A stretch of 64,000 nucleotides of DNA, taken from assembly GCA_963848295.1 (NCBI GenBank), contig CAWKDB010000010.1:4320001-4384000 (forward strand), written 5' to 3'. Below, one piece after another: positions 1 through 64,000 of the stretch. Origin of the DNA: an uncultured delta proteobacterium. GTDB lineage: Bacteria; Myxococcota_A; Polyangia; Haliangiales; Haliangiaceae. Positions within the stretch are counted from its first letter, which is position 1; each line of letters starts with the position of its first letter. The translations under genes and the position numbers were made by a program. The notes under the pieces were generated by a model. The model was not told where the DNA came from and did not search any database. It saw only the letters and a list, made by a program, of their open reading frames with translations.

Positions 1-2
1 TC

Positions 3-113
3 CAGGTCGCGCTCGTCGCCGGCATCACGATGGTGATCAGCCTCGGCGCGACGTGGGCGCCGGCGCAGGCCGCGCAAGCGCTGACGCCCGTCGAGGGCTT
101 GCGGTACGACTGA
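3..113 (+). CDS. 3' end of an ABC permease (LolC/LolE-FtsX family), truncated by the window edge
   Basis: Frame from 3 reads QVALVAGITMVISLGATWAPAQAAQALTPVEGLRYD*, nearly identical to the C-terminus of the next gene. Confidence 0.85.
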   Translation, partial: QVALVAGITMVISLGATWAPAQAAQALTPVEGLRYD

Positions 114-145
114 GCCGCGGGCACAGTCTCGCGGTGCCGACTGCG

Positions 146-1612
146 ATGTTCGTGCTGGAGGTCGTCGCGATCACCGCGGCGGTCGTGGTACCGGCATACT
201 TCCTCGTCGGTCGCACGCTCGAGCGCACGATCGCGTGGCGCTACCTGTACGTCGTGACCGCGGGTCGAGGCGCGCGCACCGGCATCGTCCTGTCGGGCGT
301 CGTGATGGTCATCGGCACCGCCGCGCTCGTGATCTCTCGTGGCGAGAATGCGTACGGCGTGCTGCTGCTCGTCACGGGGATGATCATGGGATCGGTGTTC
401 CTGTTGCTGTCCGTGTTCTCGGTGTTCACCACCGTGTCGGTGCTCGGCGTGATGCTCGGCGTGAGCGCGCTGACGATCGTGTTGTCGGTGACGACCGGCT
501 TTCAAAAAGAGTTTCGCGACAAGGTGCTCGGGGTCAACGCGCACGTCATCATCGAGAAGTCCGAGATGACGTTTGCGGACTATCGCGAGGTCATGAAGGT
601 CGCCCGCGGGGTGGATCCCGACGTGCTAGGTGTCCAGCCGTTCATTCTCGCGCCGATGCTCGTCACTCGCGGTCAAGGCGTGTCGTCGGGCGTCGCGCTC
701 AAGGGCGTCGATCCCGAGCTCGTCAACTCCGTGCTCGATCTCGACAAGCACATGGTGCCCGGCGCCGGCTCGGTCGCGTCGCTCGCGAAGCCGCTCGGCC
801 CACACGACGAACCGCCGATCATCTTGGGCAAAGCGCTCGCCGAAAAGCTCAAGGCGAAGGTCGGCGACGATGTCACCGTCGTCGTGCCCCTCTCGAACAT
901 CGACTTCGACACGCTGCAGGCGAAGTCCGGGGCGCCGACCTCGCGCAAGTTCAAGGTCACCGGGATCTTCGACGTCGGATTCGACGAGTACGACCGCGCG
1001 CTGATGTACACGTCGCTGCAGGCATCGCAGGATCTACTGGGTCGCGGCGATCAGGTGCTCGGCGTCGAGCTCAAGGTCAAGGACGTCAACCGCGCGGCCG
1101 AGATCGCCCACAAGCTCGAGGTCCTGCTCGGCCCGCCGTTCACGGTGCAAGACTGGTACGACCTCAACCACAACCTGTTCACCGCGCTCGATATCCAGCA
1201 ACTCGTGCTCGTGGTGATCTTGACGCTGATCATCATCGTGGCGGCCGTGAACATGGTGTCGGCGCTGACGATGATGGTGACGGACAAGACGCGCGAGATC
1301 GCGATCCTGAAATCGATGGGCGCGACCTCCGGCAACATCGGTCGCACGTTCCAGATCCTCGGCCTCGCGATCGGGGGCGTGGGCACTGGCTTCGGTCTCG
1401 CGATCGGCTTGGTGATTTGCTACGTCGTCGCGGGCTATGGCTATCACCTCGATCCGAAGGTCTATCTGATCGACAAGCTGCCGATCGAAGTCCAACCGCT
1501 CAAGATCGGCCTCGTCGCCGGCTTGACGATGGTCATCAGCTTGGGCGCGACCTGGGCGCCCGCGCGCACGGCTCAGGCGCTGACCCCGATCGAAGGCCTG
1601 CGCTACGACTAG
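146..1612 (+). CDS. Lipoprotein-releasing ABC permease, LolC/LolE family
   Basis: LGVSALTIVLSVTTGF, large periplasmic loop, DKTREIAILKSMGA, C-terminal PIEGLRYD; start taken at ATG146 (GTG134 possible). Confidence 0.9.
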   Translation: MFVLEVVAITAAVVVPAYFLVGRTLERTIAWRYLYVVTAGRGARTGIVLSGVVMVIGTAALVISRGENAYGVLLLVTGMIMGSVFLLLSVFSVFTTVSVLGVMLGVSALTIVLSVTTGFQKEFRDKVLGVNAHVIIEKSEMTFADYREVMKVARGVDPDVLGVQPFILAPMLVTRGQGVSSGVALKGVDPELVNSVLDLDKHMVPGAGSVASLAKPLGPHDEPPIILGKALAEKLKAKVGDDVTVVVPLSNIDFDTLQAKSGAPTSRKFKVTGIFDVGFDEYDRALMYTSLQASQDLLGRGDQVLGVELKVKDVNRAAEIAHKLEVLLGPPFTVQDWYDLNHNLFTALDIQQLVLVVILTLIIIVAAVNMVSALTMMVTDKTREIAILKSMGATSGNIGRTFQILGLAIGGVGTGFGLAIGLVICYVVAGYGYHLDPKVYLIDKLPIEVQPLKIGLVAGLTMVISLGATWAPARTAQALTPIEGLRYD

Positions 1613-1644
1613 GCTCGAGCGCACCAGTTAGTAGAACTGATAAA

Positions 1645-1666
1645 TTAGTTGCATTCATGCAACTAA
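1645..1666. promoter_or_regulatory. Palindromic operator-like site
   Basis: TTAGTTGCAT-TC-ATGCAACTAA, a perfect 10-bp inverted repeat in an AT-rich intergenic region. Confidence 0.55.
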
Positions 1667-1764
1667 AGTTGTCTGTGAGCAATATAACGGGATCTGCACT
1701 CGTGTAATCTCAAGTGGTTATCTTTACCTACATTGGCTCACCCTTTGTAGTAGGGCTCGCCATC

Positions 1765-2529
1765 ATGCGGACCCTCAACACTCTCCTCACTGTTCTCGCT
1801 CTCTCGTTCCCCGTCAGCCTCGTCGCTTGCACCGATGACGGCACCGACACCAGCGACACCGACGCCGATGCCGCAGGCACGGGCTCGTTCGACCTGTGGC
1901 AGTCGACCGACGGCTGGCACTTTCACCTCAAGGCGGGCAACGGCAACATCCTGCTCGCTTCCGAGGCGTACACGAGCCGCACCGGCGCGATCAACGGCGT
2001 GCTGTCGATCGAGAACAATGGCGAAGACCCCGACATGTACCAGGTCGTGAAGGGCGCGAGCGGCTACCTGCTCCACCTGGTCGCGCCGAACAACGAGATC
2101 ATCGGCTTCACCCAGACCTACTCGTCGAAGTCGAACGCGACCCGCGCGATCGGCTCGTGCGTCCACGCGGTGACGAGCTTCGTCAGCCAGCAGGACGCAG
2201 ACACGACCGGCGCCCGCGTCGAGATCGCGCTCGGCGCGACGAACCAGTACCACTTCAACTTCCATGCGGCGAACGGCCAGATCGTCCTGACGTCGGAGAG
2301 CTACACCACGGAAGCCGCCGCGATCGACGGCGCGATGTCGGTGCAGGACAACGGCGCGAACGCGGCGAACTACAAGGTGCTCGAGGCCTCGGGCGGCACG
2401 TACTACTTCAACCTGATCGCGACCAACGGTCAGGTCATCGGCACGAGCCAGCAGTACTCGACCAAGGCCGACGCGACCCGGGGCGTCAACGCGGTGATCG
2501 CGCTCGTCCCGACGGTCAAAGTCCTCTAA
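1765..2529 (+). CDS. Lipoprotein with four YegP/DUF1508-like repeats
   Basis: Signal peptide with lipobox LVAC; four units like F.LKA.NG.I...SE.Y.S...A..G. Confidence 0.8.
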   Translation: MRTLNTLLTVLALSFPVSLVACTDDGTDTSDTDADAAGTGSFDLWQSTDGWHFHLKAGNGNILLASEAYTSRTGAINGVLSIENNGEDPDMYQVVKGASGYLLHLVAPNNEIIGFTQTYSSKSNATRAIGSCVHAVTSFVSQQDADTTGARVEIALGATNQYHFNFHAANGQIVLTSESYTTEAAAIDGAMSVQDNGANAANYKVLEASGGTYYFNLIATNGQVIGTSQQYSTKADATRGVNAVIALVPTVKVL

Positions 2530-3989
2530 GACTTCACGACGCGGCCGAGGTGCAGACCTCGCCGGCGGAGCAGGCGGTACAGCGTGACGGCATTGATGCC
2601 GGCTTCGCGGGCCGCCTGTTTGACGTTCCCGGCGTGACGCGCGAGGAGCTCGGTGAGGTACTGGCGCTCGAGCGGATCGAGCCAGGTCTCTCGCGCTTGC
2701 TCGAGCGTCGGACCGGTCGGCTTGTGATGCGCCGCGGAGCTCGCGACGCGCTCCTGTAAAGGGCGCGGCAAGTCCTGGGCACGCAGCACGTCGCCGGTGC
2801 ACAGGATCATCGCGTGCTCGATCGTGTTCTTCAGCTCGCGCATGTTGCCGGGGAAGTCGTAGGCGGCCAGTCGCGCGAGCACCTCGGTGCCGAGCCGAGG
2901 CGCCGGCTTGCCGTAGCTGGCCGCCGCTTGCTCGAGGAACACGTTCGCGAGCACCTCGAGGTTGTCTTTGTAGCTACGCAGCGGGGGCAGCTCGAGCGTC
3001 ATGACACTGAGCCGGTAGTACAGGTCGTCGCGGAACGCGCCGGTCTTCGCCATCGCTTCGAGATCGCGGTTGGTCGCGCAGATCAGGCGCACGTCGACGC
3101 GATCGGGGGGCTCGTTCGAGCCGAGCGGCTGGACCTCGCCTTGCTCGACCGCGCGCAGCACCTTCGCCTGCAGCATGACCGGTAGCTCGCCGACCTCGTC
3201 GAGGAACAGCGTGCCGCCGTTCGCCTTCTGGAACTCGCCGACCTTATGAAAGCTCGCGCCGGTGAACGCGCCCTTGACGTGACCGAACAGGATCGATTCG
3301 AGCAACGTCTCCGGAATCGCCGCACAGTTGACGGTGACGTACGGCTTGTCGATCCGCTTGCTGTTCCAGTGAATCGCGCGCGCGACGAGATCTTTGCCGG
3401 TGCCGCTCTCGCCGCGAATCAGGATCGGCGCTTGGGTCGGTGCAGCGAGCTCGAGCTTGCGTTCGACCTCTCGCCACGCTGACGATAGCCCTTTGATCAA
3501 CAACGGCCGGCCGGTGGCCGCGCGTGACAGCTTGTCGACTTGGACGCGGCGGAGCAGTGGCGCGCCAACCTCGGCGATCGCGGCGATACTGCGCAGCGCT
3601 TTCGCATCGAGCCCGCGCGGTTCGCGGGTCGAGACGGTGAGCACGCCGATCGGCCGGCGTTGATACTGGATCGGCGCTGCGGCGATACAGCCGACGTCGA
3701 TCAGGTAGCGCGTGTACAGCGGATCGCGCGACGTGTCGGGCGACAGGTACGGCTCGTCGGTGTCGTAGACGTGGCCGGCGATGCCGGCGCGCCCGTCGGC
3801 CTTGACGACGCGCGGCAACGTCACCGTGACGCCGCCGACGACGTGATGGACGAGCGCGAGCCCACCGGCGGTCTTGTCCCAGACGAACAGCGCGCCGTGC
3901 TCGGCGCCGGTTTGCTCCATCGCGACCGCGACGAGCTCGGCCTCGACCGCGACCGCGCCGTGGAGTCGGCTATCGATGCTCGCGGTCAT
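2526..3989 (-). CDS. Sigma54-dependent activator (GAF-AAA+-HTH)
   Basis: GESGTGKD, ESILFGHVKGAFTGA, LFLDEVGE, FRDDLYYRL, FPGNMREL, C-terminal HTH; start MTASID overlaps the upstream stop (ATGA). Confidence 0.93.
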   Translation of the reverse strand: MTASIDSRLHGAVAVEAELVAVAMEQTGAEHGALFVWDKTAGGLALVHHVVGGVTVTLPRVVKADGRAGIAGHVYDTDEPYLSPDTSRDPLYTRYLIDVGCIAAAPIQYQRRPIGVLTVSTREPRGLDAKALRSIAAIAEVGAPLLRRVQVDKLSRAATGRPLLIKGLSSAWREVERKLELAAPTQAPILIRGESGTGKDLVARAIHWNSKRIDKPYVTVNCAAIPETLLESILFGHVKGAFTGASFHKVGEFQKANGGTLFLDEVGELPVMLQAKVLRAVEQGEVQPLGSNEPPDRVDVRLICATNRDLEAMAKTGAFRDDLYYRLSVMTLELPPLRSYKDNLEVLANVFLEQAAASYGKPAPRLGTEVLARLAAYDFPGNMRELKNTIEHAMILCTGDVLRAQDLPRPLQERVASSAAHHKPTGPTLEQARETWLDPLERQYLTELLARHAGNVKQAAREAGINAVTLYRLLRRRGLHLGRVVKS

Positions 3990-5419
3990 CGCCGCAGCCC
4001 GAGGCGCTTCGCGAGCGCCGCGCCGGCGGGCACGTTCGGATCGATCTGCAGCGCGACGTGGAGGTGCCAGCGCGCCGAGTCGGCATCGCCCGCCGAGGCG
4101 CACAACATGGCGAGTGCGACGAGCGCGCGTGGCCACGGTCGGCAGCCGAGCATCAGCTGCTCGAGGGCTCGGCGCTCGGTAGTCGCGGTCTCGCGTTGAT
4201 CTTTTCCCGACGCGACTTGGACGCGCAACCTCGCCCAGGCGAAGTTGGCCTCGTAGTCGGGGTGGCCGGGGTGATGCCGGCACGCGGTCGCGAGCTCGCT
4301 CATCGCGCGGTGCGCGTCGCCATCGCCGAGTGCTTTCTGGCCGCGCGCGAACGCATCGGCGGCGAGCTTCGCCGGGCCGGGCTCGATCGCCCACACCGTG
4401 CGCAGCGTCGCGAGGTTCTTGCGCAGCCAGTCGTGATATTTGCCGCGAGCCGCGTGATCGATCAGCACGCCGCGCGCTTTCTCGACGAGGTCCCACATCG
4501 GCTGGACCAGCCCCGCGACGTCGGCCAGGTCGTAACGCCCGGTCGATTGCGGCGAGTAGCGCCACGCAATGCGCTGGTACGCGTCCTCGATCTCGTCGTA
4601 CTCGGCCTGCGTGCCGATCTCGAGCACGTCGTAGTACGTCGACTTCTCGAGCCGCGCGTTGCGACCGCGGAGGTGGCCACGCAGCTCGTCGAGCGCGCGC
4701 CGCGCCGGCGTCGTGACGTCGCGAACCTCCGGCGTCAGATCGACCGCCCCCATCGACGCGAGGGTCCACAGCATGCGCGCGGCGCCGACGCCGTCGAGCG
4801 GACCGCTGCGGACGAGTGTCTGGATCGTCGATGCACCATCGATGTGCGCCGACGTCTCGAGCTCGGGCACGGTGAGCAGGCGCTCCTCGCGCAGTTGATC
4901 GAGCACGGCGGTCGGCGTTGCGTAGTGCTGCGCGTGCCAGCGCAGGGCCGCGCGCGGGATCTCGATGTCGACCTTGCGTGCGGCGACGAGCGTCTGCTGC
5001 CACGCCGCCGAGGTGTTGTCGGCGGGCGGCAGCTTCGTGGCGGCGCGCATGACGTGCCAGCGCATCCCGGTCGCGAGTCGCAGCTTTTCCGCGTCGCGGA
5101 TCGCGCTCGCGAGCGTCGAGATCTGCGCGGTCGAGGCGAGCAATGTGAGGCGCGCGCGGGGCGCTTGTTCGCGCGCCGCGGCCGAGCTTCCGATCGCGAC
5201 GATGCCGGGCACCGAGCGGTGGTCGCGCCACGCTTCGGCGACCTCGGCCATCCGCTTGCCGAGATGGTCGGCGTCGATGACCACGACCGCCGCGGCTTCG
5301 CCGCCGCGCGGGCCATTCGCGGCCGCCGCATCCCACGTCGCGGTGAACCCGGCCTGCTGGAGCGCTTCTTCGAGCTGCACTCCTGGCCCGACGTCAGCCA
5401 GCGCGATCAGCACCTGCAC
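3986..5419 (-). CDS. Receiver-like / J-like domain / TPR protein
   Basis: TYYDVLEI...EIEDAY J-domain start with SPQ at the HPD position; C-terminal TPR-like helices; GTG start 5419. Confidence 0.7.
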   Translation of the reverse strand: MQVLIALADVGPGVQLEEALQQAGFTATWDAAAANGPRGGEAAAVVVIDADHLGKRMAEVAEAWRDHRSVPGIVAIGSSAAAREQAPRARLTLLASTAQISTLASAIRDAEKLRLATGMRWHVMRAATKLPPADNTSAAWQQTLVAARKVDIEIPRAALRWHAQHYATPTAVLDQLREERLLTVPELETSAHIDGASTIQTLVRSGPLDGVGAARMLWTLASMGAVDLTPEVRDVTTPARRALDELRGHLRGRNARLEKSTYYDVLEIGTQAEYDEIEDAYQRIAWRYSPQSTGRYDLADVAGLVQPMWDLVEKARGVLIDHAARGKYHDWLRKNLATLRTVWAIEPGPAKLAADAFARGQKALGDGDAHRAMSELATACRHHPGHPDYEANFAWARLRVQVASGKDQRETATTERRALEQLMLGCRPWPRALVALAMLCASAGDADSARWHLHVALQIDPNVPAGAALAKRLGLRR

Positions 5420-5421
5420 GT

Positions 5422-6414
5422 CTAATCCATCATCTCGACGAGATCGGTGACGAGCTGATCGACCGCGGTGCGCGCCGCGCGGATTCCACCGGCGAGGCTC
5501 AAGAAGCCGTGGACCAGCGATGGATGGCGGCGGTGGCGCACCGTGATGCCCTCGCCGCGCAAGCGCTCCGCCCACGCATCGCCTTCGTCGACGAGCGGAT
5601 CGAAGCCGGCGGTCACCACGATCGCGGGCGCGGAGTCTGCGACCGAGGGCCAGAACTTCGGCGAAGCGGCGCGCTGATCTCGCGAGCCGAGGTAGTGGTC
5701 GCGGAAGTACAGCATCGTCGGTTTCGTCAGCAGGTAGCCGAGCGCGAACTTGTCGATCGACGGCGACGTCAGCGTCAGGTCGACGAGCGGATAGATCAGG
5801 CCCTGGACGTCCGGTTGCCGGACACCGCGCGCGCGCGACAAATGATCGACCTGGGCCGCGAGGTAGCCGCCGAAGCTATCGCCGGCGACCGCGACGTTGC
5901 CACCGGCCGGCACGCGCTTGACGAGCTCGGTCCAGGCCGCGAGCGAATCGTCGACCGCCGCGGGATGCGGGTGTTCGGGTGCGAGCCGATAGTCGACCGA
6001 CGCGATCGTGCATCGCGTGTGCGATGCGAGATAGCGCGTGACCGGCTCCGAGCCCTTGACCGAGCCGATCACGCCGCCGCCGCCGTGGAGATACACGATC
6101 CAATTCTTCGACGCGCCGTGCGGCACGAACACGCGCACGGGCACGCCACCCGCGGTCGTGTCGATCACTTCGGCCATCGGCTCCGGCGTCAGCTCGGTGA
6201 CCGAGAGCCCTTCCTCGGCGAACTTGCGCGCGGCGGCCGGCGACATCGACTCGAGCGGCGGCATCTTCATCACGCGTTGGTACTCGAGCGCCGCAGCGAT
6301 CTGACGATCGAGCGTGAAGTCGATGCCCTTCGCTCGCTTCTGCCCGGCGAACCGGACGAAGCGATCGCTGCTCAGCAACATCTGGATCGCAGCTCGCAGC
6401 AAGCGCTCGCGCAC
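5422..6414 (-). CDS. Alpha/beta hydrolase, HSL-family esterase/lipase
   Basis: HGGGG oxyanion motif, DYRLAPEHP, GDSFGG nucleophile, FDPL, HGF. Confidence 0.92.
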   Translation of the reverse strand: MRERLLRAAIQMLLSSDRFVRFAGQKRAKGIDFTLDRQIAAALEYQRVMKMPPLESMSPAAARKFAEEGLSVTELTPEPMAEVIDTTAGGVPVRVFVPHGASKNWIVYLHGGGGVIGSVKGSEPVTRYLASHTRCTIASVDYRLAPEHPHPAAVDDSLAAWTELVKRVPAGGNVAVAGDSFGGYLAAQVDHLSRARGVRQPDVQGLIYPLVDLTLTSPSIDKFALGYLLTKPTMLYFRDHYLGSRDQRAASPKFWPSVADSAPAIVVTAGFDPLVDEGDAWAERLRGEGITVRHRRHPSLVHGFLSLAGGIRAARTAVDQLVTDLVEMMD

Positions 6415-6426
6415 GCCGCCACGATA

Positions 6427-7095
6427 TCACCATACGAAAGGGACGAGCCGATAGCGCACGCGCGCTCGATACGCCGGGTACCCGGCGAGCTCGGCATCCA
6501 GCACGCGCTCCTCGTCGAGCAGGCGCCAGACGATCACGGCGGCGAGCGGCGCGACCGCGAGGAGCGCGGGCCACGAGCCGAGCGCGAGCGGGATGCCGAG
6601 CAGCATCGCGATCGCGCTGGCGTACATCGGGTGGCGTACGATCCGGTACGGGCCTGTCGACACGACGTGTTGCTCGGCCTCGACCTGGATCGTTCCAGCG
6701 GTGAACGTGTTCGCGCGGAACACGCGCCACACCGCCGCGAGCCCCAGCGCCACGATCGCATCGCCCGCGACGACGATCGCGTCTGGGACGCGTGACCAGC
6801 CGAGCCGGCGATCGAGCGCGGCGACCACGAACACCGCGAGGAACGCGAGCTGCGCGATGCCCTGTGCCAGCTGCTGGCCGCGCCGTCGCTCGGCGAGCGG
6901 ACCGGCCTTGACGCGGCGGGCGAGCAACGCCGGATCGCGCACGGCGAGGTCGATGGTGATCGCGAGGACGCATGTACCGAACACCGCGAGGAACGCCCAG
7001 GCTCGCTCGTAGTCGAGGGTGCCGGCGACGCCGAACACCACGCCGCCGAGGACGCCGACGAGGAAGCCGAGGCCCAGCGCTGCTTTCGCTAGCAT
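6427..7095 (-). CDS. Isoprenylcysteine carboxylmethyltransferase/PEMT family membrane protein
   Basis: Multiple TM segments, GPYRIVRHPMY, EER.L...GY..Y..RVRYRLVP. Confidence 0.88.
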   Translation of the reverse strand: MLAKAALGLGFLVGVLGGVVFGVAGTLDYERAWAFLAVFGTCVLAITIDLAVRDPALLARRVKAGPLAERRRGQQLAQGIAQLAFLAVFVVAALDRRLGWSRVPDAIVVAGDAIVALGLAAVWRVFRANTFTAGTIQVEAEQHVVSTGPYRIVRHPMYASAIAMLLGIPLALGSWPALLAVAPLAAVIVWRLLDEERVLDAELAGYPAYRARVRYRLVPFVW

Positions 7096-7190
7096 CCGCG
7101 ACTATTATGACCCGCGAGCGGCCCCGATCGGCGGCGACGCCAGGCGGTGGCCGGGTTGCGTGCGACGGCGATTCGGGCGATGACCGGCCC

Positions 7191-8078
<888 letters not shown>

Positions 8079-8079
8079 C

Positions 8080-8259
8080 CTACTTCTTGCGCACGAGGCG
8101 CTCGGCGGCGATCACCGCGGCCGGCTTCGGTGACATCGCGATCGGATCGAGCTCGGTCGAGCCGCAGGCGAGGCACGCGCCATTGAGAACAACGTCGTGC
8201 ACGCAGTCGCCGCACGCGACGCACACGCCTTCGCGACGTTCGGGGTGAGAGCAGGTCAC
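8080..8259 (-). CDS. Small Cys/His-rich putative metal-binding protein (59 aa), absent from the ORF track
   Basis: MTCSHPERREGVCVACGDCVHDVVLNGACLACGSTELDPIAMSPKPAAVIAAERLVRKK*; GTG overlaps the recD stop (GTGA) and the ORF exactly fills the gap to fabI. Confidence 0.75.
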   Translation of the reverse strand: MTCSHPERREGVCVACGDCVHDVVLNGACLACGSTELDPIAMSPKPAAVIAAERLVRKK

Positions 8260-10160
8260 GGCGACAGGCTACCGCTGATCCGATCGGCGAGCCCGGAGTA
8301 GCGCAGCGCGCTGCGTTTGACGCCGGTGGTGAGCAAGTCCTTGCCGCCTGCGATCACGACGCCGGTGCGTGCGCGGGTGAGGCCCGTGTAGAGCAGCTCG
8401 CGGGTGACGAGCGGCAGATCCTCGTGCGGCAACACGAGCGCGACCGCGTCGTACTCCGAACCCTGGCTCTTGTGCACGGTCATCGCCCACGACAGCTCGA
8501 GCCGATCGCGCAGGGGCTCGATCGCGAACGGCGCGAGCACGCCGCCGGTGCGAAACACGGCGCGGTAGCGGTGATGACCGCGTCCTTCGTCGGCGCGCAC
8601 GACGAGGCCTTGGTCGCCGTTGAACAGGCCGCGGTGATAGTCGTTCTGGGTCACCATGACCGGCTCGCCCGGGACGAGCTCGGGCCTGCCCGTCGTGGTC
8701 GTGCGGTCGAGCGCGAGCTGGTGGAGGTGCGCGTTGAGCGCGTCGGCGCCGGTCGCCTGGCCGCGCGTGACCGTGAGGATCCGCGCGCGCCCGACGAGCT
8801 CGAACAGCTCGAGCAGCTCCGCTTCCTGGGTCGGATCGATCACGCCGCCGGTGAATCGAAACACCGTGCGCGCGCGATCGTGGGCGCGCGGCCCGTCGAA
8901 GTGATGCCACAACGCGGCGACGACCTGGCGGGTCTGTTCGTCGCTGCGGGCGTCGACCCATTCGACGCCGCTCCACGTCAGCTGGCCCGGCGTGCGCGAG
9001 GGGCCGAGCTTCGGAATGGCGCCGCTGCGAATCGATCGAGCGGCCTCGAGCACGGCGCGTCCGCGCGGATCGGCGGAGTCCATGCGATAGCTGTGCTCGA
9101 GCGTCGCGACCCGGGCTTGCGTGGTCGCGAGATCCGCGAGGATCTGCCCGGCGTCGATCGCGGGCAGTTGGTGCGCGTCGCCGAGCAAGATCAGCGGAGC
9201 GGTGACCGGCAGCGCATCGAGCACCGCATCCATCAGCTCGAGATCGATCATCGAAGCCTCGTCGATGATGACGGCCCCGAACGGCAGCGGGCTCTGCGCG
9301 TGATGGACATAGTGCGTGTGACCGCGGCCGAGCAGGCGGTGCAAGGTCTGACCGACCGGCAAGTTCGCGACGAGCGCGCGGTCGAGCTCGGCGGGGTCGG
9401 CGATCGCGCGCAATTGCTCGCCGATCACTTCGGTCAGCCGATTCGCTGCCTTGCCGGTCGCCGCCGCGAGCGCGATCGGCGCGATCTCGAGTCGCGCGAG
9501 GCCACGGACGATCGCCGCGGCCACGACGGTCTTGCCGGTGCCGGGCCCGCCGGTGACGACCGCGAGCTGGCCGCCCAGCGCGAGCTCGACGGCACGCAAC
9601 TGTTCGTGCGACAGCGCGCGCTCGCCCGGTCGAGCGGCGAGCTCGGCGATCACGGCGGTCACGTCGCGCTGCGGTTGCGACGCGATCCGGACCGCCAGCC
9701 GAGCGGCGACGCGGCGCTCGAGCCAACGCGAGCGCTCGCTGTACAAGCAGCCGGCCTCGACGATCAGCGGCACGCGCGCATCGCCGGCGCCGACCACCGA
9801 GTCGAACCCCGGCGCGCCGGTCAGCCTGCCGATCGCGGCGAGGATCTTGCGGGCCTCGCCGTCGGGGAGCCCCGCGATCCGCACGATGTCGCCGACCAGC
9901 GTCTTCAACGGCCCCTTCGGATCGAGCGGCAATCGGGTCGAGCCCTGGCGCTGCGCGATCATCAGCGCGAGCACCAGCACGCCGAGCGCCTGCGCCTGAT
10001 CGCCGATCCACGGGTCGGCGCGCACGATCTCCTCGGCGAGGTACAGCGCTTCGTCGCCGAGATCGCAGCGCTGGGCACCGAGATCGAGCTGACGGAATAC
10101 ATCCGCGCCTACCTGCGGCTGGAACGCCGCGCGCAGCGTGCCCTTCGGATCGAGCGTCAC
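8256..10160 (-). CDS. recD: Exodeoxyribonuclease V alpha subunit
   Basis: GGPGTGKT, IIDEASM, LGDAHQL, AMTVHKSQGSEY, LLYTGLTRAR; coupled to recB. Confidence 0.93.
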   Translation of the reverse strand: MTLDPKGTLRAAFQPQVGADVFRQLDLGAQRCDLGDEALYLAEEIVRADPWIGDQAQALGVLVLALMIAQRQGSTRLPLDPKGPLKTLVGDIVRIAGLPDGEARKILAAIGRLTGAPGFDSVVGAGDARVPLIVEAGCLYSERSRWLERRVAARLAVRIASQPQRDVTAVIAELAARPGERALSHEQLRAVELALGGQLAVVTGGPGTGKTVVAAAIVRGLARLEIAPIALAAATGKAANRLTEVIGEQLRAIADPAELDRALVANLPVGQTLHRLLGRGHTHYVHHAQSPLPFGAVIIDEASMIDLELMDAVLDALPVTAPLILLGDAHQLPAIDAGQILADLATTQARVATLEHSYRMDSADPRGRAVLEAARSIRSGAIPKLGPSRTPGQLTWSGVEWVDARSDEQTRQVVAALWHHFDGPRAHDRARTVFRFTGGVIDPTQEAELLELFELVGRARILTVTRGQATGADALNAHLHQLALDRTTTTGRPELVPGEPVMVTQNDYHRGLFNGDQGLVVRADEGRGHHRYRAVFRTGGVLAPFAIEPLRDRLELSWAMTVHKSQGSEYDAVALVLPHEDLPLVTRELLYTGLTRARTGVVIAGGKDLLTTGVKRSALRYSGLADRISGSLSP

Positions 10161-13100
10161 GCGCCGACCTCCTGCGTCGCCGGACCGCGCTGCGGTTCGA
10201 TCGACAGGCGCGCGAGCTCGGCCTCGCGATCGGCGAGCAGCGCGTCGTCGGCGCGAATCGCGACCGCGAGGCCGTAACGCACGAACGCGAACACCAGGCC
10301 GGCGAACGCCGCGCCGGAGTGGACCCGCTCCGCCGCGAGGGCGTAGAGCCGCGCCTGCATCAAGTAGTGCTCGTACACGTGCTCGCGCGCGGCTTTGGGA
10401 TCGACGAGCACGTCGGTCTTGTAGTCGATCACCCATAACGCGTCGTCCCAGCGAACGAGTGCGTCGATGTAGCCGCGCACCAACCCGCGGCCGGGCGCCG
10501 GGAGCGGGTATGCGAACTCGACCTCGCGTGCGATCGCGTCGGCGGCGACGAGCGGAGGCAACCCCGTCCCATCGCTGAGCTCGAACGGCGCGGTCAGCGT
10601 GCGATGAATGAGGCGCGCGGCGTGCGGCAGGTGACGCGAGTCGATCGCGTGCGTTCGAGCCGCGGCGACGAGCTGACTCGCGACGCGCCGGTCCGCGGCC
10701 CAGGCGTCGACGGACAGCGTGCGCGCGAGCTCGAGGTCCGCGACCTCGAGCACCTCGTGCACGAGCTGACCGGAGCTCGCCCCGCGGGGCAGATCGCCCG
10801 GCGGCAGAACGATCGGCTCGACGGCGCGCTCGTCACCGTCGAGCTCGGCACGCTCGAGCTCGAGCTCGGGTACGTGGCTCGCGGCGCGCACGCGCTTCGT
10901 CGACTCCGCGGCGCGCGCGGCGAGGCGCGTGTACGACAGCGTGACGAGCCCGGCCTGGGTCGCGGCGATTGGTGGAAGCTCGACGACGCGCGGCGCGACC
11001 GGCAGCGCGAGGTCGGCGAGTGCATCGGGCGGCGCCGGCGCGGGCTCCGGCCGTTCGGCGATCCGAACCACCTCGAACAGCGCATGACCTCGCGTCGCGA
11101 TCGGTTCGATGCAGCGTTGGATCGGCCCGAAGCCGGCCTTGTCGGCGCCCGCGGTCTTGAACATCGGTACGTAAAGCCGGACCTGCGCGCGCGTCAAAGC
11201 GACGTAGGCGAGGCGTTGATCCTCGTTCGACTTGTCCGCTTCGAGCCGGGTCTCGATCGCCGCGGGCTGATCGCCGACGACGAGCTCGCGCCGTTGCGCC
11301 TCGCGCAGGACGCGCGCCGGTCGCTTCTTGCCGACCCATTGCCCGCCGAACAAGAACACGTACGGTGCCTCGAGGCCCTTCGCCTTGTGGATCGTCAGCA
11401 CGCGGATCGCGTCGGCGTCGGTGTCGGCACGCTGAACATCGCGATCGTCCGGCTGGTCCTCGCTGTCCGCGATCCACATGCGCAAGCGGGTGACGAGCTC
11501 GTGCAGGTCACACCGCGAGCGCGCGACCTCCTCGAGCAGCAGCTCGAGCACGTGCCACGTGTTCGTGACCGCGCGCTCCCCGCCGCCGAGGACGAGCGCG
11601 CGCTCGACGAACCGACTGTCCTCGACGAGCCGGCGGAACAACGCCTCGTACGCGCGCCGGGCGGCGAGCTGTGACCACTCGTGCAGCCGGGCGATCGCGG
11701 GATGATAGTCCGGCGCGTCGACCGTGCGCGCGATCTCCGTCCACGGCACGTCGAAGAATCGCGTGCGCAGCGCGCGCAGCCGCGCCGATCGATCGCGTGG
11801 CGCCGCGATCGCCGCGAGCACCGACGCGAGCTCCTCGGTCTCGCGCGTCTGGAATAGCCGCTCGCTCTCGACGATCGCGCACGGCAAGCCGCGCGCGCGC
11901 AACGCCTTCGTGATCTGCATCGCCTCCTTGTTCGATCGGGTCAGCACCATCACCTGGCCGAGCGCGAAGGCCGGCGCGCGCCCGCGGCTCGACCAGGTCG
12001 GCGGATGCGCGCGCAGCTCGGCGATCTCGTCGCCGATCGCCGCGGCGAGCGCCTCGCGGGCCTGCTCGGCCTTCATCGGCGCGACCGCGAGCACGGTGAT
12101 CGGCGGATGCGGATCATCGGCGGTGACATCGCCGCTCGCCTCGACCGGCTCGTCGTACTCGATCTCGCCATCGAGCAGCGGCATGCCGAGGTTGCCGACG
12201 AGCACGTGGTTGACCGCGGCGACCAAGGGCGCGGTCGATCGGCGATTGACCGCGAGCGCGACGCGTTGCGCGCCGGCGGCGAGCAGCTGTTCGCGCGCGT
12301 CGAGATAGGTCGCGACATCGGCACCGCGGAAGCTATAGATCGCCTGCTTCGGGTCGCCGACGATCGTCAACCCGCGCGCCGCCTCGTCCATCCAGACTCG
12401 ACGGAAGATCTCCCACTGGGTCGGGTCGGTGTCCTGAAACTCGTCGATCATCACCCACGGCATCCGCGTGCGCAGTCGCGCCGCGAGCGCGGGGCCGCGA
12501 TCGCCGGCGAGGGTCTCTCGGACAAGCCCGAGCATGTCGTCGTAGTCGAACTGACCGCGCTCGGCTTTGTCGCGCGCGATGCGATCGACGATCGGCGGCA
12601 ACATCGCAGCCGCGACGATCTCCTTGATCTGCATCGCACCGGCCGCGGCATCGAGCGCGCCGACCACGATCGGCGGCAAGCGCTCGCGGGCGCCCGCCAG
12701 CCACTTGAATGGATCGGCGAGCGCCTGTAGCGCGGACAGGTCGTCGCCGATGTCGCCGGACGCGAGCGCGAGCGCGCGATCGATCTCGGCGAGGTGCTGC
12801 GGGAGCGACTTGTGCGTGGGTAGCTTCGCTCGCAGCTCCTTGCGCGTCGCCTCGCCGAACGCCGCGCGCACGGTCGCGACCACGCGCCCCGGCTCCTCGG
12901 GATCGAACGCTCGGCGCAGCTCGCCGTGGGTGCGCACGCAAGCGAGCAGCAGGTCGCGCAGGTCCTTGATCGTCTTGTTGCTGCGGCGAAACGCCTGGAT
13001 CAGCTCGCGCTCCGGCGAGACCCGCGCGAACCTCTCGCGCAGCAGCGCGTCGAACGCCGTATCGAACGCGACCTCGTCGGCGACCTGGACTTGGTCGAAC

Positions 13101-13492
13101 AAGCGCCGCGCTGCGAACGCGTCTTCGACCAGCACGCGGTGGCAGAACCCGTGGATCGTGAAGATCGGCGCGTGATCGAACGCGGTCACCGCCGCGCGCA
13201 GCCGAGCCCGCGCCGCATCGTCGATCGTCCAGGCGCTCGCTTCGTCGGTCGAACCGGTCGCGCGCGACAGCCGATCGAGCAGGTCGCGGACGCGCAGCCT
13301 GAGCTCGGCGACCGCCTTGTCGGTGAACGTGACGAGCAAGATCTGGCCGAGCTCCGCGCCGGCGCCGAGGATCAGGTCGACCACGCGATGTTCGAGAAAG
13401 AACGTCTTGCCGGTACCGGCCGACGCTTCGACCACGACGAACCGCGCCGCCGGATCGGGCAACATCGCCGGCCGAGCGACGCGCACGGTCAC
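10157..13492 (-). CDS. recB: Exodeoxyribonuclease V beta subunit
   Basis: ASAGTGKT, DEFQDT, GDPKQAIYSFRGAD, TIHKAKGLE, YVALTRA, C-terminal nuclease GYID...IDYKT...Q..LY. Confidence 0.93.
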   Translation of the reverse strand: MTVRVARPAMLPDPAARFVVVEASAGTGKTFFLEHRVVDLILGAGAELGQILLVTFTDKAVAELRLRVRDLLDRLSRATGSTDEASAWTIDDAARARLRAAVTAFDHAPIFTIHGFCHRVLVEDAFAARRLFDQVQVADEVAFDTAFDALLRERFARVSPERELIQAFRRSNKTIKDLRDLLLACVRTHGELRRAFDPEEPGRVVATVRAAFGEATRKELRAKLPTHKSLPQHLAEIDRALALASGDIGDDLSALQALADPFKWLAGARERLPPIVVGALDAAAGAMQIKEIVAAAMLPPIVDRIARDKAERGQFDYDDMLGLVRETLAGDRGPALAARLRTRMPWVMIDEFQDTDPTQWEIFRRVWMDEAARGLTIVGDPKQAIYSFRGADVATYLDAREQLLAAGAQRVALAVNRRSTAPLVAAVNHVLVGNLGMPLLDGEIEYDEPVEASGDVTADDPHPPITVLAVAPMKAEQAREALAAAIGDEIAELRAHPPTWSSRGRAPAFALGQVMVLTRSNKEAMQITKALRARGLPCAIVESERLFQTRETEELASVLAAIAAPRDRSARLRALRTRFFDVPWTEIARTVDAPDYHPAIARLHEWSQLAARRAYEALFRRLVEDSRFVERALVLGGGERAVTNTWHVLELLLEEVARSRCDLHELVTRLRMWIADSEDQPDDRDVQRADTDADAIRVLTIHKAKGLEAPYVFLFGGQWVGKKRPARVLREAQRRELVVGDQPAAIETRLEADKSNEDQRLAYVALTRAQVRLYVPMFKTAGADKAGFGPIQRCIEPIATRGHALFEVVRIAERPEPAPAPPDALADLALPVAPRVVELPPIAATQAGLVTLSYTRLAARAAESTKRVRAASHVPELELERAELDGDERAVEPIVLPPGDLPRGASSGQLVHEVLEVADLELARTLSVDAWAADRRVASQLVAAARTHAIDSRHLPHAARLIHRTLTAPFELSDGTGLPPLVAADAIAREVEFAYPLPAPGRGLVRGYIDALVRWDDALWVIDYKTDVLVDPKAAREHVYEHYLMQARLYALAAERVHSGAAFAGLVFAFVRYGLAVAIRADDALLADREAELARLSIEPQRGPATQEVGA

Positions 13493-16400
13493 GACTTCTT
13501 CTCCCGCGCGGTCTCGACCATCGCCGGGAACCGCGCGCTGAGCGGTCCGAGCCGGCGCAGCGCGATCGCGAGGGCATCGCCTGGAACGTCGAGCCCGTGC
13601 GCGCTCTCGATCGGGCCGAAGCCGTGCGCGCGTTCGATCTTGATCGCCGCGTCCTTACCGCTCGCCAGGCGCGCGAGCGTCTCGTAGGGCAGGAGGTAGC
13701 CGTGCGATTCGTCGAATAGCTCGGTCGCGATCGCGGCGAGATAGGCGCGCGCGTCGGCTTCGGTCCACCGCGCGTGCTCGCCCGTTCGAGCGTTGCCCTC
13801 CCCCGCGACCAACGTGTGCGCGTGGCCCGCCGGCGCGAGCCCGGCCGCGGCGAGCAACACGTGGTCGAGCGCACCGCGCAGGTGATACCTCGACCGCGCG
13901 TCGACCTTGCCGAGCAGCGCGATCAGCGAGCGATGGCCGCTCGGGGTCACCTCGAGCAGCTCGGTCTCGCCGACAATCCGGACCGTCCGGCCGCCGGACA
14001 GCTCGATCTCGACGGCGGGACGCAGGATCGATTCGCGCGAGCGCGCGCGGCCGAACGCGTAGCGCGTGACCGCGCCTACCGACGCGAGGTCCTCGCGCCA
14101 GCGATGCAACAGCTCGAGATCGACCGCGCGTTGCGCGCTGCCGAACACGCCGACCGGAAACTGGCCGCGCAGCAGCCACGCGCCGACAATCGCGTCGTAG
14201 CACGCCGTCGGGTCGCGCCCCGGCGTGCGCAACGAGGCCTCGAGCGCCTCGCGCAGCACCGTCGCGCGTACGTTGTTCGCGAGGTCGAACGGCTCGTCGC
14301 TGCGCGTCAGCGTCTCGTCGTCGGGTAGATCGTCGAGTCCGAGCTGCGACCGAGCCCACGCTTGCACCGGTGACTCGAAGAACGCCCGGAGCTGCGAGAC
14401 CGAGAGCGTGCGGACCCCAGCGCCCGGGTCGGTCGCGGCCGGCGCCTCGCTGATCGCGAGCGCGGAGCGGAGCTCGCCGAGCGCGGAATGCGCGAGCAGG
14501 CTGAACATGTCGTCTTCATCGGGGACCGGCTGATCGTGGCCGCGCAGGTGATCGCGGATCCGATCGCGTACGTCGGCGGCCCACCGCTCGCGCGCGATCG
14601 CAGGTGGGAGATCGCCCGAGCCGTGAAAGCGCTGCAGCGGCTCGTGCCGCGAGATGCGCTCGAGCGCGTCGCGGCTCGACGTGGCCCCGAGATAGGGCGC
14701 GAGCGCGTCGGCGAGCTCGAGCACGACCGATGACGGCCCGAGCGTCTGGCCGCTCTTGGCCTCGACCGCGGTGTACGACAGAAACAGAGCATCGCGCGCG
14801 CCGAGCAGCACTTCGAGAAAGCCGTGGCGGTCGCGGTCGCGCGGCGAGATGTCGCCGGCGCGCACCGCGCGGACATCGAGCGGGCTCGGTTGCTCGCCGG
14901 CCGGGAACGCTCCCTCGTCGAGCCCGACGATGAACGCGACCCGCGCGGGAATCGCTCGCATCGCGGCGAGCGGTGCGAGCATGACGCCGTGGGCGAGCGG
15001 CTCGCCTCGACCGGCGCGCGCAGACGTGAGCTGGCGCGTCGCGTGCTCGCGCGCTTCGCGAAACCCGACGCGGCGGCCGTCGAGGTCGAGTCGTGCGAGC
15101 CCGGCGAGCATCGCGCGCACGCGCTCGAGGTCGCGCTTGCCATCGTCGTCGCGGGTCGCGAGGTAACTGCCCACGAGCGCGACGAGCACGTCGGCCCACC
15201 GCGCGAGTGGCGCCTCGAACGTCGCGAGCCACGCCGCATCGGCGCACAGCGACCGCACGACGAGCGCGTAGCTCGCCGCGCTCGCCTGCTGATCGGGCCC
15301 CACCTCCTCGGGTGCGACCTCGAGCTGAGCGATCCGCGCGGGCCCGCGTTCGCCGCGCTCGCCGACCATGAACGCGCCGAGCGCCAATCGCCGCACCGCT
15401 TGGTCCCAGTGAAAGAACCGGTCGTGGTCCTCGAGATAGGTGCCGCGGCGTGACTCGCGGTCCGTGCCATGCGCGACGCCGAGCCGATCGGTCCACTGCA
15501 ACCACTCGTCGGGCTCGACGTGCGGAAACGCCGCGAGCACCGCCGGGTGCGTCATGACGCGCAGCAGATCGCGGCGCGTCATCGCCGACGTCGGCAGCTC
15601 GAGCAGCGCGAGCACGGCTTCGCCGATCCGGCCGCGGTCGTCGATCGGCGCGTCGATCAGGTGACACGGCACGCCGACCGCTTCGAACGCGGCCGGCGCC
15701 TGGGCGAGATAGCGTTCGGGATTCGAGGCGATCCACACCGCGACGTCGTTCGCGGCGAGCTCCGGGTCGGCGTCGAGGCGCGTGCGAATCTCGGCCGCGA
15801 CGAGCTCGAGCTCGCGCCGCGGGTTCGGACACGCGAGCACGGTCACGCCCGGATCGATCACCGCGTCGTGATCGACTGCGAGCTCGCGGCCCGCAGACCC
15901 CGTTCGATCGCGCGCATCGGCGAGCAAGCGGGCGAGCGCGGTCGTGCCGGCGGTCGTCGAGAACCGGCCCTCGAGGTCGCCGTCGCTGCGCTCGACGAGT
16001 GCACCGATCGTGTCGCGTGCGGCGCGGCCCCACAGCGCGAGCGGCAACGGATCGCCAGCGCCCGTCGCGTTCGCGACCGTGCCTCGCCCGGCGACGTCGT
16101 CCCACAGCTCGGCGCAGGGATCGAGCATGTACACCGTGACGTCGCTGGTCGCCGCGAGATCGGTGAGCGCTTCGAGCTGCGAGCGCACGAGAAACGACAC
16201 CCCGAACACCGACACCGGCACCGCCGCCCGCGCGGGTGCGAGCCGAGCTTCGCGCCGCTTCGCCGGGAGCATCGGCACCGGCACGGCGCCGTCGAGCCGT
16301 GCGAACACGTTCGCAGCGAGCGCGACTTGCCAGCGCGCGGTCGGGTCGGCGGCGAGCTCGCTCGGCACGCGACCGGCGACGAAGCCCGCCATCCAATCGG

Positions 16401-16818
16401 ACCGCGTCGACGCGTACTGCCACAGCATGTCGGAGATCCGATCCGCGAGCTGAACGCGTCGCGGGCCGGCGCGGTCGCCTGGCGCGGGTGCGGCCGCGAG
16501 ATACGAGGCGACCGCGGGCAGCTCGCGCATCGCGCGGTCGTCGGCGAGCACCGAGGCGATCACGGCGGCGAGCTGGCGCCGGTCGATCGAAACGATGCCG
16601 CCGCCCCACGTCGTCTCGATGAAGCGATCGAAGGTCACGAGCTCGAGCCCGCTCGCGATGCCGCGAGCCCGCGCGATCTCGCGCATCAGCCAGCGCGCCA
16701 CGAGGTGACTTCCGACGACGATCGTCGATGGGGCGAACGGATTCGCGGCCGGCAGCGCTTCGAGCAACGCCTCGAGCAAGGCCTCGGCTCGGTCCGCGTG
16801 GACCACGCGCAGCGGCAT
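13489..16818 (-). CDS. recC: Exodeoxyribonuclease V gamma subunit
   Basis: 1109 aa; NPFAPSTIVV, DPC.ELWDD, RRELE, L.AMRAIPARV...GLDEGAFP, DRHGFLE.LL.AR; upstream of recB and recD. Confidence 0.92.
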   Translation of the reverse strand: MPLRVVHADRAEALLEALLEALPAANPFAPSTIVVGSHLVARWLMREIARARGIASGLELVTFDRFIETTWGGGIVSIDRRQLAAVIASVLADDRAMRELPAVASYLAAAPAPGDRAGPRRVQLADRISDMLWQYASTRSDWMAGFVAGRVPSELAADPTARWQVALAANVFARLDGAVPVPMLPAKRREARLAPARAAVPVSVFGVSFLVRSQLEALTDLAATSDVTVYMLDPCAELWDDVAGRGTVANATGAGDPLPLALWGRAARDTIGALVERSDGDLEGRFSTTAGTTALARLLADARDRTGSAGRELAVDHDAVIDPGVTVLACPNPRRELELVAAEIRTRLDADPELAANDVAVWIASNPERYLAQAPAAFEAVGVPCHLIDAPIDDRGRIGEAVLALLELPTSAMTRRDLLRVMTHPAVLAAFPHVEPDEWLQWTDRLGVAHGTDRESRRGTYLEDHDRFFHWDQAVRRLALGAFMVGERGERGPARIAQLEVAPEEVGPDQQASAASYALVVRSLCADAAWLATFEAPLARWADVLVALVGSYLATRDDDGKRDLERVRAMLAGLARLDLDGRRVGFREAREHATRQLTSARAGRGEPLAHGVMLAPLAAMRAIPARVAFIVGLDEGAFPAGEQPSPLDVRAVRAGDISPRDRDRHGFLEVLLGARDALFLSYTAVEAKSGQTLGPSSVVLELADALAPYLGATSSRDALERISRHEPLQRFHGSGDLPPAIARERWAADVRDRIRDHLRGHDQPVPDEDDMFSLLAHSALGELRSALAISEAPAATDPGAGVRTLSVSQLRAFFESPVQAWARSQLGLDDLPDDETLTRSDEPFDLANNVRATVLREALEASLRTPGRDPTACYDAIVGAWLLRGQFPVGVFGSAQRAVDLELLHRWREDLASVGAVTRYAFGRARSRESILRPAVEIELSGGRTVRIVGETELLEVTPSGHRSLIALLGKVDARSRYHLRGALDHVLLAAAGLAPAGHAHTLVAGEGNARTGEHARWTEADARAYLAAIATELFDESHGYLLPYETLARLASGKDAAIKIERAHGFGPIESAHGLDVPGDALAIALRRLGPLSARFPAMVETAREKKS

Positions 16819-16821
16819 TGG

Positions 16822-17763
16822 CTACGGACTCCGCGGCGCGACGATCGACAGCGCGCTCGGCAACAGCTCGAACCGCGCCGGCAAGCGGCCGAGACACTCG
16901 CCGTCGACGTCGAGCTCGACCGTCGCACTCGGTTCGATCGGCTCGGCGTCGACTACTCGCGCGCGCCGCACCGACACCTTGTCCATCGCGAGGTGCGTGC
17001 CTTTGTAGAGCCTGCGTCCGCTCTTCACGAGATCGCCGAACGTGAAGTCGCCGAGCGCGACGACATCGAATACGCCGTCGTCGAGCTCCGCGTCGGGCGC
17101 CACCATCATCGCGCCGCCGAAGAACCGGCCGTTCGCGACGGCGACCGTGTTGATCGTGAGCTCGACCCGGTCTTTGCCGTCGAGCACGAGCTGGACGCGC
17201 TGGTTCTTGTACGACCACGTCGCGCGCGCGGTCGCGAGCGCGAACGACAGCCGGCCGAGTCGCTTCCCGGATTCGTTGACGAGCCGATCGACGACACCGG
17301 ACACGCCGAACGACGCGATGTTCGCGAACATGCGCAGCGCCGGGCCGCCGTCGCGTCGCGTATAGGCGAGCTTGCCGATGTCGATCCGGCGACGATGATC
17401 CGCCGCGATCACCGCTGCGGCCTCGGCGAGCTCGGTCGGCAGGTGCAGCGAGCGCCGGAAGTCTCCTCCGGTACCAAACGGGATCAACCCGAACGCGGCC
17501 TCCGGCGCGATCGGCTCGCCGCCATCGAAGAAGCCGTTGACGACCTCGTTGACCGTGCCATCACCGCCGATCGCGATGATCCGCTCGGCGCCCGAGCGCA
17601 GCGCCTCGCTCGCGAGGTCGGTCGCGTGGCCCGCGCGCGCCGTCATCGCCTCGTCGAACGGAAACGCGCGCGCGAGCGTGTCGGAGATCTCCGCCCAGCG
17701 CTTGCCGAGCCGGCCGCCCTGCGACTGCGGGTTGACGATGACGACCGTGCGCGGCGCGACCAT
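16822..17763 (-). CDS. Diacylglycerol/lipid kinase family protein (YegS/DagK-like)
   Basis: IVNPQS, GGDGTVNEV, PFGTGGDF, ANGRFFGG, DVDGE. Confidence 0.92.
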   Translation of the reverse strand: MVAPRTVVIVNPQSQGGRLGKRWAEISDTLARAFPFDEAMTARAGHATDLASEALRSGAERIIAIGGDGTVNEVVNGFFDGGEPIAPEAAFGLIPFGTGGDFRRSLHLPTELAEAAAVIAADHRRRIDIGKLAYTRRDGGPALRMFANIASFGVSGVVDRLVNESGKRLGRLSFALATARATWSYKNQRVQLVLDGKDRVELTINTVAVANGRFFGGAMMVAPDAELDDGVFDVVALGDFTFGDLVKSGRRLYKGTHLAMDKVSVRRARVVDAEPIEPSATVELDVDGECLGRLPARFELLPSALSIVAPRSP

Positions 17764-17872
17764 GCCGGCGAACTATACCTGGCGGGTCCGATCCCGACCG
17801 CAAGACCGTTGCGATCTCCCGCACTTGACTGGGGACGGAGTAACCTTTGACACCTTACGGCCGCTGGCGACC

Positions 17873-18928
17873 CTATCCGGGACCCTCGTGCATCGCGCGC
17901 TCGATCTTGGTCTTGAGCTCGACGTAGCGGCGCAAGAAGTCATAGTGGCGCTCGCGGAAAGCCTGGGCATAGCGACGTTCTCGCGCTTTTGCGCGCCATG
18001 CTTCGGCGAGCGCGTCGAGCTGACCGAGCAGCTGGCTCACATCGCGAAACGGCTTGATGATCGTGCGATGGCCGTGGGTCTCGACGAGATCGACGTGGCC
18101 GTTATCGGCCGGACCGAGGAACGTCAGCACGACGGTGTCGGGATACTGGTTTCGGATCGTGCGCGCGATCGTCTGCGCCGGCAGGTCGGTGACGTCTTCG
18201 GCGACCATCGCGTAGTGAAACGGGCTGCCGCCGATCCGATCGAGACCTTCGCCCCCGGACGTCGCGTGAATGAACTCGAAGCCCTCGGGCTTGCCGATCG
18301 CTTCGACGAGCTCGTCGACCTCGTCGACGACGAGCACGCGGACGTCGTCCATCTGCACCGTGCGGGACACGTCGCGGCCGGCGACCTGATCGGCGAGGTC
18401 GACCGCGCGGCGCTCGGCCTCCATGAAGTGCTTGAGAAACTCGTCGTGCACGCCGCGGATATCGTCGAGCACGGTGTCGACCTCGCGCTTGCCGACCGAG
18501 CGACCGGCGGCTTCGAGCACGCGGTCCTTGAGATACGCGACCGAGTCTGGCGACTTGAGGATCAGGTCGATCGCGCCGGCGCGCACGGCATCGACCGCGT
18601 CTTCCCACGAGCGCCGCGGTGTCATCGCGACGACCATCGAGGTCGGCGACGCGCGCTTGATCGAGCTGATCGTGGCGATGCCGGCGCGCGGTGACGGCGT
18701 GTCGATGTCGATGAGCGCGACCGAAAAGAATTGGCGGTCGACGAGGTGAAGCGCGCGCTCGGCGTCGGTCACGCAGGTCACGTGCAGGCTCGCCTCGGAC
18801 AACAGCTGCTCGATCCCGGAATGCACGCGCTGATCGCCGTCGAGCACGAGCACCTCGACACCGATCAGCGAGCTGTGCGCTCCCGACGTCTGGCTTCGAA
18901 ATCCGCCGCTGCTGGTTTCCGTCGTCAT
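17873..18928 (-). CDS. Response regulator with a receiver and a degenerate second receiver domain
   Basis: VLVLD...ALIDID...AVRAGAIDLILK; second unit VLVVDE...; no DNA-binding output seen. Confidence 0.75.
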   Translation of the reverse strand: MTTETSSGGFRSQTSGAHSSLIGVEVLVLDGDQRVHSGIEQLLSEASLHVTCVTDAERALHLVDRQFFSVALIDIDTPSPRAGIATISSIKRASPTSMVVAMTPRRSWEDAVDAVRAGAIDLILKSPDSVAYLKDRVLEAAGRSVGKREVDTVLDDIRGVHDEFLKHFMEAERRAVDLADQVAGRDVSRTVQMDDVRVLVVDEVDELVEAIGKPEGFEFIHATSGGEGLDRIGGSPFHYAMVAEDVTDLPAQTIARTIRNQYPDTVVLTFLGPADNGHVDLVETHGHRTIIKPFRDVSQLLGQLDALAEAWRAKARERRYAQAFRERHYDFLRRYVELKTKIERAMHEGPG

Positions 18929-18931
18929 GGG

Positions 18932-19951
18932 TTACCGGTAGGTGAACGCTCGCACGAAATCGACCGCGGCGCCGGGATGAGGCGAGAACACCCAGCTGCC
19001 GACTGCGGCGGCGAGGCACACGGCGAGCTCGCTCGACCCGGTCGTGTTTTCCGCCGCCGTCGCCTTGCCGACGGTGCCGTTCGGGTTGATCGAGAATGCG
19101 ATGCGCACCGTACCGTCGACCACACCGGCGTTGTGATGACAGCGCGCGAACGCGGCCTTCGAGCGCGCGGCTTGGAGATCGACGGCGGCGGCGAGGGCCG
19201 CATCGGGCGCATATGGATCGACCGGCTCGGCAGTCTGCTTCGGGGCCGCGCGAGCCGCGGTCTTGGCGGGCGCGGCAGCGGACAGCTTCTCGTCGCCTGG
19301 CTTCACCGGCGGTTTCGCGGAGGGCGCGGGCGCTTTCGCGACGGCCGCCGTGACAGGCGGGAGGTCGGCGACCGCGTTCGTCGTCGGCGGTGCTGCCGGC
19401 GGGTCGGCGGCGGCGGCTTTTGGCGCCGGCGGCGGCAGCGGCTCGACCGCTGGCTTTGGCGCCGGCGGTGGCAACGGCGTGACGCTCGGAGCCTGCGCGC
19501 CATCGCTCGAATCATCGAGCCCGCGCGCGAGCAGCACGCCACCGGTAGTCGCGAGCGCGAGGTCGACGATCAGCAGGACGACGATCCCACCCCAGTTGCG
19601 GCGCGGCGCCGGCATCGAGATCGACGCATCGGCCAGCGTGTCCGGCGGGGCGATGGGGCCCGACGGTCGCGGCGTGCCCGCGGCCGGCAACGAAGGGCGC
19701 TGCGGATCGATCGATGGTCGGGCCGGCACGTACGCGATCGGCGGTCCAGCTGGCTGCGAAGTCGGACTCGGCGCCGCATAACTCGGTGCGTAACCCGGCG
19801 CAGCGCTCTGCGGAACCTCTGGATAGCGCGCCTCGTTAGACAGGTTGTGGGTCGGCGCGAGTCGGTTGTCCGGGGGCGCGAACCGAGCGCCACACCCACC
19901 GCAGAACCGCGAATCCGGCGTGTTGTCGGTACCGCAGCTCGGGCAGAGCAT
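18932..19951 (-). CDS. Zinc-ribbon / TM / TonB-C-like (AgmX/PglI C-terminal) protein
   Basis: N-terminal CPSCG...FCGGCG, Pro-rich linker, one TM, C-terminal C...G.V.I.F.I...G.V...C...W.F. Confidence 0.75.
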   Translation of the reverse strand: MLCPSCGTDNTPDSRFCGGCGARFAPPDNRLAPTHNLSNEARYPEVPQSAAPGYAPSYAAPSPTSQPAGPPIAYVPARPSIDPQRPSLPAAGTPRPSGPIAPPDTLADASISMPAPRRNWGGIVVLLIVDLALATTGGVLLARGLDDSSDGAQAPSVTPLPPPAPKPAVEPLPPPAPKAAAADPPAAPPTTNAVADLPPVTAAVAKAPAPSAKPPVKPGDEKLSAAAPAKTAARAAPKQTAEPVDPYAPDAALAAAVDLQAARSKAAFARCHHNAGVVDGTVRIAFSINPNGTVGKATAAENTTGSSELAVCLAAAVGSWVFSPHPGAAVDFVRAFTYR

Positions 19952-20044
19952 CCCGAGCGCAAGCGTAACCCACGAGGCTTTCCGGCGCCTCATCTCGCCG
20001 CCGGATCCCGCTCTTCCGCTGTGTTACCCTAGAGGTACGGTGGC

Positions 20045-21208
20045 ATGAGTCAGGTCCTCGATCGCGTCCTTACTGCCGCCCGCCAATTAGGGGCGTCAGA
20101 CGTACACCTGAAGGCAGGCCTACCTCCGATGTTTCGCATCAAGGGTGAGCTGCGCACCGTGCGCGACGTGCCTGCGTTGACCCGCGAGGTCATCGCGCAG
20201 TTCGCGGTCCACATGATGAACGATCGCCAGCGCGCCGAGTTCGAGACCAACCTCGACATCGACCTCGCGTACGGCACGCCCGACGGTGTCCGCTACCGCG
20301 TCAACATGTTCCAGCAGCGCGGCTCCGTCGGCATGGTGATGCGGTTGATCCCGCCCGAAGTACCGCCGTTCGATCGGCTGAACCTGCCGCAAGCGGTGCT
20401 CGATCTCGCGAACAACGCGCGCGGGATCGTGCTCGTCACCGGCGCGACCGGGTCGGGCAAGTCGACGACGCTCGCCGCGATGATCGATTACGTCAACACC
20501 CAGCAGGCGTGTCACATCGTGACGATCGAAGATCCGATCGAGTACACGTTCCGCGACAAGCGCTCGGTCATCAACCAGCGCGAGGTCGGGTTCGATACGA
20601 TGTCGTTCTCGCGCGCGTTGCGCGCCGCGCTTCGCCAGGATCCGGACGTCGTGCTCGTCGGCGAGATGCGCGACTTCGAGACCGCGCAGATCGCGATGAC
20701 CGCGGCGGAGACCGGCCACCTCGTGTTGTCGACGCTGCACACCGTCGACGCGACCGAGACGGTGAGCCGCATCATCTCGATGTTCCCGACCCACCAGCAG
20801 CAGCAAGCGCGGCTCACGCTCGCTGCGGTGATCAAAGGGGTAATCTCGCAGCGCCTGTTGCCGCGCGCCGATGGCAAAGGCATGGTGCCGGCGCTCGAGA
20901 TCATGGTGAACACCGAGCGGGTGCGCGAGATGATCGAAGATCCGAATCGCACCCGCGAGATCAAGACCGCGATCGCCGAAGGTCTGCACCCGTACGGGAT
21001 GATCTCGTTCGACCAGAGCCTGGCCGCGCTAGTCAAGCAGCGTCACGTCACTTACGAGGAAGCGGTCAAGCATTCGAGCAGCCCGGCCGACTTCGCATTG
21101 TTGTTTCGCGGCGTCTCGGCCGGCGCAGCAGCATGGCAGGGAGCAGCGACACCGCCCAGCAAGGGAGCGAGCAATGACGAGTTCGAGATCGAAAACTTCG
21201 ATAAGTAA
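20045..21208 (+). CDS. pilT: Type IV pilus retraction ATPase, PilT/PilU family
   Basis: ASDVHLK, GATGSGKSTT, TIEDPIE, LRQDPD, GEMRD, ETGHLVLSTLHT. Confidence 0.9.
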   Translation: MSQVLDRVLTAARQLGASDVHLKAGLPPMFRIKGELRTVRDVPALTREVIAQFAVHMMNDRQRAEFETNLDIDLAYGTPDGVRYRVNMFQQRGSVGMVMRLIPPEVPPFDRLNLPQAVLDLANNARGIVLVTGATGSGKSTTLAAMIDYVNTQQACHIVTIEDPIEYTFRDKRSVINQREVGFDTMSFSRALRAALRQDPDVVLVGEMRDFETAQIAMTAAETGHLVLSTLHTVDATETVSRIISMFPTHQQQQARLTLAAVIKGVISQRLLPRADGKGMVPALEIMVNTERVREMIEDPNRTREIKTAIAEGLHPYGMISFDQSLAALVKQRHVTYEEAVKHSSSPADFALLFRGVSAGAAAWQGAATPPSKGASNDEFEIENFDK

Positions 21209-22799
21209 GGCCAGGCTGGTCGCTGCGCTCGCCGTGCTCGTGCTCGCGGCGTCGACCGCGTTTGCCGGCGGCCACAAGCGCGTGGTCGTGCTCGACTTCG
21301 AGGGGCCGAAGGCCGACAAGTTCCACGAGGACGTCATCCGGCTGCTCAGGAAGAGTCACAACGTCGTGCCGCTCGACAAGTGGACGAGCACCGCCGACGA
21401 GCTCGACGCGGCGAAGGTCACCGAGAAGAACGTCAAGAAGATCGCGAAGAAGCTCAAGATCGACGGCGTCGTCACCGGCAAGGTCGAGAAGCGTCACGAC
21501 GAGTACGTGCTCGTGCTCAAGCTGCGCTCTGGCACGTCGGGTGAGGTGGTCGGCGACAAGGTCGAGATCAAGTCCGATACCTCGCGGCTCGAAGGCGATG
21601 CGCAGCGCGCGATCAAGGACCAGCTCGTCGCGGCGGTCGACGACCTCGAGTCGAACCACGGCGGCGCCTCGGACGACGACGCCACGGCGGACGACCCGCC
21701 GAAGAAGCATCACCACGACGACGACACCGCGGCGACCGACGACCCGCCGAAGAAGCATCACCACAAGGACGACGATGCGGCGACGAGCGACGACCCGCCG
21801 AAGAAGCATCGCAAGGACGACGACGACAGCTCCGCCTCGTCCGACGACCCGCCGAAGAAGCATCACAAGGACGATTCCGATACCTCCGCCTCGTCCGATG
21901 ACCCTCCGAAGAAGCATCACAAGCGGGTCGCGTCGAGCGAAGACGACGACGGCGTGACCAAAGACTCCGGCGACCAGCCCGCAGCGATGGACTCCGAGAC
22001 CGCGATCAACCCGGCAAATCGCGCGATCGATATGGGCATCGGGCTGTCGTTCACCGCTCGCAAGCTGACGTTCAAGTCCGACGCCGACCTCGCCGCGCCG
22101 CCGCCACAGTACGCGAACCAGGTGCCGCTGCCGGGCGCGTACCTCGCCGGCACGGTCTACCCGTTGTCGATCGGGCACAACCGCACGGACATCTACGCCG
22201 GGCTCGGCCTGACGTTCAGCTACGACCGCGTGCTCTACATCCAGTCGGAGAAGGGCTACATCGACGCGATGACGATGACCAGCGAGACCGCGAAGCTCGC
22301 GACGATCGAATCGCGGTGGTCGCTCGGCCCGGTCTTCCGCTACCCGCTCAACGGCAAGGGCGCGGTCGGCGGGTCGCTCGTCTATAGCAAGCAGAAGTTC
22401 CAGATCGCGCAGCAGCTGCCCGACATGTCGCCGACCGACGTGCCGACGATCCTCTACCAGACGATCGAGCTCGGCGGCTTCGTGCAGTACCCGGTGATCC
22501 CGAAGCTCACCGCCAACCTCAACGTCGGCCTGATGGCGTTCCTCAGCGACGGCGACATCGGGGCGCCAAACCAATACGGCGGCGGCGGCAAGATCGGGTT
22601 TGAAGGCGCGATCGGCGCGGACTACATGCTCAAGCCGAAGATCTTCCTGCGCGCGCAGATTCGGCTCGAAGAGGTCAGTCTCAGCTTCAACGGCACCGGC
22701 GCGCAGACGACGATGCGCGATAGCGACCCGGCGCAGGACGTCCACGGCGCGACCGACATGTATTACGGCGGCGCCGTGACCATCGGCTTCTTCTATTAG
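21174..22799 (+). CDS. Secreted/outer-membrane protein with DDPPKKHH repeat linker and C-terminal beta-barrel-like domain
   Basis: Signal peptide ending AFA; amphipathic strands; terminal TIGFFY; exact start uncertain because it overlaps the pilT end. Confidence 0.7.
   Translation: MTSSRSKTSISKARLVAALAVLVLAASTAFAGGHKRVVVLDFEGPKADKFHEDVIRLLRKSHNVVPLDKWTSTADELDAAKVTEKNVKKIAKKLKIDGVVTGKVEKRHDEYVLVLKLRSGTSGEVVGDKVEIKSDTSRLEGDAQRAIKDQLVAAVDDLESNHGGASDDDATADDPPKKHHHDDDTAATDDPPKKHHHKDDDAATSDDPPKKHRKDDDDSSASSDDPPKKHHKDDSDTSASSDDPPKKHHKRVASSEDDDGVTKDSGDQPAAMDSETAINPANRAIDMGIGLSFTARKLTFKSDADLAAPPPQYANQVPLPGAYLAGTVYPLSIGHNRTDIYAGLGLTFSYDRVLYIQSEKGYIDAMTMTSETAKLATIESRWSLGPVFRYPLNGKGAVGGSLVYSKQKFQIAQQLPDMSPTDVPTILYQTIELGGFVQYPVIPKLTANLNVGLMAFLSDGDIGAPNQYGGGGKIGFEGAIGADYMLKPKIFLRAQIRLEEVSLSFNGTGAQTTMRDSDPAQDVHGATDMYYGGAVTIGFFY
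21690..21920 (+). repeat. Five in-frame repeats encoding DDPPKKH
   Basis: gacgacccgccgaagaagcat at 21690, 21738, 21789 and 21843, with a variant at 21897. Confidence 0.9.
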
Positions 22800-22828
22800 C
22801 CGACGGCCTTCGTGCTAGAACGCAGCGG

Positions 22829-25501
<2,673 letters not shown>

Positions 25502-25513
25502 TTTACTGGCCTC

Positions 25514-27643
25514 ATGGCCGCCGACGACACCAGCGGCGCGAAGCCGGCTCCGGTCGTGCTCCGCATCAAGCTGCGCTACGACGACGTCGAAGCGATGGTG
25601 CAGCGGTTTGCGCCGAACGCGGGCAAGTCCGGCCTGTTCTTGCCGACGAAGTCGCTACAGCCGGTCGGCGCGGAGATCAAGTTCGAGCTCCGGCTCAACA
25701 ACGATACGCCAGTGCTCGTCGGTCTTGGCCGGGTCAAGGCGGCGCGCGAGCCGGATCCGACGAACCCGAAAGCGGCATTCGGCATGGCGATCGAGCTGAT
25801 GCGCGTCACGCGCGAAGGCCGCGACGTGATCATGCGGATGCTCGAGCGCCGGCGGGCGATGGGGCTCGCGGACGTCGCGATCCCGATGCCGTCGGATATC
25901 GACCAGGCGCGGCGCGCGGAGGTCGACACCGGTCCGGCACACGCGGCGCCGGTGCCCGCGCCCGAGCTCGAGTCCGCGCCGATCGCAGCGGCCGAGCCCG
26001 CGTTCACCGCACCGCGCCGGGCGAGCACGCCGATGGCGATCGGCATCGCCAAAGATTCGTCGCGCCCGACGCTGCAACCGCTCGCACCCGAGGCGGCGCG
26101 GCCCAAGCGCCCGCGGATCAGCGATGTCGTCGCGCGCGCGGAGGCCGCAGGCGGCGTCGTGGTGACCGCGATCCCGGAGCTCGATCAGCACGTCGATCTC
26201 GAACGCGCGATGGCGCGCGCCCGCGCGTTGGCCGGCGGCGAGCTCGACGCCGAGCTCGGCGCCTTGCGCGAGCACGCCGCGGCGCCGATCGCGATCGACG
26301 TCGAAGCCGCCTCCGCCGAGCTCGCGAGACAACTCGGCGGTCGCGCGATCGCCCGCAAGGATCGCAACGCCGGCTGGGCGACTCCACCGCAAGTCGAATC
26401 GAAGCCCGAGCCCGCTCCCGCGCCCGCTCTGGTTCCGATCCCGCAAGCCGTACCCGATCCCGACCTCGATCCCGAGCCGAGCGCCAACGCGAGCGCGACG
26501 ATGATCACGAAAGCGCGCGACGAGTCGTCGGTCAGCGTCACCGCGGTCGATGCCGAAATCGAAGCGCTCGTCGCCGCCGGCGATCCCGAGACCGAGCGAC
26601 CGAGCGCTGGTCTGGTCGAGCGACCGCGGACCGTGCCGCCGCCGAGCGCCGACCTCGCACCGCCGACCGATCGCGCGAAGGCGATGCTGATCGATGACGA
26701 CTCGGACCTGTCGAGCTTCGAGGACGCGCTCGATGCCGCGATGTTGCATTCGTCGCCGGCGGTGCGCGCTGTCGCACCTAACCCCGAGGTGTTCGACGAC
26801 GAGGACGCGGTCTCTCTCGACAGCATGGATCTCGAAGAAGAGCCGAGCGAGATGACCGAGATCGGCGGCATGCCGGGCGCCCCGGTCCCGGCGATGCCCG
26901 CGGACCTCGGCGACCGGCTCGACGCACACCTCGCGGCTGCCGAGGTCGAGGCCGAGGCGGAGTTCGCCGGTGTCGGCAACGCGACGATCGGCGAGGCCGA
27001 GCTGCCGGCGGGACTCGAAGCCGCCCTCGAGGGGGAACAGTTCGACGCCGAAGAGATCTCTGACTTCGACGTGCTCGCCGAAGCGGACGCCGACGATGCG
27101 GATCTCTTGTCGGCCGACGGCGAGGCCGACGCCTCCGGCAGCGTCGAGTCTCCAGCCGCACCCGCGGCGCCCGAGGACTACGACTTCGCCGATCACCTCG
27201 ACCTGAGCGAAGACGCGGCGCCGCAGTTCGACGAGCGCCACGCGGGGATCTCGCGCCGCCAGCGGCCGGTCGCCGACGAGCCGCCCGTTGCCGAGCCGCA
27301 AGGCCGGTACGATCACGACGATCAAGCGAGTAACGAGTACACGCTGAGCGAAGCGCTGCCGAACGACGGGCTCGACTTCGACGAGCCCCACTTCCGCGCG
27401 CTCACGCCGCTGCCGACGACCGACGACCCTCTGCCCCCAGGCGCGGCGGAGTACGATCTCGACTCGGCGCTCGAACATCTCGACCCGAACCTCGATCAGC
27501 TGGCGGCCCGCCGGCCGGATTCCGAGCCGAACGCCCCACGTGCCCGCTCGCGCGCCGGGCGCGCCGACGAGCACGAGCCACGTCCGGGTCGCGCGTCTAC
27601 CGACGATGGCATCCTGATCGACTTCGACGACGATGACGAGTAG
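25514..27643 (+). CDS. Protein with PilZ-like N-terminal domain and long acidic, probably disordered tail
   Basis: N...SGLFL.T....VG..I.FEL...G.V....GMAI N-terminus; rest rich in D/E/A/P, ending DFDDDDE. Confidence 0.65.
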   Translation: MAADDTSGAKPAPVVLRIKLRYDDVEAMVQRFAPNAGKSGLFLPTKSLQPVGAEIKFELRLNNDTPVLVGLGRVKAAREPDPTNPKAAFGMAIELMRVTREGRDVIMRMLERRRAMGLADVAIPMPSDIDQARRAEVDTGPAHAAPVPAPELESAPIAAAEPAFTAPRRASTPMAIGIAKDSSRPTLQPLAPEAARPKRPRISDVVARAEAAGGVVVTAIPELDQHVDLERAMARARALAGGELDAELGALREHAAAPIAIDVEAASAELARQLGGRAIARKDRNAGWATPPQVESKPEPAPAPALVPIPQAVPDPDLDPEPSANASATMITKARDESSVSVTAVDAEIEALVAAGDPETERPSAGLVERPRTVPPPSADLAPPTDRAKAMLIDDDSDLSSFEDALDAAMLHSSPAVRAVAPNPEVFDDEDAVSLDSMDLEEEPSEMTEIGGMPGAPVPAMPADLGDRLDAHLAAAEVEAEAEFAGVGNATIGEAELPAGLEAALEGEQFDAEEISDFDVLAEADADDADLLSADGEADASGSVESPAAPAAPEDYDFADHLDLSEDAAPQFDERHAGISRRQRPVADEPPVAEPQGRYDHDDQASNEYTLSEALPNDGLDFDEPHFRALTPLPTTDDPLPPGAAEYDLDSALEHLDPNLDQLAARRPDSEPNAPRARSRAGRADEHEPRPGRASTDDGILIDFDDDDE

Positions 27644-27646
27644 CTG

Positions 27647-28993
27647 CTACCCGAGACCGGGGTGCGCGAGCGCGCGAATCAGCGCCTGGCGATCGCCGGC
27701 GTGACGCTGCCACAGCTCGGTGATCTGATCCGCCTGCGTCCGACCGGTCTCGGCGATCTGTTCGACCGGCGCGATCAGGGGCATCGCCGCGGGTGCGACT
27801 CGCGATAATCCTGCGCGCGCGATCGCGACGAGCTGCTTGGCGAGCTCGCCGACGGAGTGGCGACCCGCCTTCGCGGCGAAGCCTTGGCGCGGTACGTCGT
27901 CCGCGAGCTGGTCGAGCTCGGCGAACGTCATCCCCGCGGTCAGCGCGATCGCGGCGGAGCGCGCGTCGGTGTCGTAGAGCAAGCCGCGCATGAACGGCGA
28001 CAGCGCGGCGATCATCTCGAGCGAGCCGCAATCACAGCCGCGGACCTCGATGACCTTCTTGAGCCGGCCTTCGGGGAACAGCGTCGACAGGTGCAGCGCC
28101 CAGTCTTCGCGGGTCGCGCGCTCGCCGTTCCAGCCGTCCTTCATGTACTGGCGAAACGTCAGACCCGCGGGCACGACGTGGTAGCCGCTGCGATAGACGA
28201 AGTACATCGGCACGTCGAGCGCCCACTGCGTGTACGCGGTGAACAGGTCGTCGCGGTCGAACACGAACGGCAGCAGGCCGGCTCGCGCCCGGTCGGTATC
28301 GCGCCAGATCCACGCGCGATACGTCTGGAAGCCGCTGACCTTGTCCTCGACGATCGGCGACGCCGCCCACAGCGCGGTCAAGATCGAGGTCGTGGCGTAG
28401 ACGCAACGCATCTTCGCCGCGGCGTCGACCTCGTCAGAGAAATCGAGGTTCGCCTGCACCGTCGCGGTGCGCAGCATCATGTCGAGGCCGCGCGTGCCGA
28501 CCGTCGGCATGTACGCGCGCATGACGTCGTAGCGCTGCTTCGGCATCCACGGGACGTCGGCGCGACCGCCGAACGGACGCAGGCCGATCGACAGCCACGC
28601 GAGATCGAGCTCCTTCGACGCGGCGGCGAGCTCGGCGATGTACGCGCGCAGATCGCTGACGAAGTCGCGATCGTCGGCGACCGGGCGCGCCGCGAGCTCG
28701 AACTGACCGCCGGGCTCGATCGTGAGCTGGGCATCGCCGCGCGACAGCGCGATCGCGTGGCCATTCTCGACGACTGGCGTACCGCTCTTGCTCGCGAACC
28801 AGTTGAACAGCGCGCCGATGCCGGCTCTGCCTTCGTAGGGCGGCGCCGCGCCGGTCGCTCGGCTCACGCCGATCAGCTCGTGCTCGGTGCCGACCCGCCA
28901 TTGCCCGGCGGGCTTGCCCGCGGTTTCGAAATAGGCGCGGAGGTCCGCATCCGTGCGGACCGGGACGGCGTCGTGTTCGTCGACGAGATGCAC
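27647..28993 (-). CDS. gshA: Glutamate--cysteine ligase (GCS2, plant/alphaproteobacterial type)
   Basis: GTEHE, TIEPGGQFEL, MPKQRY, DMMLRTATVQANLD, HLSTLFPE.RLK..IEVRG.D. Confidence 0.93.
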   Translation of the reverse strand: MHLVDEHDAVPVRTDADLRAYFETAGKPAGQWRVGTEHELIGVSRATGAAPPYEGRAGIGALFNWFASKSGTPVVENGHAIALSRGDAQLTIEPGGQFELAARPVADDRDFVSDLRAYIAELAAASKELDLAWLSIGLRPFGGRADVPWMPKQRYDVMRAYMPTVGTRGLDMMLRTATVQANLDFSDEVDAAAKMRCVYATTSILTALWAASPIVEDKVSGFQTYRAWIWRDTDRARAGLLPFVFDRDDLFTAYTQWALDVPMYFVYRSGYHVVPAGLTFRQYMKDGWNGERATREDWALHLSTLFPEGRLKKVIEVRGCDCGSLEMIAALSPFMRGLLYDTDARSAAIALTAGMTFAELDQLADDVPRQGFAAKAGRHSVGELAKQLVAIARAGLSRVAPAAMPLIAPVEQIAETGRTQADQITELWQRHAGDRQALIRALAHPGLG

Positions 28994-29127
28994 GCGGGTA
29001 CGGCACTCTAGGGGGCGATCCCCACCTCGTCAACCGACCGTGCTAGCGTCGCACCCGTGTCGGTCGAGATTTCTCCGTTCGATCAACCGCACCGCCATCC
29101 GGCGGCGGTGACGGTCCCGGGCCAGCC

Positions 29128-29685
29128 GTGACCATCGACGCCAAGCGAGCGCGCCTGCTCGAATTGCTGCGCGAAAAGGCGTTCGCCGAGCGCGAGGTCA
29201 CGTTGTCGTCGGGCCTCAAGTCGAACTTCTATATCGACTGCAAGCAGGTCAGCCTCGACGCCGAAGGGGCTTCGCTGATCGGCGCGGTGTTTGACTACAC
29301 GATCGGGCAGGTAGCAGCGCACGCGGTCGCTGTAGGCGGGCTCACGCTCGGCGCCGATCCGCTCGCGACCGCGACCAGCATCCACAGCTTCACGGCCGGT
29401 CATCCGCGCGCCGCGTTCATCGTGCGCAAGGAGCCGAAGGGCCACGGCACGAACCAATGGGTCGAGAGCGCCGGTCTCGCGGTCGGCTCGTCGGTCGTCG
29501 TCCTGGAGGATGTGATCACCACCGGCGCGTCGACGCTGCGCGCGATCGAGCGGGCGCGGCTCGCCGGGCTCGTCGTGGTGCACGCGCTCGCGCTCGTCGA
29601 TCGCCTGGAGGGTGGTCGCGAGGCGATCGAGCGCGAGGTCGCGCTGACCACGTTGTTCACCCGCCGCGACTTCCTGCCGACATGA
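29128..29685 (+). CDS. pyrE: Orotate phosphoribosyltransferase
   Basis: LSSG.KSNFYID, GADPL, VRKEPKGHGT, VVLEDVITTGAS, VDRLEGG. Confidence 0.96.
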   Translation: MTIDAKRARLLELLREKAFAEREVTLSSGLKSNFYIDCKQVSLDAEGASLIGAVFDYTIGQVAAHAVAVGGLTLGADPLATATSIHSFTAGHPRAAFIVRKEPKGHGTNQWVESAGLAVGSSVVVLEDVITTGASTLRAIERARLAGLVVVHALALVDRLEGGREAIEREVALTTLFTRRDFLPT

Positions 29686-30284
29686 GACGCGCCGTCGCCA
29701 TCGCACTCTTGCTGGCCGCGTGTGGCGAGACCGCGACGATCTCGCTGCGCGACGAATGGCCAGCGAAGGTCGCAGGCTACGATGCGGTCACCGACGCCTG
29801 GACGCGCACGACGCAGCTGCGCGGCGAATTTCAAGAGGCGCTGTCCCTGTCGGCGACGTTCAAGTCCCCGGCTTGGCGCGAGGCGCACGCCGAACGCGAC
29901 GCCAAGAACCGCATGCTCGAAGGCGAACAGCGCGCGCAGCGGATCGCCCAGGCCCAGGCCGAGATGGCCGGCCCCTGGGAGATCGAGATGATGGTGACGA
30001 CGTGGGATCGCCGCGAGAACGATCTCGATCGTGGCAAGAAGAGCGTCTGGCACGTCGCGCTGATCGATGACGCGGGGAACGAGGTCGCTCCGCTCGAGAT
30101 CGTGCGCGACAAGCGCCCGCTGTACACGTTGCACGCCGAGTTCCCCGCGTTCGACGACTTTGCGAGCGCTTACATCGCGCGGTTCCCACGGACGGCCGCG
30201 GTGCTCGGCCCAGGTGTTCGCGCGGTGCGACTGCGGATGAGCAGCGAGCGCGGAGGCGTCGAGCTTACTTGGACGGGTCCGTAG
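29682..30284 (+). CDS. Hypothetical lipoprotein
   Basis: MRRAVAIALLLAACG lipobox; ATGA overlap with the pyrE stop. Confidence 0.8.
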   Translation: MRRAVAIALLLAACGETATISLRDEWPAKVAGYDAVTDAWTRTTQLRGEFQEALSLSATFKSPAWREAHAERDAKNRMLEGEQRAQRIAQAQAEMAGPWEIEMMVTTWDRRENDLDRGKKSVWHVALIDDAGNEVAPLEIVRDKRPLYTLHAEFPAFDDFASAYIARFPRTAAVLGPGVRAVRLRMSSERGGVELTWTGP

Positions 30285-33168
30285 GCTTCTTGCGCTGCTT
30301 CGGCTGCGGGATGTAGCTCGTCGAGTTGCGCTTGGTCCGGCCGAACACGCGGTCCCAGAACTTCGGCGGCTGGTAACCCTCGTCGAGATCGTCGAACGAT
30401 TCCTGGCGGACGACCGGCGCGGTGTAGCCGCTCCCGGGCGACGGCGTGCCGGCGCGGAAGAAGGCCTCTTCGTCGTCGGAGAATGACGCGGCATCTTTGC
30501 GGACAGCCGCGACCGCTTGCTCGCGCGCCGGAGTCGCGGCATCGGCGGTCGCAGGTGAGGCGGCTTGCGCGACCGCGATCGCGCTGACCGCTTCGTGCAC
30601 GGCCGCGAGATCCGCGACGAGGATCGACGGCTCCGCTACCGGCTCGCGGTGGGGCTCGCCGATCGGTGGTCGCGGCCGGATCTCGCCCGTCGTCTCTTTG
30701 ATCGGAGGGCCATCGCTCTCGAGCGGTGCCGGGCTCGGTCGGCGCGCGCGCGCCGCGAGCTTCGCAGTGTCGGCGCCGGAGACCTCGCGCACGACGCCAT
30801 CGGACGGCCCGTCGACCGCATGCTCGGGCGCTGCGGTGATCGGCTCGATCTTGACGACGGGCAGCGTCGGCAGATCGTCGGACTCGACCGGCGTCGGCTG
30901 GGACACGGGCTGGGCGACCATCGCGGCGATCGGGCTGGCCTCCGGCGTCGGGTGGGCGACCATCGCGGCGACCGCGCGTTCGGCGGCGAGGCGTTCGGCG
31001 GCTTCGGAGGCCTCGCGTCTTTGGCGCTCGAGCGTGTCGCGGATCAGCTGCTGGGCGGACTCGCGGAGGCGCTCCTGGACGAGCGCTGCGTCGGCGGCTT
31101 CGGCTTTGGCTTTGGCGGCGGAGAGGCGTTCGGCTTCCGCGGCGGCAACGGCAGCGGCCTCGGCTTCGGCCTTGGCAACGGCAGCGGCCTCGGCTTCGGC
31201 CTTGGCAACGGCAGCGGCCTCGGCTTCGGCCTTGGCAACGGCAGCGGCCTTGGCAGCGGCTTCGGCCTTGGCAACGGCTTCGGCCTTGGCAACGGCTTCG
31301 GCTTCCGCAACGGCTTCGGCCTTGGCAACGGCTTCGGCCTTGGCAGCGGCAACGGCTTCGGCAGCGGCAACGGCTTCGGCAGCGGCCTCGGCAACGGCAA
31401 CGGCTTCGGCAGCGGCTTCGGCAGCGGCAACGGCTTCGGCCTTGGCAGCGGCTTCGGCTTCGGCCTTGGCAACGGCTTCGGCTTTCGCGGCGGCTTCGGC
31501 TCTCGCAACGGCTTCGGCTTCGGCTTTCGCGGCGGCTATGGCTCTCGCAACGGCTTCGGCTTCGGCTTTCGCGGCGGCTATGGCTCTCGCAACGGCTTCG
31601 GCTTCGGCTTTCGCGGCGGCTATGGCTTTGGCCTCGGTGGCGGCCTTCGCCGCAGCTTCGGCGTCCGCGCGCGCCTTCGCGTCGGCATCGGCCTTGGCCT
31701 TGGCCTTCGCCGCCTTGGCTTCCGCCCGCGTCTTGTCCTTGGCGGCAGCTTTCGCTTCCGCTTCGGCTTTCGCTTCCGCTTCGGCCTTCGCGATCGCGGC
31801 CACATCGAGCTCCGGGTTCGTGTCGCCGAGCACCACGGACGGCTCGAGCCCGATGTCGGTCGGGAAGATCCGGTGGCGCTTGTCGGTGTCCATCAGGGCC
31901 TCGAGCCCCTCGCGCGAAACGCCGCGTGTCGCGATGTCGATCTCGCCGTGAGCCCCGACCGCGGGCACGACGCCGGACAGCGGCCCGACCTCGGCGCCGA
32001 CCGTGCGCGGCACGAGCGCACCCCAATCGATGTCGGCGCGCTGCTGCACGATCGGCTGCGATGCCGACGCCGCTTGCTCGGCCTTCCTTCGCTTTTTCTT
32101 CTTCTTGTTGAACTTCGCGTACTGGCCCGATTGGCTAGCTCCGCTCGCGACCTTCGCGACCGGCTCGGTATCGACCACGGTGGACGTGCGTTCGACCACC
32201 GAGTCGCGAGTCTCGCCGCCGACCAGCCACTCTTCGATCGCGAGCACCGCGCGCCACGTCGCTTTCGGTCGCTCGCCGTGCGCGACGCGGATCACCCCAG
32301 CCTCGAGCGCTTTCTGCGCGACGCGCAGGGTCTCGAACACGCGATACGGCGAGTCCTCGAGGATGTCGGCGAGCACGCGATGGCCGTCGAACATCCGCAA
32401 CACGCTGTAGACCTCGGCGGGAATCGTCGAGCCGAGGCTCGTGATCCGCTGCATGTCTTGCTCGAGCACCATCGACGGCGACAAACGCTCGGCCGTCTCG
32501 CGCACGCCTTCGAGGAAACGCTCGGCGTCGGCGAACAGCTCTTCCGACGTCAACGGGATCTGCGCGCGCCGGACGAGATCTTCGTGGTGGAAGTCGAACC
32601 GCGCATCGGTCCACAACAGCAGCTGGTGAAACGCGGCCTGGCCGTGGATCAGGCCGACCTGCGCCGAGGTGACCTCCCCGTTGTAGAATCGGACCTCGCC
32701 GCGGCGTAGTCCGCGGATCAGCGTGAGCACCGCGCTGCGCCCGAGCGTCGAGAGCGCGCGAACCAGCGTGTAGACGCCGGTGACCTCTGCGAGGCTGCCC
32801 TGCAGCCGGGTTCGATCTGCCGCGCCGACCCCGCACAACAGCCGGCCGACCGTGACGATATCGCGCAAGTACGCCGGACGCTGGACGACCTCGTCGGCGC
32901 CTGCGGCGACGGCTGCCGCGCGTTCGACGCCGCGGCCGGCGAACACGATCGGCACGTCCGCGCCGTCGAGCAAGGTTCGGGTGCGTTGTAGCAACTCGAG
33001 CGCGTGGCCATCCACCCCGCCGACGACGACGAGGCCGGGATCTTCGAGCTCGGGCTTCGCGGGATCGCCGATCACCGCGACGACTCCCTCGCGCTCGAAC
33101 CCGAGCTGGACCTGTCGCCCCGCCCGTCGATCGGGATCGAGGACGACGACTTTCGAAGGCCCCGGCAT
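30265..33168 (-). CDS. Receiver-like + DUF4388-like protein with long Ala/Glu/Lys repeat
   Basis: KVVVLD...AGADEV, LQGSL...[11 protein letters not shown]...G..AF..LL.W...F.F; about 230 aa of AKAEAEA repeats. Confidence 0.75.
31100..31790 (-). repeat. Intragenic tandem repeats encoding an Ala/Glu/Lys-rich helix
   Basis: About 3 copies of a 30-bp unit near 31144-31240, about 3 copies of a 42-bp unit near 31470-31620, plus shorter gcaacggcttcg units. Confidence 0.9.
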
Positions 33169-33236
33169 GCGCGAAGATCGAGCCTACAGTATAACGGAGG
33201 CGACGGATCGTCCGACGACACCGCCGCAAAAACCAC

Positions 33237-35165
33237 GTGATCATCCTCGAGATCCTGCAAGGCACCGCCGCCCAGCGCGTCTATCGGCTCGAGCCGTCGC
33301 GCGCGAGCGCCGCGACGATCGGTCGATCCCCCGCCAGCACCGTGCTGGTCACCGATTTTCATTTGTCCGGCGACCACGCTCAGATCACGCAGATCGGCGA
33401 GCGCTACGTGTTTCGCGACCTGCGGTCGACGAACGGCTCGGCGATCGAGCGCGACGGCAAACGGATGCCGGTCGACGCCGCGGCGCGCTGGGAGATCGCA
33501 CTCGAGGACGGCGACTTCCTGTTGCTCGGCAACGCCGCCGACCCGGTGCGGATCAGCGTGCGGTTCGCCGAGGAAGCCGACGACGATCTCGGCGAGCGGC
33601 TGATCGCATCGAAGTCGATCCTCGAGCTGCCGCAGATCACCGACCAGATCGAGGGCGATCCGGTCAGCGCGATGCGCGTTTACAAGGCGCTGCAACCGCT
33701 CGGCGCGCGCCTCGAGCCAGCCGAGGTGATCGATGCGACCGTCGCGGCGACGTTCGAGCTCCTGCCGCGCGCGACCCACGTCGCGGTGTTGCTGCGCTCC
33801 GACGCCGACAAGGACCGGTTCGCACTCGCGGTGTCGCGTCATCGCGGCGCGAACGTGCCGAAGGCGGATCCGGTGCGTGCTAGCCGATCGGTGTTGCGCC
33901 GAGTGCTGTCCGAGCGCGCCGCCGTGCTCACCGCGAACGCCCAAGAGGAGCTCGCGTCGAGCGACTCGATCATGGGGGGCCAGATCATGTCGATGATCGC
34001 GGTGCCGCTGTGGCGCGGCGACGACATCACCGGGCTGATCCAAGCCGACAATCGCTCGACCGCTGGGATGTTCACCGAGCGCGATCTCCAGGTCGCGCTG
34101 CTGCTCGGCGCGCAAGCTGCGCTCGCGATCGATAACGCGACGCTCGTCGGTCGGCTGAAGATCGCCGAGGAGCGAGCGCGCGGCGAGAACGTCTACCTCA
34201 AGCGGCGCGAGACCAAGATCCAGTTCGACAACATCATCGGTGGCTCGCCGGCGATGAAGGCGGTGCTGTCGCAGCTCGAGCGCGTGATCGATACGCGTGC
34301 GACGGTCTGCATCGAAGGCGAGACCGGCACCGGCAAGGAGCTGATCGCCGCGGCGGTGCACTACCAGTCGCAGCGCAAGGACAAGATGTTCGTCGCGCAG
34401 AACTGCGCGGCGTTGCCCGAGAACTTGCTCGAGTCCGAGCTGTTCGGTCACAAGCGCGGCGCGTTCACGAGCGCCGACTCCGACAAGAAGGGCCTGTTCG
34501 AGATCGCCGACGGTGGCACGCTGTTCCTCGACGAGATGGGCGAGATGCCGATGGCGCTGCAGGCGAAGCTGCTGCGCGTGCTGCAGGAAGGCACGATCCG
34601 CGCGGTCGGCGCGACGACCGAAAAGCAAGTCGACGTCAGGATCTTGTGCGCGACGAATCGCGATCTGTCGGCCGAGGTCGAGGCCGGGCGGTTTCGCCAG
34701 GACCTGTACTACCGCTTGATGGTGTTCCCGATCAAGCTGCCGCCATTGCGGGAGCGGCGCGAGGACATTCCCGAGCTCGCCGCGCATTTCTTGAAGCGCT
34801 ACGCCGCCGAATATCGCGTCGAGATGCCGGGGTTCACACCCGATGCGATCGACGCGCTGTGCGCCTACAACTGGCCGGGTAACATTCGCGAGCTCGAGAA
34901 CGAAGTGCAGCGGCTCGTCATCCAAGCCGAGTCGGGCCACTGGATCGAGTCGACCGATCTGTCGCCCCGGCTGCGCAAGATCGAAGGCACGGTGACGCGC
35001 GTCGCGCCGAAGCAAGGCACCCTCAAAGAGATGATGGAACAGGTCGAGCGCTGGCTGATCGCCGAGGCCTTGCGCGATCACGGCAACAACAAGACCCGGA
35101 CCGCGGCGACCCTCGGCATCACCCGCGAAGGCCTGCACAAGAAGCTCGCGAAGTTCGGGGTGTGA
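33237..35165 (+). CDS. Sigma54-dependent activator (FHA-GAF-AAA+-HTH)
   Basis: FHA IGR...LS..HA...[53 protein letters not shown]. Confidence 0.93.
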
Positions 35166-35182
35166 TGGTGACGCGGTGTGAT

Positions 35183-35274
35183 GGTGACGCTGTCTCTATT
35201 GTCAACTTGCGCCCGGGATCACCCCTTCAAACGGCGTCGTTTCGGGGTTAGTTGACAAAAGAGACAGCGTCCCC
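35183..35274. repeat. REP/MITE-like long inverted repeat between convergent genes
   Basis: 25-bp arms 35183-35207 and 35250-35274 with 2 mismatches, an inner hairpin, and an adjacent 16-bp tandem duplication at 35159-35190. Confidence 0.75.
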
Positions 35275-35277
35275 AGC

Positions 35278-36429
35278 TCAGGCGTCGTCTTCGGTCGCGG
35301 CGGCGGTCGGCGCCGTGAACGGCGTGCCTGACAGCTGGGCCATCGCGGTGGCCAGGTTGGCGACTTCGACGGACGCCGGTGCATTGCGCTTGAGCATGAA
35401 GGTGCAGGTCGCGCACGAGGTGACGACCATGCCACCGCCGGTTGCGTGAACTTCGGCGAGCCGGCGCTTGCTCATCTGATCGGCGACGAGCGGCATGGTC
35501 TTGGGCAACAATCCGCCACCGCCGCAGCATTCGGTGTCGCCCTTGTTCCACGCGAGCTCGCGGACCTCGACGAGCTGGCCGAGGGCGCGCCGCGGCGTCT
35601 CCATCACGTTCGAGTAGCGCGCGTGATAGCAGGGGTCGTGATAATAGACGCTGCGTCGCGTGATCGAGCACGCGAGATTCACGGCCGCAGGCGCGAGCAC
35701 GTCGGCGAGCGCGACGACCTCCGCCCGTACGGTGACGCCTTCGGCCGGGTACTGCGCGCGAATCGCGTACAGGCACGCCGAGCAGTTGATCGCGACCTTG
35801 CGAAACCCGCGCAGCGACGCGGCGACTCGGCCGGCATGCCAGCGAAACAGATCGCGATGGCCTGCCGCGAGCAACGGATAGCCGGCACAGGCTTGCGGCG
35901 CTCCGATCACGCGCACGTGGTCGAGACCCGTCCGGTCGAACAGCGCGAGCGCAGCGGCGATGTCACCGGCGCCCTTGTCGATCGCATCGCAGCCCGGCCA
36001 CAGTCCGATCTCGCCTTCGCTCGCGAGTCGCTCGGGGAACATCTGCGCCAGCTGCGTCGACAACCGATGTTCGCGCGCGCGAAACCGTTCGGCGTAACCC
36101 GCGAGTGCGGGATGCGGTATGCCGCGCTCGACCGCGGCGGCGCGGCCGGAGAACAGGACGAGCCCGGGCTCGTTGCCGTGGTCGCAATACATCGTGCAGT
36201 GGCGGCATCCGGTGCACGCCCACAACGGATCGGTCGAATCCGCGGTCCAGCCGCCGCGGCCGAGCCGCAGTTGGTTGAGCCGATCCATCTTTGCTTGCGG
36301 GATGAAGGTCTCGCGCCCGCTGGCGGTCGACACCGGGCACGCGTGGCGACACATCTTCGGGCAGAACGTGCAGTAGTCGAGCTGCTTCTCGACCGAGTGC
36401 GCCGAGAACGGCTCGCGTGGCTCGGACAT
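35278..36429 (-). CDS. (Fe-S)-binding oxidoreductase subunit (4Fe-4S dicluster + CCG domains, GlpC/HdrD-like)
   Basis: [42 protein letters not shown]. Confidence 0.88.
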
Positions 36430-37148
36430 CAGTTCAGGCCTTCGACGCGCTCGCGCAGCTGCGCGAGGTCGCGCGCGATCCGCGAGTTGCCGGGCTCGAG
36501 CACGGCGAGGCGTTCCAGGACGTCGAGCGAGCGCGGCAGATCGCCGTTGCGACCGTAGATCCCGGCGAGGTTGACGAGCATGCGCGCGACGATCTGGCGC
36601 TTGCTCGCCGCCGCGATCACGCTGGGCTCGAGGACCGCGGTCGGCGTGGTCGTCTTGCGCAACAGGGCTTCGAGATCGGACGGCGTCAGCGACCGCCCGT
36701 TGTCGTACGGATCGACGAACAGCCACGCGTCCTCGATCGCGACGCGCACGAGGAAGTGCCCGGGGAAGTTCACGCCCTGCGCGAGCACGCCGACGCGCCG
36801 AGCGACCTCGAGGTACACGACCGACAGCGTGATCGGGATGCCCATCCTGCGGTCGAGCACGTCGCACAAGAAGCTGTTGCGCGGATCGTAGTAGTCGTCG
36901 CTGTTGCCGGCGAAACCCAGGCGATCGAATAACCAGTCGCTGATCGCGCGGGCCCGACCGATGCCGCCGGGAGCGCGCCGGACGTCGTCGACGCAACGTT
37001 CCGCGATGTCGTCGAGCGTGTCGCGATAGCACTCGATGTCGCGCTCCGGATATTCCCAGGCGCCGATCTGCAGCGCGGCCTGGTCGAGCGGAAAATCATC
37101 GCGCGTCACCAGCTCGCTGAACCGGGACAGCCCCGGGCTGACGTCCAT
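36429..37148 (-). CDS. SirB1/transglutaminase-like protein with TPR tail
   Basis: GFAGN..DYYDPRNSFL..VL.RR.GIPITLS, GVNFPGHFL, FVDP. Confidence 0.88.
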   Translation of the reverse strand: MDVSPGLSRFSELVTRDDFPLDQAALQIGAWEYPERDIECYRDTLDDIAERCVDDVRRAPGGIGRARAISDWLFDRLGFAGNSDDYYDPRNSFLCDVLDRRMGIPITLSVVYLEVARRVGVLAQGVNFPGHFLVRVAIEDAWLFVDPYDNGRSLTPSDLEALLRKTTTPTAVLEPSVIAAASKRQIVARMLVNLAGIYGRNGDLPRSLDVLERLAVLEPGNSRIARDLAQLRERVEGLN

Positions 37149-37220
37149 CGTCCGAGCGTAGCATCGGTTTCGATCTCCGCGCCGCCGCAACGCGGCTGCG
37201 ATGTGCGAACATGATCTCGC

Positions 37221-38333
37221 ATGGCCGAGGAGCCCCGACCAGGGTTGATCGTCGGCGGTCGCTACGAGCTGATCGACGTAGCCGGCCGCGGCGGCATGGC
37301 TGACGTGTGGCACGGCCGGGTGCGCGGCGACTCGGGCTTTGTCCGCGATGTCGCGATCAAGCAGATGCACCAGAACCTCGCGGTCCAGCCGGGTTATGTC
37401 GCGATGTTCGTCGAGGAAGCGCGCATCGGCTCCGAGCTCCAATCGCCGAACGTCGCCGAGGTCCACGACTTCGTCAAAGACGGCGGCAACTACTACATGG
37501 TGCTCGAGTGGATCGATGGCGTCGATCTCGGCACGTGGGTGCGCTGGCACGGCGCGCGCAACGAGCTGACCCGGTGGGAGCTCGTGGCGGCCGTCGGCGT
37601 CGGGATCTTGCGCGGGCTCGCGGCGGCTCACGAGCGGATCGGCCCCGATGGCCTACCGATGCCGATCGTGCATCGCGATGTTTCGCCGCACAACGTGTTG
37701 CTCACCACGCGCGGCATGGTCAAGGTCGTCGACTTCGGGCTCGCGCTCGCGCCGGATCGACCGCAAGAAACGACCGAGCCGGGCATCGTCAAAGGCAAGA
37801 TGTCGTACCTCGCGCCCGAGATCGTGGGCGGCGGCCGACCGGTGCCGGGCAGCGACCAATTCGCGTGCGGCTCGGTGCTGTGGGAGTCACTCGTCGGTCG
37901 CAAGTTGTTCGAAGGCGCGACCGACTTCGAAACCTACACGCGCCTGCGCGATTGCATGGTCCAGCCGTTGCGGCCGTTGCGGCCCGACGTGCCGCCGCCG
38001 TTCATCGCGATCATCCAGCGCGCTCTCTCGGCGAACGTCGACGCACGGTTTCCATCGGCGCGCGAGATGGCGCGCCAGGTCGGTACGGTGCTCAAGAAGG
38101 TCCAGCTGCGCAAGGATCTCCACACCGTGCTCGCGCGCAGCGTCGTCGAGGCGCGCGAAGGCATGGGGCTCGGGCCGCGCACCGGCGACCCATCGACCGC
38201 GACCCCGATCGCTTCGATCGTCCCCGACGACACGCCGCGGATCGAGCTGGCGCCGAAGCCGGAGCTCGGCACGCTCGAGAAGCTGCGCAGCCTGCGCCAC
38301 AAGCTGCCGTTCTTCGGCCGCAAGCGCGGCTAG
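37221..38333 (+). CDS. Serine/threonine protein kinase (cytoplasmic)
   Basis: GRGGMADV, VAIK, HRDVSPHN, DFG, YLAPE, DQF; no TM segment. Confidence 0.95.
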   Translation: MAEEPRPGLIVGGRYELIDVAGRGGMADVWHGRVRGDSGFVRDVAIKQMHQNLAVQPGYVAMFVEEARIGSELQSPNVAEVHDFVKDGGNYYMVLEWIDGVDLGTWVRWHGARNELTRWELVAAVGVGILRGLAAAHERIGPDGLPMPIVHRDVSPHNVLLTTRGMVKVVDFGLALAPDRPQETTEPGIVKGKMSYLAPEIVGGGRPVPGSDQFACGSVLWESLVGRKLFEGATDFETYTRLRDCMVQPLRPLRPDVPPPFIAIIQRALSANVDARFPSAREMARQVGTVLKKVQLRKDLHTVLARSVVEAREGMGLGPRTGDPSTATPIASIVPDDTPRIELAPKPELGTLEKLRSLRHKLPFFGRKRG

Positions 38334-38337
38334 GCGA

Positions 38338-39045
38338 CTACTCGACGCCGCCCTCGACGCCGGCGTCGCTGTCGCTCTCGTCTTTCGGCACCGGGCGGAC
38401 GTAGATGTCATCGACGCGCCAATCGTCCTGCTCGCGCCGTAGCACGATGCGATAGCGCACGCCGTTCTCGTCCCAGCGCAGCTCCGCGCGGTCGTTGCCC
38501 GGCATATCGATGTTGCTCGACGTGATCCGTCGCCCGAGGCCGGACAAGAAGCCCTGGATCTGGCGCGTGAGGCCATCGCGACGTCGCTCGGTGAGCACGC
38601 CGAGCACCGCGCCGATGTCGCGCCGCTCGATCGCGTCCGCGAAGATCCGGATCGCGTCGATCGGATAGCGCGCGTGGGATCGGCTGACCAGCTCGGAGTC
38701 GAGCCGCCAGTTGTGCCCTTCGCGTTCGACCTCGACGGTCTTGCCGTCCGAGTAGCGGACGAGCGCGCGCTCGCCCACGTCCGGCGTGCCTTTGAGGCTG
38801 TCCTCGAGCTCTTGCGCCTGGCGCGCTCGCTCGTTCTGGGTCTGCTTCCACTGCGCCGAGAACTCCTCGTAGCTGACCTGCTTGCGTGCGTCGCCGGCGA
38901 GCAAGTCGTAGGCCGCGTGGGCGTCGTTCGAGCGCAACGCGGCGATGTACGTGCGCACGCCGTCGGAGGCGGGAGCGCGCGGGCCGGTCGGGCCACCGCA
39001 CGCCGTGAGGGCGAACAGGGCGACGAGGGTGCAGAGCTTGGTCAC
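38338..39045 (-). CDS. Hypothetical lipoprotein with two NTF2-like units
   Basis: Lipobox LTAC; two units ending REGHNWRL and REQDDWRV. Confidence 0.75.
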   Translation of the reverse strand: MTKLCTLVALFALTACGGPTGPRAPASDGVRTYIAALRSNDAHAAYDLLAGDARKQVSYEEFSAQWKQTQNERARQAQELEDSLKGTPDVGERALVRYSDGKTVEVEREGHNWRLDSELVSRSHARYPIDAIRIFADAIERRDIGAVLGVLTERRRDGLTRQIQGFLSGLGRRITSSNIDMPGNDRAELRWDENGVRYRIVLRREQDDWRVDDIYVRPVPKDESDSDAGVEGGVE

Positions 39046-39073
39046 GCCCTGGAGCGTAGCGTCCGTGAAAAGA

Positions 39074-39088
39074 CAAAGCCACCGAAGC
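39074..39088 (+). repeat. Left copy of 15-bp direct repeat CAAAGCCACCGAAGC
   Basis: Identical to 45754-45768. Confidence 0.8.
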
Positions 39089-39201
39089 GCGTGATTGGTC
39101 GTTCAGTTCGTTGCGCACCAAACCAGGTAGTTTGCCGAGCGTGGTCGGTCAGAAGAGCTTGACGCAGGGTTGCTGGAAGCTCGACGCTAGTCGAGCCGAC
39201 C

Positions 39202-39729
39202 GTGCCAGCCAAGCCCCGAGCACGTGCTCCGAACGCATCGCGGGCCCTGCGTTACCAGCATCGCGAAGTGATTCGCAGGTTCTCGAAGGATTGGCACGTC
39301 CCTGAACGCGAGGCGCGCCAGCTCTTCGACGATGTGAAGCGATACTTGTGGCTGACGACGCGCACCCGCTACCTGATAGCGCCGCCGGCGAGAGCGATCG
39401 ACGAGATGTGGCATACGTTCCTGCTATTCACTCGTGACTACGAACGGTTCTGCAAGCGGTACCTCGGTAAGATGGTCCATCACGTTCCAGCCACCACGAG
39501 CGCACTCGCGGCGGACGCTCGTCGCCGCGCTCGCGACCCCGTGCGGTGGCGCAAGGACATGCTCAGCGTGATCCTCCGAGAGCGGCGACTCGCACTTGTT
39601 CATTTCGGCGAGCGAACAATGAACCGGTGGTACGAGACGTACCGGCATCGCTACACGGCGGGGTTCTTCGACCGCCGCCCGGCTCGAGACTCCAAGGGGC
39701 GGCGGGCGATAATCGCGGCGAAGGGATGA
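39202..39729 (+). CDS. Glycine-rich-domain (GRDP/DUF1399)-like protein
   Basis: KRYLWL...P...IDEMWHTFLLFTRDYERFC..YLGKMVHHVP signature. Confidence 0.75.
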   Translation: MPAKPRARAPNASRALRYQHREVIRRFSKDWHVPEREARQLFDDVKRYLWLTTRTRYLIAPPARAIDEMWHTFLLFTRDYERFCKRYLGKMVHHVPATTSALAADARRRARDPVRWRKDMLSVILRERRLALVHFGERTMNRWYETYRHRYTAGFFDRRPARDSKGRRAIIAAKG

Positions 39730-40268
39730 CGGAGCGCTCTCGGGCCACCGTATCGCAACGGGCGCTCGACCCACTCGCGATACTCGCGAATCTCCCACCC
39801 TTCGTAGAGGGTCCGAAGCTCGCCAGGGCCGAATGCATGGCCGACCCCCAGGTCTGGCGGGCCCACCGTGAAGGCCACCGCCACGTGAACCCCGCCGGGG
39901 GCCGTCATCTCGCGGTGGCGTTCCACCATGCGACGTGCCAGCCCGCGAGGAAGGTGATGCAGCAAGTTCACGATGCATACGAGGTCGATCGACCGGCGCG
40001 GGACATACGCGAGTGCGTCCCGAGCGGCGACGCGAATCGCGAGCCGGTTGAGCTTGGCTAGGGAGCGGATGCGCGTGGCGAGCTGCCGATCCCGCTCGAT
40101 CGCGATCACCTGGAAGCCGAGCATCGCGAGCAGGAAACTGTGACGCCCGAAGCCAGCACCGACATCGATCGCTAGCGGTGCGTCGCTACCGACGCGTAGC
40201 TGCGACGCCGCCTTCAGGACGTACGGCGACGGCCTGCGGGCCCCGTCGTAGACGAACTTGCTGGCCAA
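39651..40268 (-). CDS. Class I SAM-dependent methyltransferase (TehB-like)
   Basis: IDVGAGFGRHS..LA..GF.V.AIE, DL...VNLLHHL, TAPGG, F.PGEL..LYEGWEI..Y.E; TTG start. Confidence 0.85.
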   Translation of the reverse strand: MASKFVYDGARRPSPYVLKAASQLRVGSDAPLAIDVGAGFGRHSFLLAMLGFQVIAIERDRQLATRIRSLAKLNRLAIRVAARDALAYVPRRSIDLVCIVNLLHHLPRGLARRMVERHREMTAPGGVHVAVAFTVGPPDLGVGHAFGPGELRTLYEGWEIREYREWVERPLRYGGPRALRHPFAAIIARRPLESRAGRRSKNPAV

Positions 40269-40282
40269 CTAGCGCTGGCCAA

Positions 40283-40432
40283 CTAACAAGGATGGCAAAT
40301 GCGCTGTTCGGCGATGCCGCCCGCCGCAGCCTTGAGATCCGCCTCGGCGAGCTTGCGGAGCTTCTTCTCCTGCGCGGGCGTGGTCTTGGCCTTTGACCAC
40401 GACGCCTTCGTAGTGTGCTTCGACTTTTTCAT
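40283..40432 (-). CDS. Double-glycine-leader peptide precursor (49 aa), absent from the ORF track
   Basis: MKKSKHTTKASWSKAKTTPAQEKKLRKLAEADLKAAAGG-IAEQRICHPC*; MKK start; same strand as, and between, the receptor and methyltransferase genes. Confidence 0.8.
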   Translation of the reverse strand: MKKSKHTTKASWSKAKTTPAQEKKLRKLAEADLKAAAGGIAEQRICHPC

Positions 40433-40444
40433 AATCCCAGGGCT

Positions 40445-40460
40445 TGCAAGCGACTAACCA
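40445..40460 (-). promoter_or_regulatory. Candidate sigma54 (-24/-12) promoter for the peptide gene
   Basis: Minus strand TGGTTAGTCGCTTGCA = GG-N10-GC with TTGCA; the -12 C lies 14 nt before the ATG. Confidence 0.55.
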
Positions 40461-40534
40461 GATGCTGTCCCGGCGCTTTCCACGCCTTACACGTGTCGAG
40501 CTCTGCACTATCCGATCGTCGCTGCACAATCTGA

Positions 40535-43500
40535 TCACTCGCAGTGTAGTTCCAGCGCCGACATCGGCACCAGGCGCTGACCGGTGAGCTTGAGGGGAAT
40601 CCGGCAGCGAAGCAGGGTGTCGAGCTCCTGTGGCGTGCGCCGCTCGAGGGCGACATCAACCACCGAGAGCCGGCCCGCATCGTCGACGTACACGAGGCGG
40701 CTCCCGTCAGGACTGAAAGCGACACCGGTGATGAAGCCTTTGCCATCGCCGAACTGCGTCAACAGCTCGCCGCTTTCGGCATCGAGCACGTTCACGACGC
40801 CGTCGTCAGTACCGAGTGCGATCCGTCCGCCGTCCGGGCTGACATCGACCGAATAGCCGTCCGCCATCCCTCTGGTTCTCATCAGCTCGCGGCCGGATTC
40901 TGGGTCAAGGACATACGTGGACGACCCCGTAACCGCCACCAGGAACCGGCCGGACGGGCCGACCGCAAAGCTATCAAGCTCGCCCGGACCCGCGTACGAA
41001 TGGATCGAAGCGAGGGTACTCGCATCGAGAATCGAGATCGCGCCGCCGCTCTGCGCGACAACGATTCGCGCTGGGTTCTCGAGCACTGCGATCGCTACAA
41101 TGCCACCACCTGGCAGAGTCCGCGATCGACGAACTGCACCCGCTTCGACGATCGCCACGCTTCCTCCGCTCGTCGCGACCGCGAGTCGACGCTCATCGAG
41201 ATACCTGATGCCCGTCACCCGACTGCCGAGAGATGCAGAGTCGACGGTGTTAGAAAGTGTGAACCCTAGCATTCGCACTCTGTCTTGATTGGCGACTGCA
41301 TAGCCGGTCGACGACGGAGAGAAGTCGCCGGAGGCAGACATCGACGACGCAGCCAGCCGATCGACCGAGTTGGGAGCCGGATCGCGGACGACGGGGGTGA
41401 CCGGCGCTTGGGTCTTAAAATCGTACACGAACGCAGGACCGTCCCAGCGTTGGACGAGCACGCGCGTGGAGTCCGACGAAAACCGAACCGACGATGCACC
41501 CGACGGAAACCTCAGCAAGACTCTGCTCGTATCGGCCGAGGGGTCGACGATCGCAACCGTTCGATCCGTGGATCCGGTAGCGAGGGATTGACCGTCTGGC
41601 GAGAACTCCAGCCTCGTGACCGCGCCGCTGTGTCCGAAGTCGCGATAGCGCTCGATGCCCGACACGGGATCCCAGATTCGCGTGGTCCGATCGACCGATC
41701 CGGTTGCGAGTCGCTTCCCATCTGCGCTCCAGGCCAGCGCGATGACGTATCCCTCGTGGCCGTTGAGCGATGACAGCAAACGCCCGGTGTCAGCATCCCA
41801 GACCTTGGCGGTGTGATCGAGACTTCCAGTAGCGATCCGTCGCCCGTCGGGGCTGAAGCTCGCGCGAATTACATCGCCGCTATGGCCGGCGAGCTCCCTC
41901 GATGCACCGGTGTCGATATCCCAGACGGTGACCTTGGTGCTGGAGTCGGGTACGGCGAGCACCTTTCGGCTCTCCGCACTGATCCCCACCGCATGCACGC
42001 GGCCCGAAACGTCGAACTGTCGCTGAAAGCCCGAGGTCGAATCGACCACGAGCGCGCCTGCTTTGACAGCGACCGCGATCCATGCGCCGGAGGTCACGAT
42101 CGTCTCGGTGCCTCCTTCGACGTCGGTGAGATCCGCTGCCACGTCTCGAACCAGGGCGCCGTCGATCGTGAACACGCGAATCACGTGGCGCCTGCCGTCG
42201 GAGATCGCCACAGCGGAGCCGTCATCGAGCAGTCGGGCCACGGCATCGTCACTCGCATCGAATTCGCGCACGAGGCGCCAATGATCGGTCTCGAAGATCG
42301 CGGGGCGTCGTCCGCGCGACACGAGCGCGTACCTTCCGTCCGCGGACAGGTCGACATCGATTCGAGACTTACCGAGGTCCTGCGATGAGATCCGCTTCCA
42401 GGTCTTGGTATCCCAGAGCTGCACCAGGCCGGAGTTGTCCGCCGTGCACAGACGTCGTCCATCGCGACTGTAAGACAGTCGATCTACCCAGTTCTTGTGC
42501 CCGGTGAGGATCACTCGATGAGCGCCGAGAGCTCGCACGGCGGTGCCCAAGAGGAATCGGACGTTTGATGTCGCGAGCCCTTGCCGGTACGCTTCTGCGA
42601 GAAACACGAGCGACTCGTCGAAGTGACCTCTAACCAATGCTTGTCGGCCCTGCTCCATCAACATGCCGAGGTTGCTGGCACGCAGCGCCGCAGCATTGTG
42701 CTCGGTCGCACGATTCGCACGCCACAGGCCGACGACGAACACCGCCGCGACGAGGAGCGCCATCGCGATCAGCGCGCGGCGGATCCGCCGGCCGCGCAGC
42801 GAGTCCGCGACGCTCGCTTCGCCAAAGGCGGCTTCGGCGGGCGTCAATCCATCGGGATGGCGCTTGCGCCACACCTGGTATTCGGCGAGCGCGTCGCCGC
42901 GCCACAACAAGCCGCGCGCTCGGCCCCGGGCGTCCCATTGTCTCGCCGCCGCGCGCAGCTGCTCGTGGAAGCGCGAGCCTTCCGCGTCTTCGAGACGCCA
43001 TTCGACGAGCCGCGGCCACGCGCCGAGCAGCGCCTCGTGCACGATCTCGATCACCGCGCCGCCCTCGGCCTCCGAGGTCACGACCAGCCGCGATTCGATC
43101 AACCGCTCGATCACGCGCTCGGCCTCGGCGCTGCCGCCGAGCAACGCGAGTAGCTCGGCGCGGGCGAGCACCGCACGCGTGCCTTCGGAGGTGGTCAAGT
43201 GGCGGAACGCCTTGCGCACGAGGGCGCGCTCGGACGGCGGCAGCGCGTCCACCGTGTCGTCGGCGTGACGCGCGAGCGCGCCGGTAACGCCGCCGATGGC
43301 CTCGTACGCCTTCTTCGGTATCTGGTGGAAGTGGCGATCGCGCAGCTCCCACCAGCGCGTCGCGGTGAACGAGATCAGCGCGACCGCGGCCGGCGTATCG
43401 CCAGCATCCGCAACGATGCGGGCGGGCAACTGCGGATCGTCGAGCTCGTAGCCGGCCCGGCGAAGCGGCTCGACGATGATCCGCTCGAGCGCGGCCGGCG

Positions 43501-45721
43501 CGAGCGGGCCGACCAGCTGCAAGCCGCGAGCGAGCGCGAGGTCGAGCCCGGGCAGCTGCTGTGCCCGGATCAGAAAGTCGTCGCGCAGCGTGATCGCGAC
43601 GCGGATCCGATCGTCGACCGTCGGAGCGAGTAACAACTCGACGAACCGCGCTCGCTCGTCAGCGCTCGCTCCGAGTGTGAATAGCTCTTCGAATTGATCG
43701 ACGACGATTAGCAGGCCGCGCTCGCGCGTCGCCTCGCGCAATCGCGCGAGGACGTTGTCACCCGCGCCGATCGCGATGCCCACGTGCGCGAGTTGCCCGA
43801 ACAAGTGCGCGAGCGGCGAACGGCCAGGGCGCGTGGTCGCGACCTGCCAGCCGTCGAGCGCCGGTGCGACACCCGCGTGGACGAACGAGCTCTTGCCGAC
43901 TCCGGACGGGCCAACGATCGCGACGAGCGGCTCGAGCTTGAGCCGATTGACGACGATGTCGGTCTCGCGCTCGCGGCCGAAGAACCCGGCGGCGTCGGCC
44001 CGGGTATACGACGCGAGGCCCTTGTACGGACTGTCTTCGCTCGGGCCTTGTTGCGCTTCGCTGTCGTCGCGGAACAGCTGATCGCGGAACCAATCCCACA
44101 GCGTGTCGTCGCGATGCTCGAAGTTGTGCGGCAGCGACGTCAAGCGCGCACTCGCCCGCGCGGGACCGGCGAGCAGGAACAGCTGATCGGTGTGGCCCGG
44201 CACTGCGAGCTGGACTTGCATCAGCGGCCAGGGCGCGAGCAGCGGTATGCCGGCGGCGTCGATCACGACCGGCTGGCCCTCGGGTAACGCGCGCGCGAGT
44301 GGCACGCTGCGCCGCGGCCCGGTGCGCGTGCCCATCCAGACCTCGCCGAGCGGACCGCGCGGCACGACGACCTGGTAGGCGTCGAGAAACCCAAGCGCGC
44401 GGAGCAACGACGCGATCACGGGCAGCTCGCGCACGATCGATTGAATCGCCGCTTCTTCGCTGACCTCGCCTAGCGCCTCCGCGAGCGTGCCCTGCAGCGC
44501 CGGCGCGAACGCGTGCGGGCCCGACGTCGGATGCAGCAGCAGTGCGAGCTCGGGAATCGGATAGGTGTCGGGCAGCCGTGCGAACGGCTTGGTCAGCTCG
44601 TCGGCGAGCGCGATCCAGCCGGCCGGCGTCAGGCCTTGGCGGCGCAAGTCGCGCAGTAGATCGCGCGCGCGGGGAGAATCCTGTGGCGCTCCACTGCCGA
44701 CTCGCGTGCGGCAGGCGAGCGCGAGGATGCCGACGTACCACGCCGAGATCCGCACGATGCCGCGCATCGCTTCGCGCGCTTGGTGCGCGTTCTTGGCGGC
44801 GTCGTAGCTGGCGACGGCATCCGCGATCGGCTGCGGTGCGTTCGCGAGTGCCTGAACGCGGAGTTCTTCGTCGAGCTGGGGCAGCTCGATCGTTGTCGAG
44901 CCGATGCCGGCGGCGTCCCGAAAGGCTTGCGCGAGCTCGAGCACGTTGCCGAAGCGTTCGGCTGGCTTCTTCGCGAGCGCGCGAGAGATGACCGCATCGA
45001 GCGCCGGCGGAAATCCGTCGCCGAGCGGCGCGACCTTACCTCTCGCGTGGGCCCGTGCGATTTCCATCACCGTCGCACCGGTGAATGCGAACCGACCGGT
45101 CAGCGCTTCATACGCGAGGGCTCCGAGCGCGTATTGGTCCGCCGGCGCGCCTGCGTGCTTCGCGTCGATCCACAGCTCGGGTGCCATGTACGCGGGCGAG
45201 CCGAGCACACCGCGAGTCGATGCGGGCGCTTCGTCCGCGGTCGCGCGCGCGATGCCGAAATCAAGCAGCTTCGGCAGCAGCCTACCCGCGCGCGAAATCA
45301 CCATCACGTTGTCGGGTTTCAGGTCGCGATGGATGATCCCCTGCTCGTGCGCGGTCTGCACGACCTCGCAGATCCGCTCGAGCAGCGGCACGAACCGCTC
45401 GATCGGCATCGGCCCCTGCGCTTCGCTGACCTCGCGCAAAGAGGCACCGCGCACGCGCTCCATCGCGATCCACAACGTGCCGTCGGGTTCCGCGCCGAAC
45501 GCGTAGATGTGCGCGGCGTAGGGGTGGTCTAGGCGCGACGCGAGCTGCGCTTCGCGCAAGAAACTGTCGACTCGCGCCGGATCGCCCGCCTCGCGCAGCA
45601 GCTTGACGATCGCTTCGCGATGCAGCGCGCTCTGTTCGGCTAGAAAGATGTCGCCGAACCCGCCGGAGCCAATCTGCTCGCGCAACACGAAGCCGCCGAG
45701 GCTGCGGTCGCCGTCAGGCAT
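40535..45721 (-). CDS. Ser/Thr kinase - STAND NTPase (nSTAND1-like) - TM - WD40 repeat protein
   Basis: GSGGFG, HRDLKPDN, DFG, YMAPE; PYKGL...FFGRE, GPSGVGKSS, VVDQFEELFT; TM ALIAMALLVAAVFVVGLW; many GH...FSPDG...WD repeats. Confidence 0.92.
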   Translation of the reverse strand: MPDGDRSLGGFVLREQIGSGGFGDIFLAEQSALHREAIVKLLREAGDPARVDSFLREAQLASRLDHPYAAHIYAFGAEPDGTLWIAMERVRGASLREVSEAQGPMPIERFVPLLERICEVVQTAHEQGIIHRDLKPDNVMVISRAGRLLPKLLDFGIARATADEAPASTRGVLGSPAYMAPELWIDAKHAGAPADQYALGALAYEALTGRFAFTGATVMEIARAHARGKVAPLGDGFPPALDAVISRALAKKPAERFGNVLELAQAFRDAAGIGSTTIELPQLDEELRVQALANAPQPIADAVASYDAAKNAHQAREAMRGIVRISAWYVGILALACRTRVGSGAPQDSPRARDLLRDLRRQGLTPAGWIALADELTKPFARLPDTYPIPELALLLHPTSGPHAFAPALQGTLAEALGEVSEEAAIQSIVRELPVIASLLRALGFLDAYQVVVPRGPLGEVWMGTRTGPRRSVPLARALPEGQPVVIDAAGIPLLAPWPLMQVQLAVPGHTDQLFLLAGPARASARLTSLPHNFEHRDDTLWDWFRDQLFRDDSEAQQGPSEDSPYKGLASYTRADAAGFFGRERETDIVVNRLKLEPLVAIVGPSGVGKSSFVHAGVAPALDGWQVATTRPGRSPLAHLFGQLAHVGIAIGAGDNVLARLREATRERGLLIVVDQFEELFTLGASADERARFVELLLAPTVDDRIRVAITLRDDFLIRAQQLPGLDLALARGLQLVGPLAPAALERIIVEPLRRAGYELDDPQLPARIVADAGDTPAAVALISFTATRWWELRDRHFHQIPKKAYEAIGGVTGALARHADDTVDALPPSERALVRKAFRHLTTSEGTRAVLARAELLALLGGSAEAERVIERLIESRLVVTSEAEGGAVIEIVHEALLGAWPRLVEWRLEDAEGSRFHEQLRAAARQWDARGRARGLLWRGDALAEYQVWRKRHPDGLTPAEAAFGEASVADSLRGRRIRRALIAMALLVAAVFVVGLWRANRATEHNAAALRASNLGMLMEQGRQALVRGHFDESLVFLAEAYRQGLATSNVRFLLGTAVRALGAHRVILTGHKNWVDRLSYSRDGRRLCTADNSGLVQLWDTKTWKRISSQDLGKSRIDVDLSADGRYALVSRGRRPAIFETDHWRLVREFDASDDAVARLLDDGSAVAISDGRRHVIRVFTIDGALVRDVAADLTDVEGGTETIVTSGAWIAVAVKAGALVVDSTSGFQRQFDVSGRVHAVGISAESRKVLAVPDSSTKVTVWDIDTGASRELAGHSGDVIRASFSPDGRRIATGSLDHTAKVWDADTGRLLSSLNGHEGYVIALAWSADGKRLATGSVDRTTRIWDPVSGIERYRDFGHSGAVTRLEFSPDGQSLATGSTDRTVAIVDPSADTSRVLLRFPSGASSVRFSSDSTRVLVQRWDGPAFVYDFKTQAPVTPVVRDPAPNSVDRLAASSMSASGDFSPSSTGYAVANQDRVRMLGFTLSNTVDSASLGSRVTGIRYLDERRLAVATSGGSVAIVEAGAVRRSRTLPGGGIVAIAVLENPARIVVAQSGGAISILDASTLASIHSYAGPGELDSFAVGPSGRFLVAVTGSSTYVLDPESGRELMRTRGMADGYSVDVSPDGGRIALGTDDGVVNVLDAESGELLTQFGDGKGFITGVAFSPDGSRLVYVDDAGRLSVVDVALERRTPQELDTLLRCRIPLKLTGQRLVPMSALELHCE

Positions 45722-45744
45722 TCCCGCCCGCGAGAGTAACGCCT

Positions 45745-45784
45745 TAGAAATAGCAAAGCCACCGAAGCACCATGCTTCGGTGGC
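45745..45784 (-). terminator. Intrinsic terminator (minus strand); contains the right copy of the 15-bp direct repeat
   Basis: GCCACCGAAGCA-3nt-TGCTTCGGTGGC 12-bp stem at 45758-45784, followed on the minus strand by TTTGCTATTTC. Confidence 0.8.
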
Positions 45785-45955
45785 CCCTCTCCGCTGCGTG
45801 GCCGTCCGTCAACAATCCGGCAGCGAGGAGTATGACGAGCGTTATTGCGAGGCGGATGCCATGTCGGATCGGAGGCGCAACCGCGTAAGTGGGTGCATTT
45901 CCGAGCCAAGCGTGAACGGCGGTTGACTCGGTGAGGTGTGAAACGCGGCAGCAGA

Positions 45956-47545
45956 CTATCCGCGCGGGCCGTCGGTCAGCTGGATCTCGGAGTGCTTCGC
46001 CTCCGGCAGCTTGTCGGGGTAGTCGAGCGTGAAGTGCAGGCCGCGCGATTCCTTGCGGCGGCGCGCACTCTCGATCATCAGGTGCGCGACGAGCGCGAGG
46101 TTGCGCAGCTCGACCAGATCGCTCGTGATCTTGAAGTCGATGTAGTACTGGCGGATCTCGTCGCGCACGACCTCGATCCGGTGGCGCGCTCGCTCGAGTC
46201 GCTTGTCGCTGCGCACGATGCCGACGTACGACCACATGAACCGGCGGATCTCTTCCCAGTTGAGGGTCACGACGATCGCGTCGTTCGAGTCGGTCGCGTC
46301 GTCGCTCGACCACGGCGCGATGTGCGACGGGCGATGGCGCTGCGCTCCGCGCACGGCTTCGGCGGCGCGCGACGAGAACACCATGCCTTCGAGCAGCGAG
46401 TTCGAGGCCAACCGATTCGCACCGTGCAGCCCGGTCGCCGCGCACTCGCCGATCGCGTAGAGCCCGGGCACGGTCGTCTCGCCGCGATCGCCGGTCTTGA
46501 CGCCGCCGCAGCTGTAGTGCGCCGCCGGCACGACAGGGATCGGCTGCTTCGTGATGTCGATCCCGAGCGACAAGCAGCGCTCGTAGATGTTCGGGAACCG
46601 GCCGCGCACGAACGCGGGATCGAGATGGGTCATGTCGAGGAACACCGAGTCCGCACCCGACTTCTTGAGCTCGTTGTCGATGGCACGCGCGACGATGTCG
46701 CGCGATGCGAGCGACTTCATCGGGTGGTACTTCTCCATGAACGTCTCGCCGCTCGCGAGCTTCAACACGCCGCCTTCGCCGCGCAGCGCCTCGGAGATCA
46801 AGAACTGACCCGCGTGCGGGTGATAGAGCACCGTCGGGTGAAACTGGATGAACTCGAGGTCGGAGCACGCGGCGCCGATGCGATACGCCATCGCGACGCC
46901 GTCGCCGGTCGCGACATCGGGATTCGACGTGTAGATGTAGACCTTACCTGTACCGCCGGTCGCGAGCACGGTCGCGCGCGCGCACACGGTCTGGACCTGG
47001 CCGCTGCGGCAATCGAGCACGTACGCGCCGATGCATGCCGGATCTCCGCCGTACTTGGCGAGCGAGAGCAGATCGACCGCGATGTGGTTCTCGAGCACGG
47101 TGATGTTCGAGTGGCTCGCGACCGCCGCCATGAGCGCGCGCTGGATCTCGCGCCCGGTGACGTCCTGCCAGTGGACGACGCGATGGCGGGTATGCGCACC
47201 TTCGCGGCCGAGATCGAGCTCGCCGGCTTGATCGCGGGCGAGCCGGACGCCGAGATCGAGCAAGCGGCGCACCTGAGCCGGCCCTTCGGTGACGCACAGC
47301 TCGACGATCTTGCGATCGCACAGGCCGTCGCCGGCGGCGAGCGTGTCGGCGACGTGTTGCTCGAAGCTGTCGTCGGGGGCGAGCGCGGCCGCGACCCCGC
47401 CTTGCGCCCAGTTCGTGTTGGTGTCGGCCTCGCGCTTCTTCGTGACGACCACGACCCGGCCGTGCTCCGCCGCGAGCAGCGCGAAGTTGAGGCCGGCGAT
47501 GCCGGACCCGATGACGAGATAGTCGCACTCGAGCGCCTCGGACAT
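45956..47545 (-). CDS. nadB: L-aspartate oxidase
   Basis: IGSGIAGL, WAQGG, EGAH, ATGG, QFHPT, LISEALRGEG, PAAHY.CGG, GLHGANRLASNSLLEG, ESRGLHF. Confidence 0.97.
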   Translation of the reverse strand: MSEALECDYLVIGSGIAGLNFALLAAEHGRVVVVTKKREADTNTNWAQGGVAAALAPDDSFEQHVADTLAAGDGLCDRKIVELCVTEGPAQVRRLLDLGVRLARDQAGELDLGREGAHTRHRVVHWQDVTGREIQRALMAAVASHSNITVLENHIAVDLLSLAKYGGDPACIGAYVLDCRSGQVQTVCARATVLATGGTGKVYIYTSNPDVATGDGVAMAYRIGAACSDLEFIQFHPTVLYHPHAGQFLISEALRGEGGVLKLASGETFMEKYHPMKSLASRDIVARAIDNELKKSGADSVFLDMTHLDPAFVRGRFPNIYERCLSLGIDITKQPIPVVPAAHYSCGGVKTGDRGETTVPGLYAIGECAATGLHGANRLASNSLLEGMVFSSRAAEAVRGAQRHRPSHIAPWSSDDATDSNDAIVVTLNWEEIRRFMWSYVGIVRSDKRLERARHRIEVVRDEIRQYYIDFKITSDLVELRNLALVAHLMIESARRRKESRGLHFTLDYPDKLPEAKHSEIQLTDGPRG

Positions 47546-47581
47546 GCGTGGGCGGACCATAGCGCGTTACGATGGGCGCGG

Positions 47582-49261
47582 GTGAACGCGCAACTCGACC
47601 AGATCCTCAACTATCTCGACCGCGAAGGCGTGACCGAGATCGTGATCGCCGTCGGGCGCACGATCGCGATGCGCAAAGCCGGCGCCTACTCGGCGTTGAC
47701 CTCGAAGCCGGTGAACGCGACGCAGCTCAGCTCGCTGATCCAAGGCACGCCGCTGCCGGGGCTGATCCCGACCGCCGATTCGACGCTCGCAGCGGTCGAG
47801 GTCGATCTCGGCAAGCGCCGCGTTCGGGTCCAGGCCGGTCGCCGCGGCGAGGAGATCGTGTTTCGCATCGAGCGCTCGTTGTTGCCCGCCGCGCCCGCTC
47901 CGGCGAAGCGCGCGCCGACGCCGGCGCCGATCGATCTGGGACCCGGAGTTTCGCTCGAGCTCGAGAATACGCCGAAGCCCGGGCCGGCACCGACGCCAGC
48001 GAAGCCTGCCGCCGCTCCGCCGAAGTCGAACCTGCCGCAACCGTTCGCGCTCGATCTCGACGATGCGACCGGGCCGGCGCTCGAGCTCGAAGGGCGGCCC
48101 GGTACGAGGCCGGCGGCGGCGCCGAGGTCGATCGCCGCACCCGCACCCGCACCGGTCGCGACGTTGCCCAGGCGCGGCGGTCCGCCGATATTCGCGGAGC
48201 TCGTCCAGGTCGCGCGCGAACGCGGTGCGAGCGATCTGCATATCGCAGGCAACCTCGTGATCTCGGTGCGCGTCGCCGGCGAGCTGGTCGCGCTCGAAGC
48301 GTCGCCGCTCTCGCCCGCCGATGCCGAGGCGTGCTTGTTGCCGCTGCTCGACGCCGAGCACGAGGCCTCGTTGCACGACCAGGGCTACGTCGATCTCGCG
48401 GTCGATGCGCCGGGCGGCGGCCGGCTGCGCGCGAACATCGCGCGGCATCAGGGCGGGATCAAAGGCACGTTCCGGCTGGCCGCGGAGCATCCGTCGATGC
48501 TCGAGCAGCTCGGCTTGCCGAAAGAGCTCGCGAAGGTCGTCGCGCATCACCAAGGGCTCGTCGTGATCGCGGGACCGAGCGGCCACGGCAAGACGACGAC
48601 CCTCGCCGCGCTCGTCGACCTCGTGAACTCGAGCCGGGCGCACCACATCTTGACGATCGAGGACCCGGTCGAGATCGTGCATCCGCGCAAGCTGGCGGTC
48701 GTGTCGCAACGCGAAGCGGGTCGCCACACGAAGACGTTCGCGACTGGGCTCAAGGCATCGTTGCGCGAAGACCCGGATGTCATCGTGATCGGCGAGCTGC
48801 GCGATCGCGAGACCGTCGAGATCGCGCTGACCGCGTCGGAGACTGGCCACCTCGTGCTGTCGACGATGAGCACGCCGTCGGCCGCCAAGACGATCGATCG
48901 CCTGATCGACATGTTCCCGCCCGAAGATCAGAACCAAGTGCGCGCGTCGATCGCGGGAGCGTTGCGCGCGGTGCTCGCCCAACGGCTGTTGCCGGGCGCG
49001 AACGGTGGCGTCGTCCCGGTCGTCGAGCTCGTCACCGGCGTGTTGCCGCTCGCCGCGATGATCCGCGACGACAAGTTGTTCCAGCTGCCGAACCTCATGC
49101 AGCGCGGCAAGTCGTACGGCATGATCCGGTTCGACGATTCGCTCGCGGAGCACGTGCGCGCCGGCCGGATCCGCGAAGACATCGCGCTCGCCGCGGCGGA
49201 CAGCAAGAAGGAGCTCACCAACGTGCTGCATCCGCCCGCGCCGACGCCGGGGAAGAAGTAA
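47582..49261 (+). CDS. PilT/PilU-family ATPase with extra N-terminal domain and Pro-rich linker
   Basis: ASDLHI, GPSGHGKTTT, TIEDPVE, LREDPD, GELRD, ETGHLVLSTMST; GTG start 47582. Confidence 0.88.
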   Translation: MNAQLDQILNYLDREGVTEIVIAVGRTIAMRKAGAYSALTSKPVNATQLSSLIQGTPLPGLIPTADSTLAAVEVDLGKRRVRVQAGRRGEEIVFRIERSLLPAAPAPAKRAPTPAPIDLGPGVSLELENTPKPGPAPTPAKPAAAPPKSNLPQPFALDLDDATGPALELEGRPGTRPAAAPRSIAAPAPAPVATLPRRGGPPIFAELVQVARERGASDLHIAGNLVISVRVAGELVALEASPLSPADAEACLLPLLDAEHEASLHDQGYVDLAVDAPGGGRLRANIARHQGGIKGTFRLAAEHPSMLEQLGLPKELAKVVAHHQGLVVIAGPSGHGKTTTLAALVDLVNSSRAHHILTIEDPVEIVHPRKLAVVSQREAGRHTKTFATGLKASLREDPDVIVIGELRDRETVEIALTASETGHLVLSTMSTPSAAKTIDRLIDMFPPEDQNQVRASIAGALRAVLAQRLLPGANGGVVPVVELVTGVLPLAAMIRDDKLFQLPNLMQRGKSYGMIRFDDSLAEHVRAGRIREDIALAAADSKKELTNVLHPPAPTPGKK

Positions 49262-50334
49262 TGCCCGGGTTCGCGATCGATGCGTTGTTCGACAGGCTGC
49301 TCGAGCGCAAGGGCTCGGACCTCCACCTCACGCCGGGCTACCCGCCGATGCTGCGCGTGCGCGGCGAGCTCGCGCCCGAAGGTGACAATCCGCTGACGAC
49401 GGGCGATATCGAAGCGATGTTGATGCCGCTGCTCTCGGCCGAGCAGCGCACGCACTTCACGACGACCGGCGACCTCGACTTCGCACACCAGCACGGCGCG
49501 AAGGCGCGGTTCCGTGCGAACTACCTCAAGAAGCTGAGCGGCGTCGGCGCGGTGTTTCGCGCGATCCCGACGATCATCAAGTCGCTCGACGAGCTCGGCG
49601 TGCCGCCCGGTATCCGCAAGCTGTCGGAGCTGCGCGCCGGGCTCGTGCTCGTCACCGGCCCGACCGGCTCCGGCAAGTCGACGACGCTCGCGGCGATGAT
49701 CGATCACATCAATCGCAATCGCTCGGGCCACGTCCTCACGATCGAAGACCCGGTCGAGTTCGTCCACGTGCCGCGCCGGTGCCTGATCACGCACAAGGAG
49801 GTCGGCGAGCACGTGCCGAGCTTCCTCGACGCGATTCGCAGCGCGGGTCGCGAGAATGCCGACGTTATTCTCGTCGGCGAGCTCCGCGGTGCCGAGACCA
49901 TGAAAGCGGCGCTTCAGCTCGCGAGCTTCGGCATCTTGATCTTCGCGACCGTGCACACGAACTCTGCCGCGGCGACGATCGATCGCTACGTCAACGCGTT
50001 TCCCGCGGATCAACAGCCGCAGATCCGCGGCCTGCTCGCCGACTCGCTCGCCGGGGTCGTGGCGCAGCAGTTGTTGCCGCGCGCCGATGGTAACGGGCGC
50101 GTCGCGGCGCACGAGATCCTGTTCGGCAACCTCGCGCTCGCGTCGCTCGTGCGCGAAGGCAAGACCCAACAGATCGCGAGCTTCATCCAGGCCGGCACCG
50201 CGGAAGGCATGCAGGGCATGGACGTGGCGCTCGAGCGCTTCGTGCGCGAGGGTACGATCAAGGCGCAGGACGCGATGGAGAAGGCGCTCGATAAGGACTC
50301 GTTCGCGAAGCTGTTCCCGCCCGGGACCGCGTAG
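49261..50334 (+). CDS. PilT/PilU-family ATPase
   Basis: GSDLHL, GPTGSGKSTT, TIEDPVE, GELR, FATVHT; TAATG coupling to the upstream paralog. Confidence 0.9.
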   Translation: MPGFAIDALFDRLLERKGSDLHLTPGYPPMLRVRGELAPEGDNPLTTGDIEAMLMPLLSAEQRTHFTTTGDLDFAHQHGAKARFRANYLKKLSGVGAVFRAIPTIIKSLDELGVPPGIRKLSELRAGLVLVTGPTGSGKSTTLAAMIDHINRNRSGHVLTIEDPVEFVHVPRRCLITHKEVGEHVPSFLDAIRSAGRENADVILVGELRGAETMKAALQLASFGILIFATVHTNSAAATIDRYVNAFPADQQPQIRGLLADSLAGVVAQQLLPRADGNGRVAAHEILFGNLALASLVREGKTQQIASFIQAGTAEGMQGMDVALERFVREGTIKAQDAMEKALDKDSFAKLFPPGTA

Positions 50335-50671
50335 CGGCGAGGCCGACGAGGCTCGCGATCAGCCCGGCGCCGACGACCGCGAGCGTGACGAGGAAGAACG
50401 GATCGCCGCACTGCACGTAGATCACGACGTAGGCGATGCAGAAGCCCACGCGGACGAGCACGATCGTCGGATACAGCGCGGTGAGCCGCAGCCGGATCAC
50501 CTGGATCACGAACGCGGCGAGGCCGAGCACGAACAGCCCGCACATCCGCGCGATCGGCGCGGGGTAGGCGCCGTTCGATTGCAGCAGGCGCAAGGTCAGC
50601 TCGGGCGCGAACAGGAGCCCGAGCCCGGCGCCCGTGAGGTAGCTCGCGACGTAGTACAGGCTTCGCTGCAT
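50258..50671 (-). CDS. Small 4-TM membrane protein
   Basis: Four hydrophobic segments; divergent from the TetR gene; 3' end overlaps the PilT gene. Confidence 0.7.
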   Translation of the reverse strand: MQRSLYYVASYLTGAGLGLLFAPELTLRLLQSNGAYPAPIARMCGLFVLGLAAFVIQVIRLRLTALYPTIVLVRVGFCIAYVVIYVQCGDPFFLVTLAVVGAGLIASLVGLAATRSRAGTASRTSPYRAPSPSRPAP

Positions 50672-50676
50672 GTCCT

Positions 50677-50695
50677 ATCTTACCACTGGAAAGAT
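50677..50695. promoter_or_regulatory. Probable TetR operator
   Basis: ATCTTACCA-C-TGGAAAGAT imperfect palindrome between the divergent genes, overlapping a TAAGAT -10. Confidence 0.65.
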
Positions 50696-50716
50696 TGATG
50701 TGGTAAGCTATTCGCG

Positions 50717-51286
50717 ATGGCGCGTCGCGCATATCACCACGGTGACCTGCGTGCGGCGGTGCTGGCTGCGGGAGTGGCGCTCGTCGACGCGGGCGAGCCG
50801 CTCGGGATGCGCGAGCTCGGCCGCCGCCTCGGCGTCAGCCACGTCGCGGTCCGCTACCACTTCTCGAGCATCGAGGCGGTCGACGACGCGCTCGCGGCGA
50901 TCTGGTTTCGCGATCTCGATCGCGCGATGGCCGCGGCGGAGCGCCGCCACCTGGGCGATCCGCGCGCTCGGTTCCAGGCTCTCGGCGCGGCCTACGTGCG
51001 TTATGCGCTCGCCCACCCGGCGCGGTTTCGAGTGCTATTTCGCGGTCGGAGCGCCGGGCTCGCGCGCGAGGCGGAGCCGGCGTTTCGCCGGGTGCTCGAG
51101 GCCGTGGTCGCGTGTCGCCCGCGCGCCGATGCGGGGACGGTCACGATGCTCGCATGGTCGGCGATGCACGGGCTCGCGCTGCTGTGGATCGACGGTGCGC
51201 TCGCAGGCCGGCTCGCGCGTCGCGACCTCGACGCGCTGATTGCCAATATGGCAGCGGTGATCGGTCACCAATTCCGCGCGGCCTGA
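50717..51286 (+). CDS. TetR/AcrR regulator (WHG-type C-terminus)
   Basis: YHHGDLR, RELGRRLGVSH.A..YHF, AYVRYALAHP..F, WSAMHGL. Confidence 0.92.
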   Translation: MARRAYHHGDLRAAVLAAGVALVDAGEPLGMRELGRRLGVSHVAVRYHFSSIEAVDDALAAIWFRDLDRAMAAAERRHLGDPRARFQALGAAYVRYALAHPARFRVLFRGRSAGLAREAEPAFRRVLEAVVACRPRADAGTVTMLAWSAMHGLALLWIDGALAGRLARRDLDALIANMAAVIGHQFRAA

Positions 51287-51333
51287 TCGGAGTTTTGCGA
51301 CACCCGACCGGGCGCGGTACCATTTCGGAGCTC

Positions 51334-51990
51334 GTGCGGCTCGCCCTCGCGTTTGTCGTCGCTCTGGTCGTCGCCGATAGTGCGGCGCGCGCCGACGTCT
51401 ATTCGTGGACCGACGGCGACGGCGTCATGCACTTCACGAACATGAGGCCGCGCGGCAGCAACTACAAGAAGGTGCTCGATAGCGCGCCCGAGGTCGGTTC
51501 GAAGGCGTCGGCCGAGCGCGGCAGCTGCCCGCGTTGCGACAAGGTCGCGGCGACCGACACGTCGCCGGAACGCTTCCACCGCTACGACGACTACATCCGC
51601 GAGGCGTCGGCGCTGTATCGCATTCCGGTGCCGCTGATCCGCGCCGTGATCAAGGTCGAGAGCGATTACGATCCACACGTCGTGTCGTCGATGGACTGCA
51701 AGGGCCTGATGCAGGTCCACCCGCAGGTCGAGATCGACATGGGGGTCACCGGTGACGTGTTCGATCCGCGCACGAACATCATGACCGGGACGCGGTTGTT
51801 GCGGTGGCTCGCGAATCGCGTCGACGGCGACCTCGTGCTGACGATCGCGGGCTACCACGCCGGGCTCGGCTCGCTCGCGAAGTTCGGCTACACCGTGCCG
51901 CCGTACGCGTACACGCGCCAGTACTTGAAGATGGTGCTCGAGCGCTACTATCAGTACAAAGCCGAAGAGCAGCGCGAGCGCACGAAGTAG
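51334..51990 (+). CDS. Lytic transglycosylase (SLT) with DUF4124-like N-terminus
   Basis: Signal peptide, VYSWTDGDGVMHFTN, AVIKVES, GLMQV, DPRTNI..G, AGYHAG. Confidence 0.88.
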   Translation: MRLALAFVVALVVADSAARADVYSWTDGDGVMHFTNMRPRGSNYKKVLDSAPEVGSKASAERGSCPRCDKVAATDTSPERFHRYDDYIREASALYRIPVPLIRAVIKVESDYDPHVVSSMDCKGLMQVHPQVEIDMGVTGDVFDPRTNIMTGTRLLRWLANRVDGDLVLTIAGYHAGLGSLAKFGYTVPPYAYTRQYLKMVLERYYQYKAEEQRERTK

Positions 51991-51992
51991 TC

Positions 51993-52787
51993 GTGCTCCG
52001 GGTCGTGATCAACGAAGTCGGCGAGCCCGCGCTGCCGCCGCTCGACGTCGAAGGCGAGCTCGTGATCGGCAGCGCGCCGACGGCGCAGGTCCGGCTGCCC
52101 GCGGAGGTCGCGCGCGGCGAGCACGTGCGCATCGATGCAACGGGCTGGCGTGCGATCGGAGAGGTGCGCGTCGCGGGTCAGCCCGCCGCGGGCGGCGCGA
52201 TCGGCGAGGGCGTCGTGCTCGAGCTCGGCCGCTACCGCGTCGCGATCGGCCCTGCACCCGAGGGCGCGATCGCGGCTTCGCCCCAGCGCACCGCGAGCCT
52301 AGCGCGCGAGCTCGTGCGCAGCTTGCTCGGCGCCGACGGCGCTCCGCAGCTCACGGTCGAGCGCGGCCCGATCGCCGGCGCGACTCGCGCGCTCGCGCCG
52401 CCGGAGTCGGCGCTCGTGATCGGTCGCGGCGACGAGGCGGGCTGGGTGATCGCGGACGCCGATCTGTCGCGCGCGCACACCGAGATCCGCCGCGGCTGGG
52501 ACGGCGTGCGCATCGCCGATCTCGGCTCGAAGAACGGGACGAAGCTCGACGGCGCGCGCGTCACCGATGCCGAGCTCCACGACGGCTCGCTGATCGAGCT
52601 CGGCAACCTCGCGCTGCGGTTTCGCGATCCGGCCGAACGCCATCTGCGGGGCGGCGCGGTCGCTGCGCAGCCATCGATCGCGCCGGCCGAGCCCGTGCAG
52701 CGTGCGCGCAGCGCCGCATTGTTCTACGTCGCGCTCGTGGTCGCCGCGCTCGCGGTCGTCGGTCTGATCGCGTTGCTCGTTCAGTGA
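51993..52787 (+). CDS. FHA-domain membrane protein
   Basis: IGRG...LSRAH...DLGSKNGT; C-terminal TM. Confidence 0.85.
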   Translation: MLRVVINEVGEPALPPLDVEGELVIGSAPTAQVRLPAEVARGEHVRIDATGWRAIGEVRVAGQPAAGGAIGEGVVLELGRYRVAIGPAPEGAIAASPQRTASLARELVRSLLGADGAPQLTVERGPIAGATRALAPPESALVIGRGDEAGWVIADADLSRAHTEIRRGWDGVRIADLGSKNGTKLDGARVTDAELHDGSLIELGNLALRFRDPAERHLRGGAVAAQPSIAPAEPVQRARSAALFYVALVVAALAVVGLIALLVQ

Positions 52788-53308
52788 TAGGCGTGCCATG
52801 GCGGTTCGTTGAAGCTCGCCTGCCACGCGCTCGCACACACGCCCGACGCGACGAGCTTGAAGTCGTCCTCGGCCGCAAACGGCCAATCGGTAGCGCCGAG
52901 GAAGTCCTCGAGCTCGGCGTGGGTCGGCGGCTTGTCGGAGAAGATCTCGTCCTCGAACCCTGGCGCATCGAACACCATCGAGCGCTGCCACAACGGACCG
53001 TCATCGGGGTGACGATAGAGGTGCGCGATCGTATAGTGCGGGCTCGATGCCCGGATCCACACGAGCGCCGAGTCGATGCGCAGCGGGCGGTCGTCGATCG
53101 TTTGCTGCCATGCGAGCACGCGGATCGCGATCACCTGCGTGGTCGGGGGCCTGTCGCGATCGAGGCTCGCCTGTGCCAGGTCGGCGAGATGCCAGTCCGC
53201 TGGTAGGCCGCAGTCGGTGCTGGCGACCGGCGTGGCCGCGACCCGATCGTGAACCGACGCGGGCGGCTGGGCGCCGCACGCCGCGAGCACGATCAGCAAG
53301 CGCCGCAC
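52781..53308 (-). CDS. Hypothetical lipoprotein
   Basis: MRRLLIVLAACG lipobox. Confidence 0.7.
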   Translation of the reverse strand: MRRLLIVLAACGAQPPASVHDRVAATPVASTDCGLPADWHLADLAQASLDRDRPPTTQVIAIRVLAWQQTIDDRPLRIDSALVWIRASSPHYTIAHLYRHPDDGPLWQRSMVFDAPGFEDEIFSDKPPTHAELEDFLGATDWPFAAEDDFKLVASGVCASAWQASFNEPPWHAYH

Positions 53309-53325
53309 GAGCGAAGCGTAGCAGC

Positions 53326-54369
53326 CTAGAACAGCGACAGCTGGCCGCCCCGCGCGGGGCGCTGGAACCGCGAAGGCATCGTCGCGCCGAGCCGTGCACC
53401 GTCACGCTCGCCGAGCGCGAGGCGCCTGACGGTCGTCTCGAACAACGCCGCGATCGTCTGCGCGTACACGCCTTCACCACTCCCGCGCGTCCCGAACCGC
53501 GAGTCGTAGAGCTTGTCGCCGCCGCGGGTCTCGCGGATGCGGTGCAGGATCTTGTCGGCGGCGAGCGGCAGCGCGACGCGCACGCGGTCCTCGAACACCT
53601 GCTTGACCGCGCCGGGGAGGCGCAGCAGGACCCAGCCCGCGCTCGTCGCCCCGGCCGACGCCGCCGACTCGAGCACGCGCACCATCTGATCGTCGTTGAG
53701 CCCGGGCATGATCGGCGCGCACATCACGCCGACCGACAGGCCCGCCTTCGCGAGCGTCTCGATCACTTTCAAGCGCCGCGCCGGTGCGGGCGCCCATGGC
53801 TCGATCTTGCGCGCGAGCTCGGCATCGGCGAACGCGAGGCTGACGCTGACGTGACAGCCGGCTTCGCGCGCGAGCTCGACGAGCAGCCCGACATCGCGCT
53901 CGATCAGCGCGCTCTTCGAGATGATCGCGACCGGGTTGCGATACTCGAGACAGACCTCGAGGCACTGCTTCGTCAGCTCGAGCTCGCGCTCGATCGCCTG
54001 ATAGCAATCGGTGACGCCGCTGAACATCACGAGCTCGCCCTTCCACGACGGCTTGTCGAACGCCGCGCGCAGCAGCTCCGCGGCCTTCGGCTTGACGACG
54101 ATCTTCGTGTCGAAGTCGGTGCCCGCGCCGAGATCGAGATACTCGTGCGTCGGCCGCGCGTAGCAGTAACTGCACGCATGGAGGCAACCTCGATATGGAT
54201 TCACGCTCCAGTCGAAGCCGAGGTCGGGCGAGTCGTTGTGCGCGAGGATCGAGCGCGAGTGATCCTCGAGGATCTTGATCGACGAGGGCGGCGGGCCGTC
54301 GCCGTCGTCGTAGCTGATGCGGACCTCGCGATACGGGCTCGGCGGATTCTCGGTCGGGCGAGACTTCAC
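53326..54369 (-). CDS. Radical SAM protein, PA0069/SplB-like DNA-repair-associated family
   Basis: NDSPDLGFDWSVNPYRGCLHACSYCYARPTHEYL, TDCYQ.IE, LRLP..V, QLSLF tail. Confidence 0.92.
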   Translation of the reverse strand: MKSRPTENPPSPYREVRISYDDGDGPPPSSIKILEDHSRSILAHNDSPDLGFDWSVNPYRGCLHACSYCYARPTHEYLDLGAGTDFDTKIVVKPKAAELLRAAFDKPSWKGELVMFSGVTDCYQAIERELELTKQCLEVCLEYRNPVAIISKSALIERDVGLLVELAREAGCHVSVSLAFADAELARKIEPWAPAPARRLKVIETLAKAGLSVGVMCAPIMPGLNDDQMVRVLESAASAGATSAGWVLLRLPGAVKQVFEDRVRVALPLAADKILHRIRETRGGDKLYDSRFGTRGSGEGVYAQTIAALFETTVRRLALGERDGARLGATMPSRFQRPARGGQLSLF

Positions 54370-54382
54370 GCCGGCGACTATA

Positions 54383-54399
54383 CTGATAATTTGTTCAGG
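54383..54399. promoter_or_regulatory. LexA (SOS) box, Myxococcus type
   Basis: CTGATAATTTGTTCAGG matches CTRHAMRYBYGTTCAGS at 16/17 positions and abuts the TATAGT -10 of the radical SAM gene. Confidence 0.75.
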
Positions 54400-55396
54400 T
54401 CGCTACTTCGTCGAGTCGCTTCATCAGACCGGGCGACAGCGGCGGCGCGGCGAGCACGGCGAGCGCCTCGGGGATGTGCTCGCGGCGGTGCAGCCGCGGC
54501 AGCGCGATCGCGCCGCGGTCGATCACCCAGCGCAGCGCGAGCTCGGCGACGGTCGTGCACTCGAGGCTCGCCGGCCGGAGCTTTAGCGCGCGCTCGAGCG
54601 CGGCGCTCGCGCCATCACTCGATCGCGCGGCCGGCGGCTCGCGCTTGACGAGCGCGGCGAGCTTCGCGGCGCCGATCGCGAGCGGCTCGAGGTCGAGCTC
54701 GGCGCGATCGTCGCGCGGCGGGAACCGGCGCCCCGGCCCGAGGTCACCGGCGAGCGCTCCGCCGGCGAGCGGCGCTCGCGCGAGCACCGCGAGCTTGCGC
54801 TCGAGCGCCGCGGTGATGATCGCGTCGCCGGCGCGCGAGCACACGTTCCAGATCAGGGCGATCGCCGACAGCCAGGGCTCGGTGACGATCGCCGCGTGCT
54901 CGGGATCGCCGGCGAACGGCACCGCGGCCCAGCGCAGGACCTTGCCTTCGCCGATCAGTCGCTGGCACGTGCCGACGAGCTCGGGCCACGGCGCTTGCGT
55001 GCGCCACGCCGAGCGCAGCCCGAGCGCGACGAGCGGCAGCGCCTCGAGCTTCGTCGCGCGCAATGACGCCTCGACGCACTCTTGCACGTAGCCGGCGGGT
55101 GGCACGGCGAGCGCGCGGCTCGGCAGCCCCGCGAGCTCGCGCACCGGCGGCACGCGACACATCGCGATCGCACGATCGCGCGCGCGCATCGTCCGGATCG
55201 CATCGCCGACGACCCGCTCCGCGTCGCTCTCGGCCGCGATCTCGATCACATCGATGCCGAGCTCGAGCGCCGAGCACAGCGCGGCCTCGACGGCGCCTCG
55301 ATCGACCCCGCGATCGGCCGAGCGTGCGAGGCTCACATCTCCGGAGCCGAGCGCCGGCACGCGAGGTCCGTCGGGTCCGAGCGTGATCGCGCGCAT
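54395..55396 (-). CDS. Aldo/keto reductase-fold protein (degenerate active site)
   Basis: LG.DGP.VPALG.G, ALELGI, AERVVG, VEASL, L..EGKV, PLAGG.L.G, AELALRW. Confidence 0.75.
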   Translation of the reverse strand: MRAITLGPDGPRVPALGSGDVSLARSADRGVDRGAVEAALCSALELGIDVIEIAAESDAERVVGDAIRTMRARDRAIAMCRVPPVRELAGLPSRALAVPPAGYVQECVEASLRATKLEALPLVALGLRSAWRTQAPWPELVGTCQRLIGEGKVLRWAAVPFAGDPEHAAIVTEPWLSAIALIWNVCSRAGDAIITAALERKLAVLARAPLAGGALAGDLGPGRRFPPRDDRAELDLEPLAIGAAKLAALVKREPPAARSSDGASAALERALKLRPASLECTTVAELALRWVIDRGAIALPRLHRREHIPEALAVLAAPPLSPGLMKRLDEVAT

Positions 55397-55467
55397 CGTC
55401 GGAACACATGTACCACCGACGTTCGCAAGCCGACCACTCGCGATCACTATTCGTCTATGATGCGGTC

Positions 55468-56868
55468 ATGCGCGCCTACCTTGCTTTATTGCTAGCGGTC
55501 GTCGCCTGCGGCGACGACTCTAACCACGGCCTGCCGGACGCTCCGCCGGGGATCGATAGCCCGCTGCCGATCGATGGCGCGCTGCCGACCGTGTCGGTCA
55601 CGGTGTCGCTGCTGGGAGTGCCGCAGAGCGGCGTCCCGGTGTACTTCCTCAATCAAGACTCGACCGTCGTGTCGAGCACGACGACCGATGCCGGCGGCAC
55701 CGCCTCGGCGATGATGATGGCCGGCGGCTCGGTCACCGTGCTCGCGCCTGCCGAGCTGACGGCGACGGCATCGACCGAGATCTACACGTGGGAAGCGGTG
55801 CGCGGCGGCGACATGCTCCAGCTCCCGCTCGACGCGCCGTCGGTCGCGGCGACCGCGACGATCACGGTCACGATCCCGGTCGACGGGGCGGCGGTCGGCT
55901 ACACGCTGTACAGCGCGTGCGCGGACCCGACGGAGCTAACCACCGATGGCAACAACACGGTGACGCTGGCGAACTGCGGCGCGACGACCGACTTGCTCGC
56001 GGTCGCCTCCGACGGCAGCGGCGCACCGCTGGACGAGATCTTCGTGCCGGCCGCGGCGGTCGCCGACGGCGATACCGTCGCATTCGCCGGCCCGTACACC
56101 GCGATCGGCCAGACGACGTACAGCTACACGAACGTCGGCGCCGATGTCGAGAGCGTCCAGACGATGGAGGAGCTCGCGACGAACGCGGGCGTGTTGTACG
56201 GCGGGCAGGTCACCGACACGCTCACGACCGGCGCCGCGACCGGGATGCAGCCGTTTCCGACCGCCACCGGATCGATCGACATCTTCGAGACCCAGTTCAA
56301 CCCGACCGTGGACGCGATCGGGGAGCTCGCCACGCTCGAGTGGGGCTCGGCGAACGCCGCGTATGCGCTCGACGTCTCGACCCTGGCGCTGCCCGAGTAC
56401 GCGACCGCTCCTGCCGTGACGGCGGCGACCCACAAGGTGGAGTGGACCGAGAACATCGGCGGCCAGACACCGGACTTCACGTGGGTGACGTTCGACGTGA
56501 CCCGCGAGGGCGCGGCAATCCCGAGCTGGACGTGGCGAATCATCGACTCGCATCCACCGAACGATCAGATCACGATTCCGACGCTGCCGACCGACATCTT
56601 CGACTACAACCCGAACGACACCGACACGACGCAGGTCGACCAGCTCACCACCGGCAAGCTGCCGGGTGGCTACGACGTGATCCGGCCGATCGTCTACGAG
56701 CTCGAGCAGGGCCCCGAGGTGCTCATCACGGGTGGCAGCGGCTCGATCTCGTTTCAGGATCTCGCGCCCGGGCCGGTCGTCTCGGGCGTCCGCGCGCTGC
56801 GCACCCCATTCCAGCTGCACCACGGGCCGGCGACGTCGCCCGCGAAGCGCGTTCGCGCGAGGTGGTAG
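55468..56868 (+). CDS. Thr-rich hypothetical lipoprotein
   Basis: MRAYLALLLAVVACG lipobox; beta-rich T/D/G composition. Confidence 0.8.
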   Translation: MRAYLALLLAVVACGDDSNHGLPDAPPGIDSPLPIDGALPTVSVTVSLLGVPQSGVPVYFLNQDSTVVSSTTTDAGGTASAMMMAGGSVTVLAPAELTATASTEIYTWEAVRGGDMLQLPLDAPSVAATATITVTIPVDGAAVGYTLYSACADPTELTTDGNNTVTLANCGATTDLLAVASDGSGAPLDEIFVPAAAVADGDTVAFAGPYTAIGQTTYSYTNVGADVESVQTMEELATNAGVLYGGQVTDTLTTGAATGMQPFPTATGSIDIFETQFNPTVDAIGELATLEWGSANAAYALDVSTLALPEYATAPAVTAATHKVEWTENIGGQTPDFTWVTFDVTREGAAIPSWTWRIIDSHPPNDQITIPTLPTDIFDYNPNDTDTTQVDQLTTGKLPGGYDVIRPIVYELEQGPEVLITGGSGSISFQDLAPGPVVSGVRALRTPFQLHHGPATSPAKRVRARW

Positions 56869-56921
56869 GACGGCCGAGCGGTCGGGTCCACGCCGCCTCG
56901 TGCTGAGGTAGTCTCCGACGA

Positions 56922-59120
56922 ATGGTCAACCAGCCGCGCGCGAATGCGGTCGGCACGTCGCTGCCGCGAGTCGACGGCGTGGCGAAGGTCACGGGCCGCG
57001 CCGCGTACCTCGATGACTACGATCTGACCGGCGTGATGCACGGCATGACCGTGCGCTCGACCGTGCCGTACGGCGTGCTCGAGGCGATCGAGCGCGATCC
57101 GGCGTTCGATTGGTCGGACATCGTCGTCGTCACCGCGGCGGACATCACCGGCAGGAACGTCGTGTTGTTGATCGAGGACGATCAGCCGGCGCTCGTGCCG
57201 ATCGGCGGCAAGGTGATGCACGTCGACGAGGCGATCGCGCTGGTCGCGGCGCCGACGCGCGCGCGGGCGATGGCCGCGGCCGCCGCGGTCCAGCCGAAGA
57301 TCCGCACGTTGCCGCCGGTGCTCACGATGGACGCCTCGCTCGCCGCCGGCACGAAGCTCTACGCCGACACGAACGTCTACAAAGAATTCCTGATCCGCAA
57401 AGGCCACGCGACCGACGCCGAGCTCGAGGCGGCGGTCGCCGGGGCGTTCGAGGTGATCGAAGGCACGTACGACACGCCGGCGCAGGAGCAGATGTACATC
57501 GAGCCACAGGCGATGCAGGCCGAGTGGCGCGACGGTCGCTGTCACATCGTCGGCTCGATGCAGTGCCCGTTCTACGTGCACAAGGCGATGAAGGCGCTGC
57601 TCGCGTGCGGCCCCGACGATGTCATCATCGCGCAGTCGGTGACCGGCGGCGGGTTCGGCGGCAAGGAGGAGTATCCGTCGATGCTCGCGGCCCACGTCGC
57701 GTTGCTCGCGCGGCGGGCGGGCAAGCCGGTGCGGATCGTCTACGACCGCGACGAGGACATCGCCGCGACGACGAAGCGCCATCCCTCGCGCGTTCACCAT
57801 CGCCTCGCGGTCGACGCGAAGGGCGAGCCGATCGCGATCGACGTCGACGTCCTGATGGACGGCGGCGCGTATCTCACGCTGTCGCCCGTCGTGCTGTCGC
57901 GCGGCGTGTTGCATGCCGCCGGGCCCTATCGCTGCCCGGTCACGCGGATTCGCGGGCGGGTCGTCGCGACCAATCATCCGCCGCACGGCGCGTTCCGCGG
58001 TTTCGGTGCGCCGCAGACCACGTTCGCGTACGAGCGCCAGCTCCAGAAGCTCGCGCTCTCGCGGTCCGAAGATCCGCTCGCGTTGCGCAGCCGACTCGCG
58101 CTGCGCGCCGGCGATACGACCGCGACGGGCCAGCTGCTCGGCGCGTCGGTCGGCACCGACGAGGTGATCGGCGCGATCGAGCGCGTCGCCGGACCTCGCC
58201 CGGCGAAGTCGGGCACTCGCGAGACGCCGGCCGGAACGGTCGCCGTGCGCCGCGGACGTGGCGTGGCGTTCTACTTTCACGGCGCCGGGTTCACCGGCTC
58301 GGGCGAACAACGGCTCGCCGGCCGCTGCACCGTCGCGGCGATGCCGGGCGGTCGGTTCGAGGTGCGATCGAGCTCGACCGACATCGGCCAGGGCGCGATC
58401 ACGATCTTCGTGCAGCTCGCGGCGCAGGCGCTCGGCGTCGACCCGAGCCTCGTCACCGTCATCGATCCGCAGACCGACAAGGTCCCCGATAGCGGCCCGA
58501 CGGTCGCGAGCCGCACCGCGATGGTCGTCGGCGGGCTCGTCGAGCGAGCCGCGCGCGAGGTGCGCGAGCGAATCGCGGCGGGCGAGGCGCTGCCGGTCGT
58601 GACGAAGCAGTACGAGCCGCCGCCCGGCATCGCGTGGGACGACGAAACCTACACCGGCGCGGCGTACCCGGTGTTTGGCTGGGCCGCGTGCCTCATCGAT
58701 ATCTCGGTCGATCTCGACAGCCTCGAGGTCCAGGTCGATCGCTGCGTTCACGCGGTCGATGTCGGCAAGGCGATCAACCCGGTGATCGTCAAGGGGCAGA
58801 TCGAAGGCGGCACGCTGCAGGCGCTCGGCTGGGCGCTGCTCGAGAACATCGTGTACAAGGACGGCCGCGTCGCGAACGCCAGCATGACGAACTGCATCGT
58901 GCCGACGTTCGCCGACGCCCCCGAGATCGAGACCGTGATCGTCGAAGTGCCGTATCCGTTCGGACCGTCCGGCGCGAAGGGCGTCGGCGAGATTCCGATG
59001 GATGGTCCGGCCGCCGCGGTCGCGAACGCGGTCGAGGACGCGCTCGGCTGCGCGTTCGATGCGATTCCGATCTCGCCCGAGGTCGTCGCGGCGAGTCGGC
59101 CGAGGTGGAGCAAGCTGTGA
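56922..59120 (+). CDS. Xanthine dehydrogenase family molybdopterin-binding subunit
   Basis: KVTGRA.Y, GGGFGGK, AFRGFGAPQ, DIGQG, TVASR, GQIEGG, GAKGVGE. Confidence 0.95.
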   Translation: MVNQPRANAVGTSLPRVDGVAKVTGRAAYLDDYDLTGVMHGMTVRSTVPYGVLEAIERDPAFDWSDIVVVTAADITGRNVVLLIEDDQPALVPIGGKVMHVDEAIALVAAPTRARAMAAAAAVQPKIRTLPPVLTMDASLAAGTKLYADTNVYKEFLIRKGHATDAELEAAVAGAFEVIEGTYDTPAQEQMYIEPQAMQAEWRDGRCHIVGSMQCPFYVHKAMKALLACGPDDVIIAQSVTGGGFGGKEEYPSMLAAHVALLARRAGKPVRIVYDRDEDIAATTKRHPSRVHHRLAVDAKGEPIAIDVDVLMDGGAYLTLSPVVLSRGVLHAAGPYRCPVTRIRGRVVATNHPPHGAFRGFGAPQTTFAYERQLQKLALSRSEDPLALRSRLALRAGDTTATGQLLGASVGTDEVIGAIERVAGPRPAKSGTRETPAGTVAVRRGRGVAFYFHGAGFTGSGEQRLAGRCTVAAMPGGRFEVRSSSTDIGQGAITIFVQLAAQALGVDPSLVTVIDPQTDKVPDSGPTVASRTAMVVGGLVERAAREVRERIAAGEALPVVTKQYEPPPGIAWDDETYTGAAYPVFGWAACLIDISVDLDSLEVQVDRCVHAVDVGKAINPVIVKGQIEGGTLQALGWALLENIVYKDGRVANASMTNCIVPTFADAPEIETVIVEVPYPFGPSGAKGVGEIPMDGPAAAVANAVEDALGCAFDAIPISPEVVAASRPRWSKL

Positions 59121-59614
59121 GCGTCCGGAGCATCGCGATCACCGTCAACGGCGAGCGCCGCGAGGTCCAGGCCTCGCCGTGGAAGCGCTTGCTCGACGTG
59201 CTGCGCGAGGAGCTGCGGCTGACCGGCACGAAGGAGGGTTGCGGCGAAGGCGAGTGCGGCGCGTGCACGGTGCTGCTCGACGGCGAGCCGGTGAACTCGT
59301 GCCTCGTCGCGGTCGGCCAGTGCGCGGATCGCGCGGTGACCACGGTCGAAGGGCTCGCGACCGGCGAGGTGTTACACGCGGTGCAGCGCGCGCTCGTCGC
59401 GTGCGGCGGCGCGCAGTGCGGCATCTGCACGCCGGGCATCGCGGTGTGCGCCTCGCACGTCGTCGATCGCGGCCTCATCACCGGCGTGCCCGACGTCGAG
59501 GCGCGTGCCGTCGTCCGCGAGCTGCTCGCCGGCAACATCTGCCGCTGCACCGGCTATCAGCTGATCGTCGACGCCGTGATCGCTGCGGCGCGCGAGACGG
59601 AAGCCGCGCGGTGA
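59117..59614 (+). CDS. Xanthine dehydrogenase family 2Fe-2S subunit
   Basis: GTKEGCGEGECGACTV, NSCL, QCGICTPG, GNICRCTGY; GTGA overlap. Confidence 0.95.
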   Translation: MSVRSIAITVNGERREVQASPWKRLLDVLREELRLTGTKEGCGEGECGACTVLLDGEPVNSCLVAVGQCADRAVTTVEGLATGEVLHAVQRALVACGGAQCGICTPGIAVCASHVVDRGLITGVPDVEARAVVRELLAGNICRCTGYQLIVDAVIAAARETEAAR

Positions 59615-60462
59615 CCGAGTACGCCCGGCCGCGCGATCTCGACGAGGCGCTCGCGCTGCGCGCCCAGCACGCGGATTGGATGGTGCTCGCGGGCGCGACC
59701 GACTTGATGGTCAGCGCGAATCGCAAGGCGGTGCCGGTCGGCATCCTCGATCTGTGGCGGCTGCCCGGGCTCGGTGGCATTGCCGTCGAGCGTGGGGTCG
59801 CCTGCAGCGAGCTCGTGATCGGCGCGGGCGCGACGTGGCTCGAGGTAGAGCGCGCCGCGGTGATCCTCGAGTCGAGCTGGCGGCCGCTCGCGCTCGCCGC
59901 GCGCGAGATCGGGGCGCTCCAGATCCAGGCGCGCGCGACGCTCGGCGGCAACGTCGGCACGTCGTCGCCGGTCGGCGATAGCTTGCCGGTATTGCTCGCG
60001 CTCGACGCCGAGCTCGAGGTCGCGTCGGTGCGCGGTCGGCGTCGCGTGCCATATCGCGAGTGGTGCACCGGCTATCGCAAGACGCAGCTCGCGGCCGACG
60101 AGCTGATCATCGCGGCGCACTTTCCCGAGCTCGACAAAGCGACGCACACGACGTGGCGCAAGGTCGGCACGCGGCGCGCGCAATCGATCTCGAAGGTGAT
60201 GGGCGCGGCCGCGATCACGGTCGAAGGCGGCATCGTCACCGATGCGCGGATCGCGCTCGGCGCGGTCGCCGATCGGCCGATCCGGATCACCGCGGTCGAG
60301 TCGGCGGTGCGCGGCGTGCCGCTGTCGCTCGCGCCCGATGCCGCGCGCGCGGCGATGCGGACAGCGATCAAGCCGATCGACGATCTTCGCTCGACCGCGG
60401 TGTATCGACGAGAGGTCGCCGAGAACGTGGTGGCGCGGTTTCTCTCGGGCATACTCTCGTAA
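59611..60462 (+). CDS. Xanthine dehydrogenase family FAD-binding subunit
   Basis: LAGATDL, IGA.AT, QIQARATLGGN, SP.GD, PIDDLRSTA.YR; GTGA overlap. Confidence 0.93.
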   Translation: MTEYARPRDLDEALALRAQHADWMVLAGATDLMVSANRKAVPVGILDLWRLPGLGGIAVERGVACSELVIGAGATWLEVERAAVILESSWRPLALAAREIGALQIQARATLGGNVGTSSPVGDSLPVLLALDAELEVASVRGRRRVPYREWCTGYRKTQLAADELIIAAHFPELDKATHTTWRKVGTRRAQSISKVMGAAAITVEGGIVTDARIALGAVADRPIRITAVESAVRGVPLSLAPDAARAAMRTAIKPIDDLRSTAVYRREVAENVVARFLSGILS

Positions 60463-60464
60463 TC

Positions 60465-61763
60465 GTGCCGTCGGATTCCGATGACGAGGTAGACGACAAG
60501 GCCGCGGCTCCCGAGCCCGTCGCCAAGGACGACTCGGCACCGATCGCGAGCGGTGCGGTGAAAGTCGCGCGCGGGGCCGACGCGACTGGACCGACCGAGA
60601 TGCCGGGGTCGCGCAGCAAGCGGATCTCGACCGCGGTCCAGGACGTCGTGTCGGGCGGCGTCGAAGTCCTCGGCACCGGCATGAACAAGCTCGGCGAAGG
60701 CGTGACCCGGCTCGGCGACGTGCTGCCGATCGTCGGCGGCCCGGTCTCGAAGATCGGCGAGGGCCTGTCGAAGGCCGGCGAAGCGGTCAACGTGTTTCCG
60801 AAAGTCGCCCAGACCCGGCGCGGTCGCGTGCTCGTGCGCAGCGTCATCGTCGGGTTCGCGGTCGTAGCCGCGTGGATCGCGGCGATCGTCGGTTGGAACT
60901 ACAGCGAGAACGATCTTCCGGACTTCCGGCCGGCGGCCGAGCACATCCTCGGCGAGATCAGCAAGGGCTCCGACGCGATCGGCAACGTCTACGAGAAGGC
61001 ATCGCCGCGCTTCCAGGAGATGGTCCGCAAGGAGCGGTTCGTCGACGACTACACCGACATGAACGCGACGCTCGGCAAGTTCCGCGAGGTCACCGCGATC
61101 AACGGCACGCTCGTCACCACGGGCACGACCGGCCGCGTCGGTCGGGTGTCGCTGACCGCGTCGTACGACAAGGGGATCTGTCGCGGCTCGATCAGCTTTC
61201 ACTACGACCAGGGCGAATGGAAGTTGCTCGGGATCAGCGTCGAGGTGCCGCCCGAGCTCAAGATCACGCAGGCCCAGCGCGAGGATCGAGTCAAGGCGTG
61301 CGCCGATCCGATGGATCCGGTGAAGTGCGATGTTCACGTCGTCGCGAACACGATCCTCAAGCAGCTACGCGACGGCGAGGGCGGCGAGGTCTGGGACAAC
61401 GCGACCCCGGTGTTTCAACAGCAGGTCACGCGCACGAAGTTCATCGCGTTGCAAGACGAGCACAACGCCGCGCTCGGAAGTTATCGCCGGATCGTCTCGG
61501 TGACCGAGGCGAAGGTGATCGGCGGGACCTCGGCGACGTTCGACGTGCTCGCGGAGTTCGAGCGATCGAGCGCGGTGCGCGTCGTGTTCGCGTTCTACCG
61601 CGGCACGAAGACGTCGGAGTGGAAGCTGCGCAGCATGAAGATCGTGCTGCCGATGCCGCGCGCCGACGACGAGCTGCAGCAGCGCGTGACGCCTCCGGTG
61701 ACGCCACCCGCGCACGACGCGGCAGGTGACGCAGGTGTTACAGCGCCGGACGCGAAGCGCTGA
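60465..61763 (+). CDS. Single-pass membrane protein with two repeated periplasmic domains (DUF3887/DUF4019-like)
   Basis: One TM; two units Y/W..A.P.FQ..V....F......LG..R ... W.L. Confidence 0.7.
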   Translation: MPSDSDDEVDDKAAAPEPVAKDDSAPIASGAVKVARGADATGPTEMPGSRSKRISTAVQDVVSGGVEVLGTGMNKLGEGVTRLGDVLPIVGGPVSKIGEGLSKAGEAVNVFPKVAQTRRGRVLVRSVIVGFAVVAAWIAAIVGWNYSENDLPDFRPAAEHILGEISKGSDAIGNVYEKASPRFQEMVRKERFVDDYTDMNATLGKFREVTAINGTLVTTGTTGRVGRVSLTASYDKGICRGSISFHYDQGEWKLLGISVEVPPELKITQAQREDRVKACADPMDPVKCDVHVVANTILKQLRDGEGGEVWDNATPVFQQQVTRTKFIALQDEHNAALGSYRRIVSVTEAKVIGGTSATFDVLAEFERSSAVRVVFAFYRGTKTSEWKLRSMKIVLPMPRADDELQQRVTPPVTPPAHDAAGDAGVTAPDAKR

Positions 61764-61863
61764 GCGTCCGACTACGACAGCCGTCTGACGGGGTGGTCGT
61801 TATCGCACGGGGACCGCGACAGACGAACGTGAGGTTTTCAGTGGTTCGACCAATCGGCGTGGC

Positions 61864-61879
61864 GGGCATGGAACGTGCT
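61864..61879 (+). promoter_or_regulatory. Candidate sigma54 promoter
   Basis: GGGCATGGAACGTGCT = GG-N10-GC; the -12 C lies 14 nt before ATG61892. Confidence 0.45.
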
Positions 61880-61891
61880 GAAGACGTCGCC

Positions 61892-62263
61892 ATGATTCGC
61901 TTAACCTTGCTGTTGTCTGTTTCGCTACTTGCCTGCAGCTCAGGAGCCGAGCTCGACGTGACCTCGCGATCAGGGGCGTCGTCGCTCCAGACCACGTCGA
62001 GCGAATGGTACTGGGTCGAGATTCAAGACTGCTACCCGCCCCCAGACGGTGGCTGTGACGAGAGTTACCCCGATACCTTCGGCGTGGCGTCCGAGGATCT
62101 GACGATCGCGAAGATCACCACGATCACGCAATCCGACGGTTCCTCGAGCGGCGAGTTCGAAGTGACGGGCGTCGCACCCGGCGATGCGACGATCGACGTC
62201 GTCGGCGAGTCGAACGATAATGAGTACACGACCTCGTTCGTCGTTCACGTCGTTGCGGAGTGA
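61892..62263 (+). CDS. Small hypothetical lipoprotein (possibly Ig-like)
   Basis: MIRLTLLLSVSLLACS lipobox; S.D..IA.I...VTGVAPG.ATI.V pattern. Confidence 0.7.
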   Translation: MIRLTLLLSVSLLACSSGAELDVTSRSGASSLQTTSSEWYWVEIQDCYPPPDGGCDESYPDTFGVASEDLTIAKITTITQSDGSSSGEFEVTGVAPGDATIDVVGESNDNEYTTSFVVHVVAE

Positions 62264-62267
62264 CGCG

Positions 62268-64000
62268 CTACGAAGCGACGACGCGTGCGCTCGGGGTCGA
62301 ATCGCGCCGACGCCGCGTGATCCACCACGCGGCGAGGCAGGTCGCCGGCCACATCAGCCAGGACGCGTTCGCCCACCACGGGCGTTCGAACCGCATCTCG
62401 ATCGTGTGCTCGCCGACCGGCGCATCGACCGCGAGAAAGTCTGGCGTGACGCGGCGAACGAAGGTCTCGTCGCCGTCGATGTACGCGTGCCATCGCGGAT
62501 GCCAGCTCTCGCGGATCACGAACGTGGTCGGCTTGTCGACGTGAACCTTCGCGACGATATCGGACTCGTCGCCGGGCGAGTCTTGCCGCCACCAACGCAG
62601 CACGCTACCCGCGGGGGCGTCGCCGGCTTGGCCATAACCATCGTAGGCCATCACTTCGTTCGCGGTCGGATGCTGGCTCCGCAACCAGTCGAGCGCGGCT
62701 TTGTGGCCGGGCTCGTTCTTGCGCGTACCGGCGGGCAAGACTGCGATCACCCGAACCGGCGCGACCAGGCCGTCGGCGGGGAATCGGCGGACCTGGTAGT
62801 GCGCGGTGGTCGCGATGACGTCGCCACCGCGGACCTTGTCGGCCTTGTCCTTCGAGTTGACGTAGTACGGCGCGTCGTAGATCCACGCGTTCTTCGCGGT
62901 GTCGCGACCGGTCCACAAGAAGTCGTAGTTCGGGCTCGCCTGCAGGCCGCCGCCGCCCATCTGCAACAGGCCGGGGATCCGGTCGAACACGTAGGGCAGC
63001 ATGTTCCACCAATGGTTCCCGGCGCCTTCACCGGCTTGCTTGCGGCCCGGCGGCAGCGCGTCGATCACAGCGTCGACTTGGGCCAGCTCGGCGCGATCGC
63101 CGAACGTACCGACGCGAGAGATCAGCGCGGCGAACCCCTGCGGAACGGAGACCGCGAGCATCGCCGCGGCAGCAGCGGCAACCACGGTGCGCACGACCGA
63201 TTGCTGATCGAGCCATCGCCAGCCGCGCAGCACGATCGCCGCGACCAGCGCGACGACGAGTACGGTCGCGACGACCCGTGCGACGACGAGGACATCGAAC
63301 CAGTTTGCCGGGAACCAGTTCGCCACATGGACGATCCACTCGATCGCGTCGATGATGTGACCGGGGAACGACAGCCACACCCACAGCAACACGATCAACG
63401 CGACCACCGCCGCGGTGAAGATCATCGCGAACCGCGCGAGCCACGAGCCGTCGGGCTCGTCCCACACGCGCTTGAACACGATCAGCGTACCCGCGCCGAC
63501 GGCCAGGGCGAGCGTGATCTGCATCGCGCCGAGGAACCGCACCATCGGGAACAAGTCGTCTTGGGTCTGACCGAGGTGCGGTCCGAGGCCGAGCAGCAGC
63601 GCGAACACCGCCGCCGGGGTCCACAGCCAGCGGAAGTACTTGCCGCGCGCGAAGATCGCGCAGAACGGGACGAGCCACGTGAACACTGGGGCGCGCCAGA
63701 TGTCGACGTTGCCCATGCGCCGGCCGTAATCGAGGATGCCGCCGGTGAAGTAGCCGACGAAGTTCGGGTTCGTGCGGCCGAACAACAGCCCCTTGAAGCC
63801 GGGTCCGATCTCGTCGTTGACGCGGTGAGGGAAGCCGCCGAACCCGGAGTAGTCGACGAGCAACGTGATCCAGCCCGGCACGGTCGCGATGATCAGCGCC
63901 GCGCCGAGGATGACGAGGCGATGAAACTGGAACACGCGCGCGCGCACCTCGGGGTCGCGCCATGGCACGTCGTACTCGCGCAGGAACACGATGAGCGCGA
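62268..64000 (-). CDS. Multi-pass membrane protein with YfhO-like C-terminus (possible GT-C glycosyltransferase), 5' truncated
   Basis: Many TM segments; C-terminal IRESWHPRWHAYIDG...FLAV...GEH.IEMRF followed by a TM. Confidence 0.7.
   Translation of the reverse strand, partial: ALIVFLREYDVPWRDPEVRARVFQFHRLVILGAALIIATVPGWITLLVDYSGFGGFPHRVNDEIGPGFKGLLFGRTNPNFVGYFTGGILDYGRRMGNVDIWRAPVFTWLVPFCAIFARGKYFRWLWTPAAVFALLLGLGPHLGQTQDDLFPMVRFLGAMQITLALAVGAGTLIVFKRVWDEPDGSWLARFAMIFTAAVVALIVLLWVWLSFPGHIIDAIEWIVHVANWFPANWFDVLVVARVVATVLVVALVAAIVLRGWRWLDQQSVVRTVVAAAAAAMLAVSVPQGFAALISRVGTFGDRAELAQVDAVIDALPPGRKQAGEGAGNHWWNMLPYVFDRIPGLLQMGGGGLQASPNYDFLWTGRDTAKNAWIYDAPYYVNSKDKADKVRGGDVIATTAHYQVRRFPADGLVAPVRVIAVLPAGTRKNEPGHKAALDWLRSQHPTANEVMAYDGYGQAGDAPAGSVLRWWRQDSPGDESDIVAKVHVDKPTTFVIRESWHPRWHAYIDGDETFVRRVTPDFLAVDAPVGEHTIEMRFERPWWANASWLMWPATCLAAWWITRRRRDSTPSARVVAS

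Follow-up and report, generated by a model that had tools for sequence, protein, structure and literature searches.

Peptide autoinduction cassettes are well represented by ComC/ComAB/ComD/ComE, BlpC/BlpH/BlpR and nisin/NisK/NisR. To our knowledge, bacterial peptide signals are read by histidine kinases or by cytoplasmic RRNPP receptors, mostly in Gram-positive organisms, and the characterised bacterial STAND proteins are known mainly as phage sensors. The available text of PMC11032199 describes, for Planctomycetota and myxobacteria, Ser/Thr kinases that sit in the membrane and carry a periplasmic WD40 array. In the literature we found no published description of the receptor-peptide system reported here, which occupies a 6.7-kb block of a soil myxobacterium genome, inserted where a conserved small-RNA candidate has its 3' end (Table 1). 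The recurring pattern, with its ever-different peptides and sensors, points to a putative, undescribed cell-to-cell signalling system.

Table 1. Features of the island and its borders. Positions are those of the window, the whole 64,000-nt stretch of DNA that was analysed.
Feature	Position	Strand	Remark
Flank, lipoprotein-like host gene	38338..39045	-	Directly after the small RNA in relatives
Direct repeat, right copy, 15 bp	39074..39088	.	Second copy of left repeat
UCP032817-like (PF27765) all-helical protein	39202..39729	+	79-nt overlap with methyltransferase gene end
SAM methyltransferase, TehB-like, putative tailoring enzyme	39651..40268	-	
Double-glycine precursor, 49 aa, 10-aa core with two Cys	40283..40432	-	Leader ends in GG
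Sigma-54-type promoter motif	40445..40460	-	13 nt upstream of peptide start codon
Receptor, 1728 aa, Ser/Thr kinase - unknown domain - nSTAND1 - TM - WD40	40535..45721	-	
WD40 beta-propeller region, aa 1061-1728	40538..42541	-	Codon usage foreign; sensor, predicted to be periplasmic
Transmembrane helix (single, predicted), about aa 982-1000, following an Arg-rich stretch	42722..42778	-	Hydropathy
nSTAND1 NTPase, aa 565-936	42914..44029	-	Walker A and B intact
Unannotated domain, aa 280-560	44042..44884	-	Marker of peptide-linked subfamily
Hanks-type kinase domain, aa 13-258 (Pkinase)	44948..45685	-	HRD and DFG motifs intact
Small RNA candidate, hairpin and intrinsic terminator (45755-45787)	45741..45834	-	Insertion target
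Direct repeat, left copy, 15 bp	45754..45768	.	3' arm of small-RNA terminator
Sigma-54-type promoter (GG-N10-GC) of small RNA	45846..45861	-	Host sequence, outside insert
Flank, flavoprotein, host gene	45956..47560	-	nadB-like

An earlier, sequence-only reading had called four open reading frames in this block and a 15-bp direct repeat around it, and all of these were found, the ORFs at the coordinates it had given. The repeat occurs just twice in the whole 7.78-Mb genome, and that reading had missed its identity as an arm of the small-RNA terminator. The candidate small RNA has a sigma-54-type promoter 47-51 nt upstream of its core in 25 of 25 loci, shows compensatory changes in 8 of 28 pairs, and has a core pattern found in 68 of the 90 genomes of the genus; compared with Rfam, it gave no match. 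The hallmarks of an integrative element at an RNA 3' end are present, namely a duplicated target 3' end and empty sites in relatives, and no integrase was seen among the four ORFs, which fill the island. The flanking flavoprotein gene is nadB-like. The lower GC content proposed for the stretch from the WD40 region to the convergent gene was borne out for those two parts (GC 0.64; GC3 0.73 and 0.75, respectively, vs 0.89-0.92 in flanking genes) but not for the methyltransferase gene, which is host-like in GC (0.68) although its GC3 is 0.81.

In the receptor, an intact STAND NTPase (PF20703, E 1.7e-98; Walker A and B conserved) is set between effector and repeat sensor. The effector is the kinase, and there is no histidine kinase/response-regulator pair at the locus. 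No match to the domain at aa 280-560 was found in Pfam or PADLOC. The kinase, STAND and WD40 domains had been correctly recognised in the sequence-only reading, but the transmembrane helix had been overlooked; the receptor is predicted to be a membrane protein whose sensor faces outward, and not a cytoplasmic NLR. By hydropathy, a helix precedes the sensor in all 69 aligned homologues (window value at least 1.6) and, since it lies between nSTAND1 and WD40, the sensor is probably periplasmic. An Avs-type antiviral STAND identity was considered and rejected on the strength of this predicted helix and of the PADLOC matches: the 25 listed of 33 all begin in and stay within the kinase region, with no defence-system match beyond it. 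The receptor gene has no evident promoter and is located behind a terminator.

The precursor leader has Leu at -15, -12 and -7 followed by GG, the pattern of double-glycine leaders, and matched none of the NCBIfam models. Sigma-54-type motifs stand ahead of 16 of 37 peptide genes, this one included, and 10 of the 16 lie at 13-15 nt; shuffled sequences gave a mean of 0.52 and a maximum of 3, and other genes 11/415. From the position of the motif we infer a near-leaderless peptide transcript. The GRDP/DUF1399 label first given to the convergent gene was not borne out: neither the query nor 21 family members matched the Pfam GRDP-like model, and the gene is assigned to PF27765, UCP032817-like. 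One UCP032817-like homologue carries the NCBI name 'glycine-rich domain-containing protein', and no solved fold was found for the family. In several phyla, genes for UCP032817-like proteins are found in linkage with those for Cys-rich precursors.

Recurrence of the receptor-peptide cassette as a family-wide system in Kofleriaceae was confirmed at the level of sequence. Among 59 homologues picked by receptor similarity alone, 33 have a double-glycine peptide gene no more than 600 nt downstream, mostly within about 220 nt and in several genera, compared with 1.6% of random positions and 7/195 other kinase ORFs. nSTAND1 proteins that lack the aa 280-560 domain satisfied the same rule in just 2 of 33 cases. 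A cross-validated leader HMM identified peptides at 32/59 loci against a background of 0.7%, and about 12 of the 59 receptors have no peptide that we could find nearby. Peptide cores and tailoring enzymes vary between loci. The organism itself has seven receptor loci, and four of the seven paralogues are split into several ORFs in the assembly. Receptor, peptide and UCP032817 occur together at 6 of 13 family UCP032817 loci, the other 7 being without the receptor. The full four-gene set is nevertheless not a conserved unit, because UCP032817 was seen in 0/60 receptor-selected loci and the methyltransferase had no tblastn match in loci L141-L216. The sequence-only reading, which had staked itself on a recurring linkage in other genomes, thus survives that test through the receptor-peptide pair and the receptor-peptide-UCP032817 loci, and overall we regard it as partly supported.

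The island itself contains no exporter, second kinase or activator. A genome search for a C39 exporter, which had been recommended, found one intact copy outside the island, on contig C2, with HlyD, TolC-like and LanB-like genes; it is 62-66% identical to four receptor-linked exporters. C39 exporters are present in 6/60 receptor loci and LanC-like genes in 18/60, and the RiPP tailoring genes near receptors include LanB/LanC, radical SAM and MNIO. A full-length FHA-sigma-54 activator and a second-kinase family are each found in 15 of the 60 loci, with 6 and 4 copies, respectively, in the whole genome of this organism.

The cytoplasmic half is 91% conserved (parts 87-93%) in a sister allele that occupies this site in a relative position-for-position, but its WD40 region is only 33% identical and its peptide is different. 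DNA likeness between the two stops at 42716, which puts the recombination breakpoint at the end of the transmembrane helix. The query WD40 region falls in a clade with the three other receptors accompanied by UCP032817 and a GG peptide, and AU tests reject the alternatives. Sensor type tracks peptide-system type across the recombination point. The precursor gene is linked to the receptor with co-varying alleles, and the global covariation signal is weak: core similarity correlates with WD40 identity at a Spearman coefficient of 0.15, vs 0.04 for the cytoplasmic part. A module swap is not proof of ligand-receptor pairing, since neighbouring genes move jointly regardless of function.

We lean towards an explanation in which a modified peptide is exported, read by its own receptor, and fed back on sigma-54 transcription. 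The precursor would be transcribed from its own sigma-54-type promoter, its two-Cys core modified by the UCP032817-like protein and the methyltransferase, and the product cleaved at GG and exported in trans by the C39-ABC/HlyD/TolC machinery of the genome. The mature periplasmic peptide would bind the WD40 propellers of the neighbouring receptor, the weakest step of the scheme; by what we recall of STAND biology, the STAND domain would then oligomerise and switch on the N-terminal Ser/Thr kinase. Directly or via the second kinase, this may produce a phosphothreonine mark read by the FHA-sigma-54 activator, which would raise the transcription of the peptide gene along with that of other targets. 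Because C39/HlyD/TolC would release the peptide outside the outer membrane, it must re-enter to meet a periplasmic sensor. Strain-specific channels would arise because the sensor is exchanged together with the peptide and tailoring genes, in a single module that is swapped at the helix.

It is also conceivable, although rather unlikely, that the peptide is the output, with the receptor sensing a competitor, prey, phage or metal and inducing, via sigma-54, a matched antibiotic or chelator RiPP. Linkage, sigma-54 motif and activator genes are explained equally well in this way, the tailoring genes are typical of bioactive RiPPs, and nSTAND1 was defined in counter-invader systems, according to the available text of PMC8195603. 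Pairs of UCP032817 and Cys-rich peptides are, moreover, widespread without this receptor. However, several cores of 8-12 residues have no adjacent tailoring gene, that of the sister allele for example, and fit signals better than weapons; in addition, sensor type follows peptide-system type across the recombination point.

A device for conflict between kin and non-kin seems improbable to us; here the peptide would serve as weapon or identity tag, and the receptor would confer self-immunity or trigger arrest or death on meeting a foreign peptide. The distal module is polymorphic, swappable and on an island, there are several loci per genome, and STAND switches often drive cell death, as the accessible part of bioRxiv 10.1101/2023.09.22.558884 indicates; yet the effector domain is that of a kinase and the genes linked to it encode transcription activators, there is no nuclease or pore-forming domain, and the listed PADLOC matches (25 of 33) cover a generic kinase domain only. 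That receptors and RiPP genes merely accumulate, uncoupled, in the same insertion hotspots is very improbable and largely refuted by the tight spacing at 33/59 loci in several genera, by the restriction of linkage to one receptor subfamily and by a domain swap that kept the reading frame and falls exactly at the membrane helix, even though in 2 of 19 relatives the nadB-lipoprotein site is occupied by unrelated inserts (1.9 and 11.9 kb) and tailoring genes vary freely from locus to locus.

A broader proposal, which we hold tentatively, is that transmembrane kinase-STAND-TM-WD40 NLR-like kinases of Kofleriaceae are receptors for self-made, chemically diverse ribosomal peptides, forming several private autoinducing channels per genome (through FHA-sigma-54 activators) that are re-specified by module swap at the membrane helix, with UCP032817 as a new peptide-modifying enzyme family. 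If true, orphan kinase-WD40 membrane receptors would gain a ligand class, a STAND switch would serve self-signalling across a membrane, and the dozens of cognate sensor-peptide pairs in myxobacteria would amount to a code that can be tested. A possible role would then also emerge for some of the lanthipeptide and radical-SAM RiPP clusters of myxobacteria, and the UCP032817-like protein would be a candidate new tailoring enzyme.

As far as the available texts of PMC8195603 and bioRxiv 10.1101/2023.09.22.558884 go, the nSTAND1 counter-invader and Avs proteins share with our receptor an N-terminal effector, a central STAND NTPase and a variable C-terminal repeat sensor; the cassette differs in the predicted helix that puts the sensor outside the cytoplasm, in a linked, self-encoded exported peptide, and in an apparently transcriptional output. 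The kinase-WD40 proteins of PMC11032199 have the same cytoplasmic kinase, single helix, periplasmic WD40 array and lineage-specific expansion, although its available text names no STAND domain, ligand or linked peptide gene. Resemblance to class I lanthipeptides is seen in 3 of 10 tested receptor-linked precursors, which exceed the NF038153 cut-off, and in LanB/LanC as common neighbours; the query precursor, in contrast, has no NF038153 match, its core lacks Ser/Thr and its island contains no Lan genes, which places it outside that class. With the ComCDE, Blp and nisin systems the cassette shares a GG-leader precursor, a C39-type exporter (ComAB), a membrane receptor kinase encoded next to the precursor and peptide-sensor types that differ between alleles; positive feedback would be a further likeness. 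It uses a Hanks-type Ser/Thr kinase with STAND NTPase and WD40 propellers in place of a histidine kinase and an FHA-sigma-54 activator in place of a response regulator, and its host is Gram-negative, with many paralogous channels in each genome and interchangeable RiPP chemistries. The logic would be akin to ComCDE or nisin autoinduction, with a receptor and relay that are not homologous to their histidine kinases and response regulators.

The 6.7-kb block at 39074..45768 of the window (the island) is one allele of a receptor-plus-peptide system found family-wide in Kofleriaceae. The sequence-only reading had placed a receptor, a peptide, a methyltransferase and a convergent gene here, and all four ORFs lie where claimed. 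The receptor has Pfam matches to Pkinase (aa 13-258), nSTAND1 (aa 565-936, E 1.7e-98) and WD40 repeats, and its kinase and Walker motifs are intact; aa 280-560 match nothing in the Pfam or PADLOC models. STAND and WD40 are separated by a single hydrophobic helix at about aa 982-1000, which is preceded by an Arg-rich stretch; such a helix is present between the two in 69/69 aligned homologues. Because this helix separates the two in the hydropathy profile, the WD40 sensor is probably periplasmic. The last 45 residues hold at least two Cys in 51/68 homologues.

Features discussed, by window position or by contig of the source genome (G000)
Feature	Position	Strand	Remark
Receptor, 1728 aa	40535-45721	minus	ORF
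Peptide, 49 aa	40283-40432	minus	ORF
Methyltransferase, 205 aa	39651-40268	minus	ORF
UCP032817-like protein, 175 aa	39202-39729		ORF, convergent on the other three genes
Sigma-54-type motif of query peptide gene	40445-40460		13-15 nt upstream of start codon
Host FHA-GAF-sigma-54 activator	33237-35165	plus	outside island
Host Ser/Thr kinase	37221-38333	plus	outside island
Small RNA candidate, genus-wide, plus sigma-54-type promoter	45741-45861	minus	
Split receptor paralogues	C2:313733-319070, C2:724425-729981, C10:350317-355616, C10:4158825-4163662		two or three ORFs
ORF resembling group II intron reverse transcriptase (by eye)	C2:794426-796393	minus	directly after C39 exporter gene
Four extra double-glycine (GG) leader peptides	C10:2562936-2563142, C10:2866493-2866711, C10:2999764-2999976, C1:21845-22012		away from receptor type; two adjoin LanC-like genes, two adjoin other Ser/Thr kinases

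The receptor's cytoplasmic region was matched in 128 of 138 family genomes, many of the weaker matches being generic nSTAND1 proteins. From 150 listed of 475 matches we took 60 high-scoring loci, leaving out own-genome rows, three loci examined already, and rows with truncated ORFs or scant downstream DNA; peptides were scored on 59, one locus having no downstream DNA. A scan downstream of receptor homologues had been proposed, and the linkage does recur: a fixed rule, devised after loci had been viewed and hence post hoc, placed a GG-leader ORF no more than 600 nt downstream of the receptor in 33/59 loci and within 3.5 kb in 40/59. The same rule passed 1.6% and 8.7% of random positions, respectively, 7/195 of the genome's other kinase ORFs and 2/33 nSTAND1 proteins without the unannotated domain. 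A cross-validated leader HMM called 32/59 loci (background 0.7%), with upstream peptides in 6 further loci. Rule, HMM and one call by eye together place a peptide at about 47 of the 59 receptor loci and none at about 12, counts that come from related genomes and are not independent samples. Among four scorable metagenomic receptors with the unannotated domain, one passed the rule and a second was caught upstream by the HMM. The NCBIfam class I lanthipeptide leader cut-off was reached by 3 of 10 receptor-linked precursors tested; the query precursor falls below it. Receptors of this kind stand at seven loci of the source genome, and on inspection every one has a GG peptide no more than 2.3 kb away. 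In four of them the receptor is broken up into two or three ORFs, which may reflect assembly indels or decay.

LanC-like clusters lie near the receptor at 18 of the 60 loci, with 3 more of a second LanC-like type. Other neighbours are C39 exporters (6), metallo-beta-lactamase-like genes (6), outer-membrane efflux (5), LanB (5), flavoproteins (3), and B12 radical-SAM and MNIO genes (once each). In one subtype (L162, L165, L173, L176, L180, L194) a 505-aa metallo-beta-lactamase-like gene is conserved, and the precursors carry many paired CxxC motifs. Full-length FHA-sigma-54 activators occur at 15/60 loci against 6 copies in the entire source genome, and a second-kinase family at 15/60 against 4 copies; the host activator and Ser/Thr kinase beside the island are possible partners in trans. 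The genome search suggested for a C39 transporter returned one intact copy, 62-66% identical to the exporters of four receptor-linked loci. A sigma-54-type motif scoring at least 5/8 against the consensus precedes 16/37 peptide genes, compared with a mean of 0.52 (maximum 3) in shuffles, 11/415 other genes and 5/66 receptor upstream regions; ten of the 16 sit 13-15 nt 5' of the start codon.

The convergent gene had been read as GRDP/DUF1399, for which there is no Pfam match; it is PF27765, UCP032817-like, with D67, H71, C84 and H94 invariant and an all-helical predicted structure (pLDDT 85.5). UCP032817 occurs in 22/138 family genomes and in 0/60 receptor-selected loci. A receptor is adjacent in 6 of 13 wider UCP032817 loci and absent in 7; three of the 6 have GG peptides and three have small Cys-bearing ORFs resembling signal-peptide-led ones. 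Loci L145-L147 (genus g31), whose small Cys-bearing ORFs look signal-peptide-led and not GG-led, combine receptor, UCP032817, kinase and FHA-sigma-54 activator (L146 also an S8 protease) and are possibly a Sec-exported variant. Across phyla, a Cys-rich GG peptide lies within 1.5 kb at 9/47 full-length UCP032817 loci; flank windows gave 5/94, and 4 of these 5 fall in the same clusters. Within 4.5 kb, 18/80 loci have a C39-ABC-like exporter and 14/80 a methyltransferase, and many other loci show, by eye, short Cys-rich ORFs whose leader helix is similar. The preferred reading of UCP032817 is a protein that binds or modifies precursors, and together with Cys-rich GG precursors it is a candidate for an undescribed RiPP class. 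In Shewanella, Cellvibrio and Pseudoalteromonas (e.g. L064, L066, L082, L088, L116, L129) it is accompanied by C39 exporters and by Cys-rich GG precursors in tandem, and in L090, L108 and L130 it has its own C-terminal Cys/Gly-rich tail, as if substrate-fused. A tailoring role is least supported for the query methyltransferase, which has two homologues in the database search and no tblastn match in L141-L216; TehB-like genes are present in L141-L143 and L152.

A receptor also occupies the island's site in genome G117 and in a metagenome contig that matches G117 at 99.5% identity. There it is followed by a different peptide with a 9-residue core and then the lipoprotein gene, with neither methyltransferase nor UCP032817 gene. 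Identity between the query and G117 receptors is 87% in the kinase, 91% in the unannotated domain, 92% in STAND, 64% in the TM and 33% in WD40. In trees the query cytoplasmic part groups with G117, but its WD40 clusters (SH support 100) with L141, L142 and L143, the three other receptors accompanied by UCP032817 and a GG peptide. Alternative groupings were rejected by AU tests (p 1.9e-39 and 2.6e-6), tests and trees alike using 16 selected rows of 69, with groups named after the first tree was seen. Since L141, L142 and L143 are kin, the WD40 grouping counts as one event. Codon usage agrees with a distal-module swap: GC3 is 0.85 in the cytoplasmic half, 0.73 in WD40 and 0.75-0.81 in the enzymes versus 0.89-0.92 in the host flanks. 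The lower GC noticed earlier holds for WD40 and the convergent gene (0.64), the methyltransferase being host-like (0.68). By these sequence comparisons, the distal module (WD40, peptide and enzymes) is swapped. Linkage by itself moves neighbours together, and the swap should not be over-read; overall core similarity and WD40 identity correlate weakly (Spearman 0.15). The query allele appears to be present in one further genome, with relatives of the receptor, methyltransferase and UCP032817 at 87-96%.

The island is an insert at the 3' end of a candidate small-RNA gene. Its flanking 15-bp repeat, with just 2 copies in the whole genome, is the 3' arm of the small-RNA terminator, and the island contains no integrase gene. 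The lipoprotein gene directly follows the small RNA in 19/19 relatives with both flanking genes on one stretch; the gap is 256-635 nt in 17/19, and 2/19 have other inserts on the nadB side. These (11.9 kb in L018 of G017, 1.9 kb in L019 of G018) are unrelated inserts; the site between nadB and small RNA takes up DNA repeatedly. Within the gap an element of about 90 nt is conserved, and a sigma-54-type motif precedes it by 47-51 nt at 25/25 loci, one of them from an unpublished genome (G010) on which no result rests. The candidate forms two hairpins with compensatory changes and has no Rfam match; the first hairpin is nearly invariant, with GGA motifs in and near the loop, and the terminator covaries. 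Of 90 genomes of the genus, 68 have its core pattern, which the other genera searched lack; the window's own copy fails it through a one-base insertion.

The literature covered (PMC11032199, PMC8195603 and bioRxiv 10.1101/2023.09.22.558884 among it), short of supplements that could bear on novelty, yielded no description of the receptor-peptide system. We lean slightly towards the peptide being the ligand of the receptor encoded beside it: once processed and exported, it would bind and activate the receptor, with feedback. The logic of such a system would work like ComCDE or nisin autoinduction with a different class of receptor, one that resembles STAND proteins but probably lacks the cytoplasmic sensor of Avs proteins.

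Follow-up and report, generated by a model that had tools for sequence, protein, structure and literature searches.

The locus analysed here raised two questions, namely whether a 49-codon ORF between a receptor kinase gene and a methyltransferase gene is a gene at all and, if so, what its product would be for. A preliminary description, made from the letters of the DNA, had proposed a hidden double-glycine precursor of a secreted, possibly modified peptide. The window, i.e., the whole stretch analysed, comprises 64,000 nucleotides (C10:4320001-4384000) of the 7.8-Mb host genome G000. The features needed for the argument are the following.

33237-35165, plus strand: FHA-GAF-sigma-54 activator, from domain matches, 5 kb away and outside the swapped block
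39013-42715, no strand given: exchanged block with sensor, promoter, peptide, methyltransferase and PF27765 genes, from comparison with genome G104
39202-39729, plus strand: His-rich PF27765 (UCP032817-like, GRDP-related) protein of 175 aa, from a precomputed family label
39651-40268, minus strand: class I SAM methyltransferase, TehB-like, 205 aa, from a PF03848 match
40283-40432, minus strand: precursor peptide gene, 49 aa, from the translated ORF, the orthologue P0023 and paralogues
40446-40460, minus strand: sigma-54-type -24/-12 element, TGG-N9-TGC, from the sequence, ending 13 nt before the ATG
40535-45721, minus strand: receptor of 1,728 aa, from Pfam, hydropathy and intact motifs
40535-42715, minus strand: receptor residues 1003-1728, the WD40 sensor that has been swapped, from comparison with G104, trees and a model

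Read on the minus strand, positions 40432-40283 gave exactly the 49 residues and stop of the preliminary description, which had named no strand, and the plus strand of 40283-40432 contains a stop. The product has a Lys-rich leader of 39 amino acids ending in double glycine (40432-40316) and a core of 10 amino acids, IAEQRICHPC, with two Cys, the last of them C-terminal (40315-40286). Counted back from the double glycine, the leader positions are Leu(-12), Leu(-7), Ala(-4), Gly(-2), and Gly(-1). The PCAT motif, as given in the available text of PMC10885120, has hydrophobic residues at -4, -7, and -12 and a GG, GA, or GS end; the leader of the window ORF agrees with this double-glycine rule, as does that of P0023. 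A pattern of GG leader, Lys-rich start and at least two core Cys had a single occurrence in the window and none in 200 windows simulated with a Markov model, the pattern having been defined post hoc with the ORF already known. Scans of the ORF against Pfam and NCBIfam gave no model above cut-off, and the exact 49-residue sequence was absent from a collection of 15 billion proteins. Among 5.8 billion cluster representatives the peptide had a sole homologue, P0023, which is 83-85% identical with a near-identical leader and had already been annotated as a gene independently of this analysis. Its core, IAEERICKC, keeps the two Cys and the terminal Cys, but not the CxxC spacing and the His. P0023 is encoded on a contig of 220,839 bases, and P0003, an 87% identical orthologue of the PF27765 protein, is also found on a contig of 220,839 bases.

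Such leaders were carried by 11 of the 31,898 short ORFs of G000, i.e., the window ORF and ten paralogues. When searched with a profile of 48 other leaders, from which it had been left out, the window ORF ranked 11th of the 31,898 (E = 0.015), directly after its ten paralogues. Paralogous loci carry radical SAM C-methyltransferases, which flank two of them, a methyltransferase or a LanC-like gene, and two of the paralogous leaders passed NF038153 (25.8 and 31.4 bits; cut-off 22). We also noticed a three-copy precursor subfamily in G000 with long Thr/Ala/Arg-rich cores (C10:2562936, C10:2866493, and C10:2999764; L166 and L168), located away from receptors and without the sigma-54 motif. The variable-core paralogues which the preliminary description had proposed to seek with a leader HMM were thus found, ten of them in the same genome, and homologous leaders were present in related genomes too. 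Minus-strand ORF, motif, orthologue, and paralogues agree on a hidden double-glycine precursor with L(-12)..L(-7)..GG spacing. On these sequence grounds we conclude that the 49-codon ORF is a real double-glycine precursor gene, presumably translated. The precursor itself held. Overlooked in the preliminary description were the neighbouring receptor, the exchange of the cassette, PF27765 on the opposite strand, and the sigma-54-type promoter, in which most of the meaning lies.

The minus strand carries, in this order, the receptor, 103 nt from its stop codon to the peptide ATG, the peptide, 14 nt from its stop to the methyltransferase start, and the 205-aa methyltransferase. The PF27765 gene lies opposite on the plus strand, convergent with the methyltransferase gene, which it overlaps. 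A short direct repeat (40256-40287) covers both the stop codon of the peptide gene and the beginning of the methyltransferase gene, perhaps as a scar of gene insertion. The receptor comprises a Ser/Thr kinase (residues 13-258), an nSTAND1 NTPase (565-936), a predicted TM helix (982-1000), and a C-terminal WD40 region, and its kinase catalytic and Walker motifs are intact. The TM helix was called by hydropathy alone, the stretch having a hydropathy of 2.3 and basic residues on its N side, the same as in five homologues. The WD40 part is predicted to lie outside the inner membrane, in the periplasm. A model of the sensor, based on a four-sequence alignment, had a pLDDT of 67 and was nearly all beta; its best Foldseek rows were tandem propellers, including Apaf-1, with E of 3e-32 but a TM-score below 0.3, and we predict from the model that the sensor consists of tandem beta-propellers. 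When homologues of the WD40 region were sought, generic proteins with WD40 repeats were obtained, which gave no further information.

There are 13 nSTAND1-kinase loci in G000, seven of them with a WD40 region. A leader ORF was found beside the gene for 7/7 of the WD40-bearing nSTAND1 kinases and for 0/6 of those without WD40. The same was true of 3 of the 178 other kinase ORFs in the genome, one of the three belonging to a receptor locus. Four of the seven receptor genes are split over two frames (C10:350317-355616, C10:4158825-4163662, C2:313733-319070, and C2:724425-729981), either through assembly error or decay, and pairing distances for the split receptors were measured to the gene ends.

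The pairing extends over the genus. Close receptor homologues were present in at least 53 of 91 genus genomes and matches to an alignment of 13 precursors in 43 of 91; both tallies include one positive from G010, an unpublished genome that enters no other result. Of the 104 rows from genomes other than G000, 60 receptor regions were used, the upper part of the list supplying 40 and the lower part 20; in choosing the upper 40, three others already in the set and several on short contigs were skipped. A leader-profile match (E<0.01) lay within 1.5 kb in 23 of the 60 regions (20/40 closer and 3/20 more distant), one locus overlapping the training set of the profile. By eye, a peptide was found in 30/40 closer and 4/20 more distant regions. 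Within 1.6 kb of the receptor no peptide was seen in 10/40 of the closer cases, 4 of these 10 ending at a contig edge, and in 16/20 of the more distant ones, and the receptor architecture therefore also exists peptide-free. Viewed from the peptide side, a kinase, nSTAND1, or WD40 gene was within 1.5 kb at 10 of 28 leader loci in other genomes, so that most such leaders are not at receptors. At several loci the peptide is tail-to-tail or head-to-head with the receptor. Scanning of 48 proteins neighbouring receptors gave LanC-like, LanB, flavoprotein, radical SAM, and MbnB/TglH/ChrH proteins as well as sigma-54 activators, five of them with FHA.

Several groups of receptor loci were recorded along the way. 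One receptor clade, tight in both trees, has tandem GG precursors with cores like CxxC...CxxC zinc ribbons with Gly tails (L202:1769-2223, L204:1861-2285, L208:8904-9167, L216:7917-8536, and L217:8061-8651), and adjoins a conserved 500-aa protein with at most a weak metallo-beta-lactamase-fold match. Receptors at L211:2000-2345, L213:7370-8757, and L215:7325-8397 have short, Cys-free, Pro-containing cores of IPKQ type and adjoin an uncharacterised protein of 300-413 aa with no Pfam match at 1e-9. At L222, L230, L232, and L224 the peptides end in Cys, LanC-like genes are nearby, and the sensors form one clade; three of these four loci have a flavoprotein, probably LanD-like. At L207:598-2491 a long ORF rich in Cys and Gly lies next to the receptor, as does an enzyme of the MbnB/TglH/ChrH type.

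At the corresponding chromosomal position a sister species has L195 (G104:C393), which is 92% identical to the window over 38001-39012 and 86% over 42716-45094, with no significant match between. Compared in blocks of 75 residues, the L195 receptor shares 81-96% identity with that of the window as far as residue 975; over the WD40 part, where the two sensors are unrelated, the identity is about 25%, the swap junction being receptor residue 1002, at the end of the TM helix. L195 carries a different precursor (core NFRCANTHG, one Cys) and neither the methyltransferase nor the PF27765 protein, and in G104 there was no match to PF27765 or to the sensor of the window. GC3 is 0.72-0.81 in the block versus 0.85-0.92 in the cytoplasmic part of the receptor and the flanks. 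Sensor, peptide, and enzymes have evidently been exchanged together, in a single block bounded by the TM helix. For a sensor matched to its signal, one would predict just such a break, within the receptor and at the membrane. When the locus was compared at the DNA level with 41 relatives, a PF27765 fragment was all that was obtained beyond short matches attributable to chance. Sequencing run X2 contained short pieces of 85-95% identity over methyltransferase and sensor, from which linkage was not evident, and sequencing-run contigs matched to 38000-43500 barely reach the peptide gene. Run X1 may represent the source sample, and no RNA run was listed as containing the locus.

Among 68 other receptors, the best matches of the sensor were L163, L161, and L162 (223, 218, and 169 bits, respectively), the next one having 139 bits. 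A search of the 91 genus genomes, in which 12 candidates per genome were scored, gave only these three as other sensors at E<=1e-40 (G063:C156, G075:C34, and G075:C16, corresponding to L161-L163). The sensors of these loci and the window are only 29-33% identical. Each of these loci has the receptor, then a GG precursor with adjacent Cys and a convergent PF27765 gene, and methyltransferases are nearby. The cores share little beyond neighbouring Cys, with patterns CxxHCxHC, CC..CC, and CC; with the orthologue P0023 ending in CKC as well, the CxxC emphasised in the preliminary description is not supported as the defining motif.

Trees of the two receptor parts were in conflict. In the nSTAND1 tree of 16 receptors, the window and L195 were joined (99) and a group of the window with the three PF27765-linked receptors was rejected (p-AU 7.9e-16), whereas in the WD40 tree of 16 receptors the window was joined with the three PF27765-linked ones (99) and its grouping with L195 was rejected (p-AU 4.1e-6), the groups for the AU tests having been named after the FastTree result was known. 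The FastTree of 46 receptors had the same conflict between NTPase and sensor. The PF27765-type sensor loci number four in total, from three genomes of one genus. Adjacent genes travel together, so one old block transfer could yield this conflict without a bond between ligand and receptor.

The PF27765 label was found on the identical protein P0002 and on all 21 matches, and on Atlas clusters at 0.94; it was precomputed, the family model itself not being in the local Pfam copy. A distant homologue passes PF07173 (GRDP-like, formerly DUF1399). PF27765 matches occurred in 14 of the 91 genus genomes. The 80 genome loci studied were the best 80 of 108, picked by the motif DEMWHTF, the conservation of which is therefore by construction; in the alignment His94 was present in 81/81 rows and Cys84 in 80/81. 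A short ORF with a KxxLIxxL leader lay within 1.5 kb at 35 of these 80 loci, and none farther out. Other Cys peptides were found by eye at 24 more loci and fused Cys tails at 5, giving 64/80 in total, and the same association with Cys peptides was seen at metagenome loci, among the 35 of 45 that were listed. The window leader had no score on the KxxLIxxL leader profile and was not placed in that family of PF27765 partners. The model of the PF27765 protein was all-helical (pLDDT 86.5), with no Foldseek match at E<=0.001 and a best Z of 4.1 among 48,161 chains, by which a new fold is not implied. A predicted complex with the precursor scored 0.46 versus 0.02 for the best control, which is weak support: the mark was reached by 116/157 solved complexes and 2/215 mismatches, and scores of 0.60 or below comprised only 18/157 solved pairs and both mismatches. 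In this complex the partner had a pLDDT of 60-61, and at least 82% of contacts were common to the runs. We regard the PF27765 protein as a candidate Cys-modifying or peptide-binding protein; the motif and the Cys-peptide partners suggest that it may modify Cys in a metal-dependent manner.

Several other PF27765 arrangements were observed. Short peptides with a KxxLIxxLxxKN leader and a Cys core are widespread beside PF27765 (35 loci within L072-L149). Fused forms, in which enterobacterial-type homologues have a similar helix and Cys tail at the protein end, were seen at L095, L112, L133, L033, L041, L049, and L056. A receptor-free operon of three genes in the same genus, encoding PF27765, a TehB-like methyltransferase, and a GG precursor with two CxxC motifs, was present at L013-L016, L076, L077, L081, and L087. 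At L070 / L164 (G014:C28) the PF27765 gene immediately follows that of a precursor with a terminal CxxC and belongs to a cluster of ABC transporter and HlyD genes, and the last residues of this PF27765 protein nearly match those of the PF27765 protein in the window.

The methyltransferase scored 45.9 bits against PF03848 (cut-off 20.4). As a TehB tellurite methyltransferase it was rejected, having 48-54 bits versus equivalog cut-offs of 218-303. A single methyltransferase lineage tied to PF27765 was not supported either, the best relative at other PF27765 loci being 34% identical over 102 aa. Class I methyltransferases as such were the commonest PF27765 neighbours, with 12 of 147 flanking ORFs (147 of the 149 picked were scanned), and ATP-grasp maturases (5) and TauD-like dioxygenases (5) also occurred among the 147.

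None of the known maturation routes considered fits the block. A lanthipeptide (class I-V) was rejected, as the core has no Ser/Thr, nor has that of P0023, and no LanB/LanC, LanM, LanKC, or LanL is found among the block genes; LanB and LanC-like genes are present at other loci. No radical SAM-SPASM maturase as in sactipeptides or ranthipeptides is among the four genes of the block, and these absences, along with that of Ser/Thr, leave the thioether cyclisation of lanthionine type that had been considered for the core unsupported. An MNIO-modified (MbnB/TglH/ChrH) Cys peptide was rejected too, the block having no PF05114 match; one match lies beside receptor L207. The receptor kinase itself was discarded as the modifying enzyme of the peptide, the core being without Ser/Thr/Tyr. 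That the peptide is modified in some way, as first suggested, is nevertheless probable, since the swapped block that carries its gene also encodes a methyltransferase and a protein of PF27765, a family associated with Cys peptides.

Secretion, also proposed initially, is likewise predicted and probable. G000 has one C39 (PF03412) transporter above cut-off, with intact Cys/His motifs and accompanied by HlyD and TolC; it is situated on contig C2 beside a LanB gene, and not on the contig of the window. C39 matches numbered one in G104, four in G075, and three in G063, two of them at receptor loci: at G075:C34 the match immediately precedes the receptor, and at G063:C156 it lies close to it. The region C2:786000-800000 of G000 (L160), with C39 transporter, HlyD, TolC, and LanB, is adjoined by an ORF that by eye is reverse-transcriptase-like.

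The peptide gene is preceded by TGG-N9-TGC, which we take to be a sigma-54 promoter according to the -24/-12 consensus. Its spacing to the ATG suggests a near-leaderless transcript. Within 160 nt upstream, the motif was found at 21 of 48 precursor genes, in all cases 13-19 nt before the ATG, versus a shuffle mean of 2.5 of 48 and a background of 4.2% of 1,531 other genes. In G000 it was present at 4/7 receptor-linked precursors and 0/4 others, and the strict motif was absent at all three other PF27765-type loci. FHA-bearing sigma-54 activators are targets of kinases in Myxococcus, and work by Jelsbak from 2005 reportedly deals with such FHA enhancer-binding proteins. The FHA-GAF-sigma-54 activator of the window is a possible output of the receptor kinase, and similar activators flank other receptor-peptide loci. 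Just outside the block, at 33237-38333, the activator is accompanied by a second Ser/Thr kinase; G104 has retained both this kinase and the neighbour of the kinase.

We lean towards the reading that the peptide, likely modified and exported, is the cognate signal of the neighbouring receptor in a pherotype-like polymorphic circuit, and consider this somewhat probable from the genomic evidence. The two-Cys core would then be modified, likely by the PF27765 protein and possibly by the methyltransferase; the precursor would be cut after GG, exported by the C39 transporter of the genome, and would re-enter the periplasm. There the matured peptide would be bound by its cognate, predicted periplasmic WD40 propellers, and binding would cluster the STAND domains and activate the kinase. 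The kinase would phosphorylate the FHA-bearing activator, and sigma-54 genes would be switched on, among them the gene of the peptide itself as a positive feedback. Each receptor-peptide pair would represent one private channel, with seven of them in G000, and a swap of the 3' block would change the channel and keep the cytoplasmic output. A broader proposal, which we put forward tentatively and with more doubt than trust, is that Kofleriaceae myxobacteria use multi-channel peptide signalling, resembling a eukaryotic receptor in its construction, through single-pass Ser/Thr kinase–STAND receptors with periplasmic WD40 propellers, each reading one self-made modified peptide, and that new channels arise by recombination at the TM helix. 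PF27765 would in that case be a Cys-modifying metalloenzyme of unsolved fold which matures the signal here and defines a new RiPP class across many phyla.

The same locus might instead be a sensor-triggered effector. The WD40 part would then respond to something foreign, be it prey, a competitor, a phage, or damage, and the kinase would turn on the adjacent peptide as an antimicrobial, toxin against rivals, or alarm output that is not the ligand of this receptor. Indeed, nSTAND1 proteins with C-terminal invader sensors occur in putative conflict systems, as far as described in the available parts of PMC8195603 and PMC10907252. Many neighbours are tailoring genes of antimicrobial type (LanB, LanC, flavoprotein), the sigma-54 motif would equally suit an inducible output, and peptide-free receptors exist. 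We hold this for unlikely, since such an effector would not predict that the sensor type tracks the type of peptide and enzyme, nor an exchange point at the TM boundary; many cores have 8-15 residues, which is short for killers, and no immunity gene was seen in the block. Block swap and co-segregation are explained as well as by a cognate signal if the receptor detects an antagonistic RiPP, or the version of a rival, and triggers protection; the pairing would be real and its purpose conflict, not density sensing. The tail-to-tail or head-to-head position of several peptides suits such surveillance. The activator-dependent promoter motif directly on the peptide gene, however, suggests feedback, and with a very small core we find self-immunity quite improbable.

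Handling of metals or chalcogens deserves little credence. It would involve an exported metal-binding peptide, a TehB-like enzyme methylating thiol, Se, or Te, and PF27765 as a metal chaperone, with the receptor sensing the metal-peptide or being a mere neighbour. The CHPC core and the TehB-like match are in line with this, as are the conserved Asp/Glu/His/Cys of PF27765 and its nearly always Cys-rich partners, but the orthologue P0023 does without the His and the CxxC spacing, the slot in the sister species holds a one-Cys peptide and no enzymes, no metal transporter is in the block, and paralogous slots hold Cys-free cores. That the neighbourhood is due to chance, with an unexpressed ORF as a silent remnant or the receptor 3' end as an insertion hot spot for peptide islands, is very hard to believe. 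The exact peptide sequence is absent from the protein collection, the GC of the block looks foreign, and G000 has several receptor paralogues broken into two reading frames, all of which would agree with chance; against it stand a called orthologue with a near-identical leader, the 7/7 versus 0/6 pairing, a positioned promoter motif, and a foreign sensor fused in frame to an intact kinase.

If the peptide is the cognate signal of its receptor, it would show what kind of ligand is read by a large set of myxobacterial kinase–STAND–WD40 proteins that are so far orphans, and would place STAND proteins in self-signalling, beyond invader sensing. The window and G104 would offer natural matched and mismatched pairs for a direct test. 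The 49-aa precursor, the 175-aa PF27765 protein, and the 205-aa methyltransferase would form a minimal substrate-enzyme set with which a function might first be identified for PF27765 and for the related GRDP proteins of plants. A literature search for the function of PF27765 found none and gave only plant GRDP papers, and a search excluding subscription journals and supplements found no paper on the receptor-peptide-enzyme unit. Judging from the available parts of the sources, some papers obtained in this search dealt with fungal NLRs and conflict systems.

The agr system of Staphylococcus is a peptide-pheromone cassette with pherotypes. Bacillus ComQXPA is another such cassette, as described in the available text of PMC12935306, and in Streptococcus ComC/ComAB/ComDE the double-glycine leader of ComC is removed by a C39 transporter, according to the part available of PMC10885120. 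As in these three systems, the small, presumably processed peptide, the putative maturation gene, and the sensing end vary together at our locus, and the catalytic kinase end is kept; the double-glycine leader is shared with ComC. Unlike their histidine kinases, the receptor of the window combines a Hanks-type Ser/Thr kinase with nSTAND1, one TM helix, and WD40. The locus further differs from the Gram-positive cassettes in having no response regulator, a probable sigma-54 output, a Gram-negative host, seven channels in a single genome, and maturation genes from many RiPP classes. The Lys-rich start and GG end of the precursor resemble the class I lanthipeptide precursors of NF038153 (lant_leader_L1a), but the window ORF and P0023 do not match that model, and the KLxL motif, a Ser/Thr core, and LanB/LanC in the block are missing. 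With the nSTAND1 conflict proteins the receptor shares an N-terminal effector, here the kinase, a central NTPase, and a variable C-terminal sensor, and it departs from them, as they are presented in the available parts of PMC8195603 and PMC10907252, by the TM helix between NTPase and sensor and by its tie to a peptide and tailoring enzymes. The logic of an export-leader peptide, a matched sensor, and an exchangeable specificity block is thus known from Gram-positive pheromones, whilst other families are represented in its receptor, in the probable output, and in the protein proposed for maturation.
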